A stretch of 64,000 nt of DNA from positions 682,001 through 746,000 of the forward strand of contig JBLDXI010000007.1 in the NCBI GenBank assembly GCA_047495785.1. Reading direction: 5' to 3'. Numbering within the stretch: the first letter of the stretch is position 1; every line of letters begins with the position of its first letter. Origin of the DNA: Lepidodermella squamata. Its lineage: Eukaryota; Animalia; Gastrotricha. Below, one piece after another: positions 1 through 64,000 of this stretch. The notes below the pieces were generated by a model. The model was not told the DNA's origin. It did not search any database and saw nothing but the letters and a program-made list of their open reading frames with translations. Both the position numbers and the translations under genes were made by a program.

Positions 1-1190
1 CCTGATAACAATCAGAATTGTCTTTTCTTTCCTAACATTTCTACATAAACTACGTGTTAAATCAACTATTGCAACCACAGCAGCAATCCACACATTTTTT
101 TACAAAAGTTTTATAAATAGAAATGAATGTAGGAAGACGTTCATTAAATATGCATTACAGCTTCAACTAATAAAGGTGCGATCACAAAGGAAAAATTATA
201 TCACATTTAATTTATATGGATAATATAGATTTTACATCATTGATTAGGTATTAATGTATTTGCTTTACCGAGGAAGAACTCATGGATCAGTTACCAACAA
301 CACTGTTTGTGGATAGCATTAGAGAAAAAAATATTGGGCATGGCATTTAACAGAGATACTTTGTTCATAACTCATAACATATTGCCTAAACTGCAGGAAC
401 TATCAGAGAAGGAACTACGCTTAATGGAAAAACTGAAGGTATGGCAATATAGAGATAAGGTAAATATTGGAGGGCAACCTTGGAACAAAATCACCACTAG
501 TCAGATGATTCATGGTTTGTTTCTACCGAAGAATTCCTGAAACGTCTTCAAGAAGTTTTGAGGATGGTACTAATCGCGAATTTTGCTACATTGGGGGAAC
601 AACAGGGATACATTAGGGATACTTGAAAGATAAGCATAACAGTTTGATGCAAAAGCTAGAAGCATCCAGCTAAACATTGTAGGCGATGTTTGCAGGGTCG
701 AAGTCCGTTTATATTTACTGCTCCGATGGTGTGGTGGTGAGGTGGTGAAATTTGTTGTGGTAGTAGTTTTTGCAAATATTTTTCATTCATCTCCATCTAA
801 TAAATCAGCAAAAAAATAACCGACCTCACGACTGCACCACCATCACCACATAGCAAGCGAAGAAAAAGCGCGACTGTGATTCAGAGAGCGATACCGATTT
901 ATTGGTGGTCTGCGTTACATAATTATTAGTAACATTGCCTTCAAGACACAGAGATACGAATTAATTAATTTCAGTATAGATGATATTTCTTAATAATAAG
1001 TATTGGTTAGTTATCGTTGGTTGGAGTTTACTATGCAAAACACCACCTAAAATTAAGGAGGGGTATTCTATAATCCACCCTACAAAACTCTACGTCGCTC
1101 AATCGACACCAGAGACATCTGGAGAGCTTTTAATTCGTAAGTATTAAGGACATAAATCCTGCATAAAAATGCTGTAAGTAGATGATTTCC

Positions 1191-2532
1191 TTATGAGTAA
1201 AATGGATTGGTTCTTTTCTGTTCTTTAAACTGAACCCCGGACAAAATTGTACACACATGAAAGGTCATCAACAATTGCACCCTAGGCACCCCCTCCACGG
1301 ATTTGAGATTTCCGCTACTGTGTTGAAGTCGATCAAGCTGGGTCTTGCAGCCTTGATCGATGACGGCGTCGCAGTAGTTGAACTTCGACCCAATAATTCC
1401 GTCGTACATCATTGTTCGAGTCTTCAGATCGGTGTGCCAAGCCGCTTCACGTAGTGCGTAGGCGTAGGTACCAGTTCTTGCGGATCAGATGATCGACGTG
1501 CTTTTCCTTGGCGAGCTTTGAGTCCAGATAGACTCCCAGGATCTTCACGTGGTCAAGTGGCGGCAGATCGACTTCACTGAATCGAATAGTCGAATTATGC
1601 AAGATTTCAGACAGGATGGCAAGTCATTGATGAATAGAAGGAATAAGATTGGGCCCATCGCGCTTCCTTGGGGCACACCGGAAGTAACTGGAGACCACGG
1701 AAAATGCGCATTATTAATAACGACCAAGTAAAAAAAATAGGAAATCCAGTCAAGTAGGCGACCAGAAATGTTGTAGTGTTCTAGGTTCTAGTTTATTGAT
1801 TAGTTTTATGTGAGAGACGGAATCAAAGGCCTTTTTAAGGTCAAAGTAAATGCAGTCAACTGGGATGCCCCTGTCAAGTCTAGACGACCACTCGTTGATA
1901 TTCTCGAGTAGCTGCATTTCGGCACTGCGGCCTGATAGGAACCCAAACTGTTCGGGAGATAGAATACTGTTTTTAGTGAGATGTGATACAATTTCAATCC
2001 GAATACAATACTCCATAACTTTACATGGTATACTGGTTAAGCTAATGGGCCGATAGTTTTCGGTTGATGAGGGGGAGCCACTGTTTTTGAAAATATGTAC
2101 AACGTTAGCTAATTTCCAACAAGCTGGAAGCATACCGGATTTAAACTTCTAGAAAAAATTAACGAAAGAGGAAATGCGAGAGAATCGGATAACTTCTTCA
2201 ATTGTGTGGGATATTGTGGGGTGGACACCGTCAAGCCACATAAAAGAATTTGCGTCGAGATTACGTAATAGAGATTCAACAGTTCTAACAGGTAAAGAAA
2301 CTCTAGACAATTCAGGAGAAGGCGTTTTGGCAAATGATTGGTATAGGAATACTATTAGGTATCTACAGTGAAAACGGATGAAAAGAACGAGTACAATGTA
2401 CGTTTGCTGCTGTCGTCAGTAACAGTAGCACCATTTTGGTCTTTGACAGATGGAATAGAAGGTTTGGATTTCAATCTAGAATTAGCGTAGCTGAAGACAT
2501 CTTTCATTTTCAAGGATTGCAACGAGGAGCTC
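1191..2532 (-). pseudogene. Decayed non-LTR retrotransposon (CR1/L2-group) ORF2, reverse transcriptase region
   Basis: Frameshifted minus-strand pieces read WKLANVVHIFK, ENYRPISLTSIPCKVME, EQFGFLSGRS, DCIYFDLKKAFDSVSH and [24 protein letters not shown]. Near 2400-2520 the frame reads KDVFSYANSRLKSKPSIPSVKDQNG. Multiple stops and frameshifts. Confidence 0.9.
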
Positions 2533-2792
2533 TGAGAGGGTCGTTAGGTGCTCTCTGCCCGTTTCATCATTAATTTCCAGCTCAGCGCTCGTGCGCCAGC
2601 AATAGCACGTGTCGCCTTTCTGTTATGTAACTAATTAATTATTTATTTCGCGCCTTAATGGCTATAAAAGCAATCAAAAAATAATAATAAATCATTCGAG
2701 TTGATCTGCTTTACTAAACTGCCTTTTGTATCAGCACATTCAGTCTAATTGCTATTTTGCCCCCGAACCAGGTCAGGGATACCAACCCTTCA
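2533..2792 (+). repeat. 5' LTR
   Basis: TGAGAGGG...CCCTTCA. Contains TATAAAA and AATAAA. No differences from the 3' copy seen by eye. Confidence 0.95.
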
Positions 2793-2793
2793 G

Positions 2794-2811
2794 TGGCGCC
2801 GAGACTCCGCT
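2794..2811 (+). promoter_or_regulatory. Primer-binding site (tRNA identity uncertain; resembles a His-type PBS)
   Basis: TGGCGCCGAGACTCCG begins 1 nt after the LTR CA. TGG is complementary to tRNA CCA. Confidence 0.7.
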
Positions 2812-2850
2812 CGATCAACGATCGACCCCATCATCACCAGGTACGTTTTT

Positions 2851-3063
2851 CTAACAGTGGTAAGCTGTTAGCGACTGAAGGAAATTCCAGTCGATAAATA
2901 ATAGAGACTGAAGGCCATTCCAGTCATAAGTTTTGTAAAGCTGAAGGTCATTCCAGCAGATATATCAAGGCTGAAGGAAATTCCAGCCCATTTTACTATT
3001 CTCTTTCAATAGAGGCCAATCCAGCCAAATTTAAAGCTCTAGGACTAAAGGAAATTCCAGCCC
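2851..3063 (+). repeat. Array of short hairpin repeats in the LTR-element leader
   Basis: Core CTRAAGGNNATTCCAG at ~2873, 2906, 2940, 2969 and 3043, with a partial copy at ~3012, separated by unrelated AT-rich spacers. Additional hairpin CTAACAG/CTGTTAG at 2851-2871. Confidence 0.85.
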
Positions 3064-3385
3064 CTCGATTTTATGTGCCTATAAACTAAAGGCTGTCTGT
3101 TTCACTGACTTTCCGCCTTTTTGTTGCTTTTCGCTTATAAATTATGTCACCAAATTTAAAAACATGTTAACTCTTCTCTCAGCTAGTCTCAAAATTGTTG
3201 AGTCTGGTGCCATATAGAGCAGCTAGCCTCCGAAGCAATTTTGGTAGAAACTATCACTCGACATGCAAATAATTTTAACAAGCTTTCTCGAAAAAGAAAA
3301 GCCTATTTCAGAAGGCTCAAAAGTCGTGATAACCATCTCTGTAAATCCTCTGGATTATCTGTGAAAGCACTTCGGTTGACTTGAA

Positions 3386-3670
3386 ATGAATGAAGTTGAC
3401 TTGACCAGCTATGAAAAGTCTCGGTCGATGAACCGGGACAATATTGATTCCGATGGTGAGAAAATGGCTAACCCGGAAGTAAAACCAAACGCTGTTCACA
3501 TAAACCCACACGTTGTTCAAGTCTCCATAAAAGAGCTGGTAAAAGCAACTGACCCTATTGATGAATTCATCTCGCAAATGGAAATACTGAATGTCATCAG
3601 AGTGACAAATGATGACATTTTCTGCCGTTATCAAAAGAAATCAGTGGGCTCCGAGGCGGAAGCGTATTAG
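3386..3670 (+). pseudogene. Probable truncated gag (capsid) remnant of the LTR element
   Basis: 94-aa ORF in gag position. DPIDEFISQME...DDIFC...GSEAEAY resembles the Ty3/Gypsy-type capsid pattern. Followed by in-frame stops. Confidence 0.5.
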
Positions 3671-5043
3671 CGCTTCGAATCGACGATGTAAATAAAACCA
3701 TTCTCGTAAAAAAACTAGTGTAAATATTCAATCTTTCGCCGTCAATGGCAGTGCAATTTTCATTTGGCACGCGTCGTAAATTCATTCATAATATTGTTAA
3801 ACTATTTTCTTTAATCGAATTTTCTTTTTATTGAACTCGAAAAATCCAGTTTTTTATCGTGAATAAACGAAAAAAATAACCTTGGAGGTAAAAATCAATT
3901 TCGCTTAAAGGAAAATATCTGCCGAATTGCGAAGTCCGATGACTGTAATTTTTTGACGCGATTTGACTCTTAGAATCATCAGTGGATGAACATGGCTCAT
4001 AACTTCAACACGGCCAATGCTCAAGAACTTTAACATTAATGGCAATACGGTCGAAAACTGTCATGTGAACTCACTCATGAAGCTAACAGCTCATGACAGA
4101 TGCGATACGATAGTGTGTGAAAAATAGTGTGAAGAATTTGAAAGAGATGAAAGCTATGATATGAGCGTTGTAAAGGATTGTTTGACCTAGATATTCGGCC
4201 AACCCTTTGGTACCAGGGAGCCGAATATGAGCCTAGACTTGGCTACGACAGCTGAAACTGCATAGAGCTTCGTACCTATCAGAAATTTCAGATATGTCTC
4301 GCTGAGACTGAGGTTTGCAATGAAATGTGAAATGTGAAATTTGAAAAGTGAAGTGTGTTTGGGCTATGTGAGCTCTTAGTTAGGCGAGTTAAGGCTTTAG
4401 ATATTTCATGGTTCAACTCCTTCTCTGGATGGCAACGGAGTAACAAGGCTAGATCTTCGTAACTACCAAAATGCTCTCGTGTCATTGGCCCAGGAAAGTG
4501 GAAGAAATGAAATCGTCTCACTTGTTGAAGTGAGAAATTCTGATGACAGCTGACAGAAAGGAATCTGTTGGGGCAGTAGCTCTGTCATCATAGGTGTTAA
4601 GGATGTGGCGATGGCTGCTAACAGAGTGAATCTGTTGTGGTATCGCAGTTAAGAACGTGCATGGTTGATACAGAAATGATGTCTGCATGCGACGCCAGCC
4701 TGTGTGGTGTGTGAATTCGATATTGCATCGCGCAAAGGTCAAAAATATTGTTTGAAAGCTATAAGTCTCGGATAGCTTCCCATTGCTGCTACGTCACCGT
4801 CAACCCACCCGTCAAGCCGTTCGCCGTTCCCGTTCCCGTTGAAGCTGACGACAAGCCTCGATCAAACTCGGCAATGAACTCGAACAGTTGCATACGACGG
4901 TGGTCTGGCTAACTAATCGATAGCTACCTCAGCTGAAGCTGATCTCCGCTGATATCTCATATAATTATTAACTGTTTATGAATATTACAATCTATTTTCT
5001 CCGTGATCTATCTTTTTGATAAAAACGTAAGACGTTTTCTTGT

Positions 5044-5054
5044 GGGGAAAGGGG
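5044..5054 (+). promoter_or_regulatory. Polypurine tract
   Basis: GGGGAAAGGGG ends 4 nt before the 3' LTR. Confidence 0.85.
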
Positions 5055-5058
5055 CATA

Positions 5059-5318
5059 TGAGAGGGTCGTTAGGTGCTCTCTGCCCGTTTCATCATTAAT
5101 TTCCAGCTCAGCGCTCGTGCGCCAGCAATAGCACGTGTCGCCTTTCTGTTATGTAACTAATTAATTATTTATTTCGCGCCTTAATGGCTATAAAAGCAAT
5201 CAAAAAATAATAATAAATCATTCGAGTTGATCTGCTTTACTAAACTGCCTTTTGTATCAGCACATTCAGTCTAATTGCTATTTTGCCCCCGAACCAGGTC
5301 AGGGATACCAACCCTTCA
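5059..5318 (+). repeat. 3' LTR
   Basis: Direct repeat of 2533-2792 followed by TSD AGCTC. Confidence 0.95.
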
Positions 5319-5323
5319 AGCTC

Positions 5324-6150
5324 AAACCTAAAACTATCCATTCTAAGGGATATATTGTTTACAGTGGTAGGCGATAGCTAACATTTTTTGGGCCAAAGGA
5401 TCACATAAATTCACACTCCGCTTGTGGCTGGGGCGCTACTAGGACGGCTTCAGGATCGCTTTACTAGGGCAGCCACTGCAGTCGGTCGTTAGTTTGAAGA
5501 ATTGATCATAATGGAATCCCAGTATCAGGAATTACGATTTCTCCTCGCCCTGACGGACTCAAGCTTTCGCCATAAGGCGGAGCTTGTGAGAAAACCGCGA
5601 GCTTATGCTCTAGGAAAGTTTGAACTGGTTTATCAACTACTTAATAAAGTCCCTACCCCTGGTACTCCAGTTATTGCTGACTGTTTCTCCAGGGCCCAGG
5701 CATTAGTGCCCAGGTGGCTTTTCCATTCACTCAGCGAAGCCTACAAACGCCGTCGTAGCAAGAAAGCTACCAAAAGACTAGTTTGGAGAATTATTTACAA
5801 GAACAGGAAGATAGAATACTTCCTGAATAGAATACAGGTATACAGTAGAATACAGATAGAATACAGGGAATGAAGCGGAGGTGTGAATCTGGGAGGGTTG
5901 GAACAACCCGAACCGGATGTAAAGCAGAAAAATGAATCTGGGTGAATCTGATGTCTTACTTAGGAATTGTGGGGGCACGGTAGTGCCCTCCCGAAGAATG
6001 GAGAGGGTCTGGAAAGGACAGCAGCGAAAGGGACATAGCCCAGGATGAAAGAAAAGAGGCACACCGTTTGCCCCCTATATATACACTTGGGCCAGGTAGA
6101 AATATTTTCGCCAAAAATGACCTAACTTTGGGCTCAAAGACCATGACCTT
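5324..6150 (-). pseudogene. Probable upstream continuation of the decayed LINE (endonuclease region)
   Basis: Lies directly across the LTR TSD from the RT remnant. Minus-strand GHYRAPT resembles the APE-domain YRPP motif. Highly degenerate. Confidence 0.4.
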
Positions 6151-7939
6151 AGAATGAGATATATTAGTAAGAAATTATACCATCAGCTAGCTAATGATCT
6201 CAGCTGTCTGATGGTATAATTTATTTGACGAAATTCTACAGGTAACTTGTACTTATGGGCAAAGGACACTTTTTCATGGATTTCTAAAAATGAAGGTACC
6301 CCCCCCCCCCCTGCCGTTTTGTATATTTTTGCGGAGCGCAGCGGAGCTCTTTAGGTTCCCACAGCTCCCAGCTCCCAGTTCCCTGAGGATGCGAGCCATA
6401 GGAGGCAATAATGGGCAAAAAAATTTGATTGAATTTCGTTGAGAATATACATTTTACATAAAAAATTTATTAAATTTGTAATTCGAGATCGATAAAATTT
6501 GCCGCATGATTTTTCTGCCTCAACAGGCACCGCGTCAGAGGTCAGAGGTTCAAGGGTTTAGCGGTTTAGAGGTTCAGAGGTCACAGAGGCTCCGAGGATC
6601 GGGGATTTAGAGCTTCAGATGTCAGAGAATGACCGATCATGACCGGCATTTCTTCTGACTCGCCACTCATTTATGGAAACCATTGTGTTGGCTTCGGACT
6701 TGAGTCTTGAGTAGAAGCCACAAGGAAACGTTTGAATGAAGCGAAGTAGCAAAAACTCAGCGATTTTGGTCTCTGATCAAGTAATCCGTTAGCTACATGA
6801 TATGCAGGATATAATTTGTATATCATGAAAGAGACAAAAGACAAGACAAGATAGTCCGCTAGAATTCTTCGAGAGTTCGATTGCGGATCGCAATGCACTG
6901 CTTACGATAGGTAATTTCGCCACAATTGTCTTTTGCGGAATTTGATTGCGGGAAGATGGCGAAGGTGATGAGTGCGAACTTGTAAGTAAGACTTATCGTT
7001 CCTATTGGTCATGGATCTTGTGAGATTTTGTCAACATCGAGTCCCGACTAATGCTACACTTTACGTTCCGGGAATTGTAATTTATTGATTGTTCGGGTGA
7101 TATGAATTATCAGAGTACCGATTATTCAAGAGGTCGGTTGACGTGAAGCCATCAGTCAACAGTCAACTAAAGATTATTTCTCATCCATGAATGCTTATAA
7201 TCCAGCTATCTGGAAAGACAACAGCCGCTTGAGTTTACTCATGCGCAGTGCCTATTATGCATTGATTTTCATCTGTTAACTTTTGTTCAAGTTTCGCTTA
7301 TAAAAAAGTACATCAATGTAATCAATGTAATCAAGGACACGGTGAGCATTCAGGGCATGCTGTAGAAGTTGCGCAACACAGCATTGCGTAACAATTAATT
7401 TTCCGTTGTTATGCTCACCGATTGCGTACTTAATTCTAAGTAACAATACACGATCAGAAATATAAGCCCAGCCGCAGACCTATAGTTGGGGCCATAGACC
7501 TACAGAATGAACATAGACCTAGATTTGTTAGGTTAGTAGTAGCCGAGAGGGTGAAAGGGGGTGATAAAACGCGATGTATGAAGTTCGTGGAAGGCGTGGG
7601 GGAGGGGGCTGACCCACGCCTTCCACAACCCCCGACGGAGGAAGCGGAAGTGGTCTTAAGAAATGTGGAAGGGATCTGGGGTCAGAAAGATAGACCAGTC
7701 AGAAGATAGACGAGGTGTCGTAAGAGAAGAGGATGCTAGGGGGCGAGATAAATAGCAGTTAAATAGCAGTTTAAAAAATCCTTTAGCATCCAAGACCCAA
7801 GAGATACGCAACCAACGCTCCGCTCATGAAATTTGAATTTGAAAAATTCAAAGGTCATAATCCTAGTTCGCTCTAAAGCGCCCAGAGCTGAGGGCAGCTA
7901 CGATTGCATCACTTAAATTCACAGTCGCATCACTCAAAC

Positions 7940-9205
7940 TGTATGTATGTATGTATGTATATTAGCGTTGGATTCGCACTAAGGCGGTCTTCCATCCAAC
8001 GGACGCAGATGGGCGCGTCGAGGTAAGGTGGCGAGTTACCTCTTCTTTGTGTAGACGAAATCGTCCACGTATTCTGCTTTCAGCAGTACTTTCAGGAGTT
8101 CATCTCTGAGGATCTTCGGGTTTTCGGAAGATCTTATCGATGGCGGTAAGTCATTCCACTTGCTAGCAGCACGAAATCGAAAGCTGAGATGGTGAGCTTG
8201 TCGAGGGATTTCGACGCCATCAGAGCTGCTAAGCCTGGTTTTGTGATCGGACGATGGTTTGTTGATCAAGTTTTTGATGAGAGCAGGTGCTTGAGAGTGG
8301 CCGCTCCGTACTTGGTGATTTAAAGAAGGAGCTGAGCTCAAAAAGGAGCTGAGCTCAATGGAGCTGAGCTCTAACGGAGCTGAGCTCCCTGAATACCGCG
8401 CGCGGTCAAGTCAAAGGCCAAGTTTATGGAACAATGTCGGTTTTAATACCAAAATATAGATCGTTCAATTCTCTATCGATCGAATGTAGATTTCTCGATG
8501 GAAAAAATCAATCAGAAAAAGTTTTACGCCCATGCTAGATTGCGTATTTAAGTGTGCATATCGCTTGAGAGTGCGCGCAAATGGAATTAATTTATTTACC
8601 AACTTAACTTTTTTCTGTTTGGTTTTTCGAGCGACAAACCTATATTCAGTCGATAGAGAATTGACCGATCTATATTTTGGTATTAAAACCGACATTGTTC
8701 CATGAACCATGAACTTGGCCTTTGACTTGACCGCGCGCGGTATTCAGGGAGCTCAGCTCCGTTGAGCTCAGCTCCATTGAGCTCAGCTCCTTTTTGAGCT
8801 CAGCTCCTTCTTTAAATCACCGAATCTGAGGGGGCTGAGAGTGCAAACATTTCCAAACTAGAGTCATTTCGTGGATTAGGCGTTTCCCGTCGATTGGTAG
8901 CCAACCTAACTGTTTGAGGAGAGCGGTGGCGTCGAACGAGTACGGTTTGTTAAGCAGAGCCCTAATTGCCTTATTCTGTGCGGATTGGTAAGTTTTCTGC
9001 GAGCTAGTGAAGGTAGCTAGATTAGCAACGAAGTCAGCGTAATTAAGATGGCAAGCGACGAGACTATTGTAGATATTTATTCTGGCTTGAAAAGGTAGGC
9101 GATTCTGGCTAGCGATGCGGAGGGCGTAGGTGCCAGATCGAACTTTGTTTTTCACCCATACGTCAGACCCCTGCAAAGTAGACTGAAAAGTGAAGGTCAA
9201 AGTGC
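7940..9205 (-). mobile_element. 5'-truncated L2/CR1-group LINE 3' end with (TACA)n tail, interrupted by a MITE
   Basis: ORF pieces IYNSLVACHLNYAD, AQNKAIRA, LKQLGWLPI and SFRFRAASKWNDLPPSIRSS are typical post-RT C-terminus. Removing 8300-8835 plus one TSD restores WKCLHSQAPALIKNL. 3' stem GTTGGA/TCCAAC and a (TGTA)n tail at 7940-7960. Confidence 0.85.
8300..8835. mobile_element. Foldback-type MITE (536 bp) with long TIRs
   Basis: ~170-bp inverted repeats each holding four GGAGCTGAGCTC units. 8-bp TSD TGAGAGTG at 8292-8299 and 8836-8843. Confidence 0.9.
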
Positions 9206-12200
9206 TGATTAAAATAAAAATGAAGACTAAAAATTATAAAAAATATAATGGTTAATTTATAAATGGGTATATACGCGAAAAATTATTTCGCGCCACAGAA
9301 GGTAGGAAGAACTGATGTTTTTGCTGCGGCTCAAGCATTGTTGCTAGGAAACTGGTTGCTCCATAGATTTGAAGTTAAAGCTAACGCTAATCGTCTGCCG
9401 TCTACGCGTAGATGGTTTTTGGGTGGATTAAGTGTATGCCATTCTACTTCCTAAGCAGATACGTGATATACATTTGCTATGTGTATGCCGGATCTTTACA
9501 ATTTATGAATATAAGTATGACAGTTTTTAACCAGTTTATGAAAGTCCCATGTAAGTGTCATACTTGCATATGTGAGTATTTGTATTTCTGTCAAGGAATA
9601 ACTTCGTAGGAGTATTCTGATCTGATTGGTGTGATATTACCGTCTAAATAGCTGCGTGTCTTGACTCCCGATGCAATGTGATGGCCTAGTTTCGTCTTTC
9701 TCATTAGATCCGTGATCTATTTGTCTCAATTATTCATGTACCTATTTTATTGTGCCGCAGTGTCCGTGTGAACCATGCCTACCTAGGCGACTGATTTATT
9801 TTTCAAACAGATGTCCATCTAGCATCTAACGACTCACCATTGTGCTTACAACTCCCTCATTCCATGCTCCATGCATCCATTTCAAAACTTGGCCGCAGAC
9901 ATATATAAGCCTTCCACGGCCATAAGAACGGTTTCGGAATGTTTAGCCAGTACACAGTTCCGTCATGCAAATTGGCCGATTTGAGGGATAGTACTTTCCC
10001 ATGTTACTGAGCCAGTTCTGTAACTGAAATGTCAATACTTTGTTTCTCATCGGAATCATTTTGGAATTTCTAACCGATAGATCTCACCTAGCAAACTAGG
10101 TACGAACGTACCATTGATTCCGCATGCTAGATCTGATTTCACAGACGTCTGCAACAGGATCCCACCGACTAGGTACCCAGTATTTGTTAGGCAGGTATTT
10201 TTGATTTGTTATGAAAACTGATGAAGCAGTGGTCTGGCTGATGATCTCTCTCAATTTATCCGGATGAGTCGATATTCCAAAACTAGCGTCATTGATATTG
10301 TCCGTGATATCTGAAACTCATTCCTAGGAAATATGGGTATAAGTCCCAAATACCTAGGTACCTATAGCCTAGGGATGTGCTACTACTTTCTTCATCTTGC
10401 TAGGAATGTCGGATTTAGAGTTTTCGGCCGTGAAAGGGTTAAAGGGATGCGATGAAGTTTATCTGATGTCTCAGTGATTTGTCTTCATAGATCTAAAGCT
10501 AAGGAAAGAAGTGAGTCGCCAGTCAATGATTGAATATTCTGGTACCTGCTCCGATCATCGCAGCTGCTAGTTTTTGTTCGAAATTTATTAATGGGGACAT
10601 GAATGATAATCCATCAATTCAAAACGCATTTAATGATGTAAAATTGTGATGGTTTGCTGCTGTTATTGGATTTTCTCCATCTCTCTGCTATCATTTATTG
10701 ACAAATTCATCGATGAGTAGGTAAATTCCTTGGTTGTTACGCATGCAATGGTTTAAAGTGTCGAACTATCTTCGGCCATTAATTCCGGAACAAGCTACTT
10801 ATAGGATGGCCATTGCTGATCAGTTGATTAGTAGATTTTATACCACGCTAGCAGAAAAGAAATGTGAAACGAAGGGCTAAAGATGAATTATTTCGAATGC
10901 GTTGTTACTTGAAACTAAATATGTATTTTATTTCATTTAGAGACAATAATATACGGGAAGAAATTTAAGCCCATGTTTCGCTTCGTCAATGTGTTGCCTG
11001 CCTAGCGGAGTTGGCATGTTTCAACCGAAAATGTCGGCCAACCAGTCGGCAATTAGCGATGGGCGATGAACAGTAAGTTCACCACTTATTATTTAGCCTG
11101 CAGAGCCGATATCTATTGTAGGCATAAATTTTACAAAGCAGTGATTTTTCCGATATCAGTCGTCTTAGAACTCAACATCAATCTCAATCTCAATGTTAGA
11201 ACCAATCTCAAAACGCATCAAAATTTTCATTATTAGTTATTAGCTAGGTCGTCTAATAGCTGAAAATTAGGAATAATAGGGAATGCTTTAACTAAAATCA
11301 TCGTAAATCGCAGATTATTACATATCTTCACGAATAATAGATTAGCAGCCGGAAAAAAGCTGAAGTTGAAATAGAACTATAGTATGATGATAAGCTAAAG
11401 TCATGTTTTTATTCCTCTTCAGAGTTGGCGATTGGTTCCGACACAGCACCAAGGCTATCGAAACTTTGGTGGACAACGAGTACAAATAATGGTATATCTT
11501 GCACCACCGCTGGTTCCAGAATATTGTTTTCCACTGACACGGCAGGGGAAGGAATTGAAGCTGGGTTCTGAAGTACCCGGCGCTTGAAATGGACAGTCGC
11601 TACGGGGCAAAAATTATGCAAGCCGTTTTACCTGAATATTGCAGAAAACTTTCTCTTCTCTCGTTTCTATGATTGATACGTTACTTTTTATTTGAGGCCT
11701 ACGGAATAAAACTATGAAACATGAAACCCAGAGGTGTTGCCATTTAAAAATAACGGTTAAAAGCTGTTGTAATAAGTTATCAGCGATACCGAGGCCTGTA
11801 ATTAACTGTTGGAAACTATTGGTGTTATACACACTTGACTATGATGGGCGCAAGTCTGGTTAAATTTTTCAAACTCATCGGAAATAAATCCTGAGTCATA
11901 AATCCTGGCGAAAAATACTACATTCACTAAAATAGCATATATTTGATGAGAAAAGCCAAGGGCCGCATTTTGCATAGAAATATGCTAACTATTTGGGAGC
12001 CTCCAAGTTACCCTTAATTTTATTGGCGGCGCATCGTATTTTTTCCGTGCCCTTGCCGTAGTCGTAGTTGCGGCGTAGATTCGTCGCACTTGAACCCTAG
12101 TAGTACGATTAACATGGTCAAATAATCCAATGAGCGAGGCACACATTTTGTTAATAATTATTATCAATTGTTGTAATTATTATCAATACGACTTATAGAT

Positions 12201-15200
12201 TTCGGCATCGGCGATATTCAATTTCTCTGTGATCACTTGTGATCAATGTCTCAAGTGAAAATGGGCTTCGTAAGAGGTGCGGAATCGCCAGGTTTTACGT
12301 GATAACATTTCAAGAAGTAGCCCTCTCATTATACGAAAATAATACCACTAAAACAGCACTACTACGGTAGCGTTAGGGCTACTGCTATTTCAGTGCTACC
12401 TAGCGCTTCAGAAAAAAATCGGAAAAAACACCTCGCAGTTAGGAAGGGCAGTTACCTGATTTTTCATCCCCAACCACGTGACCTCTCATCGCTCGCTCAA
12501 TTCAAGGTAACTGGCCAATGCGGGTCCTTGATTGATGGACAATCAATGCTAATTTGTATGCTAATTTGTTAGATTATTGCTATGCTTATTTGGTATGCTA
12601 ATTTGTTAGATTTCACAAATATGTAGTCTGGGCGAATTTTTAAAATGCTACGGCGTCTCTACGGCGCCGTAGTGACCCGCCGTACCGCCACCGTAGTTCA
12701 CCGTGCTGGCAGTGTCCTACTATTACGGTGCGAGTGCTATTATTTTCGACTAGAATTGTAAAGAAAAATCTCGTATTTTCGCAATTAGCACTACATTGGG
12801 CAATTGGGAAACAAAACTTGTTGGCACGGAAATGTGCACGACCGGTAAATAGCCTTGGTAAATGGCTACGAACGCAAACCTTTCCTGCGGGAATGTTGTC
12901 AAACTTGCGAGTGTTGTAACCAGTAACCAGCACCCTGGTCACTTTCTCGAAAAATGAAAAATGACATAAATAAATCAGCCAGTTTTTCATTTATGATATG
13001 TGCTCATTTTGTTGTTTCTGTTGTAGCAGCTGTGAAAAAAGCATCGCTTAATAAGTCCGAATTTTAAGCTGTCCATAGTCACAAGTGTTTAGAAACCGGT
13101 GCGTCGAAAAAGCGACGCAAAATTGATCGATCGTATAAATCGGTATGGTTTGTTTTCATTATTGCCCATATTATTAATATTAATTTCTGGCGATTGTTCT
13201 CGTGGTTTTCGACACCAAACATGGCTATTTTGCCCAAAATAAAACCGCAATAAAAATGTGAGGATGAACATTTCCGCTGATAAAACATAAAAGCTGATGA
13301 AAGATAAACTGGACTTTTCCTAATTCCTCAGTTGCGTAATCTTAACAATGCATCAAACTATGGATGAAGGTAAGGAGGGCCACGAAACCCCTCCTTCGTG
13401 TAATAAGGACGATTATAACATAATTTCGAGCCCTATTATCAATCGGCTGATGGATTAAAAAGGAATACTGCTTTTCGAATAATGGTGGTTGTAGCCAACT
13501 AATGCTCCTGTCTACATGTTGTTCGAGATGAATCTATTTGTTTCAGAAGACAGTTTTTTGAGAATTCGCTGAATTTAATGGTGATTTTTGTTACATTATT
13601 GTGGTCAATCTTAATACCCAAGAAATATCCGATCAGCGATTACAGGCCACTAGAAATTTCCAAAATTTGGGTCCGCTAACAGCCAAATCTGGTTACGCTA
13701 CAGCTAATTTGGTTCCGGCGGTAAAAGGAGGACCCATATTATTTTGTATGACAACTTCCGCGGCGAGGTGACTTTTCCTGCTAAAATACCTCCGGCTAAG
13801 TTACCCCACAGCAAGGTACTGCTGAACCAAAGCTATACAAGGCTAATTTTGTAACAAAAATGCCGTGATTTTTTCGAATTTTCGAAAATTTGAAAGTTGA
13901 GTTTTTTCAGTGATGTCGTTCGTCTTGCGACGTAAGGGACCGCCTGTGCTAGCGTATATTTCTATATACAATTATACTGCTATATGGCGGTTGTTTACAA
14001 CTGCGGCGCGGTTGTATCCCAAATTACTACTTTCGGTTCAAGGGCTATAAAATTGCCATTAGCTGCGATTGCTATCTTGCGCTCTTGGACTCTTGAAGAG
14101 AATAGAGAAATTCTGCTGCTTCTTCGCTTATCTTTTCTATGACTTTTCAAAGTTTTCTACTGCTCTTCTGGAATTCTTTGATTTAAGATTTCAAAGGTAG
14201 CAAAAGCGAACTGCCGTAAGCCGTTGCCGTGCATCTTTATTTTCAACGCAACGAAATACTCGAAAATGAACAAAGGAAATGAAACCATGAAAATAATTCA
14301 TGAAACTTTGTTTCAACAAATATGGTGATAACAGGCTGAATATATCGAAATAGCCAGCACTCAGCAATAGTAGAGTAACGACCTTTTACCGGAATTTCGC
14401 CAATTTTCCAGTTTCGATTCCCAATCAATTTCCAATATCCAATCAGCTATAACTGAAGAGGAGACTTCGAGTACAAGTTGTAGTATAATAATCCTATCAA
14501 CAATGCAGAATTTAAAATTTAATACAGCAGGATGTAGGATGCAGGATGCCCTATTTCTACTTTAATAGCTTCGGAGATATTGCAATAAGATGTTAATGAA
14601 TCATTACCAACTATTTTTGAAATGACCCATTCTAAATAGAAAGTTAATCTGATTTCTACGAAAAATTATAAATGATATTTATGAACACTTAATTTTGTTG
14701 AAAGTAGAACTCGTCCCTGGAAGTTAGCGGATAATCTTTGAAGTGTCGCAATTAGGAAACAAGCGATATTTAAAGTTTTCTGAAAGTGTATCACTTTTAA
14801 CCGACGTAACAATTTTCAAGAGGAGATGACGGCGATACTCCATTGGGTATCTAGCTAACTATGTAACTAACGATAACTAAATTAACAAGCCACAGAAATG
14901 GGAGCTTAAGCGTCGTTGAATAACTCGGATTTGGGCTTGTATATATACATATATGTCAGTTACAAGATGAATACCGTCATTTGGGGTAATCTGGGTCATT
15001 GGGGCTATTCGGACGAATGTTCATGCAAACAGGAGAATGAGCATGGCTAAAAACTACCCGGCCGTTGGCGATGAAATTTTGCACGGAGTTAGATGGAAAG
15101 ACGACCCACATGCCATAAAAATTTCATGACCTGAGAGTAAGTGGTTGTGAAGAAATGAGCTTACCTTTCAGGTGTAAGTTTAACTCAGTTTAAGCACAGT

Positions 15201-15409
15201 TCTGCGTTGAATTACCTGGACCCGAAGAGAATTTTGCTGGACCTGCGCCCAATTTTTCCTGAATCTACAGACGCTAGGTAAACCATGAAAATTAAAAACG
15301 CCCCGATCCGACTCATACTTTTGTCTAATTAATTGCGTCCGATTAGCCCCACGAAAAAATTGGAATCGGAACAGAGAAATGCGGCAGAATTGGAATATTC
15401 TAATGAGCT

Positions 15410-17494
15410 TTGTTGTTGATAAGTTCCTCAGCAAATGAGGCATACTTCGAATTTAAGAGGTTTGTAAAACTTTTGATTAAGGTTTACCGAATGAAATATC
15501 TGCGATTGAATATTAAATTTTCAAAAAATTCTTCTGACCAACAGCGAGGAAATTCTCGTGGTCCACAAAATCATGGATGGTACGATGGAAATTCTGATCC
15601 AGAATTTGAATATTTCAAGTTTTTGCACAATAAGTACGAGTCAGGCCATCTTGGCACAAGGTCACACGAGTGGCCAACGTACAACATGCTTTTTGAAAAA
15701 TTCGGCCACCAAAATTACGCAGATAAGGACGAGGACTATCAGTTTCTAACAGCTAACCGCTCAGAAAATTTCGACACAGCCAGTGAGGGTAGCCTGATCG
15801 ACGAAGAAGTTGATAGTGAAGAAGATGCCGAAATTGAGGTAGCTCGAGCTGAAAGTGACATGCTCGAAGAAACCGAGTCGGTAGCAACAAACAGGCAAAC
15901 AAGGAAGCGAACAAACCAGTCACCGTCTGATGACGCCAAAAAAGTTCGACGCGGCGACCACCAATGCGAGAAAATCCTTTCACAAGCCAGCTTTGAGAGC
16001 TATCTCCAGGAGTGGAAGACCATCCACACTACGCCTGAGGTAGAAAACGCCTGGGTGGAGCAAATGTTGTTTGGCTGGAGGAATACATCAGCCCTACAGC
16101 AACTTGAACGTATGTTTCATCACGCCCCATCTAGTCGAGCGACGCTGAAACTGTGGCACGCACTGAACCCGAGCGATAAATGGCTCCTTGTGAAGCAGTG
16201 GAACCAAACACCGATCAATAAACAGCTCAACCTCCAGAGCAGCCTAGAAAGAGGCGAAACGTTCCCTCCGATTGAACCGATGTTCATCAAAAGTGACCGA
16301 AATGAGTTCCACACGTACATGACAACAAAATCGAAACCGACAGGAAAGCAAGGCACAGGTCATCAGAACCAAAGCAGAAACCACAATCAGGATCGGAGAA
16401 ATACCGACCAAAGCGATGATGACGACTCAGAAGGAAGCGAGCCACAGACGTCTAAGTCAACACCCAGACAACCGATGGGTTGGGTAATCGACAGAGTGAA
16501 GGGTTACCTATCTAAAAGAGAAATCATGAACGAAATCGAGAAACTCGCACCGAACGCTACCTTCAAAAAAATTGTCAAGTTGCAAAAAGGAGTCATCTAC
16601 TTACTGCCAGAACCAGCAGACAGGGAAAAAGTCGACCAAATTTTCAAAACCCAAAACTTTCCATCTGATATCTTCGGAGGTCAGAAAATCTCGATCCACA
16701 GACCAGGCGAATCGGGCAGGTTGACAGGAGCAGAGGAAGCGAAGAAAGTTGTTCTAAAGAGCGTTGACCGAGACCTAACAGTGGATGACATCAGATATTA
16801 CCTTGAAAAAGCAGGATATCAACCGACTGAGTTATTCTGGTTAACTCCAGAGTCAGAGAAAACAGGACTGTGTAAGCTCGTCTTCAGCTCAGCAGAAGAG
16901 GCCGACAAACTCAGGACCGCCGGAAGGGTCGCAATAGGTCCATGCATCTACAAATGCACAATCTCAGCCCCAAAACCAAGCATACCGAGATGCTTTGTGT
17001 GCCAAGGTTGGAACCATGTCATCGGAAACTGCCCGATGCTTGCCGAGATGGGGAAAAACGCAGCCCCGCCAGAAGTACTGAACAAGTTGAGAACCTGCGC
17101 CAAGTGCGGAGGAAAAGGTCACCACAACAAAGAGTGCTCGGTTGGTACATTTCACTGCTCAAACTGCGGTAGCCCTGATCACCCAGCAACGTCACACAGC
17201 TGCCCGTCCTACGTAGAGGCAAAAAGGATGCAAGAAGAACACCAAAAAAGAAGAGCAGAAGAACGTATGACGAAAGCAACCGGTACCCTGAAACCCGCAC
17301 CGGTCCCTGCATTCAACGTGTGGGCCGAAAGGCTGGAAAGGAGCGTGGACAACCAAGTCGACATCATCCTGAAAATACTTGACCGATTAATCCCTAAGAT
17401 CGAGCAAGGCATGACGACTGAGCAAAAGCTTAAGTTAGTGAAAACCGAACTGCGCAGTATCAAAAAGGAAAATGAAAATACCAAGTCTTCATAA
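15410..17494 (+). CDS. LINE ORF1 (gag-like nucleic-acid-binding protein); first ATG at 15491
   Basis: 694-codon ORF with an RRM-like region and three CCHC knuckles: CFVCQGWNHVIGNC, CAKCGGKGHHNKEC, CSNCGSPDHPATSHSC. Directly upstream of APE-RT. Confidence 0.93.
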   Translation: MLLISSSANEAYFEFKRFVKLLIKVYRMKYLRLNIKFSKNSSDQQRGNSRGPQNHGWYDGNSDPEFEYFKFLHNKYESGHLGTRSHEWPTYNMLFEKFGHQNYADKDEDYQFLTANRSENFDTASEGSLIDEEVDSEEDAEIEVARAESDMLEETESVATNRQTRKRTNQSPSDDAKKVRRGDHQCEKILSQASFESYLQEWKTIHTTPEVENAWVEQMLFGWRNTSALQQLERMFHHAPSSRATLKLWHALNPSDKWLLVKQWNQTPINKQLNLQSSLERGETFPPIEPMFIKSDRNEFHTYMTTKSKPTGKQGTGHQNQSRNHNQDRRNTDQSDDDDSEGSEPQTSKSTPRQPMGWVIDRVKGYLSKREIMNEIEKLAPNATFKKIVKLQKGVIYLLPEPADREKVDQIFKTQNFPSDIFGGQKISIHRPGESGRLTGAEEAKKVVLKSVDRDLTVDDIRYYLEKAGYQPTELFWLTPESEKTGLCKLVFSSAEEADKLRTAGRVAIGPCIYKCTISAPKPSIPRCFVCQGWNHVIGNCPMLAEMGKNAAPPEVLNKLRTCAKCGGKGHHNKECSVGTFHCSNCGSPDHPATSHSCPSYVEAKRMQEEHQKRRAEERMTKATGTLKPAPVPAFNVWAERLERSVDNQVDIILKILDRLIPKIEQGMTTEQKLKLVKTELRSIKKENENTKSS

Positions 17495-20267
17495 TATGTC
17501 ATATCAACGCAAATCGACTTACTAAGGCAAGAATCATAGAACTGAAAACCATAGCAAGAACATTCAACGTAGACATTATTTGCATCAATGAAACTTTCCT
17601 GAAACCTCACAAGACTTTCTATCTGAAAGGTTACAAGGTTTTCCGACACGACCGCCTACATATAGACGGCGGCGGGGTTGCCATACTAATAAGAGAAGGA
17701 ATAGAATGCGAAGACCTAGGAGGCTCAACCATAGACAACTGTGAAATTCAGATGGCACAAATTAAACTTGAAGGCGTAGCAGCCATCAAAATAGTTTCAG
17801 TATACTGCCCGCCGACCATCATTCTGTCCGATGCCGCCATGGCACACATCAAACCCGATGTAGACACGATCATGTGCGGTGACTTCAACGCGCATGACTA
17901 TGCTCTAGGCACAACCGGTAGGCTCGACGCTAGCGGGGCAAAACTAGTATTTCACCTACGCAACTCTAAGTTAAAACTACTGTCGCAGGGTGAACACACG
18001 TACACAACGCGTAAAGGCAGAAAGGAATGCCTCGATCTATTCATAGCCGGTGAAAAAGCAGCTAAGCGGGCGGTATCAGTCGAGGTTCTACCAGACATAG
18101 GATCTGACCACCTGCCAGTAGCACTACATGTAAGAGTAACGGCCAAGGCCCCTAGTAGCTTCCCTGAACTTCGTCTAAACTTGGATGCAATGAAAACAGA
18201 ACAATTTAAGGACGAAATCGACAAAATGTGTGAAAGGTTCGACACTACCGACCTGACTTCGATAGAGAAGATCGACGCAGCAATAGAAAATCTTGAATCA
18301 ATAGTAAACCAAGCGACGACTACCACTACACCGAAATGTGTAGCCGGCAAACTCAGAGGCTGGCGACTAACAGCAGAGATTAAGACCGCCATAGACGAAA
18401 GAAGAGCAGCAAGAAGGGCTTGGGAGCTTTCACGCTCAAGCCGAATGAGAACAAGGTATAACGCAGCCACAAGAAAGGTCAAGTACCTTGTTGCTAAAGA
18501 AAGAGCAGGGCGATTTAAAAGACGGTGTACCGAGTTATCCAAAATGTTGAAAGACAAACCCAGACTATTCTGGAAAGAATTCCACGTTCTATCGAACAAC
18601 ACCTTAGCATCGAATCAGAGACAATATCCGCCAATCAAAGACAGCACAGGCCTTGACCAGTTCACAAACTCTGGGAAGGCGACAATCTTTGCAGACCACC
18701 TCCAAACGGTCTGGAAAACACCCGATGATCCAAAGTTTTGTAAAGATACAGAAGAGTTAGTAGAAAAAACGTTGAAAAAATACAAACATGAAATTGAACG
18801 ACCGAAAGTAGCTAGACGTGACCGGTCTGGAAGATGGACGGTCAAACCTGGTGAGGTGGCTACGCTAGTCAAGCGACTGAAGAATACAGCACCAGGGGAG
18901 GATGGTATCATGAATGCCGTCCTTAAGCGAGCGCCTGACAGCTACTGGGTTAAAGCTACCGATATTTTTAATGCCTGTTTAAAATTCAGTTTTTTCCATC
19001 AAAATGGAAAAAAGCCGTCGTAGTCCTCATTCCTAAAGAGGGCAAGGACTGGAAAAGCCCGAAGGGGTATCGACCGATCAGCCTACTTAACTCGCTCGCA
19101 AAAATTCTCGAGAGACTGGTAGCCCGTAGAGTATTGGAAGAGATGCGGGAGCGGAAAATTATGCCGCTTAGTCAATCCGCCTTCCAAAACAAGCACTCCG
19201 TAGAGGATCACCCCTTCCGTATTGCGCAACTTGCCATTACAGGTCTCATCGAAAGCGAAGAAACCTACGTGACATGTTTAGACATCGAGGGCGCATTCGA
19301 TCGAATCTGGCAAAGGGCAGTCATATACAAAATGCTGACCTTTGGCTTTCCCGACATTGCCACAGCATGGGTCGCGGACTTCCTGAATAAACGCTCGTTC
19401 TGCTGTAGGGTCGGCAACGACCATAGTACGGTTAGAGAGATCACCGGGGGTGTGCCACAGGGTTCGCCCCTGAGCCCGATCCTCTATGTCCTTTACACCG
19501 CTGACTTGCCCAGAGAAATCCCGAACACTGTCATGAACAGCTTGTTCGCAGACGACGTTGCTCTAGCTGCGAAGCACAAAACGCCAGCAGTGGCAATAGC
19601 CCGAATGAACGCAGGCCTGAGAAAAGTCTCTGACTACTTTAACCGGTGGAGATTGAAGGCGAATGCGGGTAAAAGTCAAGCCCTGCGAATCTCCAACCGA
19701 ACGAGGGCGCCGCCATCAGCAATCCAGCTAGATGGATGCGACCTCGAATGGCACGAATCAGTGAAATACCTCGGGGTTCTGATCGACAAAAAGCTGCTAT
19801 TCAAAAAGCAAGTGGAAAGTGCCATCGCGAAAGCCTCCGTCAGAATTACAGCGCTACATGCGGTCTGTAGGAAAAACTTTGGTCTTTCCAAGGAGGCGGC
19901 AGTTTTGGTTTACACCACTTACATCAGACCCGTCTTGATTTTCGGCTGTCAAGCATGGCTTGGAATTGACAAAGGACTTTGGAAGAAGCTCGAAACACTG
20001 CAAAACCAAGCTTTGAGAATTGCCTTGCGACTAGCGCCTTGGCATAGCACAGCAGATACGCTGGCAAGAGCGAAGGTTGAGCCCATCAGGGTTTACGCTA
20101 CCAGATTAGCGACAAATTGGCTAACCAGATCGATCGAACACAACAACCTCGTTGGCAGAGAATCTGCTCTGCAACTAAAGCGTCCAATCGACTTGAGAGT
20201 CTACCGTAACGCGAAACGATCGCCGCTCTCGGCGATGAGGCTAGCCTTAGAAGGTCGGCGTCCGTAA
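17476..20267 (+). CDS. LINE ORF2 (APE endonuclease + reverse transcriptase, Jockey/I group) with one frameshift at ~18995
   Basis: Open from 17476 in the -1 frame relative to ORF1: IICHINAN, DIICINETFL, GGGVAILI, VYCPP, GDFNAH, SDHLPV. After the T-run: WKKAVVVLIPK, YRPISLL, LDIEGAFDRIW, GVPQGSPLSPILY, FADDVA, VKYLGVLID. Confidence 0.93.
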
Positions 20268-20398
20268 CTACACTAATATTTTATAGCTAACACTTGCCTG
20301 TTCAACCAGCGACACCCACGCAAGACTCGGGCTTCTCACAGGCTCGGTCCTCTGTTTGGGTGGTTTACTAAGTGCCTATTTCCAATTTTTAACTTTCG

Positions 20399-20490
20399 GC
20401 TCAGATCCGCTCAAGCCCGAACCCTAAGCGCTCCGTTTCGTGACGTTAGGGCGGGGGCCTTAGGCAAGCCCACTCGGCGTGGATCTGAGC
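20399..20490 (+). ncRNA. Structured RNA motif, copy 1 (LINE 3' UTR)
   Basis: Closing stem GCTCAGATCC/GGATCTGAGC, inner stem CCCTAA/TTAGGG preceded by GTGACG, hairpin GGGC/GCCC, then TCGGCGTGGATCTGAG. Confidence 0.55.
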
Positions 20491-20505
20491 AATGTATAAA
20501 TCGAA

Positions 20506-20598
20506 CCGAACTCATCCACAGCCGTACCTTATGCACTCTGTTTCATGATGATAGGGCGGGGCCTTAAGCAAGTCCACTCGGCGTGGCTCTGGGTTCGG
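20506..20598 (+). ncRNA. Structured RNA motif, copy 2 (LINE 3' UTR)
   Basis: Diverged tandem copy: CCGAAC/GTTCGG, CCTTAT/ATAGGG, ATGATG, GGGC/GTCC, TCGGCGTGGCTCTGGG. Substitutions mostly preserve pairing. Confidence 0.55.
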
Positions 20599-20753
20599 AC
20601 CTCGAAAATCGTAGGACCAGTCTAGGCTACAATCCCTGGATGCCCGGCCCTGAATGATCTGCTGTCAGAGATTTCAGCGACGACCCTAAAAAGTCCGCTA
20701 GGCGCCAGGTTGAGTGTACTGATGACGACTCGGAAGATTACGATCTACATATA

Positions 20754-23700
20754 CAGGGTGTTCTTTTTAAAACCGAACATCCTGCCGTAGTCGCGAAAAA
20801 TAAATTTGCCGGCTATTTTACAAAAATAATTTTACTAAAATAATTTTTTATCACTTTTAATATACATTTTTAATTTTATTTTCAATTGCACGATACCCTT
20901 GAATTTTAGCGCGCGTTGCCACGTCGACGCGTCGGTTTTTAAATTTTAGCGGTTAAAACGCCTGAAATCAGGGTTTTCGCGCCTGGTTCCTAAGGTAACC
21001 GGCAAGCGCGCGGCTCTTTGCCGCGCATCATTCAAGTCAGTTAAGCGAGCTAAATGTTTTAGCCGCGCCGTTTTTTCTTATTCGGTTTCAGTTTTCGCAA
21101 TGTGGTATACCCAAAATCGGTGAAAAGAGCCTTAAATTGCGCTTCCTTGCCGTTGAAATCCACCGCTGGAATCAAGAAGACGGCGGTGCAACGTGGTTTT
21201 CTGCTGTCTTGAGGAGTCTAATGATATAACAAGCGGCCTTGAAAACTTGTCGCTCAAGTTTCAGTCCGCGGATCAGAGAAACGCACCCTTTTCTGGGCGA
21301 AATGCAATGCAACTAGCTGTTTCACGATGAAAAGGGCAGTGGTATCATGTAAATAAACGGAAAGCTGGGGGGAAACATGTCGAATTTACTGGCATAGATG
21401 TTGCTGATGCGGAAGACACGTTGCCTTCCTTCTTTATCCTTGATGTTCTCTCATCCTTGTGTGATACTTCGTCGTCCGCAGTGAGGCCGTAGCTAACTTC
21501 TATAGACTAATTAAAGCTGATCTCAAAGGCGTTACCACCGTTATCATCAAAGCTGTCTCGTAGAACATGTTCATAATATCAAAAAGAAAAAATACAAGGT
21601 ATTTTAGATTACGATGATTTAGCCGCTCAGTTCATTTCGTTTGCTGCTGTTCGTAACATCAGTCATGTTCCTTACTAAGGATAGTGGTTTACAAGTCAGC
21701 GTAGCTTGGTGCTTAGTAAGGACTGTCATCCTAATAGTCATAACTATGGACACTCACTCTTCACTATACGCCGCGTCTTTTAAGATGCACAGGTCCATCT
21801 GAGATCAGATCCTTAGATCGCTCAGTCTGAAGCGGCGAAGTCTGAGTAAGGATTGTTGAGTAAGCCATTCCTACCAAGCATACCAGTGACACCGCGTCCT
21901 TACTTGGAAGCCATCTTGCTAAGGATGTCTTGCTTAGTAAGGACATCCTTAGTAAGGAATTCCTTATAGCAAGATTGCTTTCAAGTAAAGAGAGCGCTTA
22001 GCATCTCTTTTACTCATAAATGCATCCTTAACATCCATAGCATGGAAAATCAACATCGCTAGGCTATGAACAGCCGTTTATTTGCACCATTCAGATCAAG
22101 TTGAGTGTTTAACAAAACGTCATGTAAACTTTAACATCATTGGCAGCATCCGGCGCGCGGCGTGAGTCGTTAAGAGTGAGAATTTAGCATCATTTTCGGC
22201 GAAAAATTCATTGGTATCACTGGATCCGCCGGAGATTTGAAAACAGCCGATGACTGAGACAACGCTTAGGACTGATAACCGAGATCTTATTCAGACATTG
22301 ATCACTCGTTTGCGGCGGCGCAGGGCAGAGGCGGGAATATTCCGTGGTGATGCCCGTGTCCTGTCATCCATTTCCCTGCGGTAACCGCAGTTGCGGGCGG
22401 GTGTAACTGTTTGTGAGACTGCGGTAACAAAGCAAGTTTAACACCACGCCAGTCTTTGTCTTTTATATGCATCCCTTTGATCTCTGATTCTACGCGTCCT
22501 GTAAGAACAGTCCAGCATTCTCGCATAGATTTTACGTTTCTTGTAATATTTTAGTGGTAAACTATTTGATTGATGTAACTTCAAGCGCAATAAGTCACAA
22601 TAATATAACGCGCCCCACCCGCTGAATTTCCCGGAGAAATAGAAGAATAAGCGAAAACAAACGATTTCAAACCTTAGCCCTAATGCGGCCGCTGAAAACC
22701 AGTAGCAGCGGCTGAAATGTGTCAACGGGTAAAGTCTTTTGCAGAATTTTAACACGATTAAAGCTATATATTCACACAATGCCTAAAATTCATGCATCGA
22801 CGTCATATGGCCCCATAAATCACGAAGGATTGCGGCTACAACGCGTTGAAACGTCCTCTAACAAGGATGGTATGGTATCAGAAAGCCGACCCAGCGCTCG
22901 AGTTAGGGCGGCAACACCAGCATTTTTCTGCTTTATTGTCAAACTGACATCTTCTCTTAGCAAGTTCACTTATGTTGGCCAAAATTTAACCGCTAAATTA
23001 TTTGCTACGACCAAAAATATCCCGAAAAACCCGAAAAAACCCGAAAAATGCATGCCAAGCCACTTAAAGCGGAAAACCGCGTTGTCCAACCTAAAAATAA
23101 TGGTAACAAAGAAATATACAGTTTATTCTACAAGAAAACCATGAGAAAGATTGTTCTTACCAGATTATTTCATGAAATGGGCTATCCTTACGGTTGCTGA
23201 TCTGACTCAATGATGACGTCTAACCAGAGTGTGTAGGGCAGACGAAAGTCGATCCTGCGCTCGAATTACGGCGGCAACACTAGCTTTTTCCTGATTTGTC
23301 GTCATATTGATATAGTCTCCAAGCAAAATCACCCAATTTTACCCATATCTGACCGTTGATTATTTCCCAGCATCAATAAATGTTCCGATAAACCCGAATA
23401 ACTCCATTTTAACGCCTAAATGCATCCTAAGCCGTAAAACGAGAAAAACCACGGTGACCCCCCAAAAAGACATGGTAACTAAGAAATTTACACTCTATTC
23501 TACCAGAAAACAATGAGTAACAATGCTAATTAAGCAAAATTCATGACATGGACCATCTTGAAGATCGTTCATCTTGCCAGAGGATGAGATCTAACACAGC
23601 AGGTATGGCAGAAGGAAGTCCCTCCTGCTCACGAGTTAGTATGGCAACACCGACTTTTTCTTGTTTCATTGTCAAAGTATTTATGTCTCCTAGTGAATTC

Positions 23701-24512
23701 ACTCATTTGAGCCCCCATTTGACCGCTGAATTGTTTGCTAACATTGTAAATGTTCCGAATATCCCGAAAAACTCCATTTATCGACAGAATGCAGCAGCAA
23801 GTGAAAAACCGCGGTGACCCTCCAAAAAGTGACGGTAACTAAGTAGTATTTACTCTGCTTTACAAGAAAACAATGAGAGACAGTGTTTTTGACGGGTGAT
23901 TTTAAAGCATAGACCTCCTTGAAGATGGTGATAATGAGATCTATGCTCTGAAAGACCGGCTGGCTGTTAGGGCAGACGTGCTAAAAATAACCATCATCCT
24001 ACAAAAACGGCTGTGGTAATCTTGTAGAGAATACATTACTGTACTTAGAAACACTGTTTCCGCAAGGTATAACCGCACTTAGGTGAAAGTTTCCCGGGTT
24101 AAACGCTTAAGATCTGCGAAAAACGGCATAAAAATGGCTTGTTTAGGCTTAGCGCATACGTCTAATTGAGCCATATTTAGAAAAAATGACGCCGGCTGCC
24201 TTATTAAATGCTTGAAATGCTATCAGAAAAACACTAACAAAGGTGTCGTCACCGGTGATAAAATGCGGAATTACGGGGATGAAGTTGCGCGCCGGGGAAC
24301 TTGCGGTGCGCGGAGCGGCTACAACGCGAAAACGCGCGGCATCGCGCAGCACGCTTTTCCGTAGCAACAAAATTTTTATTTAAAAAAAATTATTAATATA
24401 ATAAAATAAAAATATTTTTAAAAGGATATTTAATTTTGTGCATAAAAATTTGCGGTAGCACGCGATTTTCCAACGCGCGCGGCGGATGTTCGGTTTTAAA
24501 AAGAACACCCTG
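20754..24512. mobile_element. Non-autonomous Tc1/mariner-type element (3.76 kb)
   Basis: Perfect TIR CAGGGTGTTCTTTTTAAAACCGAACATCC at both ends, TA TSD at 20752-20753 and 24513-24514. No transposase ORF. Confidence 0.92.
22860..23890. repeat. Three diverged ~365-bp tandem repeats inside the Tc1-type element
   Basis: Anchor TACMAGAAAACMATGAG recurs at ~23128, 23501 and 23861. GGCAACAC, GAAAAMCRCG and GGTAAC recur in register. Confidence 0.8.
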
Positions 24513-24753
24513 TACATGTTTTCTGAATGATTTAATTTTAGCCTGTCTTTATTTCAACTTCGAAGGCGCTGGATCCGGAACTATGTGAGCATGACTAAGT
24601 TTTTACTTTAATTTTCTACTATCGAACAAGTTGTATTTTGGCTCTTTATTTTTCGGTAAGAAATGTATGAGGGTGCCCACTTAGACGTTTAAGGCTTGAT
24701 ATTTTTTACAACACACTCAACACGCAACGGACGTCGAATAAAACACATATATT

Positions 24754-24940
24754 TGGTTAAGGACAGTAAATTTGGCATGGCGAAAGCCTACAGGATGAAT
24801 GCCCGTCTGATCCATTTTATGCATCAGGTCGACTGTGATCCTCCGATTGCAGTGACGCTGTAGGGACCGACTTGATGGTCCGATCGGCGTGGCTCTTCTG
24901 AGCCAAATGCCCCAGTAGGTTAGGGGGGGGGGGGGGGAAT
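24754..24940 (+). ncRNA. Structured RNA motif, copy 3 (left direct repeat of the ORF1-only unit), box C/D-like closure
   Basis: ATTTGGC...AGGATGA (24792)...GTGACGCTGTAGGG, hairpin GGACC/GGTCC, GATCGGCGTGGCTCTT-CTGA (24898)-GCCAAAT, then CCCCAGTAGGTTA and G15. Confidence 0.6.
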
Positions 24941-25152
24941 TTTCTGAGGTTACTGTCGTTACGAACCCGAGTGGTGTTCCTTAGAACGCGCACTCTTGAT
25001 TATTTTCAAACAATTTCTGCTGCTGTTTTTATCGATACGCCAACTTCGTCAGATATTTCCAACAACAAGCTGCTTCAACATCAAGCTGTACGTTATCGAT
25101 CGATACTACTACAAGCGCGCGGCAATCCCATTCATCGATTCAACCACGTGGC

Positions 25153-26139
25153 ATGGCTTCAACAATGAATGCTACTGAAAAATATGCATGGGATTTCTTC
25201 AATGGTTTCTTTCCGGAATACAAAGCAAATCTGATCGAAAAAATTGGTTATTCCAGTATTAGCCGCATCCTTAGGGCGTATGCCTCCTTGCTCGACCTCG
25301 ACCAGGCTGAACGAGACTTCCTACTCGATATGATGGAAGCCGATGAATTTGGAGAAAATCGCTGGATCATCCATGAACGGAACTGCGACGATAAGTCAAC
25401 CCAAACAAGGCCGATTAAGCCGATTGTCCAACTGAATAAGTCAACCGAAACCGAACCGATCGTTCGTGTTAAGCCAAAACGTGTTAAGCCAATCCTACCG
25501 CCTAAGAAAACAAGCGAAACTACTGTTCTACTCCAAACGAATCCGAACTGCGACCGGAAACAACTCTGGTCTAAAATCGTGGCTTCGGCACCGAACGCCA
25601 GCTTCAAGAGCTGTAAGCCAACAGCAGATGGGCTGTCTATTCGTCTCGATTCGAGCGAACAGGCGGCTCAGATCCGATGTCTGGAAAAGATTCCTGGTGC
25701 GAAAATCATTCAAACTGCTAAGCCGAAATACCGAATTGTGTTGACCAACTTCGACACCGATGCTGTATCAACGACTGCGATCAAGGCTGCCTTTGGCGAC
25801 AAGATGACTAAGATGGTCGAACTACGCGGCAAACAAGCTATGTTCGAGCTCAACGACTACGATCTTGCTGAAAATTGCGTGAAAAACGGCCTGATTTGCA
25901 AGCCGTTCATGTTACGATTCCGATGGTTTATTGTCAAGCAATCTGATGTTGTTCAATGTTTCAACTGCCAGCGATATGGCCACCTGGCTCGAAACTGCTC
26001 TGATGAGACGCGATGCTTACGATGTGGTCGCAAACACGACGTGAAGACTTGCTTGCGGGGTGTTCGTTGCTGCAATTGTGGTGGCGAGCACACCGCGAAC
26101 TCGAGGGATTGCCCTCTGCGCCGGCCTTCGGCTGGCTGA
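25153..26139 (+). CDS. Stand-alone LINE-ORF1/gag-like protein (328 aa), no ORF2 downstream
   Basis: Intact ORF ending in three CCHC knuckles: CFNCQRYGHLARNC, CLRCGRKHDVKTC, CCNCGGEHTANSRDC. Preceded by an RRM-like segment. Confidence 0.9.
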   Translation: MASTMNATEKYAWDFFNGFFPEYKANLIEKIGYSSISRILRAYASLLDLDQAERDFLLDMMEADEFGENRWIIHERNCDDKSTQTRPIKPIVQLNKSTETEPIVRVKPKRVKPILPPKKTSETTVLLQTNPNCDRKQLWSKIVASAPNASFKSCKPTADGLSIRLDSSEQAAQIRCLEKIPGAKIIQTAKPKYRIVLTNFDTDAVSTTAIKAAFGDKMTKMVELRGKQAMFELNDYDLAENCVKNGLICKPFMLRFRWFIVKQSDVVQCFNCQRYGHLARNCSDETRCLRCGRKHDVKTCLRGVRCCNCGGEHTANSRDCPLRRPSAG

Positions 26140-26290
26140 AACGAAAGTTTCATGGGAAATTGCAATGCAATTTCAAGACGGGTTGGGGGGTAACCTAGTT
26201 GCTCATCCACTCTAAATTTGGGAAAATTTTTAAGGACGGGATAGTTTTGGTCCCAAGGGGCGGGTTCTGGGTCTAAGTGGTGACGGCGGG

Positions 26291-26439
26291 TGGTTAAGTT
26301 GGTCCCACTTTGGCTACATGATGAATCCGCTGCCAGGTCCGTCTGTGATCTTCCATCACAAGTGACGCTGTAGGGGCAAATTTGATAGCCCGATCGGCGC
26401 GGCTCTGAGCCAAATTCCCCAGTAAGTTAGGGGGGGAAT
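26291..26439 (+). ncRNA. Structured RNA motif, copy 4 (right direct repeat of the ORF1-only unit), box C/D-like closure
   Basis: TTTGGC-TAC-ATGATGA (26318)...GTGACGCTGTAGGG, hairpin GGGC/GCCC, GATCGGCGCGGCT-CTGA (26405)-GCCAAA, then CCCCAGTAAGTTA and G7. Confidence 0.6.
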
Positions 26440-26550
26440 GAAAGGCTAGTGCATGTGGCATGAATTAAAAATTCGCTAATTTACTACTTCTAATTAAAAA
26501 ACTAACTAAAAGCTAAAAACCATCGATATGCACTGCATTCGAATAATTGC

Positions 26551-26645
26551 AAAAAAATTGTTTCGTGGCCTGGACTCGAACCCTCGTTTTGTACTTTGCT
26601 GTGTTTTCTAGAAGCACATCCAAAGCCACTCGACCACTGAACACA
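26551..26645 (-). pseudogene. tRNA-derived (Ser-AGA-like) Pol III unit, not a canonical tRNA
   Basis: Minus strand has A box TGGTCGAGTGG, CTAGAAA, B box GGTTCGAGTCC and a T7 terminator. Acceptor and T stems pair poorly. Confidence 0.6.
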
Positions 26646-29019
26646 ACACATCAGTAATATTTGAATTGAATATTTATGTATCATTAATAGCCCCACACCT
26701 GTCCGAATAGCCCCATCCATGGGGCTATTCGGAATCCTGGTGCCATTGGAATCAGGACCTTCTGAAACGTGTAAAAATGCAAAAAATCAGGGGGTAATTT
26801 TTTTTCGCCGTCCGGATAGCCCCAACTGACGGTAGTGACAAGTGAAAGGTAATTGGAACGTTTTTATGCGAATGAAGAGGGGAACTTGTCACCCATCAAC
26901 TGCCTGTAACTGACGTGAACAAGCCCGAATCCGAGTTATTCAACGACACTCACAACTACGGAGTAGTGAGGCGATGCATCCTGCTTTGACTGCTTTGGTT
27001 CAGCTGTTTTCTTCCCTTTCAAAACGAAGAATGTCTACATCTATTGGAGACTAATTAAGCTCCTTAAAAGTGTTACATTTGAAACCCCAGAGCAGATCAG
27101 ATTTGTCTCTAAAAAGCTGCGCTTGCCAAGCAGAACAGATCGCTCCAGTTGCTTCAGAGATCTACCCGTAACTCATCTTGAAGTAGGCGCCTTTTTTGCC
27201 TTCACTTACTCTGAAACTCTGAGAATTATTTTGCATTTGCATTTGCCAATAGATCGGTTTGAAGTGCCGTAAGCATTCCTGATAGCCCTAATTACAGATA
27301 AGATTCCAGCCAAAATGACCAAGTGGATGCGCTTTGTAAATTATACTTCTGCGCATGATTGTTTTCTTTGATAACTATTAGTCCGTGGCATTTTGCTCTT
27401 GTATTGGCATTTTGATCGTAGTATTTCATTAGGAAGTTAGCGCAAAAATCGTGAAATGCCATCCCAATCCCCATCCCAAATGCCCAAACTTGAATGGTGG
27501 GTCAGGTTTTGTCGTATACGAATCAAGCCAATAATTATGTACGAATAGTCGAAAAGCTGTACATATTATGCACATATAGTCGAAAAACTGTACTACATAA
27601 ATATGTACGAACATCCCCTTCGTATCAAAATATCTGCGAATGGAGAAGGAACAAAAAAAACAGATTTTATCAGGCACCCCTCTGACCAATCACGGTATGA
27701 CTAACCCCTATTTTTGCCTGCGTGCTGTCCACGTGAACCGAGGCTTGCGGCCGTAAACTTTCTCTTCTGAGAAAATTCTGTTTCGAACCCAGGACCTCTG
27801 TGCAACCAGTGTTTCAACAAATGGTGATAGTCATGATTCAACTAGACTATACAGAGATACAGAAAAGTATACTTGAGAATGAACTGTTTTACCCTATGAG
27901 TTTACCCTATGGATATTGAGAAAAATAGATAGAATTATCCTAGACTACGCTTAAAGGAAACGAAGGTGAAATAAGGAAGAATAGGATAAATTTGGTTGAT
28001 CTTAAGAATTTAGCCATGATATAACGGAGAAATTGTCTGAAGCGTTTGTGCTCAGCACGCATTCTGGTAGGCGTTGCAACCGCACGGTATCGGATGCGCC
28101 GCAATAATGATGCTATTACCGACGAATACAAAGTAGCTTATACCAGTACCAAGTATTTTATTACCAAGAGCATGAAAGTACTGCCAAACGAGGTCTCTTA
28201 CGTCGCAACACGAACGATGTATGCTAGGAAATTGATAACTACTTTGGCAGTTTTCGTTGCTCAAATTCTCTCACTCAGCTATGTTTCGCTATTTTCTGTA
28301 AAACATGGCCATCAAATGCCCCAGAATGGAATTCAAAAAATTGTGCGCAATTATTTTTAAATGCGATTCTCGAAGTTTGATTGAAAATTTAGGTCACGGG
28401 AAGCTATTGCGAGTATGAGGCTTTATTTTTTCAAAGGCCTTGAAAAGGGGGGTTTTGTAAATGGGACGGGCGGTAATAACGGGTATATGAAGCTATTACG
28501 GAAAATACGGTATTCAAAAATACGGTATTCTGTCGCATGAAATCCGCGGACGACAGCCGAGGGATAGTCACAGTCGTATGCGCACAAAACAATGACACGC
28601 GCGGGCGCTGAGACAGTGTCGCGCGCGGCTAATTTTTATATCAAAGGAAACCAAATTTGCAAAAAACTTGTCCAACTAAGTTTTTAACCAGAAAAATCGT
28701 TATTTTCGACATCAGTTACCCTATTTCCGCGTATTTTCATCGAAATTTGATAATTTAATTATTTTCACCTAGCGAACGGTATGAATAAGTGTTACAGTGA
28801 TAAAACACACCTCAGTGATGCGGCGTGCTACTCTGATCATCGTAGGCTGGTGCTGATGCTGAATTGAAGGCGATGGGGCATTGGAAATGTATCGTTTCTG
28901 AATCAGAAGCGCAATCAGAGTCAGTTGACCCGAAAAAAGGACTTTTGACGGACCCAGGAATTTGATCCAAATATCGGATCTCGCAGTGAATTTTCGGCAG
29001 TTGAAGTGTTAAGGACTTA

Positions 29020-29669
29020 CAGGGTGATCCAAAAGTCTATGTAGGTTGCCACATGGTTTATTTTATTAGAATTTATTAAGAAATTAGTGTTTTTTATTAT
29101 TTGAAATAGGTCAAATTGAATCCAAACAAATTGGACCATACCGAATTCGAAAAAAATACGAATACGAATACGAATACGAATGATTTTATTTGACTTCCAC
29201 TCGACTAAGGCGTCTGCGTTTCGAAAAAAAATATTTTGCTTTACTGCTTTAGCATCAAAAATTTATAACCGTCAAGTAAACGTTCAACGCAGTCCTCCAA
29301 GCTTGGAAAGCTGTTCAAGCCTGTTTTGGACGAAAAATTAAGGATAATGAGCAGTGGGTTGGTTCTTTTCATCAAAATTCATTCCAGGATTACGATGACT
29401 CTCATTCTAAACACAAATTGCTGAAAGAAATTGCTCAGCGTTACGCAATGCCTCGGAAGCGCTTCAACGGCACCTTTGAAGAATTGCGCAACGCTTAACA
29501 GCGCGCGCATATTTCTTTGTTGGGAGCTCAGTGTGACTCTAATTTTGGTCGAAAAAAATACGACCAAAATTATATATGTTAAATTATATTTGTCAAATTA
29601 TATGTCAAATTATATAATGAATGAATGACAGTTTTTATTACCTAATACATTGACTTTTGGATCACCCTG
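29020..29669. mobile_element. Tc1/mariner-type MITE (650 bp)
   Basis: TIR CAGGGTGATCCAAAAGTC(T/A)ATGTA at both ends with TA TSD. Confidence 0.9.
29157..29219 (-). mobile_element. Extremely 5'-truncated LINE/SINE 3' stub with (TTCGTA)n tail
   Basis: Flanked by TTCGAAAAAAA direct repeats (29146-29156 and 29220-29230). AATAAA on the minus strand. Shares AGAC(C)GCCTTAGT(G)CGA with the LINE 3' end at ~7975-7990. Confidence 0.65.
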
Positions 29670-29887
29670 TATGAAAAAACAACACTAAGTTTCGTTCATC
29701 GGTATTAAAAGGGTGTGCGTGTTTGTGTCACTTAAACGCGCGCTCGCGCCTTCAGCAAACTGGACAAGTGTGCGCACAAACTCCACACCTGCCACTTATA
29801 ACGCAAACAGTAAACATAAACGCGCTGTACACATAAAGTCACGCGCGTTTACAGGCTAAAGTCATAATCGTCAAAGTGACGCAAAGG

Positions 29888-30997
29888 CATAGAGCTAGTT
29901 TTAAGATAGAGGTCCTACTCCTGACAAAGCCTGTAAACGCCATGGGCACCAGATGTTGTGATGAATCAGCATCGAGTGGTTGGAAAAGTAAACAAATCAG
30001 GTGATTTTTCGATTCCCGATTTCTCATCCATGGTAATTTTCTTGTTAAACAGTTTAGTGGTACCAGATAGTGCTTCAAATGGTGAACACTGTGATTATTT
30101 TTTCGAAATTTTCGGAGCAATGTAAAGCAGTGAAATCGGGAAAAACTATTTCGTGATTTCAAATAAATCGACATTAACTAATTATTACATCGAAATTGAA
30201 GCATGTTTTGAATAGGGTGGGTAATTCTGATCAAGGTCTACATTTTTATGCTTGGAGCGAGCTTGGAAGATTTTTTCCTGATTTTCTATGATTTTATGAA
30301 TTATTCCACTTGGTTTTTTTACATTACAAAACTGGAGGTTGCCCGTTGGATTCTATCCAGAATCTTTGTTGACAGCACGTGCGCCATGTGCACAGGGCGT
30401 GGCTGAACTGAGTCCGGAGCTAGACCAGAGTTCGAATGTAGTAAAAAACTGTAACAGTGACGGGTACTCGCGATCACGGGATCATGACCGACGACCCGAC
30501 TTGTATTAGAGGCAAAACAAATCCCAACAAACTAGGAAACTAAGGCTGTTTTATTATTGCTAAGGCTAGGCTAATTCATGATCTCCAAAAACGGAAGATG
30601 CTAATTTCATGTAAAATTGGGCTTTTTATAGCCAGTTCGTGAAACAGGTGGAGCGCGCGCTGTCAAGCAGCACGCGCCGTACAGATGTGGCTAAAACACT
30701 AAACAAGGCGGTGGCGTCACCGCCACAAAAACCATTCATGCAATGAATAAAAAATTTTAGAAAATCAGAAAAAAATCTTCCAAGCTCGCTCCAAGCATCG
30801 AAATGTAGAGCTTGATCAGATTTACCTAGCCCATTAAAAATACGCTTCAATTTCAATTTTAAATAATGAGCGATCGAAAATCACCTGCTTTGTTTACTTT
30901 TCCAACCACTCGATGCTGATTCATCACAACATCTGGTGCCCATGGCGTTTACAGGCTTTGCCAGGAGTAGGACCTCTATCTTAAAACTAGCTCTATG
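29888..30997. mobile_element. Foldback element with CATAGAG termini (P-superfamily-like), 1110 bp
   Basis: CATAGAGCTAGTTTTAAGATAGAGG ... CCTCTATCTTAAAACTAGCTCTATG. ~120-bp near-perfect TIR plus further inverted arms (30225-30290 versus 30757-30820). TSD-like CGCAAAGG / CGCAAAGA. Confidence 0.85.
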
Positions 30998-32569
30998 CGC
31001 AAAGATGAACATAACGTCACTTACTCGTTGTGAAACGTCACTTAAATTGTGGGTTGTGTTGGTATTATTGCTTTAATTGCCTTAATTAAATTCAATGGAA
31101 TCACAAAGCGAAGAAAATGAAATGTTGGAGGATGGTCTTCTCATAGAGATTGGCGGTTTTGGCTCTGACGACGGCGACGAAGACGATCACGAAGATGCCG
31201 ACGAAGAAACTGAAAATCAACCAGTTAACGTGAAGAAAAAGCGGACCCATAAGAAATGGGTCTTCGTCGGGACGTTCGAAAACCACGAGTTGGCGCGCGA
31301 TCACGCCTTGGCGATGGCGGCTGAACATGGTTTCAAAGATTGGGCCTATCAGCGGATGACGTATCACAAAGACGGCTCGACGAAGGAGTACTACTACTGT
31401 CCCGTTGGCGGCCGGGGTGGTGGTCGTGCTGGTCGGACGTGTCAAAAGGAAATCCTTTATCATTTTCACGGGGATTCTTTGGACGTGACACTCTACACTA
31501 CTGATTGCGATCACACTGGTCACGCTGATTATGGTCGAGGTTTGCCGGAAAAAGTTGTTCTTTTAATCAAAAAAGTAAATTTGAAAATTTGAAAAAATTT
31601 ATAAAAATTTATAAAAATTTAATTGTTAAAATTTAGGGCTTTGAAAAGTCGAACATTCACAAGCCGGCTGCCATGGAAGACTTCTTGCGAGGCGAGGATG
31701 TTGACTCGATTCCAACAGACAATATCGCCTATGAGCTGAGAAAATTACGAAATGATGGCCAGGCTCGACCGGAGCCATTCACTCTAGGCGATTTCGAGGC
31801 ATTTTCCGCGACGCGGCGGGTAATTCCTGAAGACCCCGATCAGGCCTATGTTCTTCATCTGGACGTTAAACCGAAGACAACCAAAGACAGTAAACAGGAA
31901 TTTCGTATCATTTTGTCGACGCCTCGACTGCTTAAAATGCACGTCTTCAACGGCCCCTTTCACCCCGATGCCACTTACAAGTTGACCTGGATGGGTTTTC
32001 CTGTCTTAGTTGTAGGAACGAGCGATAAAGACAATCATTTTCACCCCACCGCCATGGCCGAGTGCAGCGGCGAAACACACGTCGACTTTCAGCACGTGTT
32101 TGAAGCGGTGAAGAACTCTTATCGCGATGATACAGGTAATTGAGTGATTACGAGTGGTTTATCCGGTGCTTAATCGCTTAATCTCTCTTTCTAGGCGCAC
32201 CAATGGGACAGCCGGCACTCGGTGTGCGCCAAGACCAAGGCCTTTCTGACCTACTTTAAAGCCGAGTGGCTGGACTACGCCCGCCGAGCTTGCTGGTGGG
32301 AGGGCAATGCGCCGGGTTTGCCGTCGACCAATAACGGCATCGAATCTTATATCGACGTTATAAAACGAATGCATACGTTGCGCGAGCGACTTGCCCTGCG
32401 TGAACTGCTGCAGATGATTGCAGAAGAAAGTTTACCTCGCTTTTCTCGCGACCGAAACGAAACTAATGTGAATTGTAAGAAGTTTTCACGAAGCCAACGA
32501 TTACAGTTGAGCATTGGGCGCATTGGGCGCTTAAGTTTGAGGAGTTCTGTGAACCGGCGACGGTCAACA

Positions 32570-35500
32570 AGCGGAATTCTTCGGCCGCGAATTTAAAAAC
32601 CGCGAAAATTAGTCCGCGTGAAAAATTATCCAAGCGAAAATTAAGGCGCGTGAAAAAATGTTTCCGCCAAAATTAGGGCGCGCAATAATTATTTTGTCAA
32701 ATTTGACCCACAAGTGAAAAACCGCGAAACTTGTGTGTTTATTAGGAAATCGCTTCGCTATTATATAGACATTCGTCGGTTAAGTATACAAAAATTTGAT
32801 CAGGTAACGAACGTCGTTTAACAGTAGCTCGCAGATTATTTTACACGAGTCGGTGACAATTCGAAAGCAGTATGAGAGAAAGATTTAGAAGATCGATTTT
32901 TGATTCAATTTTTGATTAATTTAAAAATATAAGGCGATGATTTTGTAGCGCAAGGTTCACTCGGGAACAGGTTGAGCCGGCGTTCGATGATGCATTTCTG
33001 CGCGAAAGTGCGAATTTCGGCACCGTTGAATTTAACGTGACTGGGCGACCGGTTGTTGGCGATTTCAGCCAGATGTGCCATCGCGAAGAGGCCGCAATCG
33101 TTAGAATTGGACTGCTGCGAACACGGCATAAATTGCACCTCGAGTGTGTTGCGAACGATGTTATTGGCGTAGCGGTCTAGTAGCTGGCGTTTCGCATCTT
33201 GGGACGGCTTTGAGAATGGCCCAAAAAGCGAGTCGTACACTTCGACCTGGCCGCTGACGTTGCTGGAAAGAAACCAGTGTTGCCTGTCGGCGTCATGATG
33301 GACTTGAACACCTTGAAAAAAGCGCAAATTTTTAAATCGAGTTAGAGGTTCGAGGTAACAATAACTAACCTCCGGGTGCAGGCATTTCGCTAAATTTAAA
33401 CTTTCGGTTGCTAATCAAAGTGGAGTCGCAACCCGCGAGTTCCGGTCTTTGATCGCGGAAAAGCGATTGCGCCGCGTCGACGATTCGGTCTTTCACCCAC
33501 GCGCCTTCGGTAATGAAAATCGCGCGTTCGCGCTGCCTGAGAATCAGCTGGCCAATTTGAAGCCAATCTCGCTCCAGATAAGCGAGAAAAGCCGCTTTCA
33601 AGGCAGCAGCTTCGATCAGCGGAAGTTCAGACGATTCAGCGAGAACATTAGCTTCGATTGCTGGGATGAGCTGTTCGTCGCTCGCATCCCGTTGAGATGA
33701 AACGGCCGTCTCGAAGCAAAGCGATGATGGTGCTGTTTCTGCCACAGGAACCGGCGTTGAAGGAAGTGGAGTCGAGGAAGGCGGAGCAGGCGTTGAAGTG
33801 ATCGACCGCCAAAGTGGTGTTGACGTTACAGGTGTAGAATTCGACGGCGTCGGCGAATCGCGAATAACGGCGCGCTTTTTGAAGCAAGCGATCGGTTTTT
33901 CATACTCCTCGTCGTCGCTGTCGGTGAATTCGTTTTTTACCTCGCTGCACTCGCCGATCAAATCGAACGGGACTTCGTTGAACAAAATTCCCGGTCGCTT
34001 CCAGGCAGAAAACACCAAGTCGGGTCGCTTAGCCAGGTCAGCGTACGCGCCACCCAGCCATTCAGCATGAAGAGGCTTGATGATACTGGCCCGCGTGTCA
34101 ACTGGTTTCGCATTAGCTCCATCCGCCTTAAAACTTTCGAAAAATTGATCAGTGTGCCATGCGTCGTACCTGTCGCGGACTCGATTCTTCACGAATTGAT
34201 TGAGGAGGAAATCCGCCGGTTGTAGCTCACTTGTCAGGTTGGGAGGAACATAGATCGGTATCATTCGATGCTCGCGTAAGCAGTCCTTGAATTCCGGCTG
34301 CAGGTGACAAGCGTAATGATCGAGGATGATGATTGCCGGCTGCTCTGGAGGGAGGTCGAGCGACTCGCGAGTTTTGACGCAATATGGATCCAAAATTTCT
34401 ACGACGTAGCGTTTCATCGTATGCTCGACTGACCAGTGAGATGGCGACTCGGTGACATCGAAACCTTCGGGGAAAACCAGTCCACGGTGGCAACGCTCGG
34501 TCTTTCCCGCGTAAATGACCTGCAGGCAAAACCGCGTAATTAGGTTGATGAAAATAAAAAATTTATTAATTAAAAATAGCGCATGTGCAGCGCTCAACTC
34601 CGCGCTCTTACACGCACACACAAGCGCGCGCACAAACAAAATTATGATTTAATTCCCCCTATTTCATCGCTAATTTTTATCATAAGCACGCGCTGTCTAG
34701 CTGTCAAATTTGTTTCTTGAACTTCCTCACCGTCGAAAACTTGATTTTTCATACAATTTTCACCGTTTAAAAAGTTTAAAAAGTAAAAAAAATGCTGTGG
34801 ATATTCTAGATTCTATGGTAAATCATTCAAAATTTTGCGCGCGAGCAGTATGGTCACTTCAGCAAAAATACGAGAGAATAAAAAATTAAAAAATAGTTAA
34901 CCTGAAACGGCAGAATGCTGCCAGCCATAGTTGAGCCGAGAACGACGGTGACCTCGCGCTTGTCATCGACGCCATGAATTTTGACCTGCTTCGAGTTTCG
35001 CCGCTCCATCGTCCAGTTGCCAACCGGAGCTAGTTTAGACGGAAACTGATCAAAGTTAACTATCAGCTCAGGCGGAACGGCGCACTCAAGGGCAGTACGT
35101 CGAACAAGAAGGCACCAGTCCGCCTTGATCTCGTCCTTGTTCGCCACATCCGACTTCGCGCTTTTGGTACCCTTGCGCTTTACGTAGCCCATGCGGCGAA
35201 AAAGGCTCTGCGTCCACGTTTTCGTCAGCCTGATGCGGGTACCACCTTTGCCCATGAGTAGCGTTGGGCACTCGGCGCGAACGATTGCCTCGGCGATTGA
35301 GAGAACGACCAAAGTGTTGACAACCGCACCTTTCTCGCGCAATTTCTCGATGACCTAAGAGAAAAGAAAGCAAAATTATTGCTCATTTGCATCAATTTCA
35401 CGGTCAAATTTGAAAATTTATTCAAACGAAAAAGGGGAAAAGCAACAAAAATAGTTACTTACAATTTGGATATTTTTATCGGTGTCGTCAGGAATCATAA

Positions 35501-36402
35501 GAGATGCGCCGGATTCCTTGGGCAGCGGATCGATCTGACTCAAGTCGTAGCCGAGGGTTGCACGTTTTTTGTCTAATTGCTGCTTGATGCCGCGACAGGT
35601 CGACTCGTTGAGCGGCTTACCGAGCTCTTGACCAAACTTGCGTGCTGCTTCAGCTGCGCTTCCGTTAATTTGAAACTTGGCGATTTTAAGCCGATATTCG
35701 TCAGAGATTTTCAGGTAAGACGAGGGGCGTTTCCGGCTGCCGGTCGGCGTTGACGCTGGATTACCATTGTAGAGCGCGGAGATAGCGTCGTTGACCGCGT
35801 TCAATGAAGTGATCGGCACCGAGGGCGCGTCGTCACGAGTGATCTTGATTACGCCCTTTGGACTAGGGACACTTGCGAAGTAGGCGTTGAGTGTTTTCAT
35901 TTGCGATTAGAGCGTATTAGAGCGAGAACTGTACGTTTGACGTTTTCGACAAATTCGGCATGCGCCGTAGCCACCCTGCGCGCCGCTTCCTATTGGACAT
36001 CGGGTGGACCAATAAAATTCAAACGGCGTGCTCTCGATTGACAAGGTGTCTATCAAAGATCGCGATCAGACAAGACGGCGCCCTCAAACACCGCGATAAA
36101 GACAACCGCCGCCCTGGACGCGCGTTCGCCGCGCGAGCAAATGTGCGTAATAGGCTTTGTTGTTTGGTCCATGAGCGCACCTGTTCATTTGCGTGCGCTA
36201 TGGCTCTGCGAATCACTGATGCGGCACTTGCGCGAATTCATATCACCGCGAAAATTACACGCGCGCGAAAAATTCGCTCACGCGAAAATGGTACTTTTTC
36301 GGAAATTGCCTCCGCGAATTCAAGAATCCGCGAAAATGAAAAATGACCGAAAATGGGCCGTCCGCGAATTCAAAAATACCGCGAAAATTAATACGTTTAC
36401 AG
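32570..36402 (-). mobile_element. pogo-family DNA transposon nested in the MULE transposase gene
   Basis: Terminus ...CCGCGAAAATTAATACGTTTACAG|TA at 36402. CCGCGAAAA subterminal arrays at 32585-32730 and 36230-36390. The left terminus is not recognisable. Confidence 0.8.
32905..35900 (-). CDS. pogo-type DD35D transposase fused to a Ulp1/C48-like cysteine protease (815 aa predicted); exons 35463-35900, 34902-35354, 33370-34519, 32905-33311
   Basis: All three introns are GT-AG and phase-consistent (2448 nt total). Brinker-like HTH (AAEAARKF), CENP-B-like HTH (LTKTWTQSLFRR), NFDQ, ILDHYACH-35aa-QPAD. Last exon has HW, YDSL and QQSNSNDCGLFA. Confidence 0.88.
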
Positions 36403-38807
36403 TACTGGTAAATACTGAATTTTTAAAATTTCAAAATTTCCGAATTTAAATTAAATTAAATTATTTTTTTTTTATTTTTTTTTATTTAGCTACGTCACTC
36501 GCAAGGGGAAGGAGTACGACTGCACGTGTGCCGCGTTCTTGAAAGAACACATCTGCAAGCACACCCTCGCCATGGCCTACCGCAATAATGATGTGAAGCC
36601 AGAAGCGGATGACAACATGTTTCAGAAGGTCGAGAGGAAGGGTCGCAGGGGTAAACCGAAAGCTACCTATTCGGCCTTGGAACGTACAGAACGCCGAGGC
36701 TCAGAACGATTTTGCAACTGACACTGCCGAGCCTGTCGAATTCGACATGCTACCTGAACCGGCAGCTAAGCGTAGCCATGGAACAGTTGGCGAAGCTGTT
36801 CAACCAATTGTGCGAGGACGTGGCCGAGGTCGAGGCCGTGGAGCAGTTAGAAGCAGTTCCGAAGACGTACCTACCCGGCCGACTCGTGGTCGAGGCCGCG
36901 GAGCAGTTCAGGAAGCTTCTGAAGACCTCGAGCCTACCCGGCCGGCACGTGGTCGTGGTCCCGGTCGCCCGCCGAAAAATTCAAGAAAATAATTTTCGAG
37001 ATTTTGTTGCAATTTTGATTAATAAAATACGGTGTGGCATTTTTACTTGATAGAGGGCGAATCCACTCATTTAGTACACGCTTTACGTTTTAAGTGGCAT
37101 ATCCACGCTCAAAAAGGATACACTTTAAAGGGCGTCCGCCAGATAAACGGCCGCGAGGATCTGGAAACTGCGGGCGAAAATCAGTGGTCTTATTAACTTG
37201 CCTTTGCCCCTCGCAAATTTCCAGACTTAAACGGTAAATTTTATTCACATCATCCTGGATCCCTTGCATGATAACTCGCAAAGTCGAAAAAAGCCAGAAA
37301 TTTTGTAAATAAATTATACCAATTTTCCTGGTTGGGCTGATTCAATGGACCATTTTGTCAAAAGAGTGAAGCATTTTTTGGTTAAATTTTTCTCCGCATT
37401 GAAATGCTCTTGACTTTCAACAATAAACTTTTTTTCGGCTATCCCGAATGTTTGGATATTGCTGAGTCAGTTTATACCAGAATGGTAGAATAAGGTTTCG
37501 AAATAACAGTTTGCTAATTAAAAGTTATGCATGATGATTTCGTACGAGAGCCATGTGACGCAACACATGCTGTCTTGTGTCTTAAAAAAATAAGCGAAAC
37601 ACAGCACAGTCGCATTTTTTCTGCCATGAAGTCAACAGCTATCAAGGGCTCAGGCTTTCGACTCTGCGAATGCCGCGCGGCACGGCGCGCGTTCATTTAG
37701 TCAGGTACGAATTTTGCCTTAATTTTCGTCATTATTAGCCAAGGCAGGTGACACAATTATGCATATTATTTAGATTTTTACGAAATTTATCTACAGCAGT
37801 AAAATGGCTTGTTTGAATCGCGTGTTTCCTACCCGCGAAAATCGGATGACGGACAATCTTCACTGAGTACGCTAATTCTCTTTTTTAAAACGCGCCGAAA
37901 ATAAGTAAAAATGTTCCCTTTCAGATACCACTCAAGAGCACCTGTACAGCCGCCCTTAAATCGCGCCCGCGAAAATAAAAAACGCACTTGACCACACTAT
38001 TTCAGGCAGCCTTCAATGGCCGGCGTGCTACTAAGACCCACTCTACCGAGGCGGAACTGCTGGGTGTGGCTGGTTCCGGGTCAACGGCCGTTCAACATCT
38101 TCGGCCTTCGGCGCAACCTGCTCTCGATGGACCCATGCCGCCTGTTTTTCTCGAAATCCGCCGCGACAAGGCTGGCAATTAGAAAATTTGCCGGCGATAT
38201 CGGTAGCCGTTTAACGCCCTTTCAGCGAAATTAACTGTCATCTTTTTTCTTGCTATCGCAATTAGCTATTACTACTAAACATGCCATTTTGTCTTCTTCA
38301 AAAAATTGTAAAATGCGAGTCAGTTTGAATAGTCATAAATAAAAACACGTTTGGTAAAAATTGTCATTTTTGGGGTCAAAAATGAGCAGCGCAGTGGTAT
38401 TATGCATAAAAGCGATTATTAAGCAAAATCTGGAAAAATCAGTATTAATCAGATAAGCATACTCCAGTGTTTTCATTCAAAACGTTTTTAGTGCAACACC
38501 AGAGTTTTTGGATTAAACAGATACCGAATTTACCCTTTAATGCGGGTTGGAAAAAAGCGTATCTGGCTAACGCTCGGATGCGCATCCGCTCTTGACTCGG
38601 AATCGGTATCCTTTTTGAGCGTGATTGCGTGTTAAAGTGGCGTTTTAAGGATTAAGTGACGATTTCACTTTATGTGACAGTTTCCAGATTTAAGTGACGC
38701 AATCAATTATGGCGGTATTAAAACACCGTGTGATTAAAACACAGCGAATTGAGATTGATTTATGTTTTTTTGGCACACTACAAAAACGGTACAGTATTTC
38801 GATTGGC

Positions 38808-41258
38808 CTAAATCGCCGAATCGCTAGCTAAATCAGCAGCTTCTTTATCGCCGCAATCAGCTTGGCTGCTGTCATTCAGAGGGTTGATTTTGTCTTCATT
38901 CGTGTTTTCTTCATCACTGTCAACTGTTGTTACTGAGATCATGATTGAATGCGGTAGTGGATGAGCCTTGAACATCTGTTTCGCCGATCCGTTCGAAAGT
39001 CGCTTGACATACGAACCGGCACGAGAACGAGGTGGAGTGGGCATTCGCATTTTTGCAATCTCTGAAAATGAAGGAAATTGTAAAATTTCATTAAGAAGAA
39101 ATCCCACGCTTAATCTCATTTAACTAAAAAGAAATTCGCCCTGTTTAAGCGCGGATAAAACCAGTACGTCGGGAAAATTTTTGATAGATCAAATAATAAT
39201 TCAGCAATCATCTTTCAGATAAAAATATGATGGAGAAAAAAATTGACAAACCTTGATCGTCGAGCCGAATGGTTTCTAGAACAAATGTATTTGATCCGAG
39301 TACATCTCCAGGTTCTTCCTCCAGCAACGGCATTTGCGACCCGTTCGGTTCGCCATTCGCCTGCGAGTCATCCTTGCTTGTTGAATAAGACCTCACATTG
39401 GTAGATTTCATCGCATCCGAGCTGCTCAGCCGTTGGATAGCATTAGCCGCATTGTTTCGCCTAGCTTGCTGTTCTCGTTTCGACTCTTGCCGCGACAAAC
39501 GCCTCTTCAGCGAAATTTTATCGATACTCCGTAAAAATAGGCGTTTCATTTCCTTCCGAATTGTTGAATTTAGAAATACGTAAATGAAAGGATTTGTCGC
39601 CGCGGAGGCAAAGTGAAGATTGAAGAGTATTTCCCGCAATTCCGACAAATCATCCGAAAATTTCGGAATAATTTGTAAAATAATCAACGTTGCCGGCATG
39701 AAGAAAATCACGAAAACCAAAGTGACCGTGAACAACATAACAGCAGCCTTCAGATTTTTCCTCAGGATATAACTCGCCTGCCAGTTGGGAAGTAGTGGCA
39801 TAGGGCCGGTATTTACCGCCTGCGGCGCCTGATTGACAGTCAGCGAAGAAACGCCCAAGGTACACCGGGCATTCAGCGTGAATTCGGTTGAAATCGCGAG
39901 AGATAAAACAGATTTTTGATTGGTTGGCACCGGCAAATCAGGCCGCAAGAAGCGCTTTTCGAGATAGCCATTGTTGGACGTAGGCAGGTAGATTGACGTC
40001 GGCCTCAACGCCAAGCCATTATTCATGCTATTTATCGTAAACGAACTTGCACCGAGTGCGCTCGGAATATTTAATTGCCGCGTCGATCCGCTGTTGTTGA
40101 CGCCTTGCGCGTTGAGACGATTCGAGCCGTGGTTGAATGATGAGTGCATGCTAATTATGCTCCTCGTGTTCGACAACACCGATGGCGAGTTTCGAATGTT
40201 GTTGCTAAAGCCATTCGGGGTTAAATACGACCCGGATGTGTTGTCCTGACCAGGCGGAACAATGCTAACGGACCTCGTGAAAGTTGTACTTGGCGAATTA
40301 GGAACATATGTGGACGGCGTGGTCGCAGCGGTTTTCGTAAAAACAGAGCTGTAAAAGCTGAATTTCAGAAAACAATACCTTAAAATAGCTTTTTCCACTT
40401 GATTAATTAAATCACCTTGTCAGTGTTGTCCGTGAGTTGGATCGGCCCCATCGAGCTTTGAAATCTGTTGGCGCGCTAAGACCTTGAATTTGGGCGAGAA
40501 ATAATTATCACGATTGAATCAGGGTAATATATTGTCTTCTAACCTCTTTTTGATCTCCAGACAGCCTGGCGCCGCCTTAAAACACTGGCATAGACTATGG
40601 CGTACAGAGTTGTCGCTAAAATGACAGATCCCCAAACCACAGCGAGTTGGAAATACTTGATAACCGTGCCAGCTAATTGAAAATCTGCGTTGGGACCACA
40701 CATTGTTTCCTCCTCCTCATCGCCATCGCCAGTTCTGATAATAGTCAGCATGAAAGACGCGAGAATTCCGATAGTTATCGACACGGCGCCTATCATTCCG
40801 ATCGTCGCGAAGGCGATTTTCTTTGTCATGAAATTGTCCGCTGGTTTGCAGAGGAACATGTACCGATCCACCGCGACTGCCGCCATTAGAAGTGTCGAAA
40901 ATGGCACTAAACTTGCTTTGAGAACGGGCTCGAAGCGGCAAAGCCATATTGAACTATGAATCAGGTTCAACGCTTCCTCCGACAAATGGACGGTGATTTT
41001 CAGGGGAATTACAACGGCGCATAGCAAAAGGTCAGAGATCGCCAGGCATAAGATGAAAAAGCATGAGATTGGCGAAAATCCAGGACGTAGCCTGATGCGG
41101 TAGAAACCTGATAACAAATATTATCAAATTGGGAAAAACTAATTAAAATTCGAAAAAATTACCAATAATGGCCAGGATATTTCCAACCGTTCCGAACAGC
41201 GAAATGAGAAAGTAGATTCCGATGAGAAAGATCATTTTCGTCCAGCGTATTGCATAAA
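38808..41258 (-). CDS. Class A (rhodopsin-like, probably peptide) GPCR with very long ICL3; multi-exon, 5' exon not located
   Basis: TM1 GTVGNILA (41163-41258), TM2 LAISDLLLC, TM3 AVDRY, TM6 FVIFFMP, TM7 SAATNPFIY. Exons approx. 40543-41107, 40417-40483, 39251-40349, 38808-39061. Confidence 0.9.
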
Positions 41259-42847
41259 CTGTTTACAGCGAGTCCCTCTTATCTAGCATGAAAACTTCGA
41301 TCTGCTGTTTTTGTGCTATTAAAAGCCCCTAGGTATAAAAAAGAGTGACTTGATTTTTTTAAAACCGCTTTTAACGAAAATTGAAAAGTCTCTAGGCTCC
41401 GTCGGTTTGTGTCGGGCGGGTCCTCAATGAACCCAGGATCTCGCGGCTTAAGTCAAGCTAAGACGCGGGCTGTGCATTAGGACGATTATTTGGTTGTAAT
41501 ATCTCGAAAAGTCAAGTTCGCCACCGGAGAAAATTCAAATAAAAGTGATCGATTTTTCAGCGTCCGCTTTGTTGATAGAGCGCTATCCGAACTCGTCGCA
41601 GCTTATTACACCCTAAAAAGCCCACTTGTAATAAAACGTAATAATATTCTCTATCGCCTATATATCACGTTGCCACTCGAAAGCCAAGGTTCAGTATTCA
41701 TCGAGCCTGTCTCATGATCAGACGCGAAGTTTTTGTCTTTATTATGACAGCTGCGTCATATCTCATACATATTGTGCGCGAGCATTTTCAATCGCCAACT
41801 ATTACCGGCGTTTTCGGTCAAAAATCCCTACCTACGCTTGTCATTACGTATGCTGTAGAGCGCGAGAGCGGCGGATGAACGATGCGCGAAAGTTGCACTT
41901 GATTTTCATCAAACGCTTTCCGATAGATGGCTATGACGACAAATTAATGGCTAGACAGCGGTAACGATTTTGCGTAAACTTACAACGAGTTGGTGATTAA
42001 CTGAGCTTCAATATAACAAGGAAAAGTAGAATTTTCGAGAAGCTCGAGTACTGCGGCTCAATTGTTCCAGTATACGCTCGAAACATGAAAATTAATATTG
42101 CTGTTCAAACATTTTACTGGGCAGGTTGAATGCTTTTTTTAACAGCTAAAATTCTCTTTCTTTTTACGCCCACTGGCTACAAATCATGAGGTGCTCGATA
42201 AAAATGTATAATACATTATACAGCAATATGAAAATTGATGATTAAATATACTTCAAGCCTTGATTTCTCAAGCGCTGAATTATTGATTGGTTTTGCGTGA
42301 AATTTAGCTAATTTTCACCTGCTAGCTGTCGCAGGAAATGCCGCGCTACCTGCATGACCAGAGCCAGGAAATCTAAAAACAGTCAGTCGAATGATTTGAG
42401 TTAGAATCCTGGCAATTCAGTCGATTGCGACATGCGATATATTATCCAACACCTAATAACTGAAAGTAATTGAATACTACGCTCATGCCGTGAAGATCAG
42501 CGAATATAATCTGCGAGCAAACGCACGTGACTCCATTAATCTGTAAAAAAAATTGCAAAACGGGTTACTCGCCAGACAGGATCAACCGCTAATTATACCC
42601 CACAAGTCGATCGATTCGTGTAGACTGCATTTCGTAAAACCACGCGAAAATACTCCTCAAAACCTGTTTTATTTATGTTGAACTTTAAAGCGAAAACACC
42701 GACGCCGTGAAATAATAATGAATGCGGAAAGTGAACACAACCGCGCCCTTATATTTTTTAGCACAGATGATTTGAGGAACGACATTTCATTTATTGCTCA
42801 TCCTTTCCTTTATCAACGAGTCTTTTTGGTAAGCGAATTCTCTTTTT

Positions 42848-45800
42848 CTAGTGCCCAGCAGCGCCCTGTTTGCCGGCCGCGGCGTTGCCGACCTGAGCAG
42901 CAAGCACGGCCTTGAGCACCCGGATGGTTTCTGTTAGCTTGCCCGTCGCCTGCACGAAGTAGTCGGTCGAGTGGCGCGCCGAGACTTTGGCATCCTTCAC
43001 CAGCACAACGTCGCCGTCGACGGCGAAGTCGATGGGCAGCGGTGCCGGCTGGAAACTGCCCGACAGCGCGCCGCGCGTGCCGTCCCACGTCACGTTCTGC
43101 GTCTTGTGCTTCAGGGTCATGAGGGTGGCTTTCAATGTGGCGGCGTCGGTTTGCAGCAGAGACGCCAGCTTGGCAATCGGAATGCTGGTGTACAGCTTAA
43201 GATAGCTGGAAAATACAGAAAAATCGAATTAAATCGATAAAAAAATGAAAAACAGATAAATATATGGAGACTTATTCTGAGCATGTTTCAGAATTTTCTA
43301 GAATTTAAACAGAAATAAAATAATATTTTCGATTTCCTTAGAGGAGCTCGTCAATGTTTCAAGAACTCATTACCCAAGATTACAGAAGTACTCCGAGAGC
43401 TCTTGGTTTTAGTCCGTTATTTAGTTTAGCCTTAAATAGAAGATAGAATCGCCTTTAGTTCATTCCGTTTTAGTCCTGCTAAAATTATTCTTGCTAAAAT
43501 ATTAAAAAAATTCTGATTTAAGACCGGAAGTCAAGGTTCGACAAAGTTCGACAAATGATATTTCGAGAATATTAAACAAAATTAATTGAATTTCAAGCGC
43601 ATCTGCTTCATAATCGTTTTCACCCCCTAAAGATAAAACCTTTCTATCAAAAATCGATATTATCGAATATGTTCATAAGGATAGTCTCTCCCGTCTCCCG
43701 TTGAACCGAAAACCTATATAAAGGTTGTGAATTTTTTTCATTTTATCTATGTTCTCATTTTATCCGACAGCCAGAAATGCTGGCCTGAAAAGCAGTACTA
43801 AAATCGCTAGGCGGGTTTTGGACGGTCGATTTTTTACTGTCAGTGAGGTCTGACTGGAAAGGGGCAAATCAGACTGAACAGACGTAAATTCTAAATGTCT
43901 CAGACTTATGATGATATGAAACGCACTGATAAGCAAAGTCCGATTTTCGACTAATTCAGTGTCTGATATTTCAGTCACATTTTGAGTTGTCGTAAGAAAT
44001 GGAACATACTGTTGTAATTTTTTCAGAAACTAGGACGTCGAGATTTTCCCTGAAAATTCTGCTACGAAGTCAGGCCCGTTTCAAACGATTATGGATGATA
44101 AGTCGCAAAAGTGTTCACAGAAAAAATTAGCAAGGATTTCAACTTTAAGGTAGATTAAAGCGAAAATGAGGTCCAATCTGCGAAGTGGCAGTTGGACCAC
44201 GAGAACAGCATAAAGAGTTTAGCCAACGCGCCATAAACTTGAAAAAATGCGTTGAAACTCCGCTTTTCAACAAATGTTCAAGTCCATTTATGGCTTAATG
44301 ATATGGCATGGCCTTAAAATGGACTTACGATGGACATACAGACATTTATGGTAAATCTAATAGTACTCACTTTCGAATGATTATGCTCGCTTTGACTTGT
44401 TCGACCTCCTGCAGGAACATTTGAAGCTGGTGGGTGAACGGCTCCTTCGGCCTGTCTTCGCTGGTCGCGAACGAGCCCTGGCTAGCCCGGTCGAAGGACG
44501 GCGGGGCCGGCGATAGGAATTTCGGGCAGGCCTGCATGAAGCAAGCCTCAAACTCAGCCGCATCGCCCTTCTGAAGACGGGCCAAGCGGTCGGGCGAGCA
44601 GACCTTCTCGCGAACTTGCTGCAGGATCGAATCGTCGATCTGCACCGGGCACAAGATGTGGCACAGGGCGAGCAGGGTGAGACCTTTATCGGCAGTTTTC
44701 GTGTCCTGGTCGTACAACTGGCTGCGGTTCGGGAACATCTGCTTCGAACGCTGAACGAACGACAACAGCGACGAGAAGGTGGAAATCGCATCTCGGTAGC
44801 GGCGCATCATCATATACGCGAATCCGACGTAGTACAGCAGCGTAATCTGGGCCATTGGCACCCCGGTGAAGTCGTAAATGCTTCGCTTGTTCATGTTCAT
44901 GCAGTCGAGAACACGCAGGCCCGAGCAGTAGTCGCCGATTTGAATGTGCAGACGAACGAGACCGACAAGGCTGAACATGCCCAGCAGGCGGTAGAACTCA
45001 ACCTGGCCGAACTCGCCGGCAACAGCGCTCGGGTCGCGGTTTTCGGCGACGGCTTGCAGCTGCTCGGCAGTTCGCGATTTCTCAATGAAAATCGTCAGCA
45101 CGTTGAGAACAGCGTGGACGTTCCACAATTTGACGTTTTCGACGATTTGCAGCTGTTCTTCGGTCGATCGCTTCACCGGCTTGTTTTTGTAGATGATGTA
45201 CGACTGGAACTGGTACAGGAACTCGTCAATAATGTCCCACAGCCACTGGTTCGGCAGCTTCAGGGTGACCGGAGTCTCGGAAGCTGCAAGCAAGAAAAAT
45301 AGAGTTGAATTTGATTCGAAAAATTGTAAGAAACGGTTAGCCCTTAGAAAACGGATATGGTTCAAACCATAAAATTAAGGGAAGATGCATAAATTAAGAG
45401 TCATCCATTTTAATCCTTCTTTGGCTAGCAAATTTACGCATTTAAATCTCAGGGTACATGCATGTCACCGCGTACATTGTAAGTGTCGGTTGATTAGAAT
45501 ATCGTCATGAAAGGGAAGCTTTTAGCAAAAGCTTGAAGGCTCTTAATCAGCCGACGCCCAGTATAGGTACGTCTGAACTTAGGAGAAGATCGCGAGGCGG
45601 GAGGCGACATGAAATTCATTGTAGTAAAAAGGCTGCATAAAACGTCGGTGGATCCGTTTAGGATTAATTTTCACCGGATCATAAAAACAGCGCAGGCAAA
45701 ATACTTTATCAAATGACAAAAAGTCGCAGCCGTTGTTACACTTTGAATTCAAAACCCCAATTTTGTACCTAGCAGTAAAATTAATTTTCCGCCTTAATTC

Positions 45801-48800
45801 AAGATTTCAGTCGCGTATACTTCAATTCAATCAGACTTAGCGTGAAGTTTCAGTTTCACTGAGGGCCGCGCTATTTTAGTCGTAATTTATATAAGGGTCG
45901 GTATATTCGCACTTGAACAAGTCAGCGTTTTTGTCTATATTCGTACGAATTTTACATACAAAATTTCGCGCGCATTTAAAACACACCTGTTAAATTTAAC
46001 TAGTTCCTGTGCCTCATGGGTGGCGTTGTTACTTCAAACCCATTTGTTGGCGATGAGAGATCCTCGCCTTTCGACTGTGTCTTTAAAACTGAAATATAAC
46101 ATGTCCAACGGTAGAAGCCTTGTGCCGAATGATGTCCCAATAGTCATTAGTGTAAGACGCAAAGATATCGTTTCTAAAGCTATTCATTATAGTTTGCGGT
46201 GATTAAAAATGAATAATTCTGCAGACGGATCTTGGGTTTTCGCCACAATTCCAGGCCACGGTTTCGACGAAGGGCGACTCTGGTTCATTGGAACGATGAA
46301 TAGCCCTAGGCAAAGTTTTAGAAATCGCTCAACTTACACCTTTGTGTTTTGGCTGCTGACTATTCTGGCTGTCATTGCAAACGTTTCAAACGTCTGCATT
46401 TTCTACAAGCGAAGGGTTAGACTTCTCTTCTTGATTTTAGTCGCAATTCTAGCAGCAACGAACACATTATTCTGCATTCTATTCTCATCGGTTATGACAA
46501 TAACAACGCCACGAGGTTTCTGGGAATTTGACTCATTTTCTTGCACCTCGGTTTGTGCGCTCATCTTCATCACCGGAGGCTACAGTCCAGCTATCATGAT
46601 GTTGATAAGTTACGAACGAAAGATTTGTATATGTGCCAGGTTTCCAAATTCTAGCACGTACGTCAAAAAGGTAAGCAGACTATAACAATAAAATAAGGCG
46701 AGATTGATGTCTAATTTTACCCGATAGGCTCTTTTCACAGCTTTCGCTCTACTTATACTACTGATTCTAGTCTACGTTCCGGTGATAATTTATCCCTACA
46801 ACATCAATTTGAACCAAGTCAACATGACGATTGAGGCGAATAGAACTATAGATGCCCATCTGTGCAGTCCATTCGAGTACGGAGTTGGACATCTGGACTC
46901 ATCATTGCTTCGAATTGTGGTTGTCGCTCTCCTAGTCATGATCCCTGATGCCATTTTGGCACGAAATTATTGGTAGGTATTTTTCTTTACAATTCCGAAT
47001 TTCAGCAATTATAATTTTCTGATTTCAGGGTAATTTTTGTGGCTATCCGCAGCATTCGAAAGCGATTCAGGCTAAGAAGGGCAGTTGTAAATAACGGGTC
47101 TAAAGCCACGCTAGATGATAATGTCTCGAGCCGAGAGGCAAAATGGCTGTCAAGGGAATCCTTCATCGCTGCTCAGTCGCTGATTTCTTTCTTAGTATTC
47201 ACCCTCTTCCATGTGCCAATTCTGATCTGCTTCGTGCTATTCACCCTATTTGACAGTGTGGGACCTCAGATTTTGACATCTGACTTGTACAAGAGCTCAG
47301 TTATTTGCCAAATTCTTCAAATGATCATAGGACCGTTTATTCTGAGTTTAAAGCCAGGCTTTTCTAGCGGCCTGTCAAGGTGGTTTACATCGAGATCGAA
47401 GATTTCCTTTCCAATCACTTCCGGGCAGTGATTAATAAAAAATAGCCGCTTTTTCTGATCGCTGCAATCTTGTTTTATAAAAGGCACGCTGTGAACGTGA
47501 CAGAACTGAATGGCGTGGAACAAAAGCCGTGGGAACTAGTACGTCTAGTTTCCGTTGCGCCTTAAATCAATAGGAAACAATTCAACTCAAGAGCATTTTT
47601 GAAATCGGAGGAGCGCTTAGCTAACAGTTTTCGTGAGTGGAATATGCATTTGCTGCTTATCAGTAAAAACTGTCTTCTCACTCACGAATTCTAACTATGG
47701 TTCCTATAGCACACAGTTTCAACGCGTTTTAGTTACATATTTGAGACGTAAAATTCAGCAAATTACCACCAATTTTTACCAAAATAAGAGCCAAACGCTA
47801 GCTTTTGATGGCTGAAAATGCAGTTGATCATCTCTCGTTCATGTAGATTTTCCGTGCTATGAATAAATCCCAGGATGGATCGTGGATTTTTGCCATTATT
47901 CCAGGACGGGATTTCGACAACGGCAGGCTGTGGTTCATAGGTACCATGAATAGCCCAAGCCAAGATTTCTCCAATCGCCTGGCTTACACAACAGTTTTTT
48001 GGGTATTAACGCTATTGGCCGCAGTTGCAAACGCCTGGAACGTTTATATCTACCATAAGCGTAATGTCAAACCACTATTTCTCATATTAGTGGCCATGCT
48101 AGCTGTCTCAAATATCACTTTTTGCATCGCGTTCTCATTGGTCATGACAATAACGACTCCAAGAGGCTACTGGGAAGTCAGTTCTACATCCTGCACTGCT
48201 ATTTGCTCCCTAATCTTCCTCACCGGAGGATTCAGTATTGCCGTTATGATGCTGATTAGCTATGAACGCCGAGTTTGCATCGTTTCTATGTCGCCAAATG
48301 CTAAAGCTAATGTTGCAAAGGTGAATTTTCTTTAAAAATGTATTCAAGTCAATGTTTTTTTTTATCGCAAGACTTTAGCTACGGCTCTTGCGCTCTTTAT
48401 TCTCGTAATTCTGATGAGCACCCCAGTTGTTGTTTACCCTTACGGAATCTCCCTCCAGGACTTGACAATGATGGGTCCTAAGAAAAACGAAACGTATCTG
48501 GCTCCCATATGCAGTACATTCGATCACAGACTGGGTAACGCGGATTCTTCGGCTATAAGGATAACATTAATAGCTCTGGCTGTAGCAGTTCCAGGCGGTA
48601 TTTTGGCAAGAAATTATTGGTATGGACTTTATTAGGCAATACTTAATTTTGCTTCAAGAACGTTCTGATCTGAGTATCCATTCGTCAAGATTTGAGAATT
48701 TCATGCTCCTCTTCCAATTTTATCGATTGCTTCTATTTGATTATTGATCAAATTCCCATCACTAGTATTCTGTTCGACTTCGATTTTCGGTCAGGATGGT

Positions 48801-51800
48801 AAAATTTTACATCACCATGACGCGTATTGCACTAATTTTTGTTCAGCCATGCATACCTTTCATTTCATCGTGGATAGGAATAAGCTTATTTCAGGGCCCG
48901 CAAAAAGATTATCTTATGGGACAGGAAAACTAAGCTGGAGGGTAGTTGTTAGACGTTGCGAGTTTTGGTTAATTCTTCGGCTGGTTCACTCTGATCAGTA
49001 CGTTCTTAATGTTAGGTTAATATTTCAAACAATTCGTAAAACACGAGAGAGCAGGATAGTATACAAAGGAATTCGGATCACGCATAAAGTTTTCACGAAC
49101 AATGGACCTGAAAGAAAGGATATGTACGGTACAGTTTCATTCGACATTATGGCTACCAGCGGAAGGGATAATCAAGACATTCAATGGTTATCCAAGGAAT
49201 TGTTCTTCGCAGGCCAGTCTTTTGCTTCATTTCTAGTTTTCATGCTTTTTCATGGACCGGTCCTGGCTTGTTTCGTATTACTATCTCTTTTCAATAGCGC
49301 TGGTCCTCAAATTATGACATCGGATTTCTACAAATCCGCAATAATATGTCAAATTTTGCACATGATAATTGTACCGTTGATCCAGAGCTTAAAGCCGGGC
49401 ACCGTCGAAAGATGGCGCAAACTTATACTGGAAGTCAACATTTATCTCAAGAAACGCATTTTCGAGCGAAAAAGGGAAGGAAAATGATCAGAAGATGCTG
49501 TTTCAACTTTCTAGTTTCAATTCAATGTTCAATAAAAAAGTCATGTTTTCTGACCGCTGCGATCTTGTCATGAATCATGAAAGAAACAATTTAACAAAAC
49601 AGAATGCTCTCAATTTCGAGCCGTGTGAACACGACGGAGCACCAGGAAATCCGTTGCGCCTATGCCATTATGCATGAATTCCATTCCACAGCTTTCTTGA
49701 AATAGGAGGAGCTTTTAGCGAAACTGAACAGCCTACTAGTTCAAACTATGAAGTTGTTTACCAGCAGACATAGCGCGTAGTTTCAATTTTGTTCCGTTAT
49801 ACATATTTCAGACTATTCAACAAAATTATTGACGTCGAGTACGCTACCATACCTTCTGGTATTAAAGAGCTAAACAGTGCTTATAATGGCTAATGGCTGA
49901 GAATGTATTAATCCTCTCTTGTTCATTTAGGTTTTCGAACTATGAATAAATCCCAGGATGGATCGTGGATTTTTGCCATTATTCCAGGACGGGATTTCGA
50001 CAACGGCAGGCTGTGGTTCATAGGTACCATGAATAGCCCAAGCCAAGATTTCTCCAATCGCTTGGCTTACACAACAGTTTTTTGGGTATTAACGCTATTA
50101 GCCGCAGTTGCAAACACATGGAACGTTTATATCTACCATAAGCGTAGGGTGAAACCACTTTTTCTTATTCTTGTGACCATGCTAGCTGTTGCGAACGTCA
50201 CATTTTGCATCGCTTTCTCAGCGCTGATGACAATAACGACTCCAAGAGGCTACTGGGAAGTCAGTTCGGCATCATGCACAGCTATTTGCTTTATAATCTT
50301 CATCACCTCCGGATACAGTTGCGCGATCATGATGCTGATTAGCTATGAACGTCGAGTTTGCATTGTCTCTATGACGCCAAATGCGAAGGCCAATGTCCCA
50401 AAGGTGACAATTAATTGAAAATATAGGTATGTACATTTCAAGTGCCTTTCATTCTCAAGACTTTAGCCATGGCTTTTGCGCTACTCATCCTCCTCATTCT
50501 GATCTGCACCCCACTTGTTATTTACCCTTACGGAATCTCTGTTCAACACTTGGCAATCGTGGGTCATACGGAGAACGAAACTCTTCTGGCTCCCTTCTGC
50601 AGTATGTTCGATCACAGAGTAGGTAGCACGGATCTTTCGGCTATAAGGATCACATTAACAGCTCTGGCAGTAGCAGTTCCAGGAGGGATTTTGGCTAGGA
50701 ACTATTGGTAAGAGAACGATTTTCAAGTTATTAGATCAATTAGCAATGTTGCGTCTCTGAATTGCTGAAAATATGAGGTCAGGAGGGGTAAATTTTGCAT
50801 CTCGCTTCGGGCTGACGATGAATTTATCTAAGCCGCCCTTTTGGCATCATAGAAACTTACACGCAAACCTTTCATGGCTAAACAGAAATTTCTTAGGTAT
50901 AGAGCAGTTATACTCGGGAAATCATCGATTTGATATCTGGAAGATAAAATTGGAAATCTTACGGGGGTATCAAATTTCATTTAATTCAATACCCAATCAT
51001 TTATTCGGCTTTTAACTGGTTAGGGTTAGTTTAGGGTTAGGGTTCGCCAGATAAAATTACTATACCTAATACTGCTAAAGAGTTCACATTATTTAACCCA
51101 AGTCGATCTTACAAGTACGTTTTCAATGGTACATGCTAAAATCCACTCAACATATTTCAGATCAACAAAGTTGTGCTGAGCCATTTTTCACGTGACAAAT
51201 TCATTTTTAGGATAATCTTCAAAACGATTCGAAAAACGCGCGAAGCCATTGCGAGCAAAGGTCCTGAACGAACGGATACATTACGAACAATGTCATTCTC
51301 TTCCGCTTCAAGTAGAAGGGAGAATCAAGGAAGTCAATGGTTATCCAAGGAATTATTCTTCGCAAGCCAAACGCTTGCTTCATTTCTAGTTTTCATGCTT
51401 TTTCACGGACCGATTGTGGTTTGCTTCGCACTGCAGACAATTTTCGATGGAGCTGGCCCTCAAATTTTGACATCTGATTTGTATAAATCAGCTGTAATAT
51501 GTCAGATTCTATACATGATTATTGTACCGGTAATCCAGAGCTTAAAGCCAGGAACCGTCGAAAGATGGCGAAAAATCATCTTGGAATTCAAAATCCATCT
51601 CAAGAAACGCATTTTCAGGCGAAGAGTTGGAGAATTATGATGAGATAGTTCTGCCTAGTTTCAATTTAAACTCACTCAACAAATACTGGAATAGAGCGAT
51701 GTAGTTCAAATACGACTGAAAACGATCGTCCAAAGTTGGTCCACTCTAAAAGATTAGATTCACAAAATAATAATGATGCCGTATTTTCCCGGGAATTAAG

Positions 51801-52361
51801 TTCTTACTTGTACTTTCGCCAACATGTGGCGGTGGTACAGCTCTTGATACAGCATCAGAAATACAGCGTCGTCCTTAACAATCGGCTTGATGACATCAGA
51901 CGCCGGCCATGGGGTGTTCTGGTAGTACTGCTCGGTCAAATGCGGGAAGCCGGTTTCGTAATGACACAAAATTTCTTCAACATTTCCGGCGCTAATTGAA
52001 CGGTGCATCAGTACGATGAACCGAACAACGGCATCGGGAACAACCGGGTGCAGCAGGCGGCAAAACTGCTCGAGCTCAGCGTCAGCGCCTGGATAAGCTG
52101 TAATAACACCACTTTTTACTGACTTCAAGGCGGGTATTTCCGAAAATTACCATGGTATGACGCAGATTGGTCATGGAAAGATTGGGGGTACATTTGAGCA
52201 GCAGAAATTGGTGGAACAGGGGCATTCTGGTGGTAATAACCGTCGTGCTGCAAATTTTAATACAAATAACCTTCACCAATCAATCATCGACTTCAACCTA
52301 CTTGACCCATCGACATATCCTGCATTGACTGATCAAAGCCGTAGAACATAGGGGCAGCCAT
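42848..52361 (-). CDS. eIF3L: Eukaryotic translation initiation factor 3 subunit L (595 aa predicted); exons 52302-52361, 52151-52247, 51808-52097, 51676-51745, 44371-45283, 42848-43205
   Basis: Signature segments NTPWP, DAVFLMLYQELYHRH, GPTLDDRFQSYLNY, LPNQWLWDIIDEFLYQFQS, YYVGFAYMMMRRYRDAI, ACPKFLSP, YLKLYT. All introns are GT-AG and in phase (1788 nt). Confidence 0.96.
46209..47431 (+). CDS. Divergent 7TM GPCR-like paralog A, nested in eIF3L intron; exons 46209-46670, 46728-46972, 47029-47431
   Basis: Hydrophobic helices, ECL1 W..C (FWEFDSFSC), ISYER (DRY-equivalent), TM6 FHVP. In-phase GT-AG introns. Confidence 0.82.
47859..49487 (+). CDS. Divergent 7TM GPCR-like paralog B; exons 47859-48320, 48372-48619, 49016-49487
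   Basis: Same exon structure and motifs as paralog A (ISYERR, LARNYW, FHGP). Confidence 0.82.
49942..51640 (+). CDS. Divergent 7TM GPCR-like paralog C; exons 49942-50403, 50460-50707, 51211-51640
   Basis: Same exon structure and motifs as A and B; closest to B. Confidence 0.82.
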
Positions 52362-53567
52362 GTTATCACTTCTTCGCTATTCGTATTACTTCAAACAGTG
52401 AAACTTGAAAATTAAACCTAAAATAATGCAAAAGGCACCTGTTATTTTTCAACATTTCTACTCTCCTTTTTATCTCACTCTAGAAATGACCGGAAATTCA
52501 CACCAAATAGAGAGAAACATAGCGTTTTTTCTGTTTGCTCTTTTTACAAGGCGTCAACGCGATCATCGTTTAACGGAAGCACTATGTTTCATCTTGTGCG
52601 AATCGTTAAAATTATTTTTTCGAAGAATCATTTCAGAAACAAATAAAATAAACGCAATTTCCAGAGTTAGAAAGATGTTTAGATCGATGAAATAAAATAG
52701 TCCGTTCTAGTATATGTACAAACCGCGATGAAAGAAGATATAAAAATAAAGTTGTGAAATTTTTCCATTCGCAAAAGATGGCTGACGATGTGGCGTTAAT
52801 TCGATTGATAATTAAACACGAAATCATCATCTACAACCACAAGGGTCAGCTACTAGGTATATAATAGGAACTGTACAGAGCAGTTTCGGACGAGCAATGA
52901 AATCGACATGGCTGAAATGAACAGTGTCTACGACGAACGCTGAGGTTTGATAAAGTTCACTTGCTAAGAGAAAAAAAAAGAAACAACCACAACTCGAGTA
53001 CAAAAATGACCACTATACTCGCACAAAACAACACTGATAAAAATTGGATATATTTATGCTATTGAATAATGATTGAAAAAACTGCATTTTTGATGTATTT
53101 GTTCGAGAACAACTTCAGGTGTAAAAAATAATGATGAAAAGCTGATAGGTTGGATTATCAGGTGCACAAAATGACGAGAATAAGAAAGAGAGTAAGAGAG
53201 AGATAGAGAGATAACAAAACTTTTCACTCAAATTTACGATCACAGCAAGCTAGAGTGAGCACGCCTAGTCTCATACTTTACATAATTCTGATTTATAATT
53301 AAATTATTTCTTCACGTGATTGCTACATCATCGACACGAAGCTTGCTTCTTCATAAGAAATCGGCAACTAAAATCGAAACTAACCGGTAAAATAATTACA
53401 AATAAAACAGCCAAATTTAATAGCTTTGAATTAAGGTAGGTTAAAAAACAGGGGTTGAATCAAACATGCATAAGACTGCTTTGGTGGGCACAAAAAGTAC
53501 ATCAATAAAACGATTGAAGAGGAAGAGATCCTGTTATATGACCAAAAATATTGAAATAAGTAAATGA

Positions 53568-56500
53568 TTAGACAAGGGACGAATTGCCATCAATTGTTTG
53601 TTTATGATAGCCATTCGAAGTTATGACGTCGTTAACCGTAGCTGAACGTTGTTTCATCTCGTTGCCGGCGTTTGCATCCATTACGTTGTAAACATTTGCA
53701 ATTGCTTTCTCATTGGTATTCGATTGGCGCGGGGACATGTTTTTCAGGCTGTCACGCTTCTGCTGATCCAACATTTCGTCTTCGTCATCACTTCCGTCTT
53801 CCGACTCGTCTTCGGCAGCGACTTTCTTCGAAACACTCGAGTGAATAGCGCTAGGCGCTGTGCCCAACTGCTCGGCCGGTGATAACGTGCCGTAGTAGGA
53901 CAGCTTGAGAAAATCGGGGCGGAGGCCCGGCAAGAGCTCACGTACAATATCAACAAAGGAAGGGCGTTCATTCGGCTTGTATTGCCAGCAGCGAAGCATG
54001 AGATTATAAAACTTGTCCGGACAACTACGCAAATTCAAATCATTTTACAGCAGATTTTGGCGTAATTTAGAATGACTTACTTCTTTGGCTTGTTGAGAAC
54101 TTGCCGATGCTGTTTGACAGCTTCCAGCACTTCCTCGTTCGATTTGCCCTGATAAGGCTGCTCACCGTATGTTACTATTTCCCACAGCAGAACGCCTTGA
54201 AAAAAAATAAAGTTGAAAAAATTGGAAAAAATCCACCTTAAAATTTCTTACCATATGCCCATACGTCTGAATTAGTGTCGAAAATGCCGTCTTTCAGCGA
54301 CTCGGGCGCCATCCACCTAATAGGCAATAGACCTCGCCCGTTAAGGTGGTAGTAGCCATCGTCGTAAACATCGCGAGCAAGGCCGAAATCGCCGATTTTA
54401 ACGGTACGATCCCTGGAAACGAGGCAATTACGCGCGGCTAAATCGCGATGCACAATCTTCTTTCCGGATAAATAAGCCATTCCATCAGCGATTTCGCCCG
54501 CCATTTGAGTAATATCAGCAACAGTCAAACAACCGGGAGAGGCCATTTTAGCAGAACCGGCCGCAGGCAGGAGAATTTGCGGTCCGTTGCCCGACAAATT
54601 CTCCGAGCGTTGTTTTACGAGAAAGGCTTTCAAGTCGCCATTTTCCATCAGCTCCATGACAACATAAACCGGTTGCGTTTTCGATACGACACCAATCATT
54701 CGCACAACATGGTGGCAATCTAAACTGGCCATCAACAGCGCTTCGTGTAGAAATTCATGCCGCTGACGGGCCGAAGCGTCGCATCTCAAGCTCTTGATAG
54801 CGACTTGACTGCGACTTCGCTTCTCGTTGCCGTTCGACTGCTTGAAAATGCCTCGATAAACTACGCCGAATGTACCGTGGCCGATTTCGGCTAATACTTC
54901 GATATCCTCCCGTTCGAGCTCCAAATGCGATGGAATATCAACAGCAGATAATAATGGATATTCCTAAACAAATGAAATTGAAAAAAATTTCCTAAAATTT
55001 GTGCCTTAAAAATTACCGGATTCATAGAAATCCAGTCTGGAGCTTTTGTCTGTTTCCTTCGCAAGAAGAATGCGTACCACGTCATTAGACCGGCCGATAT
55101 TAGAAGAAGCGAGATTGATAGACCGATGGAGAGGGCCATGATAAACGGAACGTTCTTGACCATGCCGTCATATTCTTTAGGCGGGGAGAACTCGGCCTTC
55201 ATTTCGCCGGTAATAACTCGAACTTCGAGCTCATATTTCGGCTCATGAACCGGCAGCAATACTACGATGGGTTGGCCATTATCCTCGTAATCGACGCATT
55301 TCGGCGTCCAGTCTTTCCAACCGATGCCTCGGTAACGGAATTCGAACGCGAAAACTGGGCCGTTCGTAATATTTGGCCGTTTGACCGTGATTTGACGGTA
55401 GCTTCTGCTGTCTCGAGTTTCCAAGTCTTCCGCGACTTCGATCATGTCAAGCGTTATCTTATCAGCATCTTGCCTCGCTTCAGTTCTAAAATGGACACCA
55501 GACGCACTCAGAGCTGTTGAGCATAAATATTGGAACTGCTTAGGGCCAGCCAGAGGAATAATTTCTTGGCCACCTTGGCGTTTAATGACTTCCTCGGGAG
55601 ATAAGCAAGCCTTAATCTCGAACTTGTAATAAGTGAAGTGCTGCAGATTTTCAACAGTGATCTCGTTGTTGCAAACTACCAGTGGGCCACCATCGAATTT
55701 AGCCTTAGGATCGACAACAAGACTCAGTAAATCATTGCCAATCAGCGTCATGCGCAATTCTTGGCAAAACACGTCGTCTTTATCTGATTTCTTGGGCTGG
55801 TCGTTACGCAAGTAGAAAGGTAGATAAGACTCAGATTGCTTTTCAGGCGAGCTTTCGTCCGTAAAATCAGGGGCTATCCCTTTCTCGAAAAATGGCTCAA
55901 TATTCCGCTTCTGTCGCGCTTTTTCCTCTGCAATCTGCTGCTTGGCTAAATAAAAATAAAAATTGATAAGCCACCTTAATTTCAGAACATGTATTAAACA
56001 AACCTGTTGAGTTGTCATTTGCATGGTAATCTTGCTGGAAAGGCGTTGCCTTTGTAACGAAGTTCACTATAGCCTTGTGAAAGTCATGGATACGAGCGGC
56101 GGCGTCGTCACTTCCGTCGTCCAAGGGTGGTTTGAAGTCAAAAATGGGGTTCATTGTCGTGGTTGTTGTCGAATGAGGCAAGAGTCTCAAGCCAGGCGCG
56201 GAGCATTTATTAGTACCAGTCGGCACATTGCTGAAGGCATTTTCGTCCTTACCGAAACGTACAATGTAATGAGTGACGTTTCCGTTGGGGAAAGATGGCG
56301 CAGGCCAGTGGATTGTGATAGAATCAGGACTAGTTCTCAAAACTTCCGCCGCTAGACCAGCCCCCCAAACTGGCGTGGCTGAGATTGTCTTGAACTTGAT
56401 TATTTCAGATAAAGCGATTTTGCCGTCCAGATATTGAGCCATTACGTAAATCCCATGATATTGGCTAAATTTAGAAACAAATTATTAAAAAATTAAGTTG

Positions 56501-58343
56501 GATTCGCATAGACTTGCTTAGGATTCAGGCGATCAGGGGTAGAAACATTCGTAGTAAAAAGCTTTTGGCCATTGATCACCCGCCAATGATCTGGATTCGA
56601 GTAATTGGCAACTTGGACGACGTGTCGCTTCCATTCGCCCTCGCCATCGCAATAGGCCGGGTCGTAATATGTCAAATTCGCTAAAGGGCTCTTGATTTCT
56701 TGATGGTAGACGAACAACGTGAGCAACTGGTCATAGTTAGATAAATTGAACGCGACTAGTGGATACACCTGCCATGTCGAGCGGTTTCCTTCATTGTTCT
56801 TCGCCACTCGCTCAGTGAACTGATCTAAAACGAGGACTGGTTTGACAGGTATCGAGCCGCAATAGCCGCGGTCTCCATTTCCCTCTTGGATAATTCGAGC
56901 ATTTGGCGATAGGACCAAGTGTTTGAGAAAGCGGTCAATCTCGCTCTGACACAGCCGTGGATTGTGGGCAATCGAGATGTTGCCGTTGCGGATTACTAGT
57001 CGGCCGGTTTTGGGCGTCCACAGCCGTTGTAAAAACTCGTTGCTGTGAATAGTCAGGCACTGCCCAGACATGCAACCCATCGAGCCGATTTCCCGCAACG
57101 ATGCAAACATGCCCAAGTCTTGAATTCGCTCTGATCGATACACCTTAAGAGATCCGGTGATGTTGCGTAGAGAAGAAAATTTCGGAGCCAGCCTGTTCAG
57201 CTTAGCTAGAGGCATTCCCTCGACATTGAGCACCAAATTTCCAACAATGTCAGTATACGATTCGGGCGGGAAATCGCCATCGTACATGATAGTTCTATTA
57301 GCCACATCAACCCGCCGGCATTCATCCTCGTCGCATGGCACACATCTAGCCTTATCATTCGGGTCGTCATTAGTTTCAGAAGGGCAACGAGCCAAACATC
57401 GTGGGATCAAATCGCTCTCTTTAAAAATTTTGAAATTTTTCTCGCGGCAAAATTCTTCTGAAACACAGTAATGGTCGTAAAGCTCGAGAGTATTTGGCGG
57501 GCAGGACATTGATTCGTTCAGGCATAGACCGGTATCGATGATCATCAAATGCCTACAGCCGACGCAGTCCGCTGCTGTAGGCCCTGTACAACTGCCAACG
57601 CAGGTCGGGTCGCAAACCATGCTGATATTATCCAGGTTGCAATATGTTTTAACTTTCGTTTCAAGCTGCTTGCACTCGTACTGGCACGCGGTTGACGACC
57701 AACAGTGCTGTAAGCTATCTTTCCACACGGGGCAGTGTACAGGGCATACAGTGTCCCAGATGCTTTCCTCGCGTAGATGCCGAAATTTCTGGTCGATTTT
57801 TTCGGAAATCGCATTTCTAGAAGTTATCGCATCCCAGTTGACTGATATTATGTAACTCAGCTCCTCGCCTAAAATTTCGATGAAGCCTTCCAAATGAGCA
57901 AGTCTTGTCAAATTTATAAGCCGAAAGCTGAAAATACATTTTAAGAAGTTAGTAAGTAGACACAGAATTATAATTATAATTTACTTTCTGTTCTCTGACA
58001 TGTAGATGGCAGTCCTCAACTCGTTGTTGACCGAACGTATGCGCATAACCGTCAAATTAGGAAAAAGATGACCCAAGGATAGGGGTCCTTCGTTCGCAAA
58101 CATGCTCAGCTCACCAACGATTTCGGTTAAGTTCGACAGCGGCGTGAAGTTAGCAGTAAAATCAGCGTTCATTATGACGATATTTCCGTAGAAAATGTTG
58201 CATTCGCGCATCGCGTCGAGGTCCTCGGGCCGCGCGAACATCGCGCCCCCATCTGCCATGCATAACCGCCGCTTGCCGCCATACGCCACAGAACAGATGA
58301 GACCAAACAGGACAGCAAGAACCAAAAGTGGTCTCACTTTCAT
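53568..58343 (-). CDS. InR: Insulin/IGF receptor-like tyrosine kinase, copy 1 (complete, multi-exon)
   Basis: Signal peptide, L1, Cys-rich furin-like region, L2 (HNPRLC), FnIII, RQKR cleavage site, TM, NP|[49 protein letters not shown]. Confidence 0.95.
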
Positions 58344-60294
58344 AACCTTACACTGTTAACATTTTCTTGCGAGAAAAATTCTAGGCAACTAGAAATTCCC
58401 AAGTATAAACATCTTCGTATTATTAAAGGACACATCTTTTGGTAATCAATCGCCTTTAGCTCTCATTCCAATACCAACAATACAGTACAGTGTTTGCGAT
58501 CAATTCTTTCCGGTCGATTGCGGCAGGTAGTAAGATACAATGCTGATCACATTCAATGACAAATTATATTACGCCGCGCGTTAATATATTAGTAATTTGC
58601 TTTCATTTTTTACGAGCGCATTAATCTTACAAGCTGCGTTTTTTACCCGCTCAATCGGCTATACTAGACAGCGCCGAAATAAAATCTATTTCCAGGCAGC
58701 ACTGATACGGCTACTTACAGCAAATTGAATAGGTCTTCGATTTCGCGCCAGTAAAAAAACATGTTTACGCAGCGGGAAGAGGGCTACTTACTATGCGCGG
58801 CGAAAAATGATGCGCGAACTCTCCGCTTTCTCAATGGAGGCTTAGAAAACACAAACGATAATGCGCAAAATATCCTACATGGACTTACATATAGGTAGGA
58901 TGAGCCAAAATTGACAAGAAATCGAAATCCTAATAGAAAAGTTGGTAGAAGTATTGTAAAAGTAATCTGGGCATGAGTAAAAAGTGAGACAGCAGTTAAC
59001 TAAAAAATACAGCGAAAATAGACATCATATTTTTTATATGAAGTACTTAATGAGAAGTCTGCAAATCTCGTGGGGGTTTTCTTTCCGCGGGGCCAAGCGT
59101 AATCCATCTTATGGATAGCGCCGAGCGATCGATATTGCGCGCACTTGGCGGCGGAAGAAAGCCATAATAAATCCATCATCATTTTAACAAAATCCTAAGA
59201 AAAATATTAAAAATTTAATATAAACATTGCAGCAACGAAGGCCGTAAATACGTCTATTCCTTTTTTTCTGAACATTATATCGAGAAAACGAAAAAAAGCA
59301 CACACTTTCGACGCCAGTGATTCACTCTCTCTTTGGTTCAGTTAGGTTTCCTTTTAACAGGAATGATGAAGAAAAATAAAAATTTCTGGAAAAAAAATTG
59401 CCGCAAGAAAAAACGAATCGGAAAGGAAAAATTCAAGTACCATCAAGGATCAATAAATTATCTATATAATGAAGATAGGTTAATCATTTCTTTCTATCTA
59501 ATAGGTAGGTGGCACGAAACATGAGCACAAGTTCATCAATTTCCAAAACTGGAGTAACAGCACAATATCAATTTTCTCGAGAGGAAAGAAAGGGAAACAC
59601 ACTAACAGGGTCATTTCATTTTTTTAATAGAAAAGTATCAAAATATGTACAATAAATCACTCTGAGATCATCATCACTCTTTTTACATCCATCGTGTCAG
59701 TGTGCTTATACGTAATACGAACGAAATTTCCCACAGGCCGTTTCTACGTCTTTCACTTCATTAACTACTAAATTCAGACAGTGGAGAGGATTTAAGATTT
59801 AATTACGTGCGAAATAAAGGAGAGCAGCTACAATGAGGATGTGCTTATACATTTATTAGGTACGCCGATGACTAAGTTATTACACTAAATTTTAGCAAAA
59901 AAAGAGCAGCAGCAGTCAGATTGTATTCACTTACGTCGCCAACTTGTGTATTGCGAGGCGTTCATCAATGGCGAAACAAAAATATAAAATCTACGGACAA
60001 TATATGAAAAGAGTGCTAAGTTGTTTTTCTTTTTTAATTTAAGGATATCGCATTTTTTTATAGCAGATTATTCATTATTTTTTGAAGAATAGCACGCTTC
60101 GCGATGATTTTTTACAGAAAAAATAAACTGGATGGTCAAAACTGTACTTCAAGACAAAATATTTGCACATTTTCTTTCAACACCATCAAAAAACCGTATG
60201 CGAAAAAAATACACAAGTGAAATTACGCGCGTTGTAAAAACCGGGAAAGGAAATCAGAAGCGTGAATGCCAACAAAAAAATTGGGAATTCAGCG

Positions 60295-63200
60295 TCAAAG
60301 AATATTGCTGAACTGATAGACGTTTTGTTGGGGCTGAGTTGCACCACTTTGAGACATAGCGGCGGATAGTCCCGACGCGCCTGCGAATGAAGATTTGCCA
60401 TTGCTGCCTTCGTCGCCGAAGCGAACGCGGGAATTGCTTCTCACTGGCGAGCTTTTCGCGCCGCCGAGAAGTTTTTCGCTCGGATCGTCGCTGTTATCTT
60501 CGAGCTTGTCGTCGGAATGCACACTGAGCATCGGACTTCCATTACCCGCTGTCGAGCTGCTGGAATCACTCGCTCTACTCAAAGAGGGCTGGATTCCGGA
60601 ATCTGACGGTGCTTTCGTATTTTCCAGTATAGTTGACCCGTAATAGGACACTTTGAGGAAATCTGGTCGAAGACCGGGAAGAAGTTCGCGCACGATATCT
60701 ATGAACGAGGGGCGTTCAGTAGGTTTATACTGCCAGCAGCGTAACATTAGATTATAGAACTTGTCGGGACAACTGGCAGTAATAGCAAGATTAATTATAG
60801 CATTCGAAAAAAATTGAGAACTCACTTTTTAGGTTTATTAAGAACTTGTCGGTGCTGCTTCACAGCTTCCAACACCTCTTCATTTGATTTGCCTTGGTAG
60901 GGTTGCTCGCCATATGTGACGATTTCCCACAGGAGGACACCTAGGAAATAAATCGGTCATCACTATCATATCATAAAAGGGTTTTGGGTAGCCTCGCAAC
61001 GGAACGATGTAAAAACAACGGCGCAGTTGATTGTATTTCAATTACGTCAATAAATCGCATTACATCAAAAATAGAATAGCGACAATTTAAATCATTTCCT
61101 TCTATAAATGCCGCATCAGTCTCTTGACACGCTATTTCCTGCATTTTGATGGGCTTTTTTGGCAGAACTATTTCTATTAGAGACGAAATTTTCCTTCAAA
61201 AATTATTTTAAATTTCTTATTCAATTTTTTCTACCATTTTAATAATCGAAAAATCGACATACCGAAAGACCAAACATCGGAATTAGTATCGAAGACGCCA
61301 TCACGAAGACTTTCAGGTGCCATCCACCTGATTGGAAGAAGAGCTCGGCCATGCAAATGGTAGTAATTATCGTCGTAAACATCGCGCGCCAGACCGAAAT
61401 CGCCGAGTTTCACCGTTCGGTCACGTGCCACGAGACAATTACGTGCCGCCAGATCACGATGCACGATTTTCTTGGCGGCTAGATACGCCAACCCGTCAGC
61501 AACCTCACCGGCCATTTGTGTGAAATCAGACACGCTCAAAGAGCCCGCAGTGCCAGTCGACCTGCCAAACACCAAGCTACTTCCACCACCTGATGCATTG
61601 GCGTTGTGAGCTGAAGATACATTTTGAGCGCTCGAAGTAATTATATTATCAGGCCGGTGTTTGACGAGGAAGCTCTTCAGATCACCGTTGTCCATCAGCT
61701 CCATGACAACGTTGATTGGCTGGGTGCGAGAAACAACGCCCTTCAACCGGACAATGTGATGGCAATCTAGACCAGCTAAAATCAGGGCTTCGTGTAAGAA
61801 ATCGTGCTTTTGCCGCAAACTGGCGTCGCCACGCAGGCTTTTCACCGCAACTTGGCAACGTTTTGAAGTTAAACTTCCGCCGACCTTTAACAGTCCGCGA
61901 TATACAACACCAAACGAACCTCGCCCTACCTCGGCGAGCACTTCTATATCATCACGGTCGAGTTCAAGCTCACTTGGAATGTCGATCGAAGTTAGCAGCG
62001 GATAGTCAGGGTTCATCGAAATCCAGTCAGGAGTGGCTATTCCATCCTTTGCGATTTCGTTGCGCTTCCGTCTTAACACAAATGCATACCATGTTAGAAG
62101 GCCGGCAGATATCAGCAGCAGACCAGCAGATGTTCCTATTGCAACGGACATAACTTTTGGAATATCGGCATCCACGCCACTGAATTCGAAAATTTCCGAA
62201 TAATTGCCCAGACCATTCAACGTTTCGACAGCTATATCAGCCTCGTACTTCGTGTGGTAGACTGGGATTGAGTGGGTAACAACAGATTTTTTCGGATCAT
62301 CATCTATGCAAACTTCGTGCATTTCTTCGTTGGAACCAGCTGGTCGGTAACGGAAACTGAAGAATAGAATTCGTCCGTTGATCAGAGACGGCTTCTCAAT
62401 CGTTAGCTGGCGATGGGCTCGCGCATTCTCTGTCAGGATATACTGACTCTCCTTGACGTACTCTTTCAGCATGACATCGGCGTGAGGGTGAGCTGCAGTT
62501 CTCTCCGTAAAATAAATCGGCTCGGAACAAAGATATTCGTTAGTCTCGAAATCCGGGTCAAAACACGCGCGTATTTCGAATTTGTACTTCGTGAAATGGG
62601 TCAGATTGGCGACTAGAATTGACGGATTGCAGACAATTTCGAGAGAACTCGACGGGTTTTTCGTCGAGTATGCGTTAACTCGATTTTGAACTGCTGAAAT
62701 CGTCGCCTGGCATCGCTCAGCAGCTTCTTGCTTCTTCAATACCATGTAATCCGCCGCATCAGCTGATCGTCGCTTGCGTGTTCCACCTGTTTGTTGAGAG
62801 CTGTAGGTGCCGTAGTTCGAGCCGAATTTAGTCAAATCGGTGAAATCGCCACCAAGCACGTCATGCACTGAAATCGCATTTCTGCGTTTCATATCCTCGT
62901 ATTCATCGGCGTTGACATCCGGTGGTTGATCTTTGTTAGGCTGCTTTTGGAATAATGCCGCAATCATCATGTTGACATTTTGATTGTTTTCCGACTCGCC
63001 GCATCCTGAATTCGAATAGTCGGATGGGTCGATGAAATGTTGGACAGGCGCAGTCAACGGATTCGCATCCGCTGGCGAGTACATCAAGTTATTTCGCCGA
63101 TTGATAAATCGACTTCGATCGACACATCCGTGCCAATCCAGCGGAGATAGGGTAAAATTTGTTTCCCAGTACCTCACAACATAATGAGTGATGAAGCCAT

Positions 63201-64000
63201 TCGTATGTTTAGGGGGAGGCCAGCTGTAATCGCAAAACGATAACACAATAATATATCAATCTTCTTCAAATCCCTAAAGACTCACGTCACAGAAAGCGAA
63301 TTATACGTGCTATTTTTGCGAATCGTACGAGCGAAGTCCGGCACAGCGTAGTCCCATATAGAAGGAGCAGGAATCGTTTCGAATCTGTAGATATCCGAAA
63401 TAGCGATACGGCCGTCCATGTATTGTGCGAGTGCGTAAATCCCATAAGGAGAACTACAAAATAAATTGATTTTAAATTCTCATTATAAGCAAACTTTATG
63501 AGATTAAAAATTACTTGGGCTCCAGACCAGGCGAGGTAATATTGGTAACAAACAGCTTGATGCCTCTATCGACGATCCAATATTCGGGATTAGAAAAATT
63601 AACACTAACAACATGGCGATGCCACTGTGGAAGTCCAGTTTGTGTATCTAAGAAAATGCACTATTAAATAACGGACAATCGATTTTTCAAAATGAAAACG
63701 AACCATCACAAAATGCCGGATCGTAAAATCGCAGGTCCATGGACGGTGGAGCTCTTCGGTAATACAAGGACAGGGTTAGAAGTCGGTCTGTGTTAGATAG
63801 GTTGAAAGCAACGGTTACAGCGATCGACCATTTCGTATTTTCCAGATCTCTGAAATTGGCGTGAGACTGTTCGCGCCTCTGGCTCATTATTTTCACCGGC
63901 GTAATTGACATTGAGCTGCAATAGCCGCGATCTCCGTTTCCCTCAGTGTGAACGTAAACACTTGGATCAAGATCTTCAATGAACTCTTCAATAGCTTTTT
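60295..64000 (-). CDS. InR: Insulin/IGF receptor-like tyrosine kinase, copy 2 (5' part beyond the window)
   Basis: FnIII, RKRR cleavage site, [44 protein letters not shown]. Paralogous to copy 1. Confidence 0.95.

Follow-up and report, generated by a model that had tools for sequence, protein, structure and literature searches.

Putative cis-acting RNA modules in the 3′UTRs of a LINE and a gag-only retroelement of the gastrotrich Lepidodermella squamata

Sequence comparison and contextual information from neighboring open reading frames suggest that four short segments of the Lepidodermella squamata genome are cis-acting RNA modules located in the 3′UTRs of retrotransposons, and that two of them are likely to provide a handle for a reverse transcriptase (RT) supplied in trans; we hold this reading with moderate confidence. 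The segments lie on the plus strand of the window, that is, the entire stretch of 64,000 nt that was analyzed (assembly GCA_047495785.1, contig JBLDXI010000007.1, positions 682,001-746,000, forward strand). A sequence-only reading had reported four copies of a motif, and all four are present at 20399-20490 (c1), 20506-20598 (c2), 24770-24908 (c3) and 26309-26414 (c4).

Results

Two pairs of related segments

The words held in common by the four segments are specific to them. TCGGCGYGG occurs four times in the 64 kb, always within c1-c4, against 0.72 occurrences expected, and the combinations TAGGG-N15-30-TCGGCG and RTGAYG-N1-3-TAGGG are likewise found four times each (0.28 and 0.26 expected, respectively). 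Neither RTGAYG-N1-3-TAGGG nor TCGGCGYGG is found in the window outside the four segments; later searches of the window covered positions 1-24394 and 24432-64000.

These shared words bear out one part of the proposed common motif, whereas the single architecture attributed to it dissolves into two pairs, c1/c2 and c3/c4, with only the 3′ half common to both. In blastn comparisons between the pairs, only a block of 19-24 nt is aligned (E about 0.3). The covariance model (CM) of c4 misses c1 and detects c2 at no more than 15.6 bits (E 0.07), by way of the outer helices; the CM of c1 misses both c3 and c4. When the two pairs were compared against shuffled controls, the full-length local score exceeded expectation (p <= 0.0005 to 0.013), whereas that of the interior alone was not significant (p 0.014-0.9). 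Each of the stems quoted in the earlier reading does pair as stated, but these stems do not form one and the same helix across the two pairs: CCCUAA/UUAGGG of c1/c2 encloses RTGAYG, whereas UGUGAU/AUCACA of c3/c4 precedes it, and the UAGGG of c1/c2 supplies a helix with its 3′ strand, whereas that of c3/c4 coincides in part with the 5′ strand of the hairpin that follows. Thus, a four-copy motif with a single architecture would be too strong a description; we propose instead that c1/c2 could be a related, tandemly duplicated version of the c3/c4 module.

A tandem RNA fold in the 3′UTR of a dead LINE

The first pair is located inside an APE-type LINE (14801-20848, plus strand) delineated by Pfam matches and open reading frames, which comprises an ORF1 with CCHC knuckles (15410-17494), an APE domain (17752-19023) and an RT domain in a different frame (19134-20267); with this frameshift of ORF2, the LINE is dead. 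The word TATCACTTTTAA is found on both flanks, at 14789 and 20849, and this 12-bp pair is probably the target-site duplication, which would end the LINE at 20848; a shared word of at least 12 nt arises in 49 of 1000 shuffles. The tail, abutting the second copy of TATCACTTTTAA, is a tandem repeat of the AT-rich 14-mer ATTTTACAAAAATA (2.4 units, 20815-20847) and not poly(G). RT homologues show at most 53% identity, and the motif was not found in the available 3′ flanks of the three closest (L001-L003, about 50% identity), those on L002 and L003 extending only some 60-115 nt past the stop codon.

Past the RT stop codon at 20267, and about 250 nt upstream of the 14-mer tail, so that they are not 3′-terminal, c1 and c2 form a plus-strand tandem with a unit size of about 105 nt and 83% identity over 71 nt. 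The predicted fold of c1 (z-score -3.4) consists of a closing helix (20399-20410/20479-20490), a GCC/GGC helix (20415-17/20476-78), the helix CCCUAA/UUAGGG (20422-27/20446-51), inside which a small hairpin (20429-35/20439-45) holds GUGACG, hairpin B (GGGC/GCCC, 20455-58/20468-71) and the box UCGGCGUGG (20474-82). The second unit, retrieved by the CM of c1 with 53.1 bits (E 1e-10), adopts the same predicted fold, with an internal loop in its closing helix. One period downstream of c2, at 20676-20704 on the plus strand, lies a candidate for a decayed third unit, the top non-member match of the 3′-half profile (5.9 bits, E 0.64), which is not significant on its own.

Comparison of c1 with c2 indicates that the fold is maintained. 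Among 33 base pairs, four are changed on both sides and kept, four are changed on one side and kept, and two are broken; random placement of the 15 substitutions reproduces such pair-keeping with p = 7e-4. Moreover, RNAalifold recovers this fold on its own. The copies are read on the plus strand because their G-U pairs, which would become A-C mismatches on the opposite strand, fit this strand only. Selection on RNA structure, which had been suggested for all four segments, is therefore supported for c1/c2 by the compensatory changes; the c3/c4 type is kept in outside relatives mainly at the level of sequence, with one compensatory pair.

A Tc1-type insert parting the LINE from c3 was also considered but is not supported. 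Neither terminal inverted repeats (p 0.43) nor continued homology (p 0.4) could be detected, the tested open reading frames contain no transposase domain, and position 20848 is where the probable target-site duplication places the end of the LINE.

A gag-only retroelement with poly(G) tails

The second pair frames a different coding region on the same strand. An intact gag-like open reading frame of 328 aa with a zf-CCHC match (25153-26139) is the only one found between c3 and c4, and no ORF2 is present between its stop codon at 26139 and the poly(G) tail, so that the coding capacity is gag-only, as in HeT-A. Past this stop codon, c4 together with CCCCAGUAAGUUA and G7 (26309-26436) forms the 3′ end of the element itself, and c3 together with CCCCAGUAGGUUA and G15 (24770-24937) is a copy of such an end, adjoining the element directly on its 5′ side. 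Over 107 nt, c3 and c4 are 82% identical, with two extra hairpins in c3, and in both the 13-nt segment CCCCAGUARGUUA separates the copy from its G run. Only one compensatory pair and two wobble/Watson-Crick changes distinguish them. The conserved 3′ module, at 24852-24937 in c3 and 26362-26436 in c4, is predicted to fold in c4 into three hairpins: one in which CGCUG/CGGCG encloses hairpin B (GGGC/GCCC, 26374-77/26388-91), then GGCU/AGCC, then CCCC/GGGG with the tail. Between the ORF1 of the LINE and the gag-only open reading frame, the zinc knuckles are the only common part (33% identity over 75 aa).

The fragment c3 could be either a 5′-truncated tandem neighbor or a HeT-A-like 5′ tag copied from the 3′ end of an upstream element. 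HeT-A is gag-only, needs the RT of another element and carries tags derived from the 3′ end of the upstream element as well as a promoter in its 3′ end (bioRxiv 10.1101/782904). By analogy, the 3′ end could act at the DNA level and, where elements are arrayed head to tail, serve the following one as its promoter; this would explain the placement of c3, which with its G15 tail lies 215 nt upstream of the ATG, before the gag open reading frame. Nevertheless, we regard such a promoter as quite unlikely, considering that the compensatory changes, like the G-U pairs, suggest a constraint on RNA and that no upstream copy of the 3′ end is found in the 191 nt before the gag ATG of a related element on contig L019, which may be too short to include it.

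Outside relatives retain the 3′ module

Homologues of the gag protein (E 1e-56 to 1e-39) were detected on contigs L019 and L022, at 48-51% identity, and both contigs carry the c3/c4-type 3′ half, with R3 on L019 scoring 23.3 bits (E 5e-7). The L022 element likewise has no ORF2 before its tail and ends in GGUUAGGGGGGG with poly(G). No record of the exact gag sequence was found, and a word-indexed protein search with gag returned nothing useful. The modules of the window are 72-79% identical to that of L022, and the rest of the 3′UTR is unalignable (p 0.17-0.85), so that the module has been kept specifically.

The conserved unit in this comparison runs from GUGACG to the tail and is kept mostly by sequence; the 5′ half is not conserved in L019 or L022. 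The stems persist and the loops vary, that of hairpin B from 3 to 10 nt, and there is one A-U/G-C and one G-C/G-U exchange. Across c3, c4, L022 and L019, there is one compensatory pair, and 15 of 20 pairs are invariant; since covariation is not significant (shuffle control 78/500), the structure of the c3/c4 type is indicated by thermodynamics and the indel pattern.

These data bear on the simplest alternative, namely that the segments are neutral relics, alike by descent through tandem duplication in a UTR and the presence of two copies of an element end, with functionless stems. The dead LINE, the fragmentary c3, the weak likeness across the pairs and the invariance of most base pairs of the c3/c4 type would all be compatible with such an origin. 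It is nonetheless unlikely in view of the four compensatory pairs in c1/c2 (p = 7e-4) and of the module being 72-79% kept in relatives that share only about 50% identity in gag and no alignable UTR sequence beyond it.

The same relatives weigh against a box C/D snoRNA-like or k-turn protein-binding RNA. In c4, AUGAUGA follows a terminal stem of 6-7 bp by 3 nt and CUGA immediately precedes the 3′ strand, and c3 contains GGAUGA and CUGA. However, c1 and c2 are without a C box at this place, a 12-nt hairpin separates stem from box in c3, L022 reads GACGAA and ACAGA at the corresponding positions, and L019 lacks the segment, so that a terminal stem flanking a 5′ RUGAUGA and a 3′ CUGA is not common to all members. 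With no Rfam snoRNA match either, and all copies residing in retroelement UTRs, we consider this identity extremely unlikely.

Comparison with known RNAs

The earlier impression that the motif belongs to no assignable family holds. Rfam scans of the window, of an 8-kb region and of the motifs alone, at gathering and permissive thresholds, returned no match to any family, snoRNAs and host RNAs included, with nothing below E = 4 on the motif alone; ARAGORN detected no tRNA-like gene. The Rfam library presumably includes retrotransposon 3′ elements. Resemblances to SRP-Alu, 5S, U-snRNA, U3 and spliced-leader RNA were considered by eye and dropped, there being no model match. Pattern scans of metagenome and GTDB genome contigs yielded only matches in high-GC bacterial coding sequence, at about the chance rate and none matched by the CMs. 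A scan for sigma-70 promoters and terminators, bacterial signals irrelevant to an animal, found nothing.

A new ribozyme had been among the functions suggested, and the compact multi-helix folds could indeed belong to a self-cleaving ribozyme, or to another processing element by which read-through or tandem transcripts are trimmed; an HDV-like nested topology would even result in c3 from the pairing of CCUACAG with CUGUAGG, which spans 7 bp there and 5 bp in c4. HDV-like ribozymes of R2 and RTE elements similarly reside in retrotransposon UTRs, but in 5′UTRs, and neither their 3-bp P3 nor their P1.1 nor the catalytic C of their J4/2 can be placed here: the candidate P3 is 9-13 bp long with a loop of 4-5 nt, leaving no room or junction for P1.1. 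Furthermore, chance alone would be expected to produce a 7-bp complement in 139 nt, L019 and L022 conserve neither the pseudoknot strand nor any of the 5′ half, and no hammerhead, twister, pistol, hatchet or other Rfam ribozyme model matches the motif alone in a scan that reached E = 10. Self-cleavage is thus very improbable, and most likely the element is of a type already known rather than a new ribozyme.

The recurrence of UUAGGG and CCCUAA words, and the presence in c3 of AGCCAAATGCC, 11 nt of the 28S target of R2 as printed in PMC13000458, might suggest that part of a host RNA gene has been captured or that a target site is mimicked. Given that 4 of 636 window tiles match the 28S oligonucleotide equally well, the 11-mer of c3 is no better than background; moreover, c4 has a mismatch in it, and no Rfam match to a host RNA exists. 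We therefore judge a captured host sequence or target-site mimic very unlikely. A scan of viral contigs for a 28S word found nothing.

Discussion

With respect to function, the RT-recognition signal, one of the roles offered by the sequence-only reading, fits the context best: as in known 3′ recognition elements, the segments lie in 3′UTRs on the sense strand, a conserved module stands against an unalignable flank, and in gag-only elements it is placed next to the tail. The 3′ stem-loops of stringent-type LINEs recur on their non-autonomous partners and are recognized by the RT, as exemplified by eel UnaL2 with UnaSINE1, the R2 3′UTR and the SART1 3′UTR. The likeness, drawn from general knowledge and not from alignment, consists in a structured sense-strand segment at or near the 3′ end, before a tail other than poly(A), which is kept while the UTR drifts and is present also on elements without an RT of their own. 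The present modules differ in having no sequence or model match to these systems, in the poly(G) tail, in a partner with a gag open reading frame rather than a SINE, and in the internal, tandem units of the LINE.

We hypothesize that c3 and c4 represent an approximately 85-nt 3′-terminal module of a gag-only retroelement family with poly(G) tails, in the order GUGACGCUG.AGGG, hairpin B, GAUCGGCGYGGCU, a GGCU/AGCC hairpin, a CCCN/GGG hairpin, UUAGGG and a G run. As gag-only elements encode no reverse transcriptase, their mobilization would require one in trans: the RT, or an RNP containing it, of an autonomous LINE would bind the module, and target-primed reverse transcription would start there. 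In the 3′UTR of an autonomous-type LINE, the c1/c2 fold has been retained through compensatory substitutions. Adjacency to the tail is seen in c3, c4 and L022, in all of which poly(G) follows on the module. Evidence against the proposal comes from the internal position of c1/c2 and the AT-rich 14-mer tail, because of which the LINE of the window is at most a candidate partner of the gag-only family; it has only the box and short words in common with the c3/c4 end, and an autonomous LINE with that end was not found among the sequences examined. The non-significant CM matches between the pairs, the invariance of most c3/c4-type base pairs, the two competing partners of the CGGCG box and the lack of the motif in the RT relatives L001-L003 also weigh against it.

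Two further systems offer parallels. The Drosophila jockey-clade element HeT-A resembles the present element in being gag-only and in the copy of its own 3′ end, here c3, directly upstream; it differs in that no telomeric context is seen here, the tail is poly(G) versus oligo(A), and the tag would be about 170-185 nt long. Mammalian HAL1 is similarly non-autonomous, having ORF1 only and depending on the ORF2 protein of a LINE, but it derives from L1, has a poly(A) tail and lacks a specific 3′ structure, whereas here the neighboring LINE and the gag-only element are related in their zinc knuckles only.

If the proposed reading holds, the module would be the RNA handle of a poly(G)-tailed gag-only family encountered in three or more independent data sets, and would supply a sequence for finding the autonomous partner and for testing how an RT chooses its template without poly(A). 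For annotation, the segments call for masking as transposon tails rather than for entry as new ncRNA genes or ribozymes.

Finally, the invariant box CGGCG has two competing partners and could conceivably be a two-state device, pairing exclusively either with CGCUG near hairpin B or with a CGCUG/CCGC..GCC strand 50-70 nt upstream, a decidedly unlikely elaboration of which a new self-cleaving fold would be a still less likely variant. The two-state 3′ end and UUAGGG-poly(G) might then switch between an mRNA or packaging form and an end-exposed form for priming, which would amount to tailing and priming without poly(A), a mechanism not described for LINEs. In c4, the alternative long-range pairing joins the box at 26392-26402 with 26327-26339, and both partner options recur in c4 and L022.

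Two pairs of copies with a common 3′ half

The motif analyzed here is a genuine module of RNA or DNA carried by transposons; its kind is known and its family new. The sequence-only reading had described four copies of one covarying multi-stem RNA, c1 (20399-20490), c2 (20506-20598), c3 (24770-24908) and c4 (26309-26414), and its diagnostic words are indeed specific: all matches in the 64-kb window fall inside these copies, on the forward strand, with TCGGCGYGG (hereafter the box), TAGGG-N15-30-TCGGCG and RTGAYG-N1-3-TAGGG each found four times against 0.72, 0.28 and 0.26 matches expected, respectively. The quoted stems, too, pair as described in every case. As a single architecture, however, the four copies fall apart into two pairs, c1 with c2 (blastn identity 83% over 71 nt) and c3 with c4 (82% over 107 nt), between which blastn yields only a 19-24-nt block (E about 0.3). 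Full-length local scores between the pairs exceed those of dinucleotide shuffles (p <= 0.0005 to 0.013), and those of the interior alone do not differ significantly from such shuffles (p 0.014-0.9). Set against shuffled controls, as had been proposed, cross-pair similarity thus stands for the 3′ half, namely RTGAYG, UAGGG, hairpin B (the GGGC/GCCC-type hairpin just before the box) and the box, but not for the rest. A covariance model made from c4 alone, with the fold drawn by hand, recovered c3 (E 4e-5), reached c2 at only 15.6 bits (E 0.07) via the outer helices and did not retrieve c1, and a c1 model recovered c2 at 53 bits and retrieved neither c3 nor c4. The stems previously compared as one covarying set are different helices in c1/c2 and c3/c4.

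The elements carrying the two pairs

The DNA of the window is animal-like, and c1 and c2 lie in a forward-strand LINE comprising an ORF1 with CCHC knuckles (15410-17494), an APE-type endonuclease (17752-19023) and a reverse transcriptase (RT; 19134-20267), the last in a frame other than that of the endonuclease, so that ORF2 is broken. The LINE is bracketed by a 12-nt direct repeat, TATCACTTTTAA (14789-14800 and 20849-20860), whose second copy directly follows a tail of 14-nt tandem repeats (20815-20847); the repeat is its probable target-site duplication, shared 12-nt words being present in 49 of 1000 shuffles. Repeat and tail together suggest an extent of 14801-20848, which would place c1 and c2 130-330 nt into a 581-nt 3′UTR, ~250 nt before the tail. 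No close relatives of the RT were found, the best showing 53% identity, and the motif is absent from the three contigs closest by RT (L001-L003). Another, unrelated RT fragment is present at 1551-1751 on the minus strand (33% identity over 69 aa with the LINE RT), and the interval between the LINE and c3 contains about three units of a satellite-like repeat of ~365 bp (23014-23902, 69-88% identity).

The second pair flanks an intact gag-like ORF of 328 aa with a CCHC motif (25153-26139, forward strand), and no ORF2 is found between this ORF and c4. Both copies continue through CCCCAGUARGUUA into a G run, G15 for c3 and G7 for c4. The poly(G) ends at 24909-24937 and 26415-26436, as well as that at 866-886 of L022, a JGI metagenome contig, read CCCN-A-UARG-UUAGGG followed by G15, G7 and G7, such that these retroelements end in a G run instead of poly(A). 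An exhaustive phmmer search identified homologues of the gag ORF (P0122, E 1e-56, 48% identity; P0123, 51%), and the c3/c4-type 3′ half is present on two contigs with such homologues, L022 and L019, the latter a Logan assembly from an unrelated sequencing run. In L019, a complete gag precedes a UTR of about 360 nt, after which GUGACGCUGCAGGGACC..GGUCCGAUCGGCGCGGCU runs to the contig end (profile match 23.3 bits, E 5e-7); in L022, the gag end is followed by about 270 nt of UTR, with no ORF2, and by the whole module ending ..GAGCCAAAUACCCUAAUAGGUUAGGGGGGG. The order of gag, a 270-360-nt UTR and the conserved 3′ module thus recurs on both contigs and, since both carry the gag-only architecture, the family extends beyond the L. 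squamata assembly. Over the stretch that starts with GUGACG and ends in the G run, c3 and c4 are 72-79% identical to L022. Alignments of the remaining 3′UTR do not exceed those of shuffles (p 0.1-0.85), and the 5′ half of the motif as originally described, with its closing strand, inner stem-loop and GAUGA resembling a C box, belongs to this unalignable part. Among the six sequencing runs listed for 20300-26450, five contain part of this interval, one of them over half of it, and no run is recorded as RNA; later window analyses covered 1-24394 and 24432-64000.

RNA structure

The proposal of selection on RNA structure is supported for c1/c2, and the evidence for c3/c4 is thinner. Folded singly, c1, c3 and c2 are more stable than shuffles (z -3.4, -3.6 and -2.2), and c4 is weakly so (-1.6). 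RNAalifold on the model-guided c1/c2 alignment reproduces the hand-drawn fold, in which 4 of 33 pairs are altered on both sides with pairing kept: one in the closing helix (G-C/A-U), one in CCCUAA/UUAGGG (A-U/U-A) and two in the small hairpin with GUGAYG (G-C/A-U and C-G/U-A). Four further pairs are altered on one side via G-U and two are broken; when the 15 substitutions were placed at random, as few broken and as many compensated pairs arose in 7 of 10,000 trials. The folding strand is the sense strand, because the G-U pairs would become A-C mismatches on the other. The CCCUAA/UUAGGG hairpin is seen in L022 as well as in c1, its arms being the two strands of the telomere repeat common in animals.

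Among the pairs of c3 and c4, a single A-U/G-C exchange is seen, within hairpin B, and the UGUGAU hairpin shows two changes between wobble and Watson-Crick pairing; c3 has two additional self-contained hairpins. The box is paired in all copies with differing predicted partners: the upstream 5′ strand in c2 and c4, CGCUG adjoining hairpin B in c3, and a mixture in c1. For c3, c4 and L022, RNAalifold gives three local hairpins, CGCUG/CGGCG around hairpin B, GGCU/AGCC, and CCCN/GGG, which takes in the start of the tail; this predicted fold is plausible. With L019 added as a fourth sequence, 15 of the 20 aligned pairs are invariant, one is evenly split between A-U and G-C, and two show one-sided changes; hairpin B keeps its stem around loops of 3, 6, 8 and 10 nt. 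Given the invariant pairs and a covariation score that is not significant (78/500), the 3′ module is conserved chiefly as sequence.

Candidate identities

The statement that the motif could be placed in no known family was borne out, as the motifs searched alone matched no Rfam family even at E = 4. No tRNA-like gene was found, and scanning prokaryotic genomes and metagenomes for the patterns gave chance matches only. A box C/D RNA is not supported, since AUGAUGA, CUGA and a terminal stem, as seen in c4, are missing from c1, c2, L019 and L022. With respect to a new ribozyme, CCUACAG/CUGUAGG would allow c3 a nested HDV-like topology. However, the hairpin that would serve as P3 is much too long, P1.1 is unable to form, the pseudoknot strand of c3 lacks conservation, and complementarity over 7 bp is expected by chance in 139 nt. 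Together with the lack of an Rfam match, this leaves the ribozyme reading, like that of a single architecture, unsupported. Eleven nucleotides of c3 (24899-24909, AGCCAAATGCC) are identical to the 28S target of R2 (PMC13000458), and the 5′ strand of c4 contains TTTGGCTAC (26311-26319), from the opposite strand of that target; 4 of 636 window tiles are similar, and the likeness in both copies is probably due to chance.

Possible function at the 3′ end of retroelements

'Stringent' LINEs, among them the LINE partners of SINEs, have an RT that recognises a structure at the 3′ end and begins target-primed reverse transcription at that point. The c3/c4 pattern is similar, with a 3′ end kept on an element unable to copy itself: the last ~85 nt, tail included, is the only non-coding part of the gag-only element kept across diverged relatives. 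Because of this conserved end and the dependence of the element on outside copying, c3/c4 are most likely a putative RT recognition and priming module, in agreement with one of the roles first suggested. c1/c2 are read here as a related, duplicated module under selection in the 3′UTR of an autonomous-type LINE, a family that is a candidate partner only, since its tail differs.

The copy ahead of the gag ORF, c3, either belongs to a 5′-truncated tandem neighbour or represents a HeT-A-like 5′ tag. HeT-A is likewise gag-only, needs the RT of another element and acquires tags from the 3′-end promoter of an upstream element (bioRxiv 10.1101/782904), and an end of the element's own type ahead of gag would resemble such a tag. 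On the other side of the gag ORF, ~270 nt 3′ of c4, lies a perfect palindrome with 12-bp arms (GAATAGCCCCAT/ATGGGGCTATTC, 26705-26730), overlapped by a sub-threshold TwoAYGGAY-like match on the minus strand (26639-26804; 27.9 bits, below the gathering score of 43).

What the first reader, a model, noticed from the sequence alone, without database searches (positions are those of the whole stretch)
24754..26439. Stand-alone ORF1/gag gene bracketed by two structured direct repeats that match the neighbouring LINE's 3' UTR motif
Seen: an intact 328-aa ORF1-type protein with three CCHC knuckles has no ORF2 and no poly(A) tail. It lies between two diverged ~150-190-bp direct repeats that lack LTR hallmarks (no TG...CA, PBS or PPT) and end in GTTA-G-run-AAT. 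The repeats share GTGACG..TAGGG, a G/C hairpin and TCGGCGYGGNTCTGAG with two copies in the 3' UTR of the full LINE upstream. The protein differs greatly from that LINE's ORF1 (328 versus ~670 aa), so it is not a simple deletion derivative. Established: ORF1-only partners of LINEs exist (HeT-A, HAL1), but I know of none bounded by such repeats. Inference: a non-autonomous retroelement that supplies its own RNP protein and recruits the LINE RT through a shared RNA structure.
Basis: partly seen in the sequence, partly recalled or inferred. Interest (0 to 1): 0.88.

Follow-up and report, generated by a model that had tools for sequence, protein, structure and literature searches.

The report
Gag-only retrotransposon targeting spliced-leader genes
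The ORF1-only unit is a real, multicopy jumping gene that makes only a Gag-like RNA-binding protein and borrows the copying enzyme of a neighbouring LINE; both aim at the spliced-leader RNA gene in the rDNA repeat, and the "bracketing repeats" are just the matching tails of two separate elements.

Summary
The ORF and the two similar ~105-bp stretches are real. The "bracketed by direct repeats" reading is wrong.

- **The 5' repeat.** It is the 3' end of the upstream LINE, whose 3' UTR is split by a Tc1-like insert (20754-24512).
- **The gag-only element.** It runs from a 19-nt leader piece at 15497-15515, then 24938-26436, and is flanked by the duplication AATGAAA.
- **The nesting.** The LINE sits inside the element's leader, with duplication AATTTTC.
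- **The shared target.** It is the exon of a spliced-leader (SL) RNA gene, with about 420 copies, one per 8.46-kb rDNA unit. An RNA run confirmed trans-splicing.
- **Transcription.** Dispersed copies begin at SL position +1, which implies transcription from the SL gene promoter.
- **Age and selection.** Gag-only elements form several subfamilies with open ORFs. The C-terminal module has dN/dS of 0.07-0.24. It is only 21% identical to the LINE ORF1.
- **Shared tail.** The elements share the LINE's structured ~100-nt tail and variable G-run.
- **Other species.** Public contigs show the same LINE tail next to SL-like exon ends, and a gag-only relative.

Other first readers of this scan had already flagged a gag-only and LINE pair at one rDNA spacer site elsewhere in this genome. 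No note I retrieved named that site as an SL gene. I rate it a new variant of known kinds (HeT-A/TART-like partnership; SL-gene-specific LINEs).

The parts
15490..15496 (+). Left copy of the 7-bp target-site duplication AATGAAA that flanks the whole composite (gag-only element with the LINE nested in it)
   Evidence: Read directly; the same 7 bp recurs at 26437-26443.
15497..15515 (+). First 19 nt of the gag-only element's leader (TATCTGCGATTGAATATTA). This equals the 5' part of the SL exon and is separated from the rest of the element by the LINE insertion.
   Evidence: The same 19 nt directly precede the AATTTTCTGAGG leader in dispersed copies L004, L027, L009 and L002, inside their own duplications. 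It matches the intact SL gene in L036.
15516..15522 (+). AATTTTC: SL-exon bases duplicated by the LINE insertion (left copy)
   Evidence: The same 7 nt recur at 24938-24944 right after the LINE G-run. A 5'-truncated LINE piece in L002 has the longer duplication (A)ATTTTCTGAGG.
15523..20753 (+). Autonomous-type LINE (family 1), first part. It holds ORF1 (three knuckles, ends 17494), ORF2 with APE endonuclease and reverse transcriptase (open from 17476, interrupted between 19023 and 19134, ends 20267), and the start of a ~900-nt 3' UTR with two tail-like motifs.
   Evidence: ORFs and Pfam hits for Exo_endo_phos_2 and RVT_1. About 10 near-full copies at 97-98% identity elsewhere in the genome.
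20754..24512 (.). Non-autonomous Tc1/mariner-like TIR element inserted in the LINE 3' UTR, with a TA duplication at 20752-20753 and 24513-24514
   Evidence: Terminal inverted repeats CAGGGTGTTC.../...GAACACCCTG. The uninterrupted LINE copy L030 has a single TA at that point.
24515..24937 (+). End of the LINE 3' UTR, including the structured tail (24823-24925) and a 15-nt G-run (24923-24937).
   Evidence: L028-L030 are contiguous from window 20755 into 24513. Covariance model hit at 107 bits.
24938..25152 (+). Rest of the gag-only leader and 5' UTR. It holds the remaining SL exon (AATTTTCTGAG), about 45 nt resembling the start of the SL intron, and then unique sequence.
   Evidence: Compared with the intact SL gene L036. 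Copies L004-L010 start here.
25153..26139 (+). Gag-like ORF of 328 aa: a variable N-terminal helical part, a linker, an RRM-like module and three Cys-His knuckles
26140..26436 (+). Gag-only 3' UTR with the structured tail (26333-26432) and a 7-nt G-run (26430-26436).
26437..26443 (+). Right copy of the target-site duplication AATGAAA
   Evidence: Read directly.

Best explanation
Window 15497-15515 plus 24938-26436 is one copy of a gag-only, non-autonomous non-LTR retrotransposon. It encodes a Gag-like RNA-binding protein of about 330 aa and no reverse transcriptase.

Shown:
- It has many copies with their own target-site duplications and 5' truncations.
- Its ORF is under purifying selection.
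- It ends in the same ~100-nt hairpin tail and variable G-run as two autonomous APE+RT LINE families.
- It sits at the same nucleotide of the same target as those LINEs.

The target is the exon of the spliced-leader (SL) RNA gene, one copy per rDNA unit. The bottom-strand nick falls between ...AATATTA and AATTTTC..., about 11 nt before the SL splice donor.

Inferred:
- The LINE ORF2 protein recognises the shared tail and copies gag-only RNA in trans, while the element coats its RNA with its own Gag.
- Copies sitting in SL genes are transcribed from the SL gene promoter, because dispersed daughter copies begin at SL +1.
- The gag-only leader keeps a whole SL exon, and therefore the LINE's target site.

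The retained target explains the window's layout. A LINE lies inside the leader of a dispersed gag-only copy. It either landed there or was copied together with the element from a stacked rDNA array. Its tail therefore sits just upstream of the gag ORF and imitates a flanking direct repeat.
For: - **Repeat reassignment.** L028-L030 join LINE 20755 directly to 24513-24937. The Tc1-like insert has a TA duplication.
- **Copies and ends.** There are at least 10 full-length copies at 88-94% identity plus truncated ones. Independent duplications include TATGCTAGATG (L004), CCCATATGCCGGCTG (L027), CTATGTTT (L002), CAGCAAAAGACTA (L017) and AATGAAA (window). G-runs range from 7 to 24 nt.
- **Coding constraint.** There are 18 intact full-length gag ORFs of 325-361 aa in 17 loci, plus a 175-aa partial ORF. 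The C-terminal dN/dS is 0.07-0.24 with dS above 1 between subfamilies.
- **Not a recent deletion derivative.** hhalign gives 98.5% probability over 187 columns but only 21% identity to LINE ORF1. LINE ORF1s form their own clade with 98/97 support.
- **Target.** Rfam finds 18S, 5S and 28S flanking the site. An RNA run has depth of about 266,000 only over the 33-nt exon. Contigs continue after ...CTGAG into single-copy loci right after AG acceptors, including the RPS8 5' UTR. There are about 420 intact SL genes spaced 8.46 kb apart and about 50 G-run/SL junctions.
- **Both LINE families occupy the site**.
- **Tail.** A covariance model finds it in every family and in other species. Helices 2-5 are 100% paired, with GC/AU swaps in helix 3. 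The tail of gag-only subfamily B is 86-88% identical to the LINE1 tail but 71-72% identical to the subfamily A tail.
- **Other species.** LINE relatives L034 and L035 end in tail, G-run, then an SL-like exon end with a GT donor. The gag-only relative L037 has an ORF, the tail and no ORF2.
Against: - No experiment or RNA end-mapping shows mobilisation in trans or transcription from the SL promoter. The only RNA-like run is contigs, and coverage of the gag body is no higher than over the neighbouring spacer.
- About half of the ~96 tails lie outside SL genes, so specificity is a strong preference rather than absolute.
- Covariation in the tail is modest, because most of it is simply conserved. 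Helix 1 is only 66% paired in the model alignment.
- The RT clade of the LINE was not determined.
- The other-species contigs are short and of unknown organism, and L037 is cut within the tail.
Confidence: 0.8

Rival explanations
1. The LINE plus gag-only composite in the window was made in one step. A read-through transcript of a stacked array in an SL gene (SL start, LINE, G-run, gag-only, G-run) was reverse-transcribed as a unit and inserted at AATGAAA. On this view the LINE did not land later in a resident gag-only leader.
For: A single outer duplication AATGAAA flanks both elements, and the composite starts at SL +1. The same LINE-then-gag-only stacks exist inside rDNA SL genes, for example L003, so a template was available.
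Against: The structure is equally what sequential insertion predicts. L002 shows a 5'-truncated LINE piece with its own 11-12-bp duplication inside a gag-only leader, so leaders are used as targets. Nothing here dates the two events.
Confidence: 0.35
2. One reading: one element whose body is bounded by two structured direct repeats, in an LTR-like or HeT-A-like terminal redundancy.
For: Two 82%-identical stretches do flank the ORF in this window. L002 and L003 show the same layout.
Against: At least seven other copies start at 24938 with no upstream repeat, and copies with their own duplications exclude it. The upstream repeat is contiguous with the LINE in L028-L030. In L002 and L003 the upstream tail is also a LINE fragment.
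Confidence: 0.03
3. The gag-only element is a recent internal-deletion derivative of the neighbouring LINE, in the manner of R2 SIDEs or deleted L1s.
For: It shares the 5' SL-derived start and the 3' tail with the LINE. Its C-terminal module is homologous to LINE ORF1.
Against: Identity in the shared module is only 21%. The N-terminal 130 aa are unrelated, and the LINE ORF1 tail after the knuckles is absent. Gag-only proteins from other species group with it, not with LINE ORF1s. Several old subfamilies all keep the ~1.5-kb gag-only layout.
Confidence: 0.04
4. The gag-only elements are mobilised by some other reverse transcriptase in the genome, not by the two SL-targeting LINE families.
For: About half of the copies lie outside SL genes, with varied duplications. 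That could hint at a less specific enzyme.
Against: The LINE itself also has dispersed 5'-truncated copies with the same G-run, for example L040. The tail, the G-run and the exact SL nick site are shared only with these LINEs.
Confidence: 0.08

Closest known systems
HeT-A with TART/TAHRE (Drosophila telomeric non-LTR retrotransposons)
   Same: A Gag-only element with the three-knuckle Gag type lives beside RT-encoding relatives. It aims at the same specialised multicopy target and forms head-to-tail stacks. It persists as its own evolving lineage.
   Different: The target is the SL RNA gene in the rDNA unit, not chromosome ends. The element ends in a structured tail and a G-run, not poly(A). 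I saw no sign of a 3' promoter driving the downstream neighbour; transcription appears to come from the target gene's promoter. The Gag is about 330 aa, against about 900 aa for HeT-A (that figure is from my own knowledge).
SL-gene-specific LINEs: CRE1/CRE2, SLACS, CZAR (trypanosomatids) and NeSL-1 (nematodes)
   Same: They insert at a fixed position inside the spliced-leader exon, in the gene's orientation. Element RNAs begin with the first SL nucleotides, which implies use of the SL promoter.
   Different: Those families carry a restriction-like endonuclease (PMC4640811). This lineage has an APE-type endonuclease and a separate three-knuckle ORF1. I know of no gag-only partner described for those families, and my searches found none.
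APE-type target-specific LINEs (R1 clade: R1, TRAS, SART; Tx1 clade: Keno, Mutsu)
   Same: APE endonuclease plus RT, a Gag-like ORF1, insertion at one nucleotide of a multicopy RNA gene, and precise 3' junctions.
   Different: An SL exon is not among the listed targets of the APE-type groups in the papers I could search. Clade membership by RT phylogeny was not tested. About half of the copies are dispersed.
HAL1 (half-L1) and stringent-type SINE/LINE pairs
   Same: HAL1 is an ORF1-only LINE derivative. SINEs borrow the partner LINE's 3' tail for recognition by its RT.
   Different: HAL1 carries an L1-type ORF1 and a poly(A) tail. SINEs are non-coding. This element combines a protein under selection with a borrowed, partly swapped tail.
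R2 SIDEs (short internally deleted elements in rDNA)
   Same: Non-autonomous passengers of a site-specific rDNA-resident LINE that share its ends.
   Different: SIDEs are non-coding recent deletion products. This element encodes a divergent, conserved Gag and forms old subfamilies.

Membership tests
Non-autonomous non-LTR retrotransposon dependent on a partner LINE | Variable target-site duplications and 5'-truncated copies (signature of target-primed reverse transcription) | tested here: met
   Duplications of 7-15 bp at the window, L002, L004, L009, L017 and L027. Truncated copies include L011-L022 and L041-L043.
Non-autonomous non-LTR retrotransposon dependent on a partner LINE | No reverse transcriptase of its own | tested here: met
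   There is a single ORF. About 300 nt of 3' UTR follow it up to the G-run in all full copies, and all subfamilies are about 1.5 kb.
Non-autonomous non-LTR retrotransposon dependent on a partner LINE | 3' end shared with an autonomous LINE in the same genome | tested here: met
   The tail is 72-88% identical to the LINE tails and ends in the same G-run. One covariance model hits all of them at 95-111 bits.
Non-autonomous non-LTR retrotransposon dependent on a partner LINE | Mobilisation in trans by the LINE ORF2 protein | not testable with these tools
   Needs a retrotransposition or in vitro TPRT assay.
   Copies L004, L009 and L027 have duplications that exclude any 5' repeat. The 5' repeat is the LINE's end.
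HeT-A-type telomeric gag-only element | Gag-only coding capacity with three Cys-His knuckles | tested here: met
HeT-A-type telomeric gag-only element | Arrays at chromosome ends, with a poly(A) tail | tested here: not met
   Copies lie in rDNA SL genes or at dispersed internal sites, and the 3' end is a G-run.
SL-gene-specific LINEs (CRE/SLACS/CZAR, NeSL) | Insertion at a fixed position within the SL exon | tested here: met
   About 50 junctions of G-run followed by A(A)ATTTTCTGAG|GT. The SL identity rests on trans-spliced contigs.
SL-gene-specific LINEs (CRE/SLACS/CZAR, NeSL) | Restriction-like (PD-(D/E)xK) endonuclease C-terminal to the RT | tested here: not met
   ORF2 has an N-terminal APE domain (Exo_endo_phos and Exo_endo_phos_2) and ends soon after the RT.
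R1 or Tx1 clade of APE-type target-specific LINEs | Placement inside that clade in an RT phylogeny with reference elements | not tested
Hits to solved structures were only generic L1 and R2 RTs.
Spliced-leader RNA gene (identity of the target) | The exon sequence is found at the 5' end of many unrelated mRNAs, joined at AG acceptors, and the gene has a GT donor right after the exon | tested here: met
   Depth is about 266,000 over the exon only, with diverse continuations after ...CTGAG. Two continuations were mapped to single-copy loci immediately after AG. The donor is GAG|GTTAGT. No Rfam SL family matches.

The most novel reading that the evidence does not exclude
This is an old, cross-species two-component retrotransposon guild that parasitises spliced-leader RNA genes. 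An APE-type LINE lineage converged on the target otherwise used by the restriction-like-endonuclease CRE and NeSL elements. Gag-only partners have survived as an independent lineage by three means. They swap tails to match the current LINE. They are transcribed from the SL promoter. They keep a complete SL exon at their 5' end, so their mRNA starts like a trans-spliced mRNA and the leader also serves as a portable landing pad for the LINE.
Probability: 0.35. Interest if true: 0.75.

Novelty: new variant of a known kind. Interest (0 to 1): 0.62.

Why it matters
Gag-only partners of LINEs are rare. HeT-A and HAL1 are the textbook cases, and HeT-A is usually explained by its special telomere role. 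A second, unrelated system would let that explanation be examined elsewhere. Here a Gag-only lineage has stayed under selection beside RT-encoding relatives, at a different specialised target and apparently in several species. That makes it possible to ask why a parasite of a LINE keeps its own RNA-coating protein.

The finding also adds an APE-type lineage to the short list of elements that insert into spliced-leader exons. That is a case of convergence on one target by different endonuclease types.

As a by-product it identifies this animal's SL RNA gene: a 30-33-nt exon, about 420 copies, inside the rDNA unit beside the 5S gene. About a tenth of those copies are interrupted. This bears on other notes in the scan about operons and unpaired acceptors.

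Tried and rejected
- **Word-indexed homologue search.** The search with the gag protein gave one weak knuckle-only hit. The exhaustive profile search was needed to find relatives.
- **RNA evidence.** No run is on record as RNA and all runs are contigs. They proved the SL but cannot show the element's transcript ends or expression. Depth over the gag body is no higher than over the spacer.
- **Literature searches.** Searches for the SL sequence found nothing. The copepod SL paper describes a different, 46-nt leader.
- **Organism identity.** I could not determine it. An interstitial (TTAGGG)n next to L042 argues against an arthropod or nematode, despite the insect-like Gag type.
- **Structure prediction.** The gag protein model was poor (mean pLDDT 53), so I ran no fold search. 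It only suggests an N-terminal three-helix part, a disordered linker and two beta-alpha modules before the knuckles.
- **Energy-based folding.** Folding of single tails is not distinctive; z-scores ran from -2.0 to +0.5. Support for the structure comes from conservation across families and a few compensatory pairs.
- **First model alignment.** Adding the two internal LINE 3' UTR motif copies degraded it, and they do not match the tail model at E 0.01 or better.
- **Solved structures.** The sequence search gave only generic L1 and R2 RT matches, so the clade stays unassigned.
- **Considered and rejected.** An LTR-like element, a telomeric HeT-A analogue, a recent deletion derivative and a host gene family.
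Full report
**1. What is in the window**

The 328-aa ORF at 25153-26139 is intact. It has three Cys-His knuckles, one canonical by Pfam. It is followed by about 300 nt that end in GTTA plus seven G.

Two stretches flank it, 24825-24929 and 26334-26436. They are 82% identical over 107 nt. Weaker copies of part of the motif lie in the 3' UTR of the upstream LINE at 20417-20487 and 20522-20591. The raw observation is therefore real, although the similarity spans about 105 nt rather than 150-190.

**2. The 5' "repeat" belongs to the LINE**

A search of the whole genome with 24754-26439 found many copies. Most full copies start at query position 185, which is window 24938. The first 184 nt occur separately.

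Mapping the loci back to the window showed that three LINE copies (L028-L030) run without a break from window 19494-20755 into 24513-24991. The window's LINE is therefore interrupted by a foreign element. That element has terminal inverted repeats CAGGGTGTTC... and a TA duplication. The uninterrupted copy L030 has a single TA there.

So 24515-24937 is the end of the LINE's 3' UTR, finishing in a 15-nt G-run.

**3. True ends of the gag-only element**

Independent copies are flanked by their own duplications:
- TATGCTAGATG (L004)
- CCCATATGCCGGCTG (L027)
- about 13 bp (L009)
- CTATGTTT (L002)
- CAGCAAAAGACTA (L017, which is 5'-truncated)

Inside the duplications the element begins (AAA)TATCTGCGATTGAATATTA followed by AATTTTCTGAGG... 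It ends GTTA plus 7-24 G.

In the window those first 19 nt lie at 15497-15515, just before the LINE. The same 7 bp, AATGAAA, flank 15497 on the left and 26436 on the right. AATTTTC occurs at 15516-15522 and again at 24938-24944.

The layout is therefore nested. A gag-only element carries a LINE inserted 26 nt into its leader, and a Tc1-like element sits in that LINE's 3' UTR. An earlier first-reader note (s1-421581) had guessed the contiguity; it is confirmed here.

**4. The common target is the spliced-leader RNA gene**

Many gag-only and LINE copies share identical flanks that are 97-100% conserved over at least 3 kb. Rfam places these between the 28S 3' end and the 18S 5' end, next to a 5S gene. 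The elements are antisense to the rRNA genes.

I laid public runs on L005:1350-3080. One run had a depth of about 266,000 confined to the bin holding (AAA)TATCTGCGATTGAATATTAAATTTTCTGAG. Many different sequences followed the final G.

Two of those continuations map to single-copy loci on large contigs, each immediately after an AG acceptor. One is the 5' UTR of a ribosomal protein S8 gene.

In the genome the exon is followed by GTTAGT. There are about 420 intact copies, spaced about 8.46 kb apart, one per rDNA unit. This is an SL RNA gene. No Rfam family matches it.

About 50 copies are interrupted, with a G-run followed by A(A)ATTTTCTGAG|GT. This supports notes s1-365947 and s1-398113, which had suspected trans-splicing. 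It also reinterprets the "rDNA spacer hotspot" that several other notes reported (s1-368309, s1-398025, s1-379547, s1-365914).

**5. Transcription from the SL promoter (inferred)**

Dispersed daughter copies begin at the SL start. L002 begins with AAATATCTG and the others with TATCTG. These bases are not part of the LINE body.

The simplest reading is that source copies sit in SL genes and are transcribed from the SL +1 position. By my own knowledge this has been reported for SLACS in trypanosomes.

The gag-only leader keeps the whole exon plus about 45 nt resembling the start of the intron. It therefore carries the LINE's target wherever it goes. L002 and L003 show further LINE pieces in gag-only leaders, and L002's piece has its own duplication (A)ATTTTCTGAGG.

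I cannot tell whether the window's composite arose by a later LINE hit or by reverse transcription of a read-through RNA from a stacked array.

**6. The element is a living lineage, not debris**

Eighteen intact full-length gag ORFs of 325-361 aa occur in 17 loci, plus a 175-aa partial ORF. They fall into several subfamilies.

The C-terminal 210 codons have dN/dS of 0.07-0.24, including between subfamilies with dS above 1. The N-terminal ~100 codons differ almost completely and are combined mosaically.

A profile comparison with LINE ORF1s gives 98.5% probability over 187 columns, covering an RRM-like module plus the knuckles. Identity is only 21%.

In a tree of that module, the four LINE ORF1s form a 98/97-supported clade on a long branch. 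Two come from this genome's LINE families and two from other species. Gag-only proteins from this genome group with three proteins from other public assemblies. The tree is unrooted and contains long branches.

**7. Link to the LINEs**

Two LINE families, about 69% identical in ORF2, occupy the same SL site. Copy L031 has an ORF1 of 807 aa and an uninterrupted 939-aa APE+RT frame.

All LINE and gag-only 3' ends share a ~100-nt tail with the same set of hairpins, then CCCCAGTARGTTA and a G-run. A covariance model built from them scores 95-111 bits on every family. It also finds the tail in other-species contigs.

Helices 2-5 are 100% paired across 13 sequences, and two pairs of helix 3 show GC/AU swaps. 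Helix 1 is conserved as a hairpin but is poorly aligned.

The tail of gag-only subfamily B is 86-88% identical to the LINE1 tail. It is only 71-72% identical to the subfamily A tail, although the two Gag proteins are each other's closest relatives. That pattern fits tail exchange or mimicry. Mobilisation in trans remains an inference.

**8. Specificity**

About 96 tails exist genome-wide and about half lie in SL genes. Dispersed copies include gag-only fragments and a 264-nt LINE1 fragment at 99.6% identity. The enzyme prefers the SL site but is not restricted to it.

**9. Other species**

LINE ORF2 relatives at 49-53% identity occur on short public contigs. Two that I inspected end with the tail and a G-run. 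These are followed by TTGTCTAAG|GTATGT (L034) or AATTTCTTCAG|GTTTGT (L035). Both look like the end of an SL-like exon with its donor.

Contig L037 encodes a 463-aa Gag relative (E 2e-65). About 330 nt of non-coding sequence and then the tail follow the ORF, with no ORF2 in between. The contig begins ...GAAATTTTGAG|GTCAAT. The organisms behind these contigs are unknown.

**10. Comparison with known systems**

The partnership works like HeT-A with TART, but at a different target and with different ends. The target choice matches CRE/SLACS/CZAR and NeSL, which carry a restriction-like endonuclease (PMC4640811), whereas this lineage is APE-type.

My full-text searches found no APE-type SL-targeting LINE and no gag-only partner of a site-specific LINE. 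That is absence from that library only.

I therefore rate it a new variant of known kinds, of real interest to transposon biologists.

Noticed in passing
window 20754-24512: A 3.76-kb non-autonomous Tc1/mariner-like element with a TA duplication, inserted in the LINE 3' UTR. It holds three ~370-bp tandem units (23067-23902) and no long ORF.
   Followed up: partly
L005:1-4524 and L036: The rDNA unit is about 8.46 kb. Its spacer carries both a 5S rRNA gene and the SL RNA gene, on the strand opposite to 18S/28S. About 420 SL genes are intact and roughly a tenth are interrupted by these elements.
   Followed up: yes
window 20417-20487 and 20522-20591: Two tandem copies (about 105-nt spacing) of a partial tail-like motif lie inside the LINE 3' UTR and are also present in LINE family 2 (L031). 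They do not match the tail covariance model at E 0.01 or better. Their role is unknown.
   Followed up: partly
L017:1380-2260 versus window 15381-15496 and 26437-26834: A second, independent, 5'-truncated gag-only insertion with its own 13-bp duplication sits at about the homologous position of a paralogous copy of the window's host repeat. This may be a secondary hotspot. Its right duplication edge lies at ACTA^AATTTTAC, which resembles the SL site.
   Followed up: partly
L042:821-880: The 3' flank of a dispersed gag-only fragment contains four tandem TTAGGG units, so the animal probably has TTAGGG-type telomeric repeats. The elements' own 3' end (GGTTAGGG plus G) contains one such unit.
   Followed up: no
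window 15410-15522: The LINE ORF1 frame happens to stay open through the SL-derived leader into the flank. An ATG is created by the duplication (aATGaaa at 15491-15493). The listed 694-aa ORF therefore overstates the element's own ORF1.
   Followed up: partly
window 14909-14946 and 26702-26733 / 26883-26956: Short matching stretches (...GGGGCTATTCGGA...-type) on either side of the composite also appear in inverted orientation in L023. They look like pieces of a small repeat or MITE in the host sequence.
   Followed up: no
G000:C31:587725-587756: An exact SL-exon-plus-donor match lies on a large contig outside the rDNA arrays, about 700 bp from gag-only copy L020. It could be a stray SL gene or another element leader.
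   Followed up: no

Follow-up and report, generated by a model that had tools for sequence, protein, structure and literature searches.

The window examined here, a strand of 64,000 nucleotides from the genome of Lepidodermella squamata (GCA_047495785.1 JBLDXI010000007.1:682001-746000), carries on its minus strand, between positions 35900 and 32905, reading frames for a pogo-type transposase and for a Ulp1-like cysteine protease of the C48 family. This arrangement raises the question of whether the two enzymes are produced as a single protein by a mobile element and, if so, how a DNA transposon might benefit from the protease. A sequence-only reading had proposed the fusion and, as a purpose for it, escape from silencing. 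The structural part of that proposal, a pogo DDE core followed by a Ulp1/C48 protease, is backed by Pfam profiles, by the fold predicted for exon 4 and by intron positions in two diverged relatives.

The predicted gene is composed of four exons, all on the minus strand. Exon 1 (35900-35463; 146 codons) holds the start codon and a first putative helix-turn-helix (HTH) module at about residues 67-116, and is followed by a phase 0 intron of 108 nt (35462-35355). Exon 2 (35354-34902; 151 codons) holds a second putative HTH, of the Tc5/CENP-B type, together with the first catalytic Asp, and a second phase 0 intron of 382 nt (34901-34520) interrupts the frame at PFQ/VIY. Exon 3 (34519-33370; 383 codons and 1 nt) supplies what remains of DDE_1, then a linker rich in Pro, Ser and Thr, and finally the N-terminal half of C48. 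A phase 1 intron of 58 nt (33369-33312) then splits the C48 domain, whose catalytic half is encoded by exon 4 (33311-32905; 2 nt, 134 codons and a stop codon). All three introns begin with GT and end with AG, and the exons, read one by one, sum to 815 amino acids (146+151+383+1+134). Each of the three read-throughs of an intron reaches a stop (at 35418, 34854 and 33365), and therefore the long frame exists only once it is spliced. The four in-frame exons and 815 residues of the sequence-only reading are thus borne out by the exon boundaries, the intron ends and the codon sum. The same is true, upon reading the minus strand, of its join between PGG and VQVHH, where intron 3 divides a Gly codon (g/gt) within the peptide ..APGG/VQVHH...

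Two diverged relatives carry the same fusion. A paralogue on contig 17, approximately 50% identical, has the same four exons with open frames, and its intron of 54 nt falls in the same Gly codon and the same phase 1 as intron 3. The other relative, an ENA metagenome scaffold from another organism (L017), has the same order of domains, a DDE part that is 46% identical, and an intron at the same place as intron 3. The position of intron 2 is likewise identical in both. When the three lineages (window, contig 17 and L017) are aligned, the DDE part and the N-terminal half of C48 are conserved, and the linker is divergent in both sequence and length. Exon 4 is 37-52% identical among these lineages, with the His, Asp, Gln and Cys residues and their surrounding motifs kept. 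Because a phase 1 intron inside the protease domain occupies the same codon in both relatives, the fusion is strongly supported, and the comparative evidence for one predicted spliced gene encoding both transposase and C48 protease is strong.

The DDE_1 profile (PF03184) matches exon 3 with an E value of 6.4e-7 (29.6 bits, against a Pfam cut-off of 22), and relatives reach E 2e-20. The codons for the catalytic Asp residues lie at 35051-35049 (in NFDQ of exon 2), 34321-34319 and 34213-34211 (both in exon 3), and 35 residues separate the second and the third. N100 and D102 of exon 2, the latter being the Asp of NFDQ, are invariant across 12 aligned relatives, and D67 and D103 of exon 3, which form the D35D pair, are invariant in the three lineages. 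These codons and the profile score confirm the D..D35D arrangement that had been claimed, and DDE_1 and Peptidase_C48, the two domains for which a profile check had been proposed, both score above their Pfam cut-offs. The two HTH domains that had also been claimed are weakly supported. Neither exon 1 nor exon 2 matches a Pfam HTH model, even at E 10. The stretch of one relative (P0001) that is homologous to exon 2 matches HTH_Tnp_Tc5 at E 2e-4 with 21.7 bits, below the cut-off of 22.2. An AlphaFold model of exon 1 contains three helices (pLDDT ~95), and its structural matches are weak (E 0.3-3), including the DNA-binding domains of SETMAR, Tc3, Mos1 and CENP-B-N. A comparison of the transposase family profile with PDB sequences found no solved structure. 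By its DDE_1 domain, D35D spacing and TA-flanked terminal inverted repeats (TIRs), the predicted transposase is of the pogo type and a putative member of the pogo superfamily in the IS630-Tc1-mariner group. These characteristics, and perhaps a bipartite N-terminal HTH, are shared with pogo, Tigger, Passer and Fot as well as with CENP-B, POGK and POGZ. The N-terminus of the window protein, in contrast, is not recognised by the Pfam HTH models.

The copy of the element in the window spans 32577..36404 on the minus strand (3,828 bp), with an intact 5' end and a 3' end that is short by approximately 55 bp. The 5' TIR (36359..36404) begins with CTGTAAACGTATTAATTTTCGCGG... immediately after a flanking TA and is accompanied by subterminal TTCGCG-type repeats. 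The 3' untranslated and subterminal region (32577..32904) contains CCGCGAAAATTA-type repeats and ends at the truncation point. Homology between the window and copies on contigs 28, 13 and 17 begins exactly at 36404, and a terminus consisting of TA and then CTGTAAACG... is common to five 5' ends whose flanks are unrelated. At the other end, homology between the window and two deletion derivatives on contig 13 stops at 32577, and these derivatives continue to ..AATACGTTTACAG followed by TA. The copies on contig 13, among them internally deleted derivatives with both repeats, end in the inverted partner of the 5' terminus, ...CGTTTACAG followed by TA. The contig 17 element is complete, having the same 13-nt TA-flanked terminal sequence inverted at both ends and terminal 44-nt segments that are 86% matched, and its subfamily, sister to that of the window copy, includes at least eight derivatives of about 1.27 kb. 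We infer that the TA is a target duplication rather than a part of the repeat. Given the TA-flanked inverted repeats of this family and its short deletion derivatives, the locus is a transposon and not a host gene.

Two other interpretations of the ends were discarded. An inverted-repeat scan that found no terminal repeats near the gene had suggested a non-mobile gene, but the comparison of copies showed that the 3' end is simply missing here. The look-alike CCGCGAAAATTA motifs, which occur at each end of this copy, were rejected as a TIR, since their direct orientation identifies them as subterminal repeats. Rfam models yielded no match in the whole window.

The description of the gene as intact holds for the reading frame, but not for the element, which is cut at 32577 and has no 3' TIR. 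The inverted partner of the 5' terminus is absent from the whole window, as is the missing 3' piece, which would be expected elsewhere in the window had another element inserted. The loss looks like a simple truncation beside a MULE-type fragment. Without its 3' TIR the window copy probably cannot move itself, and it could supply enzyme in trans. It is the one full-length open copy of its subfamily. The second copy, on contig 28, is 99% identical and has no protease part, and in the contig 17 copy the third catalytic Asp lies within a 12-aa duplication. Given these defects, the present-day activity of any copy is putative.

Exon 4 matches the Peptidase_C48 profile at E 5.2e-7 (30.2 bits, cut-off 20.7) over positions 94-201 of 217. 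Its candidate catalytic residues are His (33279-33277; H11), Asp (33234-33232; D26), Gln (33114-33112; Q66) and Cys (33096-33094; C72), which agree with the C48 order that had been read from the sequence. Their spacings are 15, 40 and 6, and the counterpart spacings in yeast Ulp1 are 17, 43 and 6. Residues Q66, N68, D71, C72 and G73 do not vary across 16 paralogues, and a distinctive C-terminal motif, MR..x..C....L..FPS, is common to the C48 paralogues aligned from the same genome. The expectation that the last exon would model as a C48 fold also proved correct for the catalytic half that it encodes. An AlphaFold model of exon 4 alone has a pLDDT of 93.8 and a pTM of 0.87, and its top Foldseek matches are Ulp1 and SENP1 (probability 1.00), the top 14 being Ulp1/SENP/Ulp2-type proteases together with XopD and NopD. 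When the 50 best PDB chains were re-aligned to the model with VIA-align, all 50 were clan CE (Ulp1-type) cysteine proteases or deubiquitinases (Z 5.4-7.9, 95-110 residues aligned), with Ulp1 aligning through its residues 505-616 at Z 7.4-7.9. Comparisons with PDB by sequence gave only weak matches, namely Ulp2 (E 0.31) for exon 4 and, for the linker in exon 3, matches of low complexity.

The N-terminal half of the protease domain, encoded by exon 3, carries ..GAWVKDRIVDAAQ.. and has no Pfam match by itself. In C48 proteases, a WLND-type Trp in this half clamps the Gly-Gly tail. The candidate counterpart of this motif, AW(V/L)xD, takes the form AWVKD here and AWLND on contig 17, and the Trp is absent in L017. 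The predicted protease resembles Ulp1/SENP and NEDP1/DEN1 of clan CE in the fold of its catalytic half, in the order His-Asp-Gln-Cys and in similar spacing, but it differs from the cellular enzymes in sequence (14-22% identity only) and is without their N-terminal targeting region. Furthermore, NEDP1, XopD and bacterial CE deubiquitinases match the exon 4 model about as well as SENPs do. Enzymes acting on SUMO, NEDD8 and ubiquitin tie as fold matches, and therefore the fold cannot separate these specificities.

A protease of this kind had been described as no standard feature of pogo elements, which fits the results of several searches. In a set of 1.84 billion proteins, the 150 sequences most similar to exon 3 aligned over the DDE part only, and the 10 long proteins among them that were scanned have no C48 domain. 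A word-index protein search, which is limited by length such that full-length kin fall outside it, returned one relative for exon 3 (P0001, DDE only) and no match for exon 4. A scan of JGI metagenomes yielded three relatives with DDE-only matches, and the protease ORF was absent downstream in both of the two that could be checked. One more candidate lineage, on contig 54 (L033), in which a C48 exon is preceded by a canonical DDE_1-like ORF, was set aside when the parts could not be linked. Two systematic surveys of pogo elements make no mention of a protease, Ulp1 or OTU domain (PMC7386202, PMC7325037); the extra domains that they describe (KRAB, zinc fingers, a dimerisation domain) differ from the present case in residing in host genes rather than in mobile elements. 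Our literature search found no report of a pogo element carrying Ulp1. The capture of Ulp1 by transposons is itself known.

A close parallel is provided by the Ginger1 elements of Hydra and other animals, which are also cut-and-paste transposons with introns and whose transposases carry Ulp1/C48 or OTU domains at the C-terminus (PMC2836005). They differ from the present family in having a Gypsy-integrase-like DDE domain (rve) and 4-bp target duplications, as opposed to a DDE_1 domain of the pogo type and TA-flanked ends. Ulp1-bearing MULEs (Kaonashi/KI-MULEs and VANDAL KIU of plants, and MULEs of hydra and lancelet) have likewise kept a transposon-borne C48 domain for long, but they belong to another transposase superfamily, and in plants Ulp1 resides in a separate gene and not on the transposase. 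Closely related C48 sequences adjoin genes of both types in the genome examined here: a Ginger-like integrase ORF adjoins a related C48 ORF at one locus (L031), and MULE/FAR1/SWIM ORFs adjoin related C48 exons at two others (L032 and L035). In three paralogues (L018, L021 and L024) Asn replaces the catalytic Asp, which the pogo copies keep in the alignment, and the one of these three loci that was scanned (L018) adjoins FAR1/SWIM-type ORFs (L032).

The explanation that we favor, and consider probable though far from assured, is that this low-copy pogo transposon encodes an 815-residue transposase with an active, selected Ulp1 protease that removes SUMO or a ubiquitin-like modifier at the element. 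The predicted protein would consist of N-terminal HTH modules, a DDE_1 core, a flexible linker of Pro, Ser and Thr residues and, lastly, a complete domain of the clan CE Ulp1/SENP type. Because the His, Asp, Gln and Cys residues survive at 37-52% identity while the linker drifts, the protease probably retains catalytic activity and would be maintained by selection to the advantage of the element. Its action would be local, since the transposase to which it is fused would bind the ends of the element, where the protease would most likely strip SUMO or another ubiquitin-like modifier from nearby proteins. Candidate substrates include host silencing factors, repair factors or the transposase itself, and removal of the modifier would make the element more likely to be expressed or to transpose.

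Several other explanations must be weighed against this one. We give almost no credence to an error in the gene model whereby exon 4 is a separate gene or is never joined to the transposase. Retention of intron 3 would indeed stop the protein one codon past ..PGG, but the C48 domain begins in exon 3 and finishes in exon 4, the exon 4 frame begins with TTG and can be entered in frame only via intron 3, and both diverged relatives have a phase 1 intron at the same Gly codon. That the locus is instead a host gene domesticated from a transposase is very improbable, even though the sole full-length open copy of the subfamily has lost one terminal repeat and is thereby immobile with an intact frame, as a domesticated gene might be. 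The 99% identical copy on contig 28 has a sharp TA-flanked terminus, internally deleted derivatives retain both repeats, the sister subfamily comprises a complete element with its eight or more short derivatives, and the repeat loss resembles truncation. Transposons often pick up gene fragments, and the C48 domain might likewise be a passenger, a captured piece of a host gene or of another transposon that is roleless or decaying. The contig 28 copy without its protease part and the absence of C48 from most relatives of the transposase would agree with this possibility. We regard it as improbable nonetheless, given that catalytic residues and motifs are kept in three lineages whose exon 4 sequences have diverged so far, and that open frames and a conserved intron persist while the neighbouring linker has diverged freely.

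Two further proposals accept an active protease and assign it a narrower task. It might act in cis, either freeing the transposase by cutting or removing a modifier from it, in the manner of the clan CE proteases that process viral polyproteins. The exon 4 model does have structural matches to the adenovirus protease, ASFV pS273R and poxvirus I7L, and a long flexible linker lies between the two enzymes. Yet this linker has no conserved Gly-Gly-type cleavage motif and varies in sequence and length among the three lineages, and a cut-and-paste element makes no polyprotein that would need processing; we therefore find this proposal rather improbable. The other proposal is that the tethering serves specifically to oppose a heterochromatin silencing of the element that is guided by small RNAs and depends on SUMO. 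In Drosophila, SUMO ligase activity is required for piRNA-guided silencing, and a Ulp1/SENP-like domain fused to a DNA-binding transposase would act locally. The one piece of indirect support is a review, according to which some anti-silencing VANC genes of Arabidopsis VANDAL elements have captured a Ulp1 domain, to which no function has been assigned (PMC13317346). However, the sequence is silent regarding substrate and pathway, NEDD8-directed and bacterial enzymes match the fold about equally to SENPs, and the occurrence of OTU or Ulp1 on Ginger1 (PMC2836005) points to ubiquitin-like deconjugation generally rather than to SUMO-dependent silencing. The anti-silencing mechanism is a guess, and in this specific form we think it unlikely. 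Local removal of SUMO or a ubiquitin-like modifier, for whichever substrate, remains the explanation that we prefer.

Observations of Ulp1 and OTU domains on MULE, Ginger, Crypton, Zisupton and Helitron elements go back some twenty years, and we know of no function that has been demonstrated for such transposon-borne domains. Taken alone, the present finding is an incremental addition to this known habit of transposons. Even so, the same protease module on a transposase of the pogo/Tc1-mariner type widens the pattern, and the conservation of the module with its catalytic residues, along with the presence of its kin beside MULE-type and integrase-type genes, makes a stronger case that it is useful to DNA transposons generally. 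To our knowledge, no eukaryotic transposases are easier to assay than those of the pogo and Tc1/mariner type, and the complete contig 17 element with its non-autonomous partners would offer a tractable experimental system for the question of what these proteases do. It is also possible, though we advance the idea only tentatively, that the pogo elements considered here have repeatedly gained a protease for ubiquitin-like modifiers (Ulp1, in at least two lineages), as Ginger1 has in Hydra, by convergence on a general counter-measure to host control. If this is true, local deconjugation of SUMO or ubiquitin would be a general and convergently acquired counter-measure of DNA transposons.

The pogo-type element at 32577-36404 on the minus strand belongs to a TA-targeting, inverted-repeat family and encodes, as a single spliced frame, a DDE transposase followed by a protease of C48 fold whose catalytic set is complete. 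Its four exons, read directly from the minus strand, lie at 35900-35463 (146 codons, starting with ATG), 35354-34902 (151 codons), 34519-33370 (383 codons plus one base) and 33311-32905 (two bases and 134 codons before the TGA stop). Three introns of 108, 382 and 58 nt separate them, each with GT..AG borders. The last intron divides a Gly codon into g and gt, with ..APGG on one side and VQVHH.. on the other. Summed exon by exon, the model totals 815 residues, and thus both the length and the PGG-VQVHH junction proposed in the sequence-only reading agree with the strand itself. Unspliced frames run into stops at 35418, 34854 and 33365, a few codons past each exon, so the long frame exists in the spliced model only. 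Searches and folds were run on single exons.

The last exon matches Pfam Peptidase_C48 (E 5.2e-7, 30.2 bits; cut-off 20.7) and carries, in the catalytic order claimed for it, His (QHWF), Asp (VYDSL), and Gln and Cys (QQSNSNDCG). The spacing of these residues is 15/40/6, and that in yeast Ulp1 is 17/43/6. A structure predicted from an alignment of 16 paralogues is confident (pLDDT 93.8, pTM 0.87), and its best 14 Foldseek matches are Ulp1, SENP1, XopD, NopD and a de-SUMOylating Ulp2-type protease. When the best 50 chains were re-aligned, all proved to be clan CE enzymes (Z 5.4-7.9 over 95-110 residues), with the model covering Ulp1 residues 505-616, the stretch that bears the triad. Thus the exon does model as a C48 fold, the point on which the sequence-only reading had made itself vulnerable. 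SENP5, Ulp1, XopD and NEDP1 fall within one Z unit of each other as fold matches, a tie that makes the predicted structure uninformative about the substrate. Exon 3 encodes the N-terminal half of the domain, which includes an AWVKD motif, conserved as AWLND in a contig 17 paralogue; searched alone, this half has no Pfam match.

Exon 3 also matches DDE_1 (E 6.4e-7, 29.6 bits; cut-off 22). The first catalytic Asp, in NFDQ of exon 2, is invariant in 12 relatives, and the second (IILDH) and third (LQPAD) both lie in exon 3, separated by 35 residues, consistent with the D..D35D arrangement described earlier. The weakest part of the original observation is the pair of HTH domains, which is weakly supported. 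Neither exon 1 nor exon 2 matches any Pfam HTH model. HTH_Tnp_Tc5 lies just under threshold in P0001, the closest fuller-length relative, over a stretch homologous to exon 2, and exon 1 is predicted to form a confident three-helix unit (residues 67-116) that weakly resembles (E 0.3-3), among other structures, the DNA-binding domains of Tc3, Mos1 and SETMAR and a CENP-B-N domain.

The ends of the element were defined by searching the genome (121 Mb, 151 contigs) for copies. Five copies with unrelated flanks begin at an identical base, TA followed by CTGTAAACGTATTAATTTTCGCGG. On contig 13, two copies with internal deletions retain both ends, and the true 3' end that they show, ..AATACGTTTACAG followed by TA, pairs with the 5' end in inverted orientation. 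A copy on contig 28 matches the window at 99% identity from 36404 to 33620 and no further, and consequently has no protease part. The match between the window copy and the contig 13 copies ends at 32577, ~55 bp before the true 3' end, and the missing piece is absent from the window. The description of the transposase as intact therefore holds for the reading frame and fails for the element. This locus is a transposon, with this copy damaged at one end, where it adjoins a MULE-like fragment. Despite its intact frame, the element probably is unable to excise, and it could still serve as an enzyme source for the derivatives on contig 13.

Several other features lie in or near the element. Two plus-strand ORFs at 31673-32596 form the MULE-like transposase fragment (weak Pfam MULE match, E 0.004), which reaches the truncation point at 32577. 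Beyond the 5' end, a plus-strand ORF at 36609-36992 with RGRGRGRG and TRPxRGRG repeats has no Pfam match. Short repeats of CCGCGAAAATTA and TTCGCG type, in direct orientation to each other near both ends (32590-32700 and 36360-36400), are possible transposase binding sites. Elsewhere in the genome, older fragments of the family's protease end, 72-90% identical, occur at C28:761086-761592, C3:694806-695011 and C24:3659501-3659775.

A complete sister element resides on contig 17 (3830017-3834014; L016:2017-6014), spanning 3,994 bp plus the flanking TA. It has the same 13-nt terminal sequence at both ends, inverted, and its terminal 44 nt are 86% matched. The same four exons are present, all open, with protein identities to the window copy of 47%, 66%, 41% and 52% for exons 1 to 4. 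Its second intron has the same PFQ-VIY junction, and its last intron (54 nt) agrees with that of the window copy in both its phase and the Gly codon that it interrupts. Directly over the third catalytic Asp of the DDE domain, 12 residues (FIPPNLTSECQPAD) are duplicated in tandem. At least eight non-autonomous deletion derivatives of ~1.27 kb, on contigs 17, 73, 15, 32, 20, 19 and 11 (e.g. C17:543675-544952 and C73:279555-280845), have both ends (83-96% identical) and a portion of the 5' region, which is evidence from sequence that this subfamily was mobilised in the past.

The fusion also extends beyond this genome. P0002, the best exon 3 match among 1.84 billion protein representatives, is located on an ENA metagenome scaffold (L017) from another organism, with a C48 exon downstream. 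The exon order and both intron positions are those of the window copy, and the DDE part is 46% identical. The L017 protease (L017:2200-2440; alignment A9) lacks ~7 residues of its N-terminal half, among them the AW(V/L)xD Trp. Across the window, contig 17 and L017 lineages, the DDE and C48 parts are conserved, His, Asp, Gln and Cys are all kept, and the Pro/Ser/Thr linker varies in sequence and length, a pattern that argues for selection on both enzymes.

The supposition that the protease is not a standard feature of pogo elements fits the results of the searches. The best 150 relatives of exon 3 align in the DDE part only, and a Pfam scan of ten long relatives found C48 in none. Three JGI metagenome relatives likewise match only there, and neither of the two with sufficient downstream sequence has a protease ORF in it. 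Two systematic surveys of pogo diversity (PMC7386202, PMC7325037) mention no protease, Ulp1 or OTU, and full-text literature searches found no report of pogo, mariner or DDE_1 fused to Ulp1 or C48. Transposon-borne Ulp1 is otherwise well known from MULEs, Cryptons and Ginger1. Like the window element, Ginger1 carries its domain at the C terminus of the transposase, there either Ulp1 or OTU (PMC2836005).

Other C48 exons in the genome, 33-42% identical to exon 4, share its distinctive C-terminal motif. On contig 59 (L031; 250500-254500), a 539-aa ORF with Peptidase_C48 follows one that weakly matches Integrase_H2C2 and rve, an arrangement that looks like a Ginger1-like element bearing the same module. 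FAR1/SWIM and MULE/ZSWIM-RNaseH-like ORFs adjoin C48 exons on contigs 42 (L032) and 24 (L035). On contig 54 (L033; 2615500-2620000), a pogo-like ORF of more canonical type, with an NIDETG motif and a weak DDE_1 match, is followed downstream by a C48 exon that shares 41% identity with exon 4; no link joining the two into one gene was found. Thus the module is common to several transposon superfamilies. Paralogues on contigs 42, 9 and 11 have MNSL in place of YDSL, with Asn for the catalytic Asp.

The fused protease is presumably active, and the flexible linker would tether it to the transposase, the protein that binds the element's ends. Because of this tethering, it probably strips a ubiquitin-like modifier off proteins located at the transposon; candidate targets are the transposase itself and factors of silencing or repair. 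The sequence-only reading proposed an anti-silencing device by which the transposase deSUMOylates its own chromatin neighbourhood. This is a less likely reading, and its sole indirect parallel comes from Arabidopsis VANDAL elements, in which some VANC genes, according to a review, bear a captured Ulp1 domain without an assigned role (PMC13317346). However, Ulp1 and OTU appear interchangeable in Ginger1, and a swap of this kind speaks more for deconjugation of ubiquitin-like modifiers close to the transpososome than for an account strictly specific to SUMO and piRNA.

Overall, the original observation is confirmed once two points are corrected, the weak support for the HTH domains and the 3' truncation, and its structural interpretation as a pogo-type transposase joined to a C48 protease is supported. 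Together, the pogo setting and a complete element on contig 17 bring an old question within reach of experiment.
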